NCBI RefSeq assembly: GCF_009914755.1
Contig: NC_060938.1
Direction: 5' to 3' (one strand)
DNA from: the human T2T-CHM13v2.0 reference genome, Homo sapiens
DNA: 64,000 bases
How positions within the stretch are numbered: the first letter of the stretch is position 1; each line of letters starts with the position of its first letter. Below are positions 1 to 64,000 of this stretch, one piece after another. The notes under the pieces are model-generated. The model was not told the DNA's origin. It was given only the letters and a program-made list of their open reading frames with translations, and ran no database searches. Made by a program: the position numbers and the translations under genes.

Positions 1-382
1 TGTGCGTCCCACCGCCTCAGCCCCCAGTTCTCCGACGCCCAGGTGCCGGTCCCCACCCTACACACAAACACACGCATCCACGCTCGCGAGGCCCCTGGGT
101 CCGCGCCCAGTGAGGCCAACAGCCCTCGGGCGCCCAGAGGATGAGCAGCCTCGGTATGCCCGAGTTTCAGGGGCGCCTGCTCTGCTTGGGAGCCCCTCAG
201 TGAGGCAGGGGAATCCAGATTTAGAAAGGTTGTCCTCAGAACCTCGGACGCAGGACTGTCTTACAAGCTGGCTTTGTGACTCTGCAGTAATTACTTTCCG
301 GGTATAAAGAGATTTCTTTCTTTCCCGTCTCTGGTTAAGGATGTCTCGAGTAGGGATTTTTAGGAGAGTTGTTTCCGTGCTT

Positions 383-471
383 CCTTCGATAGCTCAGCTG
401 GTAGAGCGGAGGACTGTAGTACTTAATGTGTGGTCATCCTTAGGTCGCTGGTTCGATTCCGGCTCGAAGGA
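383..471 (+). tRNA. TRY-GTA5-5: tRNA-Tyr(GTA) with 16-nt intron (420-435)
   Basis: CCTTCGATAGCTCAGCTGGTAGAGCGGAGGACTGTAG|tacttaatgtgtggtc|ATCCTTAGGTCGCTGGTTCGATTCCGGCTCGAAGGA; A and B boxes intact; T4 run at 482-485. Isodecoder numbering is from memory. Confidence 0.97.
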
Positions 472-1125
472 GACGCTGCTGTTTTGGGGTTTACGGTTGC
501 TCTTCGTTTGTGCAAAAAATCTCTGTATCTTGACGTGATCAAATCTGTTTCTGTCTCTCACCCTTGTCCGAAGGAAACAGCTTAGCCGCGAGGTGGGCTG
601 CGTTAATCGCGTCTTGAAAAGTTGGTTACCTTTCTGAAAGATAGTAGACCCGAATCGTCCCACCGTTGGGGGAAGGCACTGTTGTCTTACCGAAGTGTGT
701 TATATTTTGGCTTCTACGTTAAGTCCAAAGGCCGGCAGATATATACGTATCGCGCGTCTGTCCTGGGGCTCAGTACCCTACAGCCTTGCAACCGAGCTCA
801 GCTCTGGCCCTCGATCTCTATTTCAGCCCCCTCCAGGTTCCCTCCAGGCCCTAGCGGGCTTAAATCGCTCCCCGGGCTCAGTGAGACACAAGCATGTGAC
901 CTAAAGTCTAAAAAGCTGCCTTCCTTCACCCCATCCTGCATCTGGATCGAGGAGAATAAGCCAGAGAATAAGCCACACTTGAAACTTGGTGAAGATGGAA
1001 GGAATAACTAAATAAGGCCTAAGGGAAATGTCACAACAGAGGAAAAGAAACAAAACAAAAAACCTTCAGAACAGCAGGCGGAAAAGAGAAATTCAGAGTG
1101 ATAGGAAGCACCACTCAGCTACAGT

Positions 1126-1197
1126 GGCTCGTTGGTCTAGGGGTATGATTCTCGCTTTGGGTGCGAGAGGTCCCGGGTTCAAATCCCGGACGAGCCC
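1126..1197 (+). tRNA. TRP-TGG3-2: tRNA-Pro(TGG)
   Basis: Canonical 72-nt GGCTCGTTGGTCTAGGGG...CGCTTTGGGTGCG...CGGACGAGCCC; T5 Pol III terminator at 1210-1214. Numbering is from memory. Confidence 0.97.
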
Positions 1198-1369
1198 TCG
1201 TGGCTACTGTTTTTCCACCCCCTTTTGTCAACTACTGAAAAAAAGTCTCCGTTAAATTTGAAACACAAACTGTCTCGCGATGGGCTGTCCTGCCAAAGAA
1301 AGCAGCAGCGAATAAGTACGTGGCAGATGGTGCTGTCGACCAGTGTCAAGACCAAGTTTCATGGGTTCC

Positions 1370-1720
1370 TGGACGCTCAGCCAGGGGTAGTCTCTGAAGG
1401 GCCGCCTGGCAATTGGGAGCAGAAGCCAGTTTCCCGCCATCTGCTCTCCGTGGAGGCAGTGCTCTCGCGGCTGCTGCCCGTTGGGGTCCAGCTGAGGAAG
1501 GAGCGCGGATCCCAGGCTCGTTCTTTGCCTGGGCTGCCCCTGCGGCCCCTGGGGCGGGTGCTGCTGCGGCGCCAGCTCCAAGGGCGGATCCAGGCGGGAG
1601 GGGCCTCCTCGGAGAAGCGGGGCGCGGTCCCAACTACGCAGAGGCTGGCACGCCGACCCTCCACACCTCACCACGCCCCCATCTCCGTCCGTGTACACAC
1701 ACTCACACAAGGACGCCAAC
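1370..1720. promoter_or_regulatory. CpG-island promoter shared by ANG and RNASE4 (ubiquitous promoter)
   Basis: GC- and CpG-dense, with GC boxes (GGGGCGGG, GGGGCGCGG) directly upstream of non-coding exon 1. Confidence 0.75.
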
Positions 1721-1868
1721 CCCACCTAGATGCAAAGCAGGATTCAAAAGAACATCTTTGCGTTTTCTACCGGCTCCCCATCATCGTACTAGGGAGGAAG
1801 AAGCGGGTGAGAAACAAAACTTCTTTCCATTGTCCTGCCCGTTTCTGCGGACTTGTTCTGAGGCCGAG
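1670..1868 (+). other. ANG: Shared non-coding exon 1 of ANG/RNASE4 (start approximate)
   Basis: Ends ...GTTCTGAGGCCGAG|GTAGGT (donor at 1869); matches the ANG/RNASE4 5'UTR as I recall it. Confidence 0.75.
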
Positions 1869-2869
1869 GTAGGTTCACACTCCTGCTCCTCCTCCTCCTC
1901 TCTGGTAGCTTCATAAGGGGCGTTTAGGCCGGGGAGTCCTTTCCTAGTAGAGGCAGCTTGGGACTCCTTGGGGAGGAGTTTGCGGGACGGGGCTGGAGAG
2001 GGAGGAATGGGGAGGGACGTGAAAGTCCCGTATTTGTATGAGTTAACGACTTTACATTCCCACTCAGGTTTACTTTGCGCAGCTGGGCACAGATGCCAGC
2101 TTCTATTGATTAGTAGGCTTGGAGGGGGACCACAGAATCGCCGAACCTAAGGGAAGCCCTAGGAGGCCTGCACTTGCCCACAACTAAGAAAGCTTTGCTA
2201 GTTATTCAGGCTAATCACCAGCTTTTTGAAGCAGGCCTTAGTTTTTTGCAAGCGTAACTAACATTTGGGGATCGGTGTTTTCTGTTTACTCTCCTCTGCC
2301 TCCTCACCCTTAACCCACCCTCAGCCAGTGTTGTGCAATTCTTAGAGACACTTGCCAACAGCCTCTTCTCTAAGCCTTCCTACTGGAAGGTTGGGATCCT
2401 CCGTTTTCTCGCTCTGAGACAGCACGTCAAATGCTAATAGCAGCACATGAGTAAAGCGCAACATCTTTATTAAAACAATTTCAGCACCACTCAGGGGGCT
2501 AGGGAAATCTCAGATGAGCCAAGACCCTCCCTCGTGACAGTAAAAATCTTATAATCAAGTCATAATGTAATCAGTAGAAACCCAAGGGACATCATTATCT
2601 GTGGCACAGGACCACCTTCCCAGAAGCAGCCTCAGGTATTCAAGACTTACTTAACCACAGAGCCACTAACAAGTTTTGCAAGAGGATAGGTTTATTACAT
2701 ACGCTTCAATTCAAGCAATTCTTTTACTGATGACAAGCAGAGTAAAATAATTTTTGAATTTATGGTAATAGTCAATGTAGGTTTCCTTCGAACAGCAACT
2801 TTCAGTGGCCCCTTTAAAGTTAGCTCTGATTGTCTAGAAAGTACTAGTATGGAATATAAAAGTTGTGTG

Positions 2870-3337
<468 letters not shown>

Positions 3338-5736
3338 TTAGTAACAGGACATGAGGCACTCTAGTAATGTGGAGATGAACTATCGTTTGGCAGAGAGGAT
3401 GGAAAAAATCATTCCAGGAAAAGAGGAATGGCTTTAGCTATTGTTGAAAACAGATAATCAGGTTATAAGCAGGCAAGAGTAAGAGGTTTGTCAAGTTATT
3501 GTTGGAAGCATTGGTCACTGTGACTCAAATTAAAGTAGCTGGATAAAAAAGTGGACCAATGAAGGTCAGTGAAACCTTTCTTTAGGAGTTTTTATTGAAT
3601 CTGTATTTAAGCAGATTCTCTGTAATTCTCTGTAAACAGTTATTCCCGGAAGAATGCCATGAAATACTTGGGAAAGAGGGAATGGGAACAAAGAGTGAGT
3701 GGGCACAAAGCCCAGAGTTGGTTGAAAAGCAAATGTTTAATTTTTGTCTTTGTTTGGAAATACAGGCATGTCAGCAGGACTTTGTCCCCACTGTCCTTCA
3801 ATCAGTAGTGTTGCCTCTTCCTGGAGACGTGGTTCTTCTTGCCACGTGTGCTTTTCCTTCTTTACCTGTTACTTCCGTTATTGAATAAGTTCATGCTTAT
3901 AGACCTAAAGTGTTAGAATAATAAAGAAATATAGAAATTATTTAGTCCATTCTTCCCATCATCTAATTTTATAATTAGTCCTAAGACAGAATGATACATA
4001 TATACTCTGTATGAAGGAGGAAAGTGCTCTAACACTAGGGTCCTTGGAAACAGGACCCGTGCATCCCGTGTCTGTGTGCAGGGACATTATTGGCTTGAGG
4101 GAGAGAGAGAAAAAAATCTCCAGGAAAGGGGAATGACTTTCAAGTTAAAGCTGTCTGAACATTTAAAAAATATATGAGGTTTTTTGCAATTGGCGATTCC
4201 TTCATTTGTATTAAAATTACTGACAAAGATGTGATGTTCCTTAATCATAGAATATAATTCCTTGTTGTATTTTAAACACAAATGACTAAGTGCTTAGATG
4301 CATTCTAATGAAATAGTAATTTTTCCCCCAAACCCTACTTTTCATTTCAACAAAACTTCCTTGTGCCAAGTTTAAAAGAAAAACATAAAACTGTCTTTTT
4401 GCATTGTGGGCAGATTGTGTATCCTCCAAAGGTTGTCCAGTGAAGGCCCAGAGGCAGAGAAGGGACCTAACTATATTCAGAGGCTGCTGGTTGCCCCACC
4501 TCAGCACTACTGCAGAACTCTAAAATCAGAGGCTGCTCTGTTTGTGTGAGTCGGTGCTTGAATTGGTGCTTCAGGCCATGGGGCTGTGTGTGTGCAGGCG
4601 CATATGGGTTGTATGCTGTGGCAGGGTACCGCTTTTCGGGACTCAGAGGTGGTGTTGCTTGAGCTAAGCCTGGAAAGACAGGTCAGTTTTCTCCTTGCTT
4701 ATGAAGGGTTCAAAGTCTGACTCCACCATTCATCTGCTGTTTGTTCTTGGAGTTTCCTCATGAGCAGAGCATATTTACATAATGCCTACCTCACACAGTC
4801 CTGGTGTTGGTTGAATGTAGTCATGTATGTGAGAGCTTCACAAAATGAAAGATTGCACTGAATATTATAATTATTGTGATTTCAAGTGCATTTGTTTTAC
4901 TAGCAGGCAGCCTGTCTTTTCTTGACACCTTCTCAAGTGCAGCCAGACTGAATACTTGGCAGCTAGGTGGGTGACAACAGAGGATTGAGGATTTTTAAAA
5001 AGATAACACTGTCCTAGATCCAACACCACTGTGGGCAAATGCTGGGGGTCTGTGAAACAGTTGGTACCCTGCTGCTGTCTGATATTGGAAACTATGAGAT
5101 CTATAAGGTGATCCTGGTGACCTTTGGCCCACTGTTTTTACGCAAGCAATGGATCTACAGCCCTGCTTTGATGATGGAGATAAGCAATTTTGCAACTACA
5201 TTACAAGGATCAGAAGATTGAATGTTCAGGGTTAGTCTCTTGTGGACAGGTAAAGATGGAAGAAGGAGAAACCCAGGAAACATGGCAAGCCTGCTTCTGG
5301 GGGTTAGAAGCTGAGAAGTTGAGTGTAGGGGGAGGGGCAGTGTACTAATAGCTGTCACACAACCTTCTCTGGAAGTGCTTTCCTGGCTGTATGAAATCGA
5401 TGGAATAACGTGCTTAGCATCCGTTCATGAAACCAAATGATGTGATACGATAAATAGGATGTGATATGATAAATGATAAATAGTACAGTGGAAAAGCATC
5501 CTACTGGAAGACCATATCTTACTCTGTGACATCTTCCAAGGCAGTTCTTGGAGTTGGCCCAGGGAGATCAGAGATGCTATCTTATGGATCCAGACTATTA
5601 TGTGTGAATAGGGAAACCTCAGTCCTGCCATGAACAAGAGTAAGCACCACAGACAGCAGAAAAGGGCAACTTTTGGACAGAAGGCCATGTTTCTCAAACT
5701 TTGTCTTCCAGAACAAATCTCTAATCCATTCAGGTG

Positions 5737-5864
5737 GGTTAATATCTAACCCAATCATGCCCAGCGAAAAGGTGAATGACCCTCCTCGTTTGTTCAAGAG
5801 CAGTGTCCTTGGTTTTCATGTCCCTGCCAGGACTGGGACACTATATATTAGGAACACTATATAA
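5737..5864 (+). promoter_or_regulatory. Liver-type promoter of ANG/RNASE4: HNF1-like site, CCAAT and TATA
   Basis: GGTTAATATCTAAC (5737-5750; 2 mismatches to GTTAATNATTAAC), CCAAT 5751-5755, TATATAA 5858-5864 about 25 bp before exon 2. Confidence 0.7.
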
Positions 5865-5884
5865 TCAGAACCTGGAGAGGCCTC

Positions 5885-5984
5885 CAGGTTCACACAACTG
5901 GAACCCATCTCCAGGAACAAACAGCTGGAACCCATCTCCCGTTGAAGGGAAACTGCCAGATTTTTGTAAGATTCTTCCTCCTGG
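5885..5984 (+). other. ANG: Alternative non-coding first exon (exon 2) of ANG/RNASE4
   Basis: ...GATTCTTCCTCCTGG|GTAAAC donor at 5985; joined to 10656 it gives the ANG 5'UTR I recall (cctcctgg-gagcctgtgttggaagagATG). Confidence 0.8.
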
Positions 5985-6744
5985 GTAAACTATTGTTCAA
6001 TTTGTTTTATATATTATTTCTAGCCATCCATCCATTTTAATGAAACCATTTTCCTCCCTTTAAAGCCTCCAGGCTCAAGCTCATGAATTAAAAAGAAAAT
6101 GGATCAGATTCTAAAGTTTAAAATGAAAACAGGTTTCTTTTGGGATGGCCTATGTGTGGATAAAGAGAAATTAGTGAGACTGGGAGGAAGTGGAAGTTTA
6201 GGAGGGATTTCTAAATTGTGATAAAATCCCCAAAGGCCTGGGGGAGCCATTTGCTGAAGGCCATCGGGAGTCCTCCCCCGTCGTCCACCCCTGTTACAGG
6301 CATTACACGTGGCTTAACAAGGAAAGAAACAGTATGTTTTTAGCATTGTTTCCTTCTAACCTTCCCTGCTAATTTCTCTTCTTAGAAAAGTTTTGGATGC
6401 TCTTTCAAACAAAGTGGAACACATCCCAAGATCAAAAGAAGGCTCACTGGCAGGTTGAAGGGAAGAAGGAAGGAAAAGCAATAAAGGGATGAATATGCCT
6501 TGGGTGTTAGGCTCTTACTTTGGGGGATTTTGCCCTAGGATGTATAAAAGTGTGAAGCCACATTGATGAAAATGATAACTATAGTTACTCATCATAAACT
6601 GTCAAGTTAACTCCCTGGTGTGTAAAATTTGATGAATCTTTTGAATACTGAACATTGCCTGTGGGGAGAGGGAGAGAATAATTCTTGTGAATACTAACAG
6701 ATTCATTTGATACAGAAGATAAAGTTACTCTAAAGAACAGTTGG

Positions 6745-7376
<632 letters not shown>

Positions 7377-9561
7377 GACAGAGAACAGCTGGGACTAATT
7401 CCACTGACAAAAAGCTGACAGACAGTTACGTGTTTGGGTACAGAAGGATATATCTATAGGACTTTTGCCACCAGATGTGAGGCTTTGCACCCTTGGCTTA
7501 GGCAGATTCACTTTTACACCACAAACGATCTGTCTCTTACTGGTTTTCTCCCAATTCCATTTTACCTTGCTTTTTGAGGAATTTAGAGTTGAATATATTG
7601 AGAAAGTTTTGAGTGAGGGAGCAGATGTTAGATATTGGTGGTTTTGGTGTACGCTTGCTGAGATTTGGTTCCTGGATGTCTTAGGGAATCAAGATTACAG
7701 GCCCCCAACTAAACTTATACAAAATTTGTCTCTGTAACTGAGGGTCACTGGACCTTTGCTATTGAAACTAGCAAAGCCTCTATTATGTTTAATGAGAACC
7801 ATGAAACTTCAGATTTTTAGAGCTAGCAACTCTTTTATTTTCTTGATGAACAAACCTAGGCCTGGAGAGAAAAATGAAGTCAATTACTTAAAAAATATTA
7901 AGGGTTATAATAAGGCAAGCATGTTGATTCAAGGTGAATAATATGAGTTCTGTGGAATATACACCAGTAAGAAACACTAACAAGTAAATACTTCATTGTT
8001 CATCCACGATCACGTGGGTAATGGCATGTTTGGAAATGGCACCCGTGAAACCTGACAACAGGTCGGTCTTTATTTTGTGATATCCTTATGGGTAGATTCT
8101 GAACTTTGTGGCTTTTACTTTGGCACTTATATCTAATGAGGTGTCCTTGGTCTTAATATCTAATGCAGAGCGAGTTTGGACAGAGATTCTAAACAGGTTC
8201 ACCAGCTCATACTCCCTTCTGTGAACAGCAATATCCCCACAAGTTATACAGCATTGGCACCTCCTGCAAGTACGGTATTTCCTAGAGAAGACATTAGTAA
8301 CATTCCTATCCACCACTGCCACCTAACGACTCTTTTAGGTACTAGCAGCTCTGGTTCCGTTTCCTGATTTCTGATTTCTGGGATTCTGGCACCAGGCAGA
8401 AGAATGTTGACTGTGTAAGGCAGACCTTTGACATTAGAAGTCAGTATTTGTTCATTACAGAGCAAGAGACTTAATTGATTACAAATCAATAAAACTTTAA
8501 TAAGATCTTCCAAAAAACTAGAAACAGGAAACACACCCAGGAGACTGAAAAGCATGATGTAAATGTGAAGAACGTGGCAAGTGGGTGGCTTGGCAGCCCA
8601 GCAGCTATACTGGAGCAGCTGCATGAGTGAATACTTGTTACTCCTTTAGGGCTGGCTCTCCATTCTACAATCATGTACCTCTTTCTTGATAAACTCCCAA
8701 GAACACACTTTCAGCATGGAATTTCAGACTTTTAGAGATAGCAACTCTCTCAAGTATGGACAAATGTCGGTGCGGACAAATTTGATGCACTGCTGAAGAA
8801 TACCAAATAATATGCTAAGGAATTTTTTCATTCCACAATAATGGAGTAAATAGCAGCTGGAAATGTTTGCATTAAGTTCATAGATTATAATTTGTAATGG
8901 AATCAACACCAAATGCAAATTAGAAAGAGAGCCCACTTTGCTCACCCAGTCACGTCTTCCCATGTAACCATAGAACATTGGGGTCCTGTGTCTTTCTAGA
9001 TCCACAGTCTTGCTCTCAGAACAGGCTAGCCACACCACAGGCCTAGTGCCAGGACCCATGGCCTTTTTTTAAGCTCAGACTCCCTTCTGTGAACAGCAAT
9101 ATCCCCACAACTTGTACAACATTGGTGCTTCCTGCAAGGGCTACAGAACTATTTGATACGAAAATGTTCATTGACTTACACACAAGAGAAGCACAAAATA
9201 AAAAATTAATAATTAATTTAATGTCTTTGAAAATGTACCATTTATTTTTACATTTGGGGTCATAAGAATTGTATTACACTTAAGAATGCAATACAATTTG
9301 AAGATCAGATTTTTCTCCCTTTGTGAGAATTTCTCAGTATGTGTGATGACTACCAAGAAATCATAGCCAGTCATAAATTCAGTGAGTTACTCATAAACGA
9401 ACAAGAACCACCTACTTCTTGGGGAGGTAGGTCTGCTTCCCTTCAACTCAGGATACAACTGCTTTCAACTGCTTTCTTCACATTAGCTGACTAATTAGCT
9501 AGAAGCCTGTCGTAAACAATTTTATGGTTGACTCCTTCCCTGGGCTCAGGGTTCCCTAGAA

Positions 9562-10255
<694 letters not shown>

Positions 10256-10613
10256 GTCATTTGGTATGTCTTAATGTGCCTCAGGACCTAGCACAGTCCC
10301 TGGTACCCAGTAGAGACCTATGTAATGTTCGTTATTCAATTAATAAATACATGAATTAAAGAGTGAGAGTGGATTTTGTAATGTTACGACTGATAGAGAA
10401 ATACTCAGTGATTCTAAGGGATGGGGAAGAACGGTTGGAGCTAGAGGTTGTGCTCAGGAAACTATTAAATAGACGTTCCGCAGGAAGGGATTGACGAAGT
10501 GTGAGGTTAATGAGGAAGGGAAAATAGAATATAAAATTTGGTGGTGGAAAAGATCTGATTCATGATGCCGTGTCAGAGAGCAAAGCTCCTGTCCTTTTGG
10601 CCTAATTTGGTGA

Positions 10614-11117
<504 letters not shown>

Positions 11118-11263
11118 CCAGCGGGCCCCTGGTCAAGTGCTGGCTCTGCTGTCCTTGCCTTCCATTTCCCCTCTGCACCCAGAACAGTGGTGGCAACATT
11201 CATTGCCAAGGGCCCAAAGAAAGAGCTACCTGGACCTTTTGTTTTCTGTTTGACAACATGTTT

Positions 11264-11273
11264 AATAAATAAA
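11264..11273 (+). terminator. ANG polyadenylation signal (overlapping AATAAATAAA)
   Basis: Two overlapping AATAAA about 150 bp after the stop codon. Confidence 0.85.
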
Positions 11274-11382
11274 AATGTCTTGATATCAGTAAGAATCAGA
11301 GTCTTCTCACTGATTCTGGGCATATTGATCTTTCCCCCATTTTCTCTACTTGGCTGCTCCCTGAGAGGACTGCATAGGATAG

Positions 11383-11707
<325 letters not shown>

Positions 11708-12223
11708 CACTTTTTCCTTATCAGTCAGTTTTTACAAGTCATTAGGGAGGTAGACTTTACCTCTCTGTGAAGGAAAGTATGGTATGTTGATCTACAGAGA
11801 GAGATGGAAAAATTCCAGGGCTCGTAGCTACTAAGCAGAATTTCCAAGATAGGCAAATTGTTTTTTCTGTCAAATAATAAGCTAATATTACTTCTACAAA
11901 TATGAGACCTTGGAGAGAAGTTTCCAAGGACCAAGTACCAACATACCAACAGATTATTATAGTTTCTCTCACTCTTACACACACACACACACATATACAC
12001 ATATGTAATCCAGCATGAATACCAAAATTCATTCAGGGTAGCCACCTTTTGTCTTAAGCGAGAGATAATTTTGATGTTTGAATGGAATGCTCCCAGGATA
12101 TTCTCTTGTCATGGTTATTTTATATAAAATTCAAAAACCAATTACATTATTTCCTCTGTAATCTTTTACTTTATCAACTAATGTCTGGCAAGTGTGATGT
12201 TTTGGGGAAGTTATAGAAGATTC

Positions 12224-12551
<328 letters not shown>

Positions 12552-15022
12552 TTATTCTTCCTCAATTCTCAAGATTTGTTTTTAAGTTAACATAACTTAG
12601 GTTAACACACTCTTTGTAAAATACACTGTTCAATCTACAGACTCAGTGGTTAGCTTCCTGTTAACTAATTTCTGTTGACAGGTACTTGGATATTTTATTT
12701 AGAAAGTGGTTGCCAATAAATTAGTTATAAGTCGCCAGTTTCACTGCCTTGTGAACACATAATTATTGTGGTCTCAGTATTCCCTATGGTGGCTTCTCCT
12801 GCTCCTGGTATTGCCCTGAAATGGGCCAAAAGCCGTGGCTCCCCAATACTCAGGTTATAGAACATTGTCCAGGTACCACCTAGGAGAGCCCAGCCTCACT
12901 GAAAGTATTCAAATTTAGGAATGGGTTTGAGAAGTAGGTAGCTGGTATGTGCTTAGCACAAGAATCTCTCTTCCTTGGGTTAGTCTGTTTCAAAACTGAA
13001 AACACTGTCATTCCTTAAGAAAATAGGAAAAAGTATTCCAAACCTCTGTCACTAGAAAATTTGCCATATTACCAAATCTCAAAAACCTCTCAGGAAATGA
13101 GAAAGTCCCAGTTTCTGGTAAACTATTTGGGCCCTTTTCTCAAGTTCTCCAACCAGTGCTATTTCCTTGAGGTGAGGCAAAGTTACTCAAGATCATCGCT
13201 GCCACTCAAGGCCTTGATAGGGCAAGTGAAAGGCATGGACCATTATTATATTGATCACAGCATAAGCTGTGAAAACCCACATCTTCTCCAAACATCTGCT
13301 TGGAGCATTATCATCGCATAGTTTGCTCTGGTGTTCAGGGAAATCGCTGTTTCATAGGAAATCACATGGCAGTGGGATGGGAGTGTTTCCTGACCTGCCG
13401 ATGGTACTGGCACCTGAGCAAGCATTCCTAGTCCTTTTTGGTCTGGGCCTCTTGTTCTATCACAACCACAAGCTGTTTAAAATAAAACGTCAAGTCACAG
13501 GCAGGTCATTTTATCCTGCGTGAATCAATTGAAGAATTGAAGTCCTGGTCAGCTGTGATTGTTGGCTTTGCAAGGAAAGAGAAGGAACACTCCAAAATGC
13601 TAAATGCTTTGAAGAATAGTGACATGCAAGGAAGAAAATTCCATGCAATTTGGAGAAGAAACATTTTTCTAGGAATCTAGTAGCTGAGATATTTTATAGT
13701 TTAAAAACAGACTTCCAATATCTTGAGAATACAGTTAGCTCTACGAAATAAAGAGGAGTCAATAATATATGCAACTCTGTAGTCATTCATTATTTTATCC
13801 AGATTGACAGAAGCAGAGGAAACCAAGAAAAATGGAAGTGGTAAAAAAAAAAAAATGCAGTAATTGCCAATATTTACTGAGCATTTACCCTGTGCTAGGC
13901 CTTGTTATAGGCGCTTAGATTGATTTTCTTTTCATAACATCCCTAAGAGGTAGGTATTACATGCTCATTTTGCTTATGAGGAAATCTGCTGAGAGAGATT
14001 AAGTAATTTTCTCATGGTCACAGCCTCAGTCTTTTAGACCACGGTGTCAAAAGAAGTTCTTACTGTGAGTCAGGGTGGTGCAGTGGAGAAAGCGTTTGGG
14101 GAAAATCCTGACCCAAAAGTGTGCGTTGGGATGATGTGGAGATCATTCAATTTTCTCTTGTAGCTACAGCTTTGAGATGCACCCATTGGTATCCACACTG
14201 GCCTGCTGTCCTCAAATATTTCTCTATGTCTTGTTTACTTGAGTAGTGCAGAAAAGCTGACGTCCTGGGTCTGCTCTCGCATGCATAGGTGAGGTTTTCT
14301 CTGTAGCTAGTCATCTTGCTAAACCATATTTTTGGTCACAAAGAATCAGGATGAGAGAAAGTAGATAAAACCATGGAAACTCGAGGTGCCACCGGAAGAG
14401 CAAACCAAAGTATATTGATCTGCTGAAGCTATAATCCAAGTACTAAGTATACCTTCAGAAGTTGTATGCATTGTTCTTGGGGCAAAAAGGAAATCAAACA
14501 TCTGCCCTTCCTCCCACAACCTCTTTACTTCCCTCTCTTCCTAACACTGTATCTCACATCTACAGCTGCAGGCACACAGATATGACATACAGCTTGATAT
14601 CTTTATGTGCAAAGGCAAAAGATGGCTATGGATATAGGAGGTGGCATTTAAAAGAACAATATCCATGTTTGATACTGCTTTCATTATCAATAATGAAAAG
14701 GTAGCCTTTCAGCAGAACAAAGTAAGGTACAGGTCGTTTGGAAGCCATTTCAGTCATTCACACAGTGTGATCCACCATTACGAAGCAGAATTTGAAATCA
14801 AAAGACAATAGTACCCATATACATCAAACTAGGAGTTCAACTGGGGTCAGTCCTTGGACTGCACATACAGAGTTGGGCTGCCTGACTCTCAAAACATTGC
14901 CCTTGCTAATTTGCGTTGCTCACTTCCTATTGAATCAGGGATGATTTTTCTTTGCTGTAGTGAATCAGCCCTGCTACACTGCAAGAATCAAGCCGATTCA
15001 CAATTCACATCAATTCCAGGAG

Positions 15023-15041
15023 TGACGGCCAGATGGCAGCA
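15023..15041 (+). promoter_or_regulatory. Candidate CTCF site between the ANG and RNASE4 coding exons
   Basis: TGACGGCCAGATGGCAGCA closely matches the CTCF core; caattcc upstream-motif-like sequence 5-6 bp before. Confidence 0.6.
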
Positions 15042-16482
15042 TCTGGCTAGTCAGTTGGTGAGTGAGTCCACCTCCAATCTTGATTAAACTCTGCTGCTGG
15101 GAAGTAGCAATTCTGAGCATAAATGTCTTTGATATCCTGAATATTTTGGGTGTGGGATGAGAGAGGCAGTAGATAGTGGAAAGAGCACAGGGTGTAGACT
15201 AAGATAGGCCTGGATTCCTTTCTTTAATCTGTCAATGAAAGCAATGAATGTTCTGAAACTACATGGCAATGCTTTTTTTGTTGCCACTCTGGCTTTTTTT
15301 TTTAATGCTATAAAATATATGCCTATTTTTCACTGCCAAGAGGTGACAACACAATGATGCTGCAACCAGAGAAGACAGACAGCTACCAACAACTATTGAC
15401 AAGACAGAAGGAACATCAAGAATAGATGCAAGACAAAGCAATGTATCTCCATGGCCTAGATTTTTTAGGTTATGCATAGAAACAGCAAGGAGAAGAAGAC
15501 ACAATCCAAGTTTTCTTTTGAGAATATTGTGCTGTTTAAATTTATTTTTTAAACATTTCTTAGCTTTTCTTATTAGTCAATTTCATAAGCCTGGGAAACA
15601 TCTTTACTCTATCCATTTAATTGCATTTGTTCATTAGCTTACTCATTTCACTTATTAGTTCATTCAAACAGTAGCTATTATCAACTGTCTTCTAAGAACT
15701 GTATCTGGGTATTCTGGTTTTGCTTTTTTTTAAAAAATAGAATTAAAAGGATTTCCAAAAGGACCTGATTTTACATTAGAATTAGAATAATACATTTTAA
15801 ATTAATGTATAACATATATTATTCTAGAATTAGAATAGATTTTAAATCACATTAGAATAATAGCCACATGACAAAAAAGAAAAGAAAAATAATAAAATTA
15901 ATGACAAAGAAAAACAATAGTCATGTGAGAGGAAAGGCAAAGCCTAAATATTCCTCTGTCCTCTTCCTCCACCTAGATTCCCAGATGTAAGGTATTAAAA
16001 GTAGTTTGTAAACTTTCTGTGACGTATGCTGAGTCTATCCAAACTGTCGGGAATTGGAGCCTCCCGGGAACCAAACACTCCCCAAAGATCATACACCTAC
16101 GGAGTTCCCCCAAGAGACACACAACTGCAGTTTCATGTAGGTTCACCTTTTCTCTCTTTTTATACTCTGTCCACACAAACCTGGCAGCCACGCAGTCAGT
16201 CCCTGCCCTGTGTCATTGTACTGGCCACAGCAACTTCTCTCTGTAAATGAGAAAGGTCTTGCTTTCAGAAAAGATCATGTTTGCAAACTACTCACTCTTG
16301 AGGAAGAAGGGTGGGAAAAGTAGCAGAGATGAGTGGGGAGATGGTGCATATAAGAAGGAGGAAAGAGGAGACTATGGAGTCAGGATGCCGGCTTGCTATT
16401 CTCAACACCTTTTTCCAGTGCCCAGTTCTTACCTTATTTCTCCTGCCCCTTGCTTTCTTTTCTAGGCACCTCTAAGATACTG

Positions 16483-16926
16483 ATGGCTCTGCAGAGGACC
16501 CATTCATTGCTTCTGCTTTTGCTGCTGACCCTGCTGGGGCTGGGGCTGGTCCAGCCCTCCTATGGCCAGGATGGCATGTACCAGCGATTCCTGCGGCAAC
16601 ACGTGCACCCTGAGGAGACAGGTGGCAGTGATCGCTACTGCAACTTGATGATGCAAAGACGGAAGATGACTTTGTATCACTGCAAGCGCTTCAACACCTT
16701 CATCCATGAAGATATCTGGAACATTCGTAGTATCTGCAGCACCACCAATATCCAATGCAAGAACGGCAAGATGAACTGCCATGAGGGTGTAGTGAAGGTC
16801 ACAGATTGCAGGGACACAGGAAGTTCCAGGGCACCCAACTGCAGATATCGGGCCATAGCGAGCACTAGACGTGTTGTCATTGCCTGTGAGGGTAACCCAC
16901 AGGTGCCTGTGCACTTTGACGGTTAG
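16483..16926 (+). CDS. RNASE4: Ribonuclease 4 precursor, 147 aa, single coding exon (acceptor tctag|16466)
   Basis: [43 protein letters not shown]; CKRFNTF motif; ends PVHFDG. Confidence 0.99.
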
Positions 16927-17064
16927 ATGCCACCATGTAGGGATTATCGCGAGTGGTTGACCTTACACTTACTCCTTAAATAGCAGTGAGTAATGCATTT
17001 GAGCTGTCCCAGGCTCTGTCTCCTCAGCTCATTTCCTACTCTTTTTCTCTATATAACTCATTCT

Positions 17065-17687
17065 ATTAAATACATTGCACCAAAGAGATATGGAGACATA
17101 AACCTGTAATGAATGAGGCTGGGCTTTTCTGTAATAAGCTTCCTTTTATAATACTGGTCAGCTTAGCTCTCTCAGATCCTATCCTGTGGAATTTAGTTAT
17201 TATGTGTATTTATGTAGTATTTCAAACATTTCAAAATGCTTTCATCTATGTTTATCACATTTTAATACCACAGCACTTATAATGATGTCACTACATATAG
17301 AAGCTCAAAGTTAAGGGATTTGCTGAAGACTGTAAAGTTAATGGAAGAATTGAGACAAAAATCCAGTGTAGCTGGCCACTTATCCAGGGCTTTTTCTACT
17401 TCATCACAAGGAATGTTTTGAAAGTGTCTGCTTTTTTTATCCTTAAAATTCACCTGTCAGGGAGGCATTAAAAATTTGGAAATGTATGCCAGCAAAATGT
17501 GAGCTCTGTATTTTTTGGCATTCTTATGTTTGGGTTTAATAAGATTAAGAAAATGATACTGGGAATTTTCTTTTTCCTGAAACTTTGAATCACCCTAGTA
17601 AGTCAAAGTACTAAAAAATGTACTAGATCATTAAGACTTATGTGCTCTTACTGATTGAAAGATTTTTTATGTTTTCCTTGTAATAAA
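17065..17687 (+). terminator. RNASE4 3'UTR alternative poly(A) signals: ATTAAA 17065-17070 and AATAAA 17682-17687
   Basis: Hexamers downstream of the stop codon; usage is inferred. Confidence 0.6.
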
Positions 17688-20589
17688 GGACCTAAACCGA
17701 AGGTACCTGAGAAGACTGTGCTATGGTATTATTTTTTTTCTCTGACTTTTAAATTCTTGTTTAGTTTATAAACATGCATGCACCTTAATAACCTCATAAA
17801 CTCTGGTCAAAGACTAATGCCTATCAGATCCATGACCACAACACAGAAGATTTGTCTCATTTACTCCAGAGAGAATGATTCCTCTCAAAGACAATTCTCA
17901 CAGCTCTTCCTTCTCCCTTAGAATATTTAGAAGCAAATTAGGGAGCTGTCAGGTCTCTGAGCCCAAGCCTGCACGTATACATCCAGATGGCCTGAAGCAA
18001 CTGAAGAACCACAAAAGAAGTGAAAATAACCAATTCCTGCCTTAACTGATGACATTCCACCACTGTGATTTGTTCCTGCCCCACCTTAACTGATCAATTA
18101 GCCTTGTGACATTCCTTCTCCTGGACAATTAGACTCAGGAGCTCCCCACCAGAGCACCTTGTGACCCCCGCCCCTGCCCGCTAGAGAATAACCCACTTTG
18201 ACCGTAATTTCCCACTACCAACCCAAATCCTATAAAACTGCCCCACCCCATCTCCCTTTGCTGACTCCTTTTTTGGACTCAGTCTGCCTGCACCCAGGTG
18301 ATTAAAAAGCTTTATTGCTCACACAAAGCCTGTTTGGTGGTCTCTTCACATGGACGCGTGTGACATTTAGTGCCGAAGACCCAGAACAGGGGGACTCCTT
18401 CAGGAGACTGGTCCCCTGTCCTCGCCTTCACTCCATGAGGAGGTCCACCTATGACCTCAGGTCCTCAGACCAACCAGCCCAAGGAACATCTCACCCATTT
18501 CAAATTGGGTAAGCGGTCTTTTCACTGTCTTCTCCAGCCTCTCTTGCTACCCTTCAATCTCCCTGTCCTTCCAATTCCAGTTCTCTTTCCTCTCTAGTAG
18601 AGACAAAGGAGACGCATTTTATCCATGGACCCAAAACTCCGACACCAGTCACGGACTCGGGAAGATAGTCTTCCCTTGGCGTCTGATCATTGTGGGGATG
18701 CCTGCCCTGATCATTCACCCACATTCCATTGGTGTCTGATCACTGTGGGGACACCTGCCATGGTCATTCACCCACATTCCCTTGATGGCAAGTCAATCGC
18801 GGGATGCCTGCTTTGGCTGATCGTCCACGTTATAGCCCAGGGCTGCTCACCACCCCCTTTGCTGTGTCTCTACCTTTCTCTTTAAACTTACTTCTTCACT
18901 GTGGGCAACCTTCCACCCTGCATTCCCCCTTCTTCTCCCTTAGCCTGTGTTCTCAAGAACTTAAAACCTCTTCAACTCACACCTGACCTAAAACCTAAAT
19001 GCCTTATTTTCTTCTGCAATACCGTTTGGCCCTAATACAAACCCAACAATGGTTCCAAATGGCCAGAAAACGGCACTTTTGATTTCTCCATCTTACAAGA
19101 TCTAGATGATTTTTGTCGAAAAATGGGGAAATAGTCTGAGGTGCCTGACATCCAGGCATTCTTTTACACATCAGTCCCTCCCTAGTCTCTGCTCCCAATG
19201 TGACTTGTCCCAAATCTTTCTTCTTTCTCTCCTGTCTGTTTCTTCAGTCTCCACCCCAAGCTCTGAGTCCTTTGAATTCTCCTTTTCTACAGACCCATCT
19301 GACCTCTTCCCTCCTCCCCAGGCTGCTGCTCACCAGCCAGGCCAAGCCAGGTCCTGATTCTTCCTCAGCCTCTGCTCCCCCACCCTATAATCCTTTTATC
19401 ACCTCCCCTCCTCACACCTGGTCCAGCTTACAGTTTCATTCCATGACTAGCTCTCCCCAACCTGCCCAAAAATTTCCTCTTAAAGAGGTGGCTGGAGCTG
19501 AAGGTACAGTCAAGGTTAATGCTCCTTTTTCTTTATCCAACCTCTCCCAAATGAGTTAGCATTTAGGCTTTTTTTTTTTTTTTTTTTATCAAATATAAAA
19601 ACCCAGCCCAGTTCATGGCCCATTTGGCAACAACCCTTAGACACTTTACTGTCCTAGACCCAGAGAGGCCAGAAGGCCGTCTTATTCTCAATATGCATTT
19701 TATTAGTCAATCCACTCCTGACATTAACAAAGCTCCAAAAATTAGATTCTGGCCCTCAAACCCCACAACAGGACTTAATTAACCTCGCCTTCAAGGTGTA
19801 CAATAATAGAGAAGAGGCAGCCAAGTGGCAACGTATTTCTGAGTTGCAATTACTTGCCTCCACTATGAGAGAAGCCCCAGCCACATCTCCAGCACACAAG
19901 AACTTCAAAATGCCTGAACTGCAGTGGCCAGGTGTTCCTCCAGGACCTCCTCCCCGAGGATCTTGCTTCAAGTGCTAGAAATCTGGCCACTGGGCCAAGG
20001 AATGCCTGCAGCCCGGGATTCCTCCTAAGCCATGTCCCATCTGTGCGGGACCCCACTGGAAACCGGACTGTCCAACTCGCCCAGCAGCCACTCCCAGAGC
20101 CCCTGGAATTCTGGCCCAAGGCTCTCTGACTGACTCCTTCCCAGATCTTCTTGGCTTAGTGGCTGAAGACTGACGTGGCTCAATTATCTCAGAAGCCTCC
20201 TGGACCATCACAGATGCTTTCGGTAACTCTTACAGTGGAGGGTAAGTCCATCCCCTTCTTGATCAATATGGAGGCCACCCACTCCACATTACCTTCTTTT
20301 CAAGGGCCTGTTTCTCTTGCCTCCATAACTGTTGTGCATATTGATGGCCAGGCTTTTAAAACTCCCCAACTCTGGTGCCAACTTGGACAACATTTTTTAT
20401 GCACTCCTTTTTAGTTATCCCCACCTGCCCACCTCCCTTATTAGGTTGAGACATTTTAACTAAATTATCTGCTTCCCTGACTATTCCTGGGCTACAGTCA
20501 CACCTATTCCCACCCTTTTCCCCAGTTCACATACTCCTCTTCTGTCTCCCTACCTTAATCCACAAGTATAGGATACCTGTGCTCCTTCC

Positions 20590-22434
20590 TTGGTGACCGA
20601 TCATGCACCCCTTACCATCCCTTTAAAACCTAATCACCCTTACTCCTCTCAATGCCAGTATGCCATCCCACAACAGGCTTTGAGGGGACTAAAGCCTGTT
20701 ATCACTTGCCTGTTACAGCATGGCCTTTTAAAGCCTACAAGCTCTCCTTACAATTCTCCCATTTTACTTGTCCAAAAACTGGACAAGTCTTACAGGTTAG
20801 TTCAGGATCTGCACCTTATCAACCAAATTGTTTTGCCTATCCACTCTGTGGTGCCCAACCCGTACACCCTTTTGTCCTCAATAAATTCCTCCACAGCTCA
20901 CTATTCTGTTCTTGATCTTAAAGATGCTTTTTTCACTATTCCCCTGCACCTGTCATCCCAGCCTCTCTTTGCTTTTACCTGGACTGATCCTGACACCCAT
21001 CAGCCTCAGCAACTTACCTGGGCTGTACTGCCACAAGGCTTCAGGGACAGCCCCCATTACTTCAGTCAAGCCCTTTCTCATGATCTACTTTCTTTCTGTC
21101 CATCTGCTTCTCACCTTATTCAATATTTTGATGACCTTCTACTTTATAGCCCCTCCTACAAATCTTCTCAACGGGACACCCTCCTGTTCCTCCAATATCT
21201 GTTCTCAAAAGGATATCATGTATCCCCCTCCAAAGCCCAAATTTCTTCCTCATCTGTTACCTATCTCAGCATAATTCTTCATGAAAACACACGTGCTCTC
21301 CTTGCTGATTGTGTCCAGCTGATCTCTCAAACCCCAGTCCCCACCACCAAACAACAACTCCTTTCCTTCTTAGGCACTGTTGGATATTTCCGATTCTGGA
21401 TATCAGGCGTCGCTATCCTGATGAAACCACTTTACAAGCTCAGAAAGGGCAACTTAACTGATCCCATAGACCCTAAGTCTTTTCCCCATTCTTCTTTTCA
21501 CTCTCTCAAAAACGCCCTGGAGACCGCTTCCACACTAGCACTCCCCGACTCGTCCCATTCTTTTTCCTTACACACAGCTGAAATACAAGGCTGTGCTGCC
21601 AGAGTCCTCACACAGGAGCCAGGCCCGTGACCTGCTGCCTTTCTATCAAAACAACTTGACCTCCCAATTCTGGGGTGGCCCTCATGTGTGCATGCAGCAG
21701 CAGCCACAGCTTTAATACTTCTGGAAGCCCTCAAAATTACAAGCTATGCTCCACTTACTCTCTACTGTTCCTGTAACTTTCCAAATCTATTCTCCTCCTC
21801 ACGCTTGACACGTATACTTTCTGTGCCCCAGCTCCTTCAACTGTACTCACTATTTGTTGAGTCTCCCACAATTACCATTGTTCCTAGTCCAGACTTCAAT
21901 CCAGCCTCTCATCTTATTCCTGATACTGCATCTGAGCCCCATGACTGTATCCCTCTAATCCACGTGGCATTCTCCCCTTTTCCCCATATTTTCCTCTTTC
22001 CTGTTCCCTACCCAGACCACACTTGGTTTATTGATGGTAGTTCTTCCAGGTCCAATCGCCAATCACTGGCAAAGGCAGGCTATGCTATAGTATCTTCCAC
22101 ATCTATCATTGAGGCTACAGGCCTGCCCCCTTCTGCTACCTCTCAACAAGCTGAAATCATTGCCTTAACTCGAGCCCTCATTCTTGCAAAGGAACTACGT
22201 GTCAATATCTATACCAATTCCAGGTATGCCTTCCACATCCTTCACCACCATGCTGTTATATGGGCAGAAAGAAGTTTCCTCACTACACAAGGGTCCTCCA
22301 TCATTAATGCCTCCTTAATAAAACCTCTTCTTAAAGCTGCTCTACTTCCAAGAAAACTGAGGCCATTCACTGTAAAGGCCAACAAAAGGCATCAGATCCC
22401 ATCACTCAGGGCAATGCTTATGCTAATAAGGTAG
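20590..22434 (+). pseudogene. HERV-H pol remnant (RT + RNase H)
   Basis: LDLKDAFF, LPQGFRDSP, YFDD, WFIDGSS, SQQAE, NIYTNSRYAF; two in-frame ORFs separated by one TGA at 21628-21630. Confidence 0.93.
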
Positions 22435-22726
22435 CTAAACAAGCAGCTGGCGTTTCAACTTCTGTCCCTCATGGCCAGTTTTTCTCCTTCTCATCTTTTC
22501 ACTTTACATTTCCAGTTTCGCCTTACACAAGGTCTCTTCTTCCCCTGTGGCTCCTCCCCTACATGTGTCTACCTGTTAATTAGACAGGCACATGCACACT
22601 AGTTTTCCTTACCCCCAAAAATCAACTTGCAAATGGGACCCAAGAGCTTCCTGTTCCCCTCATGACACCAACACTTCACTACTATTTTGTTTTGTTTTTC
22701 TTATTATTAATATAAGAAGACAGGAA

Positions 22727-22850
22727 TATGCCCTTGACTTACTCACTGCTGAAAAAGGGGGACTCTGTATATTTTTAAATGAAGAGTGTTGTTTCTACCA
22801 AAATCACTCTGGCCTAGTATATGACAACATAAAAAAAACTCAAGGATAGC
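22727..22850 (+). pseudogene. HERV-H env TM remnant
   Basis: [23 protein letters not shown] = immunosuppressive domain plus CX6CC. Confidence 0.9.
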
Positions 22851-23732
22851 GCCCAAAAACTCACCAACCAAGCAAATAATTATGCTGAACCCCCTTAGGC
22901 ACTCTCTAATTGGATGTCCTGAGCCCTCCCAATTTTTAGTCCTTTAATACATGCTTTTCTCCTTCTCTTATTTAGACCTTGTGTCTTCTGATCAGTTTCT
23001 CAATTCATACAAAACTGCATTCAGGCCATCATCAATCATTCTGTATGACAAATGCTCCTTCTAACAACCCCACAATATCACCCTTGATGCCCAAATCTTT
23101 CTTCAGTTTAATCTCTCCCACTCTAGGTTCCCATGCTGCCCCTAATCCCACTTGAAGCAGCCCTGAGAAACATTGCCCATTATCTCTCCATACCACCCCC
23201 CAAAATTTTTGCCGCTCCAACACCTCACCACTATTTTGTTTTGTTTTTCTTATTAATATAAGAAGACAGGAAATGTCAGACCTCTGAGCCCAAGCCTGCA
23301 AGTATACATCCAGATGGCCTGAAGCAACTGAAGAACCACAAAAGAAGTGAAAATAGCCAGTTCCTGCCTTAACTGATGACATTCCACCATTGTGATTTGT
23401 TCCTGCCCCACCTTAACTGATCAATTAACCTTGTGACATTCCTTCTCCTAGACAATGAGTCTCAGAACCTCCCCACTGAGCACCTTGTAACCCCTGCCCC
23501 TGCCTGCAAGAGAATAACCCACTTTGACTGTAATTTTCCACTACCTACCCAAATCTTATAAAACTGCCCCACCCCATCTCCCTTTGCTGACTCCTTTTTC
23601 GGACTCAGTCTGCCTGCACCCAGGTGATTAAAAAGCTTTATTGCTCACACAAAACCTGTTTGGTGGTCTCTTCACATGGACGCACATGACAGGAGCAGAG
23701 ATATATGAAGATGCTAGCTGCTTAAGAAGGGA

Positions 23733-23770
<38 letters not shown>
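23733..23770. repeat. (TG)n microsatellite
   Basis: Visible dinucleotide run. Confidence 0.95.
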
Positions 23771-23771
<1 letters not shown>

Positions 23772-23774
23772 ACA

Positions 23775-24742
23775 TGTTTAAGGGCAAAACTGACAAAACT
23801 GAAAACATTTGAATTACAGCAGATACAGAAAGAAATCTTACCTGAACTTCTCTCACCTGACTAAAGCAGAGCCTCCCAGAAATGCCCCCACCATTATCTC
23901 CCTCCGGAGGGGTCCTCATGTAATGGTAATAGGTCTTTTGCCTGATGTGCACAGCATGTCAATATGCCAAGACACTGGGTTGCAGCAGAGAAAGAGGTTT
24001 AATTGCAGGGCTGCTGAACCAAAAGATGGAAGGAAACCTCAAATCCATTTCCTCAAAGAGTTTGAGGCTGTTGTTTTTAAGGATTTGGAGTAGGTGGAAA
24101 TAAGAGATCACTAATTGGTTGAAGAATGCAGAGTGAAGTCATGGGACAGAGAGATGAAAAAACAGTATTCTCATGCTGATCAGTTCATCAGTTGGGCTCT
24201 TTAAAGTTGGTGGTGTCAGCTGTTCTGCCGGAATTCAGGATCTGCATAAACAATTCTTAAACAAAAGCCTTATGATTCTAATGTCAAAGATCTTATCTAT
24301 GGGAACAATGAGAATGCAAATTATCAGTAGCTAGTGTTCGTGAGTTTTGGTTACAAGGAAGTGGGTCAAAGTGTAGCCTGATTAACACTTACTCATAATT
24401 ATATTTTTGTCCAGGATTCTTGTTAACCGTGTGAGGATTACTTCACCCAGACAGGAGATATTCCAAGAAAATTGTGTAAAACTTTATCCAAAGCTTCTAT
24501 TTGTCTTTCCCAAAAGTCATTTGTTTTCCTATAGAAGTCATTTCTCCCTCCTTCTTTTCCCCTATGAGTTGATAACTAAACTTCTGTCTCTAGCTCTTCA
24601 TCAAGCCTCTTCATCTGAATGCTTCCACAAGTTATGAATACAACTTGTTTTCTTTCCCCCTGCTAACCTGTCTATAGTTAATTCACAGGCTCCCACCCAC
24701 TGAACCAAAGTTGGTAGAGGGAAAGTTTTCCCTCCTAATAGC
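23775..24742. mobile_element. Old ERV1-type solo LTR (MER34/39-like) split by a second, reverse-oriented LTR (~23919-24441)
   Basis: LTR-like end ggtagagggaaagttttccctcc; inner element tgtaat...gattac with tttaat poly(A) complement; families uncertain. Confidence 0.5.
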
Positions 24743-27498
24743 ATGTCTGTGTATATTTAGAGTGAGAAAGAAGGATGAAGAGATAATTCGTCTTTGTCAC
24801 CATCCAGGTAGTCATGGGAGTTGGGACCTGTGGTATAATAAAAAATAAATTTGAACTTAGTTCCTGGTTCCTGCCACAGACCTTCTAAAATGCTTGGAAT
24901 TTCCTGAGTGATAGTGTAACCAAACTAAGGGTCAGCTGATCACTGCTCACTGCTCAAAAGCAAGACTTGCAAGACAAGAGTTGGTGCAGGAAAAGCAGGT
25001 TTATTCAAGAGCTAGCAACCTGAGGAGATGGTGGACTAGCGCCTCAAAGACTATTTCAAAATTTTAGGCTAGCTAAAGGGATTTTAAGAAGTAGGAGGCA
25101 TGGAAACTATGAGCAGGAGTGGTGCAGGGTGCAGGTTTGCATGTCTTACTCTGATGGCTATCTTCAGTAACGGATCACCTGGAGGTCTGGCTGGCATCAC
25201 CATGACTGCAACTAGCTTATGGATTAACCCCCCTCAGTGATTTTTCTGAGAATGTAGGATTCCACAATCTCAAATTCATGCCCGGTTTATTTCAAGATTA
25301 GCCCCTGGGTTTCTTAAGCAAGGATACGGCTAGATACTGAATAAAGCAAAGGGTGAGGCTATTCATTATTGAAGCAGGCTGATTATTCCAGCTACAAACT
25401 CCCCACTGCCAATTCCTGTTTCATTTCTATGGGAGATCAGGTGTCAATTTCTTTCTAGCTACTTCCTGCTGAATGAGGGCATCACTAGGGAGCTGAAGAA
25501 TGGAATTTATTTACCTGGAGTTGGAAGTATTCATGCATTCCTTGACTTATGGAAGTGATTTTTTACAGCATCATTGACCTGGGAGTTAGGAGCCTTTCCA
25601 ATTAAGGAAAACACAATCTTGCAATATCACACATATGGTGCAACAAGAGTATAACCCATAGAGAATATACCTATTCCTATAATCATAGCTGGAACTACTA
25701 GCAGTTTTTTCCACCAAGTAGGTCCGTATCCAAACCATGAAGATAACCACTGGTTTAGGGACATTGTGGGGTCAGACATAGCATTGATTTGTCTGTGCAT
25801 GTCTTGAAGGGCTAAGGAGATGTTTCGCAAATTACCTAGGATATACACAAAACATTTAGTTTCAATTATGGGTCAAGGTCCCTCCCAGCAGCTGTGAGTA
25901 CATCAAGGGCCATGTGGTTTTGCAAGACTACTTTTCCCATCATAGTCATTTCAGAGGTTACTAATGAGATGCCCTTAAATGTGTCTTTCAGCACTTGCTA
26001 TAATTTGTAAGTGCCTCAATATGCCAGATGATGCTTTCTAAGCCTGCTTGGGGGAAAACAAGGGACAGGAGATGGTCGTACGAAGGGAAAACCGGCCTGG
26101 TCCATTGGTGTAACACATCTGGAAAGTGTGCAGGCTGCCTGGTGGTTTTTGTTAATCAGCCCCGGACCTATGGGGGTCCTAACGTGCACTGCCCTATCCA
26201 TCCATCAGGTAGACATGGCCGAAGATTAGTTTCACATAACTATTGAGTTCCACTGGGGACCAGCCACCAAATTTTGGGTCTGTGTCCAATCAGTGGTAAA
26301 CAGGTTTGTCTAATATAGCACTAAAGAATGTTCATATTGATGTAGAGTCATCCTATCCACATTTTTAGTAACATTCGGCCAATGATTCTAAGAGTGATTC
26401 CTTTGTTCCCAACATGAAGTGGCAATTTGGGTTAAGTGACTAATAGTGGAGATCATCCAGAGGTAATCGTCCCAAATTTGATAAAAACTCACCTACCGTG
26501 TAATGGTTATTAGTAGCCAAAATCTTGGGGGCCATCTAGGAAAACTCCTTTAAGAGAGGGATTGCATACTCAGAGGTCCTTTGGATAGTCCGGTTATAAT
26601 GAAGAGTTTTCCAGGATCTGGATTCTGAAGCGTTATATTAATGCCAGGCCATTTTTAAAAAATATTACCTTAAGTTACCAAGGTCCTGATTTTCCCATGA
26701 ACAGTTTTTCATATACGTTTGTAAATGTATCTAATCAGTCCCCTGCAGGGGTGATACTCACTAAAGTAGCCCAGAAGTGCTAGAGATGGGTAGCAATCCA
26801 CATACCCAGCAAGCATCTTAGTGTAGACTATCTGCATAATGTTATGCCCACTGTAGAAATAGACTAGTTTTAGCAGATGTCAAAAAAGTTTACTCATTAT
26901 GATAAAGAATAACAGAAATTTAATCCTATAGTACAAAAAGATTTTTCTTAAGCAGTAGCTTCAGTTCTCCAGTTGGCTCACAAGTCCAACCAGGTTGATT
27001 GTCTGCTGTGTCAGGTTGGGGAGGGGCGATTTTTACCGAAATGTGATGTATGCGTGGTTTGACTCCAGCCAGCTTAACAGATGAATGAGTAGTTAATAAA
27101 ACATCATAATGACCTGTCCACTTTTTGGCTGGCTGTTGTTGGTCCAGTCCTTGTTTTTACCAAGATTTTAGCGGCACTTTATCCTTGGATGAAAAGGGTG
27201 AAGGGGCTTTTTTGTAAGACACATAAAACTGGAAAGAACAAAAAGAACAAACTTGTGCAGGGTTAGTGATTTATGTCTTAGTTGTTGTACATATTGTTTA
27301 ATTCTTGATTAATTTATTAAGTCCAAGGGTGGGGTCCGTGGCCAAGAAGTTCAGAAGGGTCTCCCACACACAATTTCAAAAAGGCTTAATTTAAGCCCAC
27401 TTCAGGGTGCTACCCCAATCCATAGCAGGGCAATAGGTAAAACCCTTTACCATTTTAAATCTGTTTCCCGATAGAGTTTTGCCAGGGGTTTTTTTTGG

Positions 27499-27529
<31 letters not shown>

Positions 27530-30500
27530 GTTTTTGTTTTTGTTTTTTAGCATGTGGATCATCTTTTCAGTCTTTCCAGTTGATTGTGGCCTCCAACAAG
27601 AGTGTCATTTCCATTTGATCTGTAATGCTTGGCTTATCCTTTGTGTGATCTCAGAAATTAAAGAAGGATTATTGTTGCTTGGTATGGAGTAAGGAAGTCC
27701 AAATCGAGGAATGATTTCTTTTAGCAGAGCCTTAGCTACTTCTGCAGCTTTCTCAGACTTGTTCGGATAGGCTTCAATCTCTTGCTCGGGTAAGCTTCAA
27801 CCTTTCCAGAAAATGTGTCTACAAACACTAGTAGGTACTTATAAATCCCAGTGTTTTTGGCATCTGGGTGAAATCAACCTGCCAGTCCTCGAATGGTCAT
27901 ATTCCTTTGTATTGTACCCTCCTCTGGGAAGAGTTGCAAGCAGTTCTTGAATCATTTGGGGTACATAGATAACATGCTTGTATAATCTTTTGAATGATCT
28001 TTTGAAGGTGTGGCCCTTTGAGATATGGCTACACCAGGTGAGCCAGTCCATCTCTGCCATAGTGTGTCCCCTCATGCAGGTCTTTCAGGACTGGGTATAC
28101 CAGGGCCTCAGAGAGTAATATCCCATGAGTGTTAGCTTTCCATGAGGAACGAGGGTCTGTGTTGGTCAATGTCCACTCATGTGTGCATTCTTCATTTCAT
28201 TCAGTGTAGTGGAGTTTAAATTCTGACAAGTCTAAATGGAGTATTAAGGTCCCAAGTAAATATGTTTCTTGAGTGGCCTGCTTTGCAGCTTTATCAGCCA
28301 CTTGATTCCCTTTGGTTATTGGGGAGTCATCCTTTTGGTGGCCTTGGCAGTGCATAATAGCAACTTGAGTTGGCAGAACAACTGCCTCTGACAAAGCTAA
28401 AATTTCCAGCAGGTGTTTAATGTCTTTATTTCTTGAGGTTAAGAATCCCCTTTCTTTCTGAATGACCCCACGGGCATACACTACCAAGAAGGCATACTTG
28501 GAGTAGGTGTAAATGTTTACCCATTTCTCTTGAGACTGTTTTAAGGCCCTGATGAGAGCAATCCATTCAGCTTTTTGTGCTGAAGTACCAGCAGTGGGGA
28601 CATAGGCTTCTACTACTTTGTCTAGGGTCACTGGAGCATACCTGGCCTGGCGTTGTCCTCCTTCTGTGAAACTGCTTCAGTCAGTGTATAGCTCCCAGTC
28701 CGGAGTGGCCATCAGATGATCTGACAGATCTGGTCTGCTGGAATAGACTGCATCAAGAATTTCTAAACAATTATGCTCCAGTTCATAGTTGGACTCAGTG
28801 GCTGGGAGCAAGGTGGCAGGATTCAAGACTGTGGTGGTTTGGAGAAAACATTTCTGTTATCTAATAGGCTGGCTTGGTATTTGCCCATATGCCCCGCTAT
28901 CATCCAGTAACCTCCCTTTTGTTACAATAAGGTTAACACTTGATAAGGCACAAATGCAGTAATGGGCTGTCCTAGGGTGAATTTTTCTGCTTCCTGTAAG
29001 ATATCACATGTAGCTGCCACGGCCTGAAGACAAGGTGGCCATCCTCTGGTAATCTGCTCCAGTTGTTTGGGAAAGTAGGCTATGGGTTGTGGGGAATTCC
29101 CACGTAGTTGAATTAGTATTTCCTGTCCTGTGCCCTGGTTTTCATGGATATAGAGTCTAAATAGCTTTCAAGAATTGGGCAGTCCTAATGCTGGAGCTGA
29201 CACTAATTTTTTTTTTTTTTGATGGTATCAAATGCCTGAAGGCATTCAGCCATCCAGTTTAGGGCTCCTGAATCTAATCCCTTTAGAGCCTTGTAGAGAG
29301 GTTTGACTATGAGTCCAAAATTAGGGATTCAGATTCAGCAGAAACCTGCCACACCTAAAACCCCCCACAGTGTCTTCCATTCCCAGGGGCCTTTATTGCT
29401 GCTATCACCTGTTTCTGGTTGGACATCAAGCTCTGCTTTCCTTGTTTTTAGTCAGAAGCCAAGATAGGTCACTTCTTGTTTACAAATCTGAGTTTTCTGA
29501 GGTGATATGTTACGTCTGTATTATATCAAATAATTTAAGATTAAGATAGTGTTAGATAGGCACCTCTCATAGTCTTGGCTTGCGATTAACAAGTCATCCA
29601 AGTATTTTAGCAGAACCCCATCATCTAGTTGAAAATCTCTGAAGCCCTTTGCCAATATTTTGCCAAAGATGGTGGGTGAGTTTTTAAAACCTTAAGAAAA
29701 TACAGCTTAACAATATTGGAAGGTGTTTTTTGTTTCCAGGTCTTGCCACTCAAAGGTGAACAGCATCTGGTCCCTCTCTTCAATCAGGATGCAAAAAAAA
29801 AAAAAAAAAAAGTATCTTTTAAGTCTAATACCGAAAACTACCCATACTGCCCTGGTTTATCAGTTAGTAAGGTGTAAAGGATGGGCATAGTTGGGTGAAT
29901 GTCTTGAACAATGTCATTAATGGTTCCCAAATCTTGTACAAATCAATATTCATTTGAGTGTGGGTTTTTAACAGTCAGGATAGGGGCATTGTATGGAGAT
30001 CTGTAAGGACATATTTGTCCATTTTTTAGAAACTTCTGTAATATAGGTTGTATCCCCTCTAAAGCCTCTCTTTTTAGAAGGCACTGTGTTTGGGGAATAC
30101 CTTAGCCCCTTCATTTATTTCTGTGCACACAGGCTGTGTATTTTCAGCACTACCTGTGGTCCCATCTGCCCTCATGACTACTTACTTGCTCACAGATTGC
30201 TGGCAGGAGGCATTCTTTTTCTTCCTCGGGGTGTGTGAGCAGCATCTGCAGCTGCAAAGCTTGCTCTGGCAGGACCTGCAGATGAAGTTGTTGTTTTTCT
30301 GAAGAAAAACGTCACATGGCAATTTAGTTTACAAAGCAAATCTCACTCCAGCAAAGGAATTTGGTATTCCAGCATATAGAGGAAACTGTGTCTCAGCTCC
30401 AGATCTCTGTGTCCGGCAGTCTCCAGACTCTCCAGGGTCTGGAGAAAGGCTGTTTGCTGCATCTTGCCAGCGACAACCATCACAGGCACTGTTTTCCTAG

Positions 30501-32810
30501 TACTTTCAGTTTCTTTAGTGTTTCTACCTGAATAAGTCACACCAGTATTGATTAAAAAGTCAATCAATTTGTTCCCCATTGTCAATCGTACCTGAGGTTC
30601 CTGTGGGGAAATTACAACCTGCTCCAAAAGATTTGGGCCTCCTTCACTATCTGAGCTACAGTCCTGCTTTACCATCAGCCGGTATGTTTCTTCTCTGTCA
30701 CTGTGTCTCCCTTCTTCTGGTTTCCCTGTCTTTTCTTTAATTTGGGGCACTCAGATTTCCAATGACCTTCCTCCTTGCAGGGGGCAGACTGATCATTACC
30801 TAGAGTTTTGTTCTGGCCACCTCCCTGTGCCTGGTTTTTCCTTTTCGGATATACATTCTTTCCACTAATTCCAAGTATATCATGGCTTGCTTTAGCTTTT
30901 TGGCCTTCCTGGCATTATATACTCTGAAGGCAATGTCCAGCAGTTGGGAAAGGTTTATTCCAAATACCCCCTCCAGTTTCTGCAGTTTTCGTTTAATATT
31001 GGATGAAAGTCACGTTTACCATTCTCATATTCTCAGGAGCTTCTGGATCATAGTCCATACACTTGTGGTAAACCTGGTAAATGCACTCCAGAAATTCACA
31101 GGGGTTCTCATCTGCCTTTGGGAGAACTGCCCTGGCTTTATTTAAGCTCTTTTACATTCTTCTCTTTAACCCTGCCAACACATGCTTTTTATAATGACTG
31201 GACAGGGCCATTCCTCCATTGTTGGGGTCCCAAGTAAAATCTGCAAGTGGAGCAGCCATTTCTATTCCTTCCCCATGCTGGGGAGAGGAGCTGACACCTT
31301 GGCCCCTCCGGGTCCTGGGCTACATTTGGTGATCCTGGGAGGGCTGGTGCCCCCAGTACCACATGGGAGGGGAAATTTAAGATATTTATGAGGCCCATAT
31401 CATCAATATCCTCTTCCTTTTGGGTCTTACTATCTGGAAAGAGAAATCTCTTTTTCCCTTTTCTCTACGTCATTCACATAGACCCCTCATGTGCTGAGTC
31501 TTTGTTATGTAATAAATGCTTAAACACATGGAATCTCATTTCATTTCCCAGATCTTAGGCAAAATAACGCCAACTGTAATAAGGTGTACTAATGTAAATC
31601 ACTGTTCAGTAGCCACCATTTTTCAGATTCCAACACATACATAGGCCAAACAGTGTTACAATGAAAAAAAATCATTATCTTTTTTGTTATGAGTTCATAG
31701 CTATAAGCTTTCCAATAAGCCAATATACAGCCCAATGGCCACTTAAATGGAATGGAAGTCAAGTTGCCCATTCTCAGGGGAGAGATCAAAAGAACACAAA
31801 CACACAGATCAACACAGAGTACTCCTGAACCAATTCCTGTAGAAGGAGACTGGGAAGTTAATAAATCTTAGGCTAACTGATACTGCAAAAGACCTGTGTC
31901 AGGTCCAAATGGCATAAAGCCCAAATGGCAGAGACAGAGGATTTCTAGCATGCAAACTGGTTTGATTTACCCAGTCTTGAATCCTGTCAACTTCCTCAAC
32001 TATCATTTTCCTTATACTAATAAAGCATTGCAGGCAGCTGATGCCACAGAGGGGGAAGGAGGGAAAAGATGTTCTTGGCAGCTGCTGGGACAACCCTAGA
32101 ATCCCAGCTGGGGGGTCAGCTAGCCACGAGCAGCTAATCCTCATGAGAAGTTGTTGCTCTGCCTGGTAGCATGAATGAGTAAGCCCTGGCATGATGCCAC
32201 AGCCAATTGCTCCATCCATCGGAAACCAGGCACGCTAGACCAGTAGAGACATATAGCCCCATGCTGGGTGATAAAAAATGTAACCAAACTGTTGGAAGTA
32301 AGTGCTCGGTGCCACAGAGTGAAAATAGCACTCAGGCAAAAATTTTCTCAGCAAAGCAATTTACTTCTATAGAAGGGTGCATCTCTCAGATGGAGCAACG
32401 TTGAGAGCACACCAGACAAGGGAGGAGAAGGGCGTCTTATTCCTAATGCAGCTAGTCCCTACTGCTGTGTCTTTCCCCTGTTGGCTAGGGTTGGACCACA
32501 CAGTCTAAGCTAATTCCAGTTGGAAATTTTAAAGAGAGTGAGTGTATGAGCTGGAGTGGTGGGGTGAGTAGTTTCATCAGGGAAGGACAGTTACAGAACA
32601 GGAGAGTAAGGATGCCTAAGGACAGAACAGGTGATAGAGGCTAGGAGGGGGTTGATTACTGAAACTAGAGGCAAGGAGGTGTAAAGAACAAGGAAGTTAA
32701 ACTTCAAAATGGAGAACAAAGAACAGGGAAGCTGAACATACTGACGTATTTGTTCTTTGAAGAGGAACTCAGAACTCATTGTACTTAAATGATTTTTTTC
32801 TCCCTCTTGA

Positions 32811-33114
<304 letters not shown>

Positions 33115-35145
33115 ACCCTCTTGAATTTTAAAGGAAGTTAACAGGCTAACTCTGAAGAGGAATTTACTGTATCCTACAATCTCCCCCCTTTCAATTTTCA
33201 TAGGCCTTCTTCTTCAAACCTTTTTAACATGTCTTGGCTTTGCTGCTTGACTTGATCCTCTAAAAGAAGAAAGCTTTTCTGAATAAGGTGGAGGAAAGTT
33301 AAGGGAGGTTTTAGTAGGTGCTGTTTCTTTGCACTGCCCCACGGACGCATGGTATGACACAATACCCAACAAGAATGAGTACACCTATTACGGCTGCAAG
33401 AGAAGTAAGAATCGAGGCTATGATCTTTTCCACCTACTGAACCACCTTTCTAGCCATCCTGAGAAAGGGTTATTGACTCCAGAATCTTTAACTAATTCAT
33501 TGGATAAAGCAGTAAGTCCTTGTAAGACCCTTGTTATGCTCCCAGTGGGGGCAGTGTTGCTTGGGATAAAGGTACAGCCCTGAGTTTTAATCATAACACC
33601 AACACTGCCTTTTTCAGCTAATATCATATCTAGGGCCATTCTGTTTTCCCAGGCCATCTGGCTAGTGGGCCCCAATTGTTCTGCTATCCCTTTGACAGCA
33701 TCCCTGGTGTAATTAATAAACCACTGCTAATTATAATAGACGTAATTTATCCAATCTATGTTTTTATTAATTGTCACCCACAAAATCCTGCAGCTATTTA
33801 ATCTTGACTCAAATCCTGCAGCTATTTAATCTTGATCTTTAAATTTATCTGGTACTCCTCATGGGACTCCAATTGCATCTAAATAAATGTGGGAGTTGAA
33901 AGACCCATAAGGAGCTTCCCTTGTTTTATGATGTTGTATTTTTCCTCTCTCTGGTTGATGAAATGCTAGGGTGGAAGGGATAGCCAATTAAACTAGAGCA
34001 CAAGTGCTGCTCCAGTTACTTGGCAGAGAGTCCAGTAAAGGTCCACCACAATACCACCATACATATGCTTGGGGATGAACAAGGGCTGACTGATTGGTAA
34101 GCTCTTGGAAAGTCTTAAGCTCACTGCATCTTTTTAGGTCTCCAAGGAATGCTAAGTTTCCTCCCTGTAGTGAGAGATATGAAGTGAACTTAGCGTCAGG
34201 AGACAGAAGCTGAGTGGACCTTGGGGGCTGACCTGCAGGGTATTGAACTTCAGGATATAGCAGAGAGAGCTTGACACGACTTTTTACCCCAGGCTGTGTA
34301 ATCCTGGAAAAAAGTAACCATACAGCCCATGCCTAGTAGACTAAAGGACTATCCTAATGGAAAGGGGACAATCTGGGCTTCTGGTCTGCCGTGCGCACAA
34401 GCATAACAAATGCTTTTGTTTAAAGTGTGGATGGAATGTTTGATCCACTCCAACCAGGCATTAGCATCTTGATATTCTGTCTCAATTGCCAAAGTTTGTT
34501 TTAGGTCTTTAACTTCTATAATAACTACCTTGGTCTTGTCATTAGATGGAGGAGAACAACAGTTTTGTTGTGAGAGCTTCTGGAAGAAGGCTTAAGGGAA
34601 GGTGTAGGCGGCAGAGGATCAATGAATTGTGTTTCAAAGGATCTGATAGGGTCTGTTCCTGAAACCTCAGCCCCCACACCATAAAACCGGCTTAAAGAAG
34701 GGAACCGGCTTAGAGAAGGGGAAGAGCTTTGAGGGTTTGAGATAATAACCTGTATTGGATTGCACGGTTCAGCTGACAGCTAGGTGAAGCTGTTCCTTTA
34801 GTAAAGTGAATATATGACTTTAGGAAATTACAACCACTGGTTGGGGCAGCTCATCCTTGCTCTTTAGTGGTCCACAGAATGTTGGACCAACTGTGGCATA
34901 AAAGCTCTGTCTTGCAGTAGCAAGACTCCCAGCTGATACTGGGGTCTTTACTGAAATCTCTCCAGACTAAATGATCCCCATTCACTAATGTCCAGTCTGA
35001 GGAGAGCCGGGAAGGACAGAGGTACTTTTCTGAATTGGAGAGCTGTCTTTAACTTGACAAGTCTCCACAAGGTATAACAAGGCAAGCATCAAATGTAATA
35101 GTTTGAGGTGAAATTGACTTTGTTACATTAATAATGAGGTGGTCA

Positions 35146-35607
<462 letters not shown>

Positions 35608-36130
35608 TCAGTAGTTAGGAGCACTAGATAAGGTCCTTCCCAGGCCAGTTCGAGCTTTTCCTCCTTCTAGTTTTTGATGAGGACTTGATCCCCGGGCTGA
35701 TTTCGATGTACTGGGAACTCCAGGGATGGTGCCTGTGCTAAAAGACCTTTAGTTCTAAGGGAAGAGAAAGTGGAAGATAAACCAAGTATATAATGTCTGA
35801 GAAACTGATCTTTTGTTTCGAAGGTGGAAATGTCAGCAGTGGAGTGTAAATAGGGCAACCCATATAGCATCTCATATGGGGATAGGCCAACATCTTTTTG
35901 AGGGGTGGTTCAGATTCCTAGCAAGGCAATGGGAAGGCATTTAGTCCATGGCAACTGAGTCTTTAAGACTAATTTGGTTAAGTGACTCTTCACGGTTTGA
36001 TTTATTCTTTCTACTCTTCCCGATGAAGGTGGGTGCCAAGGAGTATGGTATTCCCACGTTATGTCTAGTGCTTGGGCTAATTTCTTAATGATATGTGCAG
36101 TGAAATGAGTTCCATTATTTGAATTAATAT

Positions 36131-37606
36131 TTTCAATTTATTTGCCCAGATCCATTGGAGGAACCACTATCTATGACCGCTATAGTCTTATGAAATGTAT
36201 TTCTGAAGTAATAAGACTTGAAAGCCAAAATTACTCCTTGATCCATGGGCTGCAGAACTGCAGAACGGATGTTGTGTGAGCAGGCATGGAAACTATGGAA
36301 ATTAATATCTTTGAACATCTCCATCAGAGGCCTTAGGTAACCAAGTGCATTGCCAATCAGCAGTAGTATTTTGAAAGGAATCTTTTTTTTCTGAGCAGGT
36401 CTCAATAATGAGCTTAAAATAGTCAGTAAACCATGATGTAAACAGATGTGCTGTCAATCAGGCTTTGTTGTTCCATTTATAGAGACAGGCAAAGTAGATT
36501 CAGCATAATTCCTAAGGGCCCTAGGATTTTCAAATGATACATGAGCACTGGCTTCAACCTGAAGTCTCCAGTGGCAGGTGCCCCCTGACAAGAGAGTTGG
36601 CCTGCCCTCTGAAGCTCTGAAACCAGGCACTGACTCCTCCTCTCTAGCTATGGGAGTCCCAGATGGCACCTTCTTCCACTATAAAGCTGTCTCATCTACA
36701 CTGAAAATCTGTTGTTTAGTGTGGCCACCTTCATCAATGATCTTATCTAGAGCTTCTGGAGAACTTGCTGCAGCTTCTCCTCAGGACTTGCTGCTTCATC
36801 CTGCACTTTTATGTTATGGAGATGGCTTCTTTCCTTAAACCTCACGAACCAACCTGTGTTGGCTTACAACTTTTCTTCTGTAGCTTCCTCACCTCTCTCA
36901 GCTTTCAGAGAATTGAAGGGCCTGATCTGGTTTTGACTTTGGCATAAGAGAATGTTGTGGCTGGTTTGGTCTATCCGAACCACTGAAATTTTCCCCGTAT
37001 CAACAACAATAAGGCTGTTCTGCTTTCTTATCACTTGTGTGTTCACTAGAGCAGAACTTTTAATCTCCTTCAAGAACTTTTCCTTTGCATTCGCAACTTG
37101 ACTAACTGGCTCAACAGCATTTGGCCTATCCTAGCTTTTGACACGCCTTCCTCACTAAGCTTAATCATTTCTAGATTTTTAAAGTAAGAGACATGTGACT
37201 CTTCCTTTCACTTGAACACATAGAGGTCATTGTAGGGTTACTAAATGGCTCAGGGAATAGGGAGTCCTAAAGACAGGAAGGTGGGGAAGCCGCCAATCAG
37301 TGGAGCAGTCAGAACACACACATTTATCAATCAAGTTTGCCATCTTCAGTTTGTGGCACCCCAAAATAATTACAATAGTAACATCAAAGATCACTAACCA
37401 CAAATTACTGTCAGATATAGTCATAGAAGAAGTTTGAAATATTCTAATAATTACCAAAATGTGACACATGGAAGCACTAAATGCTGTTGAAAAAATGGCG
37501 CTGACAGATTTGCTCGATGCAGGGTTGCCATAAGCCTTCAACTTGTAAAAAACACAGTATCTACGAAGTGCTATAAAGGGAAACACAACAAAACGAGGTG
37601 TGCCTG
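36131..37606 (-). mobile_element. Tigger1 DNA transposon, 5' portion only
   Basis: Minus strand starts CAGGCACACCTCGTTTT (Tigger1 TIR); pogo transposase remnants (KILLLIGNA, QPMDQGVI); truncated exactly at the ERV junction. Confidence 0.9.
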
Positions 37607-37885
37607 CACAACCAATGCCCAACTGTGTGTACCGCGTGAAGGAAAATGTTTCAAAGGTATCACAACTTTTTAGTCTGGAAATCTGAACAATATTTTGGTT
37701 TTTCACAGTGAGCATGTGGAACTTATATAACCAAAAAAGTAAAGTTGTATTTGAATGCATGTGGGCTACAAGTAAAAAGGAAGATGAAATAACAGTTTTA
37801 TAAAGCGGAAAGATTTATGGGTCTAACTCTGTGTCATATTTAGATTTTCTAATAAATGGGTATAGGAACAGAAGGAGAGACAGAG

Positions 37886-40819
<2,934 letters not shown>

Positions 40820-42562
40820 GCATTTTAAAATCTGCTACTGTAAACCACTGGTGGCTGTATGGGATCCTACTGATAATAGTATTAGGATTGGGAACAACAG
40901 AGTGTGTAGCTTGGAGTATCTGATTAATAGCTCTAAGGTCTTGCCCTAACCGGTATGAGCCATCTGCCTTTTTACAGGCAGTACTGGAGTGTTATAGGAA
41001 GACATGCAGGGTTCAAGAAGCCCATCACGGACAAGACCTTCAATCAGAGGTTTCAAATTTACCCTGGCTTTTGAAGGAATAGGGTATTGCTTTCGCTTTA
41101 CTACTTCCCCAGGGGTGTTTAATTTAACATGAATCAGAGGAATCTGTAACTTTCAATTCCCGTCTTTTGACCATACCTCGGGATGAATGTGTTCTTTGTC
41201 TGTGGTGGTGAGCAAGTTTAGGGAGGGGAGGAATTTTCCAAGACTGATCTGGAGACCTAAGCCTAATTTTAGCGTTAAATCTCTTTCTAATAGATTTGTC
41301 CCTGTTTCCAGAATTAACATAAATTTGATACTAGCTGATTGTTTTTTATATTTCACTTCTGTCTCCTCTAAGATTTTTTTTTTCTCTCTACCTTTGAGTC
41401 TCCTGGCTTTACTCTTTCATACCCTTTATATTGCCTGGAGAGTGGGTTCTTTATAGGTTCTGGCCCCCTGGGTACTTTGTTGTATGGTGGACAGCAGAAT
41501 TTTCGCCTTCTGCTTTTGTTTTTCTTCATCCCTTCTTACATATACTTTCTGGGTTTCTCTCAGAAGCTCTTCTATAGGTCTATCTTTCCAGTTCTCTATC
41601 TTTTGTAATTTCTTGTTAATATCTGGCCAACTCTTAGTGACGAAATGAAGTTCTAAACATTCCCTGCCCAAGAGCGTCTTCTGATTCCAGGCCAGCGTAT
41701 TTTCTCATTTGCTCTTTAAGCCTTTCTAAAAATTCTATTGGTCCTCATCTTTTCTCTGTTTTATATTAAAGGCCTTGGTAAGATTTTGGGCACAGGGCAC
41801 TGATTCTCGAATTCCTTTTATTACCATCTCCCTAAGGTCTTTCATATTTCCTCAGTGGGCCGTATTGTTGTTATCCCATTAAGGATCCTGGGCTGGGAAT
41901 TTTGTTCAGTTGCTGGGACATTCTGACCAGGAGGGTGTTCATGTTCCCAAATGGTCATGGCGGCCCTGTGTATCATGCTCATTTTTTCTCCTGAGAATAA
42001 GATGCCTAAGATAGACATTAACTCAGCCCAAGTATATAACTGGGGTCCTAAAACTGATCAATTTGATCTGCCACTCCATAAGGGTCATCTAAGAGTGGTT
42101 TAAGCTCCTTTTTTAGGTTTAGGGAAGAGTCTGGGATGGCAGCTAGTTGGGGGACAGGAAGGTACTTTAGTCCAAATAAAACAGCACTATTTTATCATTT
42201 TCTTGTGTTGGGTCCTTCCATTACCCTTCCAATATTCTAACATTAGGCTTAGGGGACTACCACAGGGATATTACCATGATCATGGTCTTTCCTATCTTTT
42301 GTCTTACTCGCTATATTTGCCATCCTGGAGAAAGTGTTTTTTCCTGAGTCTGCAGGGCTCAATCTCTCTTACTAGAGATTTCTTGCACCCTAGCGAGTCT
42401 GTGGGGCTTAATCTCTCCTACTAGAGCAGGTCGGTATAAACCCCACATGAGCAAGCCACCTTTAAGCTGTATGAGGTCAAGGCAGAACCAGATCTGGACT
42501 CTGCACTTGCTCTGCACTCAGTTGTGTGTCTCGGCCACACACTTTCAACCTCCAGGATGTCC

Positions 42563-42716
42563 CCACCGCCAAGGAAATACTTCACCGCCCCTGCAGCATT
42601 TCTTACCTTGGTGTGTCCCAACCAAGAAATACTTCACCACCTCCATGGCTTTTTTTATCTTGGTCACCACCACCAAGGAAATACTTCACCGCCCCCGCAG
42701 CTTTTCTTACCTTGGT
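42563..42716. repeat. Three ~52-bp tandem units in the provirus B leader
   Basis: ccaaggaaatacttcaccgcccc...ttcttaccttggt repeated three times. Confidence 0.85.
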
Positions 42717-45700
42717 CTGTGCACAGAGTTACCTGGTTGCCGTGGTATTTATTTGTAGGCCTTTTCTTCCCACTTTGCTGAGGGTCCAAGTTTATTCTTC
42801 ACGCTGGGTGGGTCTCGATTCCTTTCCCCTGAGGCCACCGCAGTGAGGCAGCGGGATGCGTCTCCTCACGAGAGGTGATCAGAGACTTTTCCCCAGAGGA
42901 GAATGGGATCCCGGGCGGGCCCCCAAATTTGTTGGAAGTAAATGCTCGGTGCCGCAGGGTGAAAATAGCACTCAGGCAAAAGTTTTCACAGCAAGCCAAT
43001 TTACTTCTATAGAAGGGGGCATCTCGCAGATGGAGCAATGGTGAGAGCACACCGGACAAGGGAGGGGAAGAGGAAGGGGAAGGGGAAGGGGAACGGGAAG
43101 GGGAAGGGAAGGGGGTCTTATTCCTAACCCCGCAGCTAGTCCCTACTGCTGTGTCTTTCCCCTATTGGCTAGGGTTGGACCTCACAGTCTAAGCTAATTC
43201 CGATTGGCTATTTTAAAGAGAGCGAGGGTACCAGCCGGAGTGGCGGGGTGATGAGTTTCAGAAGAAGGACAGTTACAGAACAGGTGACTAAGGATGCCTA
43301 AGGACAGAACAGGTGATAGAGGCTAGGAGGGGGTTGTTTACTGAAACTAGAGGCAAGGAGGTGTAAAGAACGAGGAAGTTAAACTTTAAGATGGAGAACA
43401 AAGAACAGGGAAGCTGAACATACTGACATATTGGTTCTTTGAAGAGGAACACAGAGCTCATTGTACTTAACAATTTTTCTCCCTCTTGAATTTTAAAGGA
43501 AGTTAACAGGCTAAACTTTGAAAAGGAATTTACTGTATCCTACAAAACTCAGGTTCAGCTGCTCACCACTTGAAAGCAAAACTCAAGAGACAAGGGTTGG
43601 TGGAAGGAAAAGCAGGTTTATTCAAGAGATGGCAACCTGAGGAGGTGGTGGACTAGTGCCTCAAAGACTATGTCAAATGTTTAGGGTAGCCAAAGGGATT
43701 TTAAAGGAAAAGGAGGCATGGAAACTATGAGCAGGAGTGGTGCACGATGCAGGGCTGTGTGTCTCATTCTGATGACTATCTTCAGTAATCAACTACCTGG
43801 AGGTCTGGCTGGCATCACCATGACTGCAACCAGGTTATGGATTAACTACTCAGTGATTTTTCTGAGAAGGAGGACTCTACAATCTCAATTTCTTACTTGG
43901 TTTATTTCAAGATTGCCCCCTGGATCTCTTAAGCAAGTATATGGTTAAATATTGAACAAAGCAAAGGATGAGGCTATTCATCTTTGAAGCAGGCTATTTT
44001 GGCTTAAGTAGGAGTGCCTTGTTTTTCATAATGAGACCCTTTGATCATGCCTGAGATTATGCTAATGAGGTAACTTAAGGTGGGGCCCCTACATGACCTC
44101 AGGATGGGGCTGGCAACAGAAAGACCAGGGATTAGAAGGTTGACACTTTCAGCCAACCCACTGACATTTAGAAAGGGGGCAGGGACTGGAGACCAAGCTC
44201 CATAAAAACTCTCGGACATACAATCTGAGGAGCTTCCAGATTGCTGAATACATAGAGGTGTTGGGATGGTGGCATGCCCAGAGGCCACAGAAGCTCCACA
44301 CCTTTCCCCTCCCACACCTAGCCCTATGAACCACTTCCATCTGGCTGTTTGTGAGTTGTGCTCATGATAATAAACTGATAAATGTAAATAAAGTGATTTG
44401 CTGAGTTCTATGAGCCATTGTAGAAAATTATCAAATCTAAGGAAGGAGTGGTTGGAACCTCCAATTTATAGCTGGTTGGTCAGAAGTACTGGAGGCCCAG
44501 ACTTGCCAGTGGCATCTAAAGTAGGAGGCATCTTATGGGACTGAGCTCTTAACTTGTGAGATCCAATGCTAACTCCAAGTGGATAAAGTCAGGATTGGGT
44601 TAAATTTTAGGGCACCAAGCTAATGTTTGGAGAGTTGGAGAATTGCTTGATGTGGAAAAAACCCATGCATCTGGTGTCAGAAGCGTTGTGTGAGAATAGA
44701 GGAACAGAATGTGTTTTCCTAGAGTAATTAAAAGAAGTAATCCTTGCTGGACACATTATTTCACTTGTGGTGGAATTTATTTTCTATTCCTGTCTCTATG
44801 CCCTCTGCCCATATTCTATTGTCACATTTATCCCCCAATTGTGTCCCAGACACCACCACTTTTCCTTTTCAAAGTCACTCCTTTCACTCTTACTTTTAAT
44901 TGTAACATAGCCAAGACTTGTACATAGTGTCCTGATTGAATCCGAAAAGGACATTTGAGCATTTTCACTGGGTTCTTCACGTTCTAGTATAAGGTGGCTA
45001 ACTGCTCAGATACATATGTGTTTAATACACCTGACCCAATCAGGTGAGCTTTGTTGTTCCCTATTGTTCTGTCATGATCATTCTTGGTATTCTGTCAATA
45101 TCTAACTTACAGAGAAGGTCTGTGGTCATGTCCTTTCCTTAAGTTCCTCCAAACTGTTTGGTCTCCTGAGAGCAAGGGTGAGAAACAGAGCAAGGGAGAG
45201 ACATAGAGAATGAGAAGGAAAGAAAGAGAGAGAGAGAGAGAGAAAGATGGAGAGACAATATTAGAGCTGGCCTTGGGGGTTAGAGAATTATGAGGGAGTA
45301 AGTGCATTTCTGCCTGAATGCAGCTTTACTGGTACTTTAGAAATTCACCCAAAGCCTAACAAAAACAAACTAGTGTGTTGTCTTTTTTTTCTTTGAAATA
45401 TTTATATTCCATTTCTGGTTAAAATAGTTAAGACAGAGTTGAATTATAATATCATTAACAGTAAAAGAAAATATTTAACACTGCTATCAAGATAATCACA
45501 ATGGGGTTACTTAGGATAAGGCTGAGCTGCAAAAACAGCTCCGTAGTTTAAAAGCAAAATATTTTATTTTCCTGTCACTTGAGAGTTCCTCTCTAAGCAG
45601 TGCAAGTTATTTAGGAATCGGACTTCTTTCATTGTGTTACTCTGCCATCCCCTAGGAGAAGGGTGTTCACCTTTTCTGTGTCATGCACCCCTTCAGCATT

Positions 45701-46380
45701 CTGATGAAGCCAAACAGTTATTGAGAACAATAACAACTGAGAAAAAGAGAACAATAATACTTGTTCTCTGAAAAATATCATTAAATGCAAAAAATAAAAT
45801 ACATGGGATTTCAAAGGAAATCAAATATCAAACATTTAAAGTGTTTGAGATAGTATAGTATTGTATGTGTTTATTAACGCATTAAGTACTAAGACCTAAA
45901 TTTAGGTCTAATTACTACTATAATTTTGAGGCAGTGATCAATGTGAAATAATATTTTGAGATATTGGCAACAAATATAAATGGCTACAAAAAGTCTATGA
46001 TTTCCATTTTTTCTACATTCATTGGTAAAATAATTGCTAAATTTCAATATGGGTGAATGAAAAGATGTAATTTTCTGCCCTGCACCACGGCATGGATCCC
46101 ATGAATTCTACCCATAGAGGCTTTCAAATCTCATGGCTTACAGGTTAAAACACCCATAGACGTGTTCATCCTCTGCATAAAGAAACCTAAGTCACTGTTA
46201 TGGTTTTGTGAAACAGTAGTACACCTAAATTTAAGAATCGAATAGTGGTTAACAAAATAAAATACCGAGGAATTAATAGAAAGCAGTTCAAATCAAAAGC
46301 AATGTTTAAAGAACAAATATGATTAACAAGTAATTTGAAATTTATACTCAAAGAGGAATATCTCCTTAATAACTCAAATC

Positions 46381-46698
<318 letters not shown>

Positions 46699-46996
46699 TC
46701 AGAAGTCACTACCCAAGGAACTCCTGTTGCAGAAACTGGTAGACAGCTCTAGGAAGTAGACCCGTTAAGCAGTTTCCAGAAATACTGGCTAACCTACCTT
46801 TCTGGGCTGCATTGGCAGTGGCTAATTTCTGCAAATATAATAGAATACTGTTCCCCTTAGCATAGTTTAGCTTACTTCCTAATTGGTTTTATATCCAAAA
46901 GGCTTTAGGACTTTTGGTTTAGCTCATAGGAGAGTTCATGGACGTATCCCTTGGAGTCCACAATAAATTTTTTTCCACATTGAAAGTAGAATATCT

Positions 46997-47340
<344 letters not shown>

Positions 47341-48789
47341 TTATTTGAGAAACACTAGATTAACTAGTTGACATGGCTGAGGTAGTATAACCATATAATG
47401 TTATCAGCAGTAGAGATCAGCATAATGCTATATTGCTTAAAAACTACTTTCACATAGATCTCTTTCTTAGCTTGCTTCTTCACACATTGGCTCAGGTGGC
47501 TTCTCTCTCCTACCTCTCTCTACATTCATTGAGTCATTACTTGAATTTAAGTCTTCAATAAATAGTGCACACTTGTTGAAAAGAGCTCTGGATGTATGTG
47601 CACATGACAAACAACTGATTTTCCCACAGAATTGCCTCTCAAGTCATCCAAATTCAGATGCCCAGGATTGTTCCCTTTTTGCTCTCCCCTGTGCCCCAAA
47701 GACTAGAGAATAGAAAGATGCACAGAACCTGCTCTAATACTATCCTCCTTCCATCCAGTCTATCAGCACATGATTCCCTATTATTCAAGGATTGCTTGAG
47801 AGCTGCACTTTGAAGATAAGTTCTGGTTGTAAACATTCTGATATTCCAACAACGAGGTGGTCCAGTGAGAAAATCAACCAAGATGGCTTGGCTAGGAGCA
47901 GCCCTTGGAGGTGTTGATAGAAAACATATGCAAGTATCTTACTTTATTCATAAATTGCACCTTTGACTAGTTTTAATGAACCACTATTGGTCACATTTGC
48001 CAATTCTAGGGTAGTTGTTACAAAACATATGGTGAAAAATCTGGGCTGTGACGCGGAAAGGTGACCCCTTGGACGCTCACATGGGCAGGTGGTCTTGTCT
48101 GGTTTGAGCTCAGTTCAGGACTGAATCTTGAGTTCCTGAAAAACAACTCAGCCAGTACCTTGTGACCCATACTTCACAGTCAGACGTTATATATAGGAAC
48201 ATTGTGCAAACTATGGCTAGGCTACGTGACATTTTAATGGTAAGCACTACAGCGTCAGCAAACAGCTAAGGGTCATAGTTATAAGCTGACTAGAAAAACT
48301 TCAGATACTGGCTACCTAATCATTCATAGCTACCAGGCTATTGGTTTCATTAGACATTCTTTCACTCTCAATGAAGGCCCTACAGTTCACAATGTTAAAT
48401 GTGGTTTTCCTCAGTGAAGTTCCCATGTAATGTAGCCTAGTCATCCAGAGACTTCCCAGAAGCTTGTCAGAAATTAAATGCGGGAGGCACATCTCTTGTT
48501 GTCTCCTGTTAGTGCCAGATAACCCCTTTCTGGGGTCACCTAGGGTCTTTCAGTTCTTTTGTGCCCTGAAGTCAGTCTTTGATGTTTGTGGCCTTTGCTC
48601 AAAGCCACTGTCTGAGTGAACCCAAGTGTTCCAGATGACACTATAGAAGAACAGGCTCACATAATAAGGCTGTTTCCCATCACCACCTCTGCTACCAATC
48701 AACTCAAGCGCTGAATCTCCCCCTGCCATTCCTTTCTCCACTGCTGCAGATTTCCTGGGCTCTGAGAAAAGGAGGAGGATGCAGACTCT

Positions 48790-48853
48790 GCTCTTCAGAT
48801 CTACACATTGAACCCCACTATAACCAGTGACCTGAACTCAGAGTCTGAGTAGG
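48790..48853 (+). other. Probable non-coding exon 1 of the EDDM3 pseudogene (start approximate)
   Basis: ...CTCAGAGTCTGAGTAGG|GTAAGA donor, conserved in the paralog at 63107. Confidence 0.55.
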
Positions 48854-48913
48854 GTAAGAACTGCTTTGCTGAGGACCCTCGGGGGATGACTAGGAGCACT
48901 GGCAGGAGGCTGA

Positions 48914-49548
<635 letters not shown>

Positions 49549-50393
49549 TGAGCTTTTAGATAGCAAAGAATGGAGAAGGATCCAAATCATGGAAAACTAA
49601 GGCCTGAATTCCAGTCAGCCTCATTCCCACTGATACAAGCTTTTCCCTGCCCCTCCCTTCCTTCACCCCCAGTCACCTCAACCACAATGCATTAAAGCTG
49701 CTTGCATCCTACTCTCCTAACATGTGTAGGTCTTTATCACCAGGACAGGGTTCCACAGATAGGAAGCGCCGACCCTTTGTTCTGTGTCTGAGGTGAGCAT
49801 TTGACATTGTTAGAAGTGCTCTCGCATACATGCATCTCATTAGACTCTCACAGGTCTGTAGGGAGCTGTTATTAGGCCCTACATCGGTGAGGACACCGAT
49901 ACTCAGAGCTGTGAATCAGGTTAGAGGTTCAGTAGGGCCAGGAACACTCCTCATGGCAAATGAGGACAGAGAGCTTGTTTAAAGAGGTAACTTTTTCAAA
50001 CAACCATACATCCTAGGCTGTGACCACAGTAGCTCCGGTGGGGACTTTTTTAGTCTTTATGCCTAATTGAGTACAGCTATATTTCTAAACTGGTGTCCTT
50101 TTACGATGGCATCGTCAATAAGCAGCTCTGACAAATGAAGATCACTTGTAATAGTGATAATTAGGGGAATGGCCCCTGAGAAGGAATACGGGTAGTTAGT
50201 AGTAACCATATGTTCCACCCAGGCTTTGGGAGAAGTGTTATAAGGAAGTCAAGATATTGGAGAAGCATCATTTTGCAGAGTCAGTGTAATTGTAGCCTGG
50301 GCTGTGATTTCAGAGAATCAAAGCCTTCCTGCCTAAGAACCACCTGCCTAGTAGTCACTCATCTTCTACACTCGTCTAAAATGTGACAGCCCT

Positions 50394-51262
50394 GCTCTTT
50401 TTGCCTGCTGTCATCCACATAAGATGTAACTTTCTCCTCTTTGCCATCTGCCATGATTGTGAGACCTCCCCAGCCAGATGGAACCAAAGTGGAGTCTCTG
50501 GAACCGCCCAGCAGCAGCCTCATTACTCAGAAGATGCTGACGAAGACCCAGACAGGAAGAAAGGAAGCAAAAGCATCCTGACTGGTACATTAGCAAAGGC
50601 ACATCCCTGGAGAGCAAGGAGAGGGGGAGGGCAGGCAACAGTGCCCATGGCATGCATCTGCAGCTTGTGAGCAATGCATGAAAACAGGAATCAAAAAACA
50701 GCATTGCCTCCAGCATCCATGTGTTTATGGCTCTCATGGGGGGCATGATAGAGGAGGATGGATCAGCACTAGCTCTGCAGGCTGCCTAACCTGGAAGTCA
50801 GTCTCTGCCTTTAGATCTACTCACTTCTTTTGGGAACGGAAATATCCACGTATCCCTTGTCCTACAACCTCAATTAATGTCTTTGCAACAGCCATCTGTT
50901 AAATTCAAGAAGGCCCTGGAACAACTTAATTGGAAAAGTTTCCCTCTTATCCCTTGAAAAACCATAGAAAAGTAATGTCACACGAATGTTGAACTTCTGA
51001 TTTCTACAATTTCAGATACCAGAGTTTATCTGTTACCATGACAACTAAGAGCTTTATAAATGTTTTCTAGGCTCTGCTTGCTATTTTCTGGAACTTATCT
51101 ACATTTCAGTATTTGCTTAATAATTTTGAGCTGACACTAGCAACATAATTGTGTCTGGATTGTGTATTTGTTGTGTGTTGGCGGGGGTGGGTATAATTGA
51201 TGTCTTTGTTTTTCAATATGAGCAATTTTTAATAAACTTTAATATTTAATGTGCAAAAAAAA
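50394..51262 (+). pseudogene. Processed retrocopy of an unidentified THE1-LTR-initiated transcript
   Basis: TSD aaaatgtgacagccct / aaaagttacagccct; AATAAA 51231-51236 then A8 18 nt later; first ~92 nt are THE1 LTR; empty site at 63969-64000. Confidence 0.8.
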
Positions 51263-51689
51263 GTTACAGCCCTTTCCACTTCGCAGACAAAAAGCTTAAA
51301 ATGCCATTTTCTATTGCATGCGTGACTTCCTGAGAGTTGATCTGATGAAAAGAAGCCAGCTGGAGGGTGATTGGGTGATTCTACCCAGTGCAGGTTGGGT
51401 GGATGACAGAGTAGACAGGAGATGTTTGAAATTCTCAAAATGAACTTCATCTATTTTTTTCCAACTTTGTGTTTGGCTCACATAAGATGAAGCATACTTT
51501 TAGTTCTTAGAAACTTTATTCTCTTATGAGAATTATCTTCTAATCAGGGAACCAAATAGTAAAATTGTGCTGAGTGCTTGCATTGGCAGGAAACAGAACT
51601 TTAAGATAAAGGTCAGCTCTCTGGACATTGTCTACATGATGCTTTTCTTTCTTTTCCCTGTGGACACGCAGGTGTCCCTGGTGACTGAA

Positions 51690-52126
51690 ATGGCATCCTC
51701 TCTGAAGATCTGGGGCAGTCCCTTGGCCCTGCTTTGCATTCTTTGCAGGCTACTTGTACACAGCAAGGACGTTTCCTGGAGAGAATTCATGACCCTGCAC
51801 TATTTAGATCCAAGCCAAGATTTTGAAGAGTACAAATGTGATGTCCTCACGAGAGAAAAAGAAGCTCTGAAACGCAAGAGCTCTCATATGTCCATCTATA
51901 GCTTATGGCACAAAATGGAGTGTATATGCATTATTGAAATGGGAATAACCGATATAGATATGCCTATGTATGGGCCCAGGGTGCCCTCAAAGTACTCGAG
52001 TGTCAGTGGCAGAAGTACTGCAATAGCTACACAGAGATCTTCAACTACATTGAATTCCACTGTGGCAAGGATGGGTATGTTGATAGCATAGGAGACCTGA
52101 GGATGGTGGAGCCTATCAGTAACTAG
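51690..52126 (+). pseudogene. EDDM3DP: EDDM3 (epididymal secretory protein E3, RNase A-like) pseudogene with one 1-bp frameshift at ~51937-51939
   Basis: MASSLKIWGSPLALLCILCRL...WREFMTLHYL...YKCDVL; shifted frame continues NRYRYAYVWAQGALKVLECQW...YIEFHCGKDGYVDSIGDLRMVEPISN*; acceptor cgcag|51672. Symbol is from memory. Confidence 0.88.
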
Positions 52127-53218
52127 AAGGTCCATGCACATCCTCAGGGATTGGTATTCAGTGCTTCCCGAGTGGTGGCCCCTGCCTCCATCAATAGCCC
52201 CTGACACTCCCCACTTGCACTTATGCATCCGTGTTTTCCAAAACTTAGAATTATGAAACGCATGATTTCTTGATACCATAACCTCGCCTGTGTTGTTTCT
52301 CTGCCTGGAATACACTTTTGTCTTCATTTACCTAATTTACTCCTACATGTTTGTCAAGATTCAGCTCGTAATGCATCTGATCTTTACTAACCAAGATTTT
52401 TCCTGATATTCACTCTAAACCTACCCAAGGTGGATGATCTTCCTTTCCCTAAATAAATCGTATTATGCCAAAATGTGTGACATTCTACATATGATGTGTG
52501 TAAAGTAAGTATCATGTAATTGGTATGGGTGTGTGAGATCTAGGATATGTTTGCCTGTGACTTATGCTGTGCAAGGTCACATTTTATGTGACTGTGTCTG
52601 TGCATGGGATATGTTTGTGTATATCATGAGGATGTAAATGATTATAGGCTAAGCTGGAGACAAACTGTGATGTAGACACTGATTGTGTTGACAATTTGAT
52701 ATAATCAAAAAGGTCATAATCCAGTTTTAATGATTTTATTAAAGTGAAAAGATGGGAATGGCCACTCTGTGACACACAAACTCCAGAGAAAGTTAAGTTT
52801 TTGCTAATGTAGGAAAAAGACAAAGAAATTCAAAAGGATTACAATATTTTCTATGCCAGGCTGGTTCAAGAGTTACAACAAATTAATTAGTTACAGATTT
52901 GTGCCCAACCTCATGACTTGTTTTCATTTATTCATAGCTGTGCTTCATTTCTGTTCCAATTTTAAAAGAGTGTATTTAACATTCCATCTCAAGACGATGT
53001 GATAGCAATGAAGTCTTTACATCAAAAACAGAAGAGGGGAGTTCATCCATAATGAAGATCAGCAGTGGAGTGGAATGAGTCTTCCCTGGCCCACTTCAGT
53101 CATTTTACATTTCACACAACAATGCAGGTAAGAAAGTGTCTTAATCTCTAATCAGAGAAACCAAGGTACACCTGCCTTGGTTACAGCTGCCTAGTATGTG
53201 ACTCAGGCCCCATCATCA

Positions 53219-54474
<1,256 letters not shown>

Positions 54475-54479
54475 AAAAC

Positions 54480-54525
54480 TGGTAGAGGTGCCGGAGAGTG
54501 AACTGGGGACCTCGTACATGCCAAG
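54480..54525 (-). pseudogene. 3'-half tRNA-Ala fragment ending in CCA
   Basis: Minus strand CTTGGCATGTACGAGGTCCCCAGTTCACTCTCCGGCACCTCTACCA; 37/43 match to the tRNA-Ala(AGC) 3' part as I recall it, plus CCA. Confidence 0.7.
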
Positions 54526-55302
54526 GATTTCTAATACAAAACTACAGTAGGCTGTCATCTGTATGTAAGCTATACACACGCGGGATGAGAAAGAACACCT
54601 CCTCTATCAACCATACACTCACAGATATCTCCACTAGACTCAGTTCCTTAAGAAGGTTTCTAAGAAGTTCAATGCATGTTTGCCGGGCTAAGGTGTTACC
54701 TTTCCTAAGGATGACACATCAAGTAGAAGATATTAGCACAAATGATTTTATCTGATAATAATCATGTTCGCTTGGCAGAAACATAGGGAGAAGGTTGGAG
54801 GACTTTAAAATACAATGGTCCTCAACAATGGACTTAAGACCTAAATTTTGTTCATGGAATGAATGAGAAAGGAAATAGGAGAAAGACACGTTGGGTTCAC
54901 AGGCAAGTAGGAACTATGTGAAATTCTGTTTGCTAACTGTAGGAGAGAGATACAAAGTAAGAAATGCTTGCTTCATATAATTTTGTCCAGGTCCGGTATG
55001 GGGTGGAAAAGTGCTAAACATTAAAGTAACTTGTGTTCTTCAGCGTCCTGCAATGTTGAATGGCTCTGGCCTTGAAACAATTAGAGAAAAGACCAAAGTA
55101 TCAACATTATTTATGAGGTGACTGCGCACTTTTTTAGAACTCTGGTCTCAATGAGGAGTCAGTGTATCTACATTGGTCATCATGTTCCAAATGCAGTTCC
55201 TCAACTTTGCAATTTTTGAGTGCACCTGGGGAGGAACAGACACCTGGGGATGACAATCTCTACTAACCAAAGTCAGAAGAGATTAGTATCAAACCAGTAG
55301 CA

Positions 55303-55641
<339 letters not shown>

Positions 55642-56835
55642 TCAATTTACATATGGGGAAAAATACTAATTATTTTTCTCATTTGATAAATACTCTTCAA
55701 AATATAGTGTAAGGGAGGAAAAAATTTTCCTTCTACCCTTTTAGGATCTTAGCTGGGGCCCCTATAAGAAAAGTCAGATTAACGGAAGAAAAACAAACAG
55801 AATGTGGTAACATGTGTATCTCATGTATACATGGGAGAAACTCAGAGAGTATCTCACAGAGGTGGCTAGAGTGCCATCTTCAGCTATTTAGATGGCTAAA
55901 TGCCATCTTCAGCTAATGCAAAGGAAAATGCATGTGGGGAGCAAGTCATAGGGAGATGACCAGGAAAAGTATAGTAAATGAGGGAAAGTTTGGTCATACA
56001 GATTTAAGTCAGTATCTTCTCCACTGAGAAGGGTCTCTTGTGATTTAGAGTCACCTTTCTCTATCTGGCACAGAGAAGGAGACATCCATAAGAATGGAGG
56101 TTTCCCTTATGAATGCACGTTACCCTTACAAAAGGCCAATGCATACTCTATTTTCAGAGCTTGTCTTGTGTATACTGTTTCTCAAAATAAGCAGTCCAAA
56201 ATAATCTTTACGTTACAGAGCATACCTTGTGGCGGCATATTCTGATCTCCTATAGTAGATTCTCACAAATTTCTCATGTAAGTAGCTCTTTAAAAGTTGC
56301 TTTTACTAAAGGGTAAGCAGATGGTAATTCAAAACAGTATAGGAGGAAAGTGCATTTAAGGGCAATTAGTATATTAGGTTTGTATATCAGTGGAATGTGA
56401 AGCTGATACAGAAATGAATGAATATGCAGCTACCCAAATCAGGGATAAATATCAGAGCTTTATAAGCTCTAGCTTTCCTGATATCCATCCCTTATTTGGA
56501 TAGCTGCACATTAATTTCCTTAGGGACCTGTCTTCCTCTTTTGTGGACCTTATAGGTGAGGCTGTCCACTAAGGCTTGCAGTCCCTTCTGCTAAGCCAAG
56601 CAATTGTCATGAGATCCAAGCTAGGCTAACTGAACCTTCTTTTGTAGGACATAAATATATGGCACCCTAAAATATGCCCCAGATACAAAGTCCTGTCAAT
56701 TAGTATTTGTGTTGCTCTGCATCCTCACCAGCTTTGGTGATGTCAGTTTGTATTGCATTTCAGCCATTCTAATAGATGTGTAGTATTATCACATCCATTG
56801 TGTTAATTTGCAGTTCTCTAATGATAATAATACAC

Positions 56836-59450
56836 TGAAAGGATTAACAGCTCATCAAAGCAGGAAAAATTATAGTTACACATTAATCATTGCATGCTGG
56901 TCCACTTGGAGCAGCTTCCCTGCAGCTGCTAACTAACCAAGAGTCACATAGCATGCTGACCACCTGCTCCCCCATTGTTCCTATAGGTAGAAACTCACAA
57001 ACAAGAATCGTGGGTCTTTTTTGCTCAAGAATTGCTTCAGGCATTTCAGATTCTGAACTCTAGTGGAAAGACTGACACCAACCAGTCTGAAGACCCCCAC
57101 CATGCAACTGTCTCAGAAGAATGCACCTTTGGCATCTCCCTGTCCCAAGACTGCACTCCTCACTTCTCAAGAATCAAAAATCCCTACACTTCAGCCGCTG
57201 TCCAGACCCCTCACAAACCCTACCCTAAACCTCTTGGAGAGGTGGATTTGACTTTTCCTCCCATCTCCTTGTCTGACTGTCATAAAAATATTACACTATT
57301 TCTCTGCTGCTATCACCATTATCTCAGTATGTTGACTTGCTGGGCATAAGGCAAGGAATCTATTATGGTTAAAGTTTAGTGGAGAGCTAGCCTGGAGGGT
57401 CCTCATGGGCATTTGTCCATGGTTCGATACTCTCTTGCTGCTGTAGCAAACCTGGAGATTCACCAAAGTATCTGGAGTTTTTGCCAGCATGGCACTGCCA
57501 ACTTTCAGCTCAGGCTCACTTGCAGGGGAGAAGGGGTTTCCAGAATGGGAAAACATCTCTGGTAAGTGTTCCAACATCCTCTTTTCCTTCTCCTGATCTG
57601 CTGGCCTTCTTAGAGGTCCTGTCACCTCTTTGGAGGTCCTGTTGTCCCTCCTTCACAAAGGGCCCTGCTCAAGGACATTTTTACCAATTGGAAGGAGCAC
57701 ATAGGGACGTACAGTGGAACTATTCCTGGGCTCTTTGGGTTTCAGTTCTGAAATCTGTTTTTTTGTTTTGTTTTGTTTGTTTGCTTGTTTGCTTGTTTTT
57801 AAACAGAATCTCGCTCTGTCACTGAGGCTGGAATGCAGTGGTGCAATCTCGGCTCACTGCTGTTGGCTCTCCCTCCTTCACCTGGTGAAGGAGCTATGGC
57901 CAGGCCACCGGCACTTGACCAGGAGGCCAGGAATGACAAGATGCAGGAATGGCCTCCTCTTCTCACACCTGTCAGAGGACCTAATTTGGCCAGGGAACCA
58001 CTTTAGCTCCAGCAGGACGATTTTCCCTTCAATAATTACCTACAGGAGGTGTTGACGCTGACACAGGGCAACCCATGGGGCTTATTTGGGTACACTCTCC
58101 ATTCTCTATTTCTTATTTATAAAATTTGAAAAACAGTATTGCTACCTATTGAGAGGATCCAAAGCCAATGGAAAATTTGTTCTCTTCTATATTATTTTCT
58201 TCTATATCCTATATCCCATAATCCTACCTGGACCAATGTTCAAACCTGAACTCTGAAAGGGCATGCCCAAGCAGATGAGCCTTAAGAAAGTTCAGGAAGT
58301 AAGGCATAAGCCCAATGAAAGCCCTTCAAGTTTTCTGGACTGCATTTGGAAGTGTTCAAGGAATACACTGATATTGGTCCGAAGGCCTCAGAAAATTTAA
58401 AGAGGATAAACATGACATTTATTAGCCAGAGTGTCCCTGACATCCAGTGAAATTTGCAACAAGTTGAAGGGGCACTGGACATATCTTTGTCTCAAATGGT
58501 AGAAACAAGGGTGTTCACCGGCAGAGACCTGGTCTGAACCAAAGAGAACTATAAAACATGTAGCAGCAAGCCACCTTGCTAGCAGCTGCTTAAGGAACCC
58601 TCGGACCATGGCACGGACCCACCATAGGAGCCCCACATAAGTTAGGACCCCCTGGGACCCAGGCTCCCTATAAGTAGAAACACTCTACTTACTGAACTCC
58701 ATGTGCCAACTACAGACAGGAAGGCCATTGGAAAAAAGACTGACCAAACCACAAAGGGGCCAATAATGGGAAAATCAATTTCCAATTCACCAAATGCCTG
58801 AAATATCTCAGGGATCTGGGGCTAAGAACTTCTGTAATAAGGATCAAAAATGATGGGGCCCGAGGGCAGCCTCTGACCCAGCTAGTACCCTCCATATTTC
58901 CCATGTGGAGCCCTGGGTCATTATGATGCTGAGAAATCAACTTTTAGCCTTTCTAGTAGATACCAGTGCCACCTACTCAGTAGTAAACACACACTTGTTC
59001 AAATTGTCTTCTGAAACTATGAAAGTGAAGGCAGTTTTAGAGGAGACCCTAAAAGAACCATTCCTGCAACCCCTAGATTTCCAACTGTGACAGACTTGCC
59101 TAAAGCGTCACTTCTTACATATGCCTGAATACCTTATCGATTTCTTGGGACATCATCTCTTGACTGAACTGAATGCAAATATTACCTTTTCCCCAGGATG
59201 GGTGAATATTACAGTGTCCCCAGATCAAGCCCGTACCTTGCAAGCTGCATTGTTGCAGCAACTGGCTCAGAATTTCTCTCTCATCCCTGAAGAATTCCTA
59301 CAAGAGGTGGGTACTGATTCCCATCCTGGGCAGATGGGAAACCAGATAGTGCTAAGTCTGCAGTCCCAGGACCAGTCAAAGTATATGAGGGAACCACACT
59401 GCTGAGTCTTAAACAATACCACCTGAGAGAAGAGGTATGAGGAAGTATTC
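56836..59450 (+). mobile_element. Truncated class-I ERV: 5' LTR (~56836-57373), Arg-type PBS, gag and pro remnants
   Basis: TGGAGAGCTAGCCTGGAG (57380-57397) vs Arg PBS TGGCGAGCCAGCCAGGAG; protease AFLVDTSATYSVV; no 3' LTR seen. Confidence 0.7.
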
Positions 59451-59689
59451 AGTTTTTGTTGTCTGATTTCCTCCAGTCTTTGTACTCAACAGACCTTGCT
59501 GGTCCTCGCGTAAGAAATCTTATCTGGACTTCTCTTAACTGACTAAAGCAGAGCATTGTGAAAATACAGCCACCATTATCTCTCTCCAAGGGAATCCTCG
59601 TGTAACCACGATAGGTGTGTGGCCTGATGCCTACATTCATCTTCTCATCTGTGTCTCAAGGAGTATGGGGTTAGGGTTTTGGGTTTTTT

Positions 59690-60672
59690 TTTAGTTTTTG
59701 TTATGTTTGTTTTGTTTTGTTTTTGAGAGACAGGGTCTCACTCAGTCACCCAGGCTGGTGCTATCATAGCTCAGTCCAGCCTTAAACTTCTAAGCTCAAG
59801 CAATCTTCCTGCCTCCGTTTCCCAAGTAGCTGAGGTTACAGGCACGTGCTACCACTACTGGCCTTAAAAATTTTTCTTTTTTTTTTTTGGTAGAGTCAGG
59901 TTATCATTATGTTGACCAGGCTGGTTTTCAACTCCTGGCCTCAAGTGATCCTCCCACCTCAGCCTCCTAAGTAGCTGGGACTACAGGCATGTGCCACCAC
60001 ACCCAACTAATTGTTTTAATTTTCTGTAGAGATAGGGTTTCTCCCTGTGTTGCCCAGGCTGGTCTCAAACTCGTGAGCTCAAGTGATCCTCCCACTTTGA
60101 CCTTCTCAAGTGTTGGGATTACAGGTGTGAGCCACTATGCCCAGCCCCTACATTTCAATATGGGTGAGTGAAAATAGAGATGTAATTTTCTGCACTGCAC
60201 TACTGCATTGATCCTATGAATTCCATCCATGGAGCCCTTGGAAGTCCGTGGATCACAGATTAAGACACCTATAGACGTTGTCATCCCCTGAATGAGGAAC
60301 CTAAGTCACTTTTATGGTTTTGTGAAACAGTAGTTCACAAACATTTAAGAATTGAATAGTGGCTAACAAAAGAAATATTGGCTTGGTGCGGTGGCTCACG
60401 CTTTTAATCCCAGCACTTTGAGAGGCCAAGGCGGGTGGATCACCTGAGGTCAGGAGTTTGAGATCAGTCTGGCCAACATGGCAAAACCCTGTTTCTACTA
60501 AAAATACAAAAATTACCCGGATGTGTTGGTGCGCACCTGTACTCCCAGCTACGCAGAAGGCTGAGGCAAGAGAATCACTTGAACCCAGGAGGCAGAGGTT
60601 CCAGTGAGCTGAGATCATGCCTGGACGACAAGAGTGAAACTCCATTCCAAAAATAATAATAATAATAATAAA
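59690..60672. mobile_element. Alu cluster (old reverse Alu pieces 59690-60145; forward Alu 60380-60672)
   Basis: Alu bodies and tails. Confidence 0.85.
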
Positions 60673-62050
60673 AGGACATATCAAGGAATTAACAGAAAAT
60701 AATTAAAATCAAAGACAATAAAGGATGAACATAATTTTCAAGTGATTTAAAATTTATATTTAAAGGGGAATACCTCCTTAAAAACCGAAATCAAAAGTCA
60801 CTGCCCAAGGAGCTTCTGTTACACAAGCTGGTAGACAACCCTAGGAAGTAGACCCATTACGTAGTTTCCAGAAATACTGGTTGGGTTACCTTCCTGGGCT
60901 GCATTCATAGTGGCTAATTTCTGTAAATATAACAATATGCTTTTCCCCAGTTTAGTTTAGATGGCCTCCTAATTGGGTTTATATCCAAAAAGCTTTAGGA
61001 CTTTGGGCTTAGCTCATAGGAGAGTTCATGGATGTATGCTTGGAGTCCATGATTTTTTTTCCATATTAAAAGTGGAATATCAAGTATTTGAGAAACACTG
61101 GCTCATACATTGGCTCAGGTGGCTTCTCTCTCCCACCTCTCTACATTCATTGAGTCACTACTTGAATTTGTCTTCAATAGACAATGCACATTTGTTGGAA
61201 AGAGCTCTGGATGTGTGGGCACATGACAAAAAACTGATTTTCCCTCAGAATCGCCTCTCAAATCATCCAAATTCAGAGGCCCAGAATTGTTCCTGTTTTG
61301 CTCTCCCCTGTCCCCCAAAGACCTAGAGAGTAGAAGGATGCACAGAACCTGCTCTAAGACTATCTCCCGTCCATCCAGTCTATCAGCACATGATTTTCTA
61401 TTACTCAAGGACTGCTTCACAGGAGTGGGGGTTTGAAGATAAGTTCTGGATATAAACTGAACCTTCTGTCATTCCAACAATAAGGTGGCCCAGTGAGAAA
61501 ATCAACTAAGGTGATTTGGCTAGGAGCAGCCTTTGGAAGTGTTGTTAGAAAAGATTTGCAAGAGTCTTACTTTATTCATAAATCGTAACTTTGACTAGTG
61601 TTGATGAACCAGTATTGGTCACATTTGCCAATTTGTGGGGAGTTGGCATGGAAAATATGGTGGAAAATTCCGGCTGTGATGTTAAAGGTAACCATTGAAC
61701 ACTTGCACAAACTCAGTTGAAGAAGTTGTGGTCTTGTCAGTTTGAGCTGAGTTCAGGACTGAATCTTGAGGTCCTGAAAAACAACTTAGCCAGCACCTTG
61801 TGACCTATACTTCACAGTCAGATGTTACGTATAGTAGCATTGTAGAAACTATGGCCAGGCTATGTGACATTTTAATAGTAAGCAGTACAGTGTCACCAAA
61901 CAGCTAAAGGTTATAATTAAAAAACTGAGTAGAGAAATTTCAGATACTGGCTACCTAATCATTCATAGCTATTTGGCCACTGTGTTCACTAGATATTCTT
62001 TCACCTCTCAATGAAGGTCTCACAATTCACAACATTAAAAGTGATTTTCT

Positions 62051-62653
<603 letters not shown>

Positions 62654-63044
62654 GGTGGCTTTCCTCAGTGAAGTTCCCATGTAACATAGCATAACCCTCC
62701 AGGGACTTCCCCAGAAGTTTGTTAGAATTGAGAGCAGAGCTAAGTCTCTGGTTGTCTCCTGATAGCACCAGATAACCCTTTTCTGGGGTCACCTAGGGTC
62801 TTGCAATCATTTTGTGCCCAGGGCTCAGCCTTTGATGTTTGTAGCCTTTGCTCGAGGCTACTGTTTGAGTGAGCCCAAGTGTTCCAGATGAAACGATACA
62901 GGGACAAGTTCACATAATAAGGCTGTTCCCCATCACCACCTCGGCTACCAATCAGCTGGAGCCCTGCAGCTCCCCCTGCTATTCCTTTCTCCACTGCTGT
63001 AGATTTCCAGGGCTCTGAGAAAAGGAGGAGGACGCAGACTCTGC

Positions 63045-63106
63045 TCTTCAGATCCACATGCTGATCCCCACTACAATCAGTGACCTGAACTCAGAGTCCG
63101 AGTAGG
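63045..63106 (+). other. EDDM3A: Probable non-coding exon 1 of the next EDDM3 gene (coding exon lies beyond the window)
   Basis: ...CTCAGAGTCCGAGTAGG|GTAAGA donor at 63107; paralog of 48853; identity rests on recalled gene order. Confidence 0.6.
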
Positions 63107-64000
63107 GTAAGAAGGGCTCTGCTGAGGTTGCTCGGGGGACAGCCAGGAGCACTGGAAGGAGGCTGATTGAACTTTTAGATAGCAAACAATGGAGAAGGAT
63201 CCAAATCATGGAAAACAAAGGTCTGAATTCTGGTCAGCCTCAGTCCCACTGATACAGGCTTTTCCCTGCCCCTCCCTTCCTTCACCGCCAGTCCTCCTAA
63301 GCACAGTGCATTAAAGCTGCTTGCATCCTACTCTTCTATCTTGTGTAGGCCTTTATCACCAGGACAGGGTTCCACAGATGAGGAACCCTGTGTCTGATGT
63401 GGGCATTTGACATCTTTAGAAGTGCTCTCACATGCTTGCATCTCATTAGACTCTTGCAGGTCTGTAGGGAGCTGTGATTAGGCCTATCTGAGGACACCGA
63501 TACTCAGAGCTATGAATCAGGCTAGAGGTTCAGTAGGGCCAGGAATACTCCTCATGGCAAATGAGGACAGATAGCTGGTAAAGAGATAACTTTTTCAAAC
63601 GACCATACATCCTATGCTGTGACCACAGTAGCTCTGCGGGGGACTGTTTTAGTTTTGGTGCCTGATTGATTACAGCAACAGTTCTAAACTGATGTCCTTT
63701 TATGATGGCATTGTCAATAAGCTCTAACAAATGAAGATCATTTGTAATAGCAGTAATTAGGGAAATGGCCTCTGAGAAGGGATGCCGATAGTTAATAATG
63801 ATCACATGTTTCACCCAGACTTTGGGGAAAGTGTTATAAGGAAGTCAAGGTTGGAAAAACATCATTTTTCAGAGAAGTGCAATTGCAGCCTGGGCTGTGG
63901 TTTCCAGAATCAATGCCTTCTGCCTAGGAACCACCTCCCAAGTAGTTACTCATCTTCTACATTCCCTTAAAATGCAACAATCTTTTCCACTTTGCAGACA

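What the first reader, a model, noticed from the sequence alone, without database searches (positions are those of the whole stretch)
50378..51273. Retrocopy of an unknown THE1-LTR-initiated spliced transcript inside the EDDM3 pseudogene intron
Seen: an ~870-bp insert with a ~15-bp TSD, AATAAA 18 nt before an A-tail, and a clean empty site in the paralog (aaaatgcaacaatcttttccactttgcagaca, 63969-64000). Its first ~92 nt are THE1 LTR sequence, beginning near the LTR transcription start and stopping at ...ccagccagatggaac, just before the MaLR splice donor (GTGAGT) as I recall the consensus; unique sequence follows. Established: MaLR LTRs drive spliced chimeric transcripts in oocytes. Inference: this is a full-length fossil of an ancestral germline LTR-driven RNA. 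It also places a sense poly(A) signal upstream of the EDDM3 coding exon, which could truncate host transcripts.
Basis: partly seen in the sequence, partly recalled or inferred. Interest (0 to 1): 0.75.

Follow-up and report, generated by a model that had tools for sequence, protein, structure and literature searches.

The report
Retrocopy of a THE1-LTR-started spliced RNA
This is an old L1-made DNA copy of a two-exon RNA that began in a THE1-type retroviral LTR and was spliced to an exon on chromosome 9; it is a tidy but ordinary molecular fossil.

Summary
Window 50394-51262 is an insert flanked by a 16-nt target-site duplication (14 of 16 identical). It has AATAAA 18 nt before an 8-A run. EDDM3A and EDDM3B both keep an empty site.

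- **LTR part:** the first 92 nt are a high-copy MaLR/THE1-type LTR piece. It starts about 30 nt after the LTR's TATA-like box and ends at GGAAC, one base before the LTR's GTAAGT donor.
- **Body:** the remaining 769 nt have one other copy in the genome, chr9:102465909-102466659 (minus strand), at 89.9% identity. There the match starts right after a polypyrimidine-AG acceptor. It ends where the retrocopy's A-tail begins.

So the insert is an L1-type processed copy of a two-exon, LTR-initiated, spliced and polyadenylated RNA, roughly 25-55 Myr old.

- The parent body is a single terminal exon, not several blocks.
- No THE1-type LTR lies on the right strand within 280 kb upstream of that exon.
- No LTR-initiated unit is listed near it in published human oocyte data.

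Oocyte expression and truncation of EDDM3DP transcripts remain untested. EDDM3DP also carries a frameshift. This is a new member of a known kind and of modest interest.

The parts
50378..50393 (+). 5' copy of the target-site duplication (AAAATGTGACAGCCCT). It is preceded by tct, which gives a bottom-strand TTTT/AG nick site typical of L1 endonuclease.
   Evidence: Single copy in EDDM3A and EDDM3B.
50394..50485 (+). Exon-1-derived part: 92 nt of a THE1-type MaLR LTR, from about 30 nt downstream of the LTR's TATA-like box to GGAAC(C), where genomic copies continue with T|GTAAGT.
   Evidence: The same donor position is used in the published THE1B-HEY1 RACE clone.
50486..51254 (+). Exon-2-derived body, a copy of the terminal exon at chr9:102465909-102466659 (minus strand). 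Identity is 89.9% and K2P distance 0.109.
51231..51236 (+). AATAAA poly(A) signal, conserved in the chr9 parent exon.
51255..51262 (+). Remnant poly(A) tail (8 A). Its last As overlap the start of the 3' TSD. The parent continues here with non-A sequence.
51258..51273 (+). 3' copy of the target-site duplication (AAAAAGTTACAGCCCT).
63969..63984 (+). Empty (pre-insertion type) site in EDDM3A intron 1.
51671..52463 (+). EDDM3DP coding-exon homologue downstream of the insert (context). Its reading frame is broken by a frameshift relative to the EDDM3A ORF.
   Evidence: hub annotation

Best explanation
This is an L1-mediated processed retrocopy of a two-exon RNA, made in the germline or early embryo of an anthropoid ancestor.

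1. Transcription started at the TATA-directed start site of a THE1-type MaLR LTR.
2. The 92-nt LTR exon was spliced from the LTR's own donor (GGAACT|GTAAGT) to the acceptor of a terminal exon now at chr9:102465909-102466659 (minus strand).
3. The RNA was cleaved and polyadenylated about 18 nt after AATAAA.
4. L1 endonuclease and reverse transcriptase then copied it into the first-intron homologue of the EDDM3DP duplicate, at a TTTT/AG nick site. This made a 16-nt target-site duplication.

Shown here: the insertion hallmarks, the empty sites, the LTR identity of the head, the single chr9 parent exon, and the coincidence of the junction with a donor on one side and an acceptor on the other.

Inferred: that the LTR was the promoter rather than a 5'-truncation point, that splicing was in cis from an LTR on chr9, the germline or embryonic timing, and the age.

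The copy lacks the LTR's U3 promoter part and shows no sign of function. It is most likely inert.
For: - L1 hallmarks: a 16-nt TSD with 14 of 16 identical, sitting exactly at the ends. AATAAA, an 18-nt spacer and an A-run. The target is preceded by tct|aaaa. Both functional paralogues, 2 of 2, have empty sites.
- LTR identity of the head: 40 of 40 scored genome matches are 89-93% identical, mostly over positions 1-90 of 92, out of 2188 first-look candidates. A 25-mer from it has 3466 exact genome hits against 0 for the control.
- Start of the head: in the alignment with 4 full genomic LTR copies, the head starts about 30 nt after a TATAAG box. That box is present in 2 of the 4 copies and decayed in the other 2.
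- End of the head: it stops at GGAAC, directly before T|GTAAGT. That donor is present in 3 of the 4 copies.
- Parent exon: the body has only one other genome copy, searched in both directions. In that chr9 copy the similarity begins immediately after ctttcttctttatgcccatAG. It ends at ...aatgtg, where the retrocopy has its A-tail and the parent reads aacattaactg.
- No LTR abuts the chr9 exon, so the junction is not genomic.
- Literature (passages read): MaLR LTRs carry a start site and a splice donor near their 3' end but no acceptor (PMC5538554). A THE1B LTR initiates and donates a splice site for CSF1R (PMC5134097). THE1 LTRs initiate transcripts in human oocytes (PMC6102241).
- The THE1B-HEY1 5'-RACE clone, read from Dataset S1 of PMC3836709, joins its next exon right after GGAACT. 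This is the same donor position as here.
Against: - No THE1-type LTR lies on the minus strand in the 280 kb upstream of the chr9 exon (102466001-102746000).
- The only minus-strand MaLR LTR there, at chr9:102555718-102556064, is an older type about 78% identical to THE1 copies. It lacks a segment that the head has, and it reads CTGAGT at the donor position. Cis-splicing from an upstream LTR is therefore not demonstrated.
- Base 50485 is C where LTR copies have T, so the junction fits only to within one substitution.
- The published THE1B-HEY1 RACE clone starts upstream of the TATA box. The retrocopy's 5' end could therefore be a 5' truncation that happens to fall at the predicted start site.
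- The TSD end (acagccct) resembles the LTR sequence just upstream of the head, which blurs the 5' boundary by a few bases.
- The human oocyte LIT list has no chr9 entry between 89.2 and 99.86 Mb in hg19. My conversion of the T2T position to about 93 Mb in hg19 is recalled, not computed.
- The LTR subfamily name comes from recollection and from likeness to the published clone. No repeat library was available.
Confidence: 0.85

Rival explanations
1. Chimeric retrocopy made by template switching of the L1 reverse transcriptase. The enzyme copied the chr9 RNA and then jumped onto an unrelated THE1 LTR transcript, so the two parts were never one RNA.
For: No source LTR lies within 280 kb upstream of the chr9 exon. 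THE1 transcripts are abundant in germline and embryo (passages). That L1 makes chimeric retrocopies is recalled, not read here.
Against: The switch would have to fall exactly at the 5' end of an exon that begins at a splice acceptor, and exactly at the LTR's splice donor. An RNA whose 5' end is an internal exon boundary is not expected unless it is spliced. The same donor is used by a documented spliced THE1B transcript.
Confidence: 0.05
2. The RNA was spliced as described, but the LTR was not its promoter. The retrocopy is a 5'-truncated copy of a longer RNA that began upstream of, or earlier within, the LTR.
For: L1-made copies are often 5' truncated (recalled). The THE1B-HEY1 RACE clone begins upstream of the TATA box. 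The 5' boundary is blurred by microhomology between the TSD and the LTR.
Against: The 5' end falls about 30 nt after the TATA-like box, the position expected for initiation. Of roughly 860 possible truncation points, this one would be a coincidence. MaLR LTRs are reported to have no splice acceptor, so exonisation of only this LTR part is unlikely.
Confidence: 0.08
3. Two independent events. A THE1 LTR fragment already lay at the site, or arrived separately, and a retrocopy of the chr9 exon landed beside it. Alternatively, this was LTR-mediated retroposition as described by Tan et al. 2016.
For: LTR fragments are common: the 25-mer from the head has 3466 exact genome matches. The LTR-mediated retroposition paper (PMC5131818) was seen only in a search listing.
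Against: The TSD brackets head and body together. EDDM3A and EDDM3B lack both parts at the homologous site. There is no second LTR, no 4-6-bp TSD and no internal retroviral sequence. Instead there is a poly(A) tail and a 16-nt TSD.
Confidence: 0.02

Closest known systems
L1-mediated processed pseudogenes and retrocopies of spliced polyadenylated RNAs
   Same: It has a 16-nt TSD, a poly(A) tail after AATAAA, a TTTT/A-type nick site, no intron at the exon junction, and empty sites in the paralogues.
   Different: The parent appears to be a non-coding or at least unclassified RNA. Its 61-codon open frame has no Pfam or PDB match. Its first exon is LTR-derived, and that exon's genomic source was not located.
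THE1/MaLR LTR-initiated chimeric transcripts, such as THE1B-CSF1R, THE1B-HEY1 and oocyte LTR-initiated transcription units (LITs)
   Same: The LTR supplies the first exon, and the LTR donor at GGAACT|GT is joined to a downstream non-LTR exon.
   Different: Here the transcript is known only from its DNA fossil. No LTR was found upstream of the exon within 280 kb, and no oocyte LIT is listed near the locus.
Pseudogene recycling by ERVL/MaLR LTRs in mouse oocytes (Franke et al. 2017)
   Same: It links MaLR LTR promoters, splicing from the LTR donor, and retrocopies (passages).
   Different: In that work LTRs drive transcription of pseudogenes that already exist. Here the LTR-driven RNA itself was retrocopied, so the order of events is reversed.

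Membership tests
L1-mediated processed retrocopy | Target-site duplication of about 7-20 bp at both ends | tested here: met
   16 nt, 14 of 16 identical, at 50378-50393 and 51258-51273
L1-mediated processed retrocopy | 3' poly(A) tail that follows a poly(A) signal and is absent from the parent locus | tested here: met
   AATAAA at 51231-51236 and an A-run at 51255-51262. The parent reads aacattaactg at that point.
L1-mediated processed retrocopy | Insertion at a TTTT/A-type endonuclease site | tested here: met
   The top strand reads tct|aaaa, which is TTTT/AG on the bottom strand. The consensus motif is recalled.
L1-mediated processed retrocopy | Intron removed relative to the parent gene | tested here: inconclusive
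   The junction coincides with an LTR donor and the chr9 acceptor, and the two parts are not adjacent at chr9. The genomic exon 1 was not located.
L1-mediated processed retrocopy | Empty site in homologous or orthologous sequence | tested here: met
   EDDM3A and EDDM3B are both empty. Orthologous primate sites could not be tested.
THE1/MaLR LTR-initiated spliced transcript | The first exon is LTR sequence starting at the LTR start site | tested here: met
   The head starts about 30 nt after the TATAAG box seen in 2 of 4 aligned copies. That this is the true start site is inferred.
THE1/MaLR LTR-initiated spliced transcript | Use of the LTR's own splice donor near its 3' end | tested here: met
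   The head ends at GGAAC(C). Copies continue T|GTAAGT in 3 of 4. The published THE1B-HEY1 clone uses the same position.
THE1/MaLR LTR-initiated spliced transcript | A sense-oriented LTR upstream of the downstream exon in the genome | tested here: not met
   None within 280 kb upstream on the minus strand of chr9. Farther upstream could not be fetched.
THE1/MaLR LTR-initiated spliced transcript | Assignment of the LTR to a THE1 subfamily by a repeat library | not testable with these tools
   No Dfam or RepeatMasker was available. The name rests on recollection and on likeness to the THE1B-HEY1 clone.
LTR-mediated retroposition | Retrocopy embedded between two LTRs with a short (4-6 bp) TSD and no poly(A)-primed end | tested here: not met
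   There is a single 92-nt LTR piece, a 16-nt TSD and a poly(A) tail.

The most novel reading that the evidence does not exclude
The retrocopy is the only surviving record of an ancestral THE1-initiated germline transcription unit at 9q22. Its promoter LTR either lay more than 280 kb upstream of the exon it spliced to, or has since been lost from the human locus. It would then be a dated example, about 25-55 Myr old, of LTR-promoter birth and turnover. It would also be a proof of principle that retrocopies with LTR heads can be mined to reconstruct ancient LTR promoter and donor use.
Probability: 0.45. Interest if true: 0.4.

Novelty: new member of a known kind. Interest (0 to 1): 0.3.

Why it matters
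The insert gives direct sequence evidence that a THE1-type LTR acted as a start site and splice donor in heritable cells of an early anthropoid. It preserves that RNA's ends to the base. It also shows that the present human locus no longer has an obvious promoter LTR nearby. Beyond that it is an inert processed copy in a pseudogene's intron homologue. The mechanisms involved (LTR-initiated chimeric RNAs and L1 retroposition) are both well described.

Tried and rejected
- **Source LTR, by BLAST.** The 92-nt head and two full genomic LTR copies were run against 280 kb upstream of the chr9 exon. There was no THE1-type hit on the minus strand. One older minus-strand MaLR LTR was examined and rejected.
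- **Source LTR, by genome-wide patterns.** The 25-mer and 28-mer searches gave 3466 and 1449 hits, listed only from chromosome 1 onward, so they were of no use for chr9. Variant-specific 24-mers gave 1 hit (the insert itself) and 8 hits, none on chr9. One of the 40 scored head matches lies on chr9 on the minus strand at 121.8 Mb. That is 19 Mb away and is expected by chance.
- **Rfam.** A scan of 50300-51350 gave 0 matches at E up to 1.
- **Protein searches.** The 61-codon frame that is open from the acceptor in the parent is also kept in the retrocopy. It gave 0 PDB and 0 Pfam matches. The retrocopy frame gave one Pfam match far below the cut-off (E 0.081, 13.2 bits against 26.6). About a quarter of the residues differ between the two frames by eye. 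I treat the frame as chance.
- **Published human oocyte LIT table** (PMC6102241 Supplementary Data 3; parts 1 and 10 of 10 read). There is no chr9 entry between 89.2 and 99.86 Mb in hg19.
- **Literature on EDDM3DP.** One paper mentions it, and it is unrelated (listing only). I found no paper describing this insert in searches.

Full report
**1. What is in the sequence**

Window 50394-51262 on the + strand is an insert bracketed by a 16-nt direct repeat. The copies are at 50378-50393 (AAAATGTGACAGCCCT) and 51258-51273 (AAAAAGTTACAGCCCT), with 14 of 16 bases identical. This is the longest of the 3 direct-repeat families found in 50340-51310.

AATAAA lies at 51231-51236. It is followed by 18 nt and then an 8-A run at 51255-51262. 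The target is preceded by tct, so the bottom strand reads TTTT/AG, close to the L1 endonuclease preference. That preference is recalled, not from a call.

The homologous place in EDDM3A intron 1 (63969 onward) has a single copy of the target, followed directly by ttccactttgcagaca. BLAST puts the two flanks of the insert 9 nt apart in EDDM3A. EDDM3B, fetched as L028, is also empty and reads aaaatctgacaaccct|ttccacttca.

The flanks align to EDDM3A from its exon 1 through intron 1. Window 48500-48924 matches 62753-63177, and 49541-50383 matches 63160-63974, at about 86%. The insert therefore sits in the intron-1 homologue of the EDDM3DP duplicate, 398 bp upstream of the RefSeq pseudogene span, in the sense orientation.

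**2. The head is an LTR piece bounded by the start site and the donor**

The first 92 nt were searched against the window's own genome. All 40 scored matches, out of 2188 first-look candidates, were 89-93% identical, mostly over positions 1-90. A 25-mer from the head has 3466 exact matches against 0 for the reversed control.

I fetched four of the best copies with flanks and aligned them. They are complete LTRs of about 350 nt. The retrocopy's LTR part starts about 30 nt downstream of a TATAAG box. The box is present in 2 of the 4 copies and decayed to TAAAAA or TAAGAA in the other 2.

The LTR part ends at GGAAC. The copies continue there with T|GTAAGT in 3 of 4; the fourth has a 3-nt deletion. 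The retrocopy has C at 50485 where the copies have T.

The name 'THE1-type' rests on my recollection of the family and on likeness by eye to the published THE1B-HEY1 clone. No repeat library was available.

**3. The body has one parent, and it is a terminal exon**

The 769-nt body has exactly one other match in the genome: chr9:102465910-102466656 on the minus strand. The reverse search with the chr9 exon again gave only those two places.

At chr9 the similarity begins immediately after ctttcttctttatgcccatAG, a polypyrimidine tract plus AG. It ends at ...atttaatgtg, where the retrocopy carries its A-run and the parent continues aacattaactg. AATAAA is conserved in both. The chr9 copy has no TSD, no A-tail and no LTR next to it. 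It is therefore the source, not a sister copy.

A global alignment gives 735 aligned sites with 42 transitions and 32 transversions. Identity is 89.9%, K2P distance is 0.109, and there are 7 gaps. The 5' third is more diverged (85.7%) than the 3' two thirds (92.2%).

Neutral rates of about 1-2.2 x 10^-9 per site per year (recalled) put the insertion roughly 25-55 Myr ago. That fits the age given for THE1B elements, which are shared by Old and New World monkeys and were dated at 40-75 Myr for one copy (passages).

**4. The mechanism**

The LTR-to-body junction coincides, to within one substitution, with a canonical donor on the LTR side and a canonical acceptor on the chr9 side. The two parts are not adjacent anywhere in the genome. 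The simplest reading is a spliced two-exon RNA: a 92-nt LTR exon plus a 751-nt terminal exon. It was polyadenylated and then retrocopied by L1.

Published work supports each step:
- MaLR LTRs carry a start site and a donor near their 3' end, but no acceptor (PMC5538554, passages).
- A THE1B LTR starts and donates the first splice of CSF1R transcripts (PMC5134097, passages).
- THE1 LTRs initiate transcripts in human oocytes (PMC6102241, passages).
- The THE1B-HEY1 5'-RACE clone in Dataset S1 of PMC3836709 joins its next exon directly after GGAACT, the same donor position.

Because the copy is inherited, the RNA must have been present in germline or early embryonic cells with active L1. Which cell type is not known.

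**5. What does not fit, or is open**

- I fetched 280 kb upstream of the chr9 exon (102466001-102746000). No THE1-type LTR lies there on the minus strand.
- The one minus-strand MaLR LTR in that span, at 102555718-102556064, is an older type about 78% identical to THE1 copies. It lacks a segment present in the head and reads CTGAGT at the donor position. It is not the source.
- The source LTR may lie farther away. Oocyte LITs of 455 kb and 687 kb are listed in PMC6102241 Supplementary Data 3. It may instead have been lost or rearranged. Farther upstream could not be fetched.
- That table has no chr9 entry between 89.2 and 99.86 Mb in hg19. My estimate of about 93 Mb in hg19 for the exon is a recalled offset. 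The gap in the table is wide enough to tolerate several Mb of error.
- The HEY1 RACE clone starts upstream of the TATA box. 'Full-length' therefore remains an inference. The likeness of the TSD end to the LTR sequence just upstream of the head also blurs the 5' boundary by a few bases.

**6. Rivals**

- Template switching by the L1 enzyme would need the jump to fall exactly on an acceptor-bounded exon end and on the LTR donor. I give it 0.05.
- A 5'-truncated copy of an RNA that began farther upstream is possible. I give it 0.08.
- Two independent insertions, or LTR-mediated retroposition (PMC5131818, listing only), are excluded for three reasons. One TSD brackets both parts, both paralogues lack both parts, and the hallmarks are of the L1 type.

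**7. Function**

- There was no Rfam match.
- A 61-codon frame is open from the acceptor to a shared stop in both parent and retrocopy. It has no PDB or Pfam match. The two versions differ at many residues. I treat it as chance.
- The insert lacks the LTR's upstream promoter part.
- Its sense poly(A) signal could in principle end transcripts from an EDDM3DP promoter, but this is untested. The pseudogene's coding exon also carries a frameshift relative to the 147-residue EDDM3A ORF.

**8. Verdict**

The parent is a single exon, and its LTR promoter was not located. This is a new member of two well-known kinds, LTR-initiated chimeric RNA and L1 processed retrocopy, and it is a neat dated fossil of modest interest. 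I found no paper describing it in searches. Supplements in PDF form, and the large spreadsheets of PMC3836709, were not read. They could list a transcript at the chr9 locus.

Noticed in passing
window 48925-49540: The EDDM3DP intron homologue carries an extra stretch of about 615 bp that is absent from the matching place in EDDM3A. The stretch matches, in reverse orientation, the masked repeat at 62061-62653 (77-83% identity). It is probably an Alu-type insertion or a pair of them.
   Followed up: no
window 51504-52126: The EDDM3DP coding-exon homologue reads MASSLKIWG... in one frame and then continues the EDDM3A-like sequence (...YAYVWAQGALKVLEC...EPISN) in another frame. There is therefore a frameshift near the middle of the ORF compared with the intact 147-residue EDDM3A ORF in L027.
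   Followed up: partly
chr9:102555718-102556064 (within L011-L012), minus strand: An older, diverged MaLR LTR lies 89 kb upstream of the parent exon in the same orientation. It reads CTGAGT where THE1-type copies have the GTAAGT donor, and it is not the source of the head.
   Followed up: yes
window 50486-50670 and L002 2063-2245 (minus strand): A reading frame is open from the splice acceptor to the same stop (...CICSL*) in both the parent exon and the retrocopy, despite a 6-nt in-frame indel. It has no Pfam or PDB match.
   Followed up: partly
window 50734-50762: The retrocopy has about 27 extra bases here relative to the chr9 exon. Divergence is also uneven: 85.7% identity in the 5' third against 92.2% in the 3' two thirds.
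   Followed up: no
L028 about 1320-1345: EDDM3B has a short local duplication or insertion (aagtaattggagaagcaggcaagaagtaattgc) upstream of the empty site. This may be why BLAST did not align its left flank to EDDM3DP.
   Followed up: no
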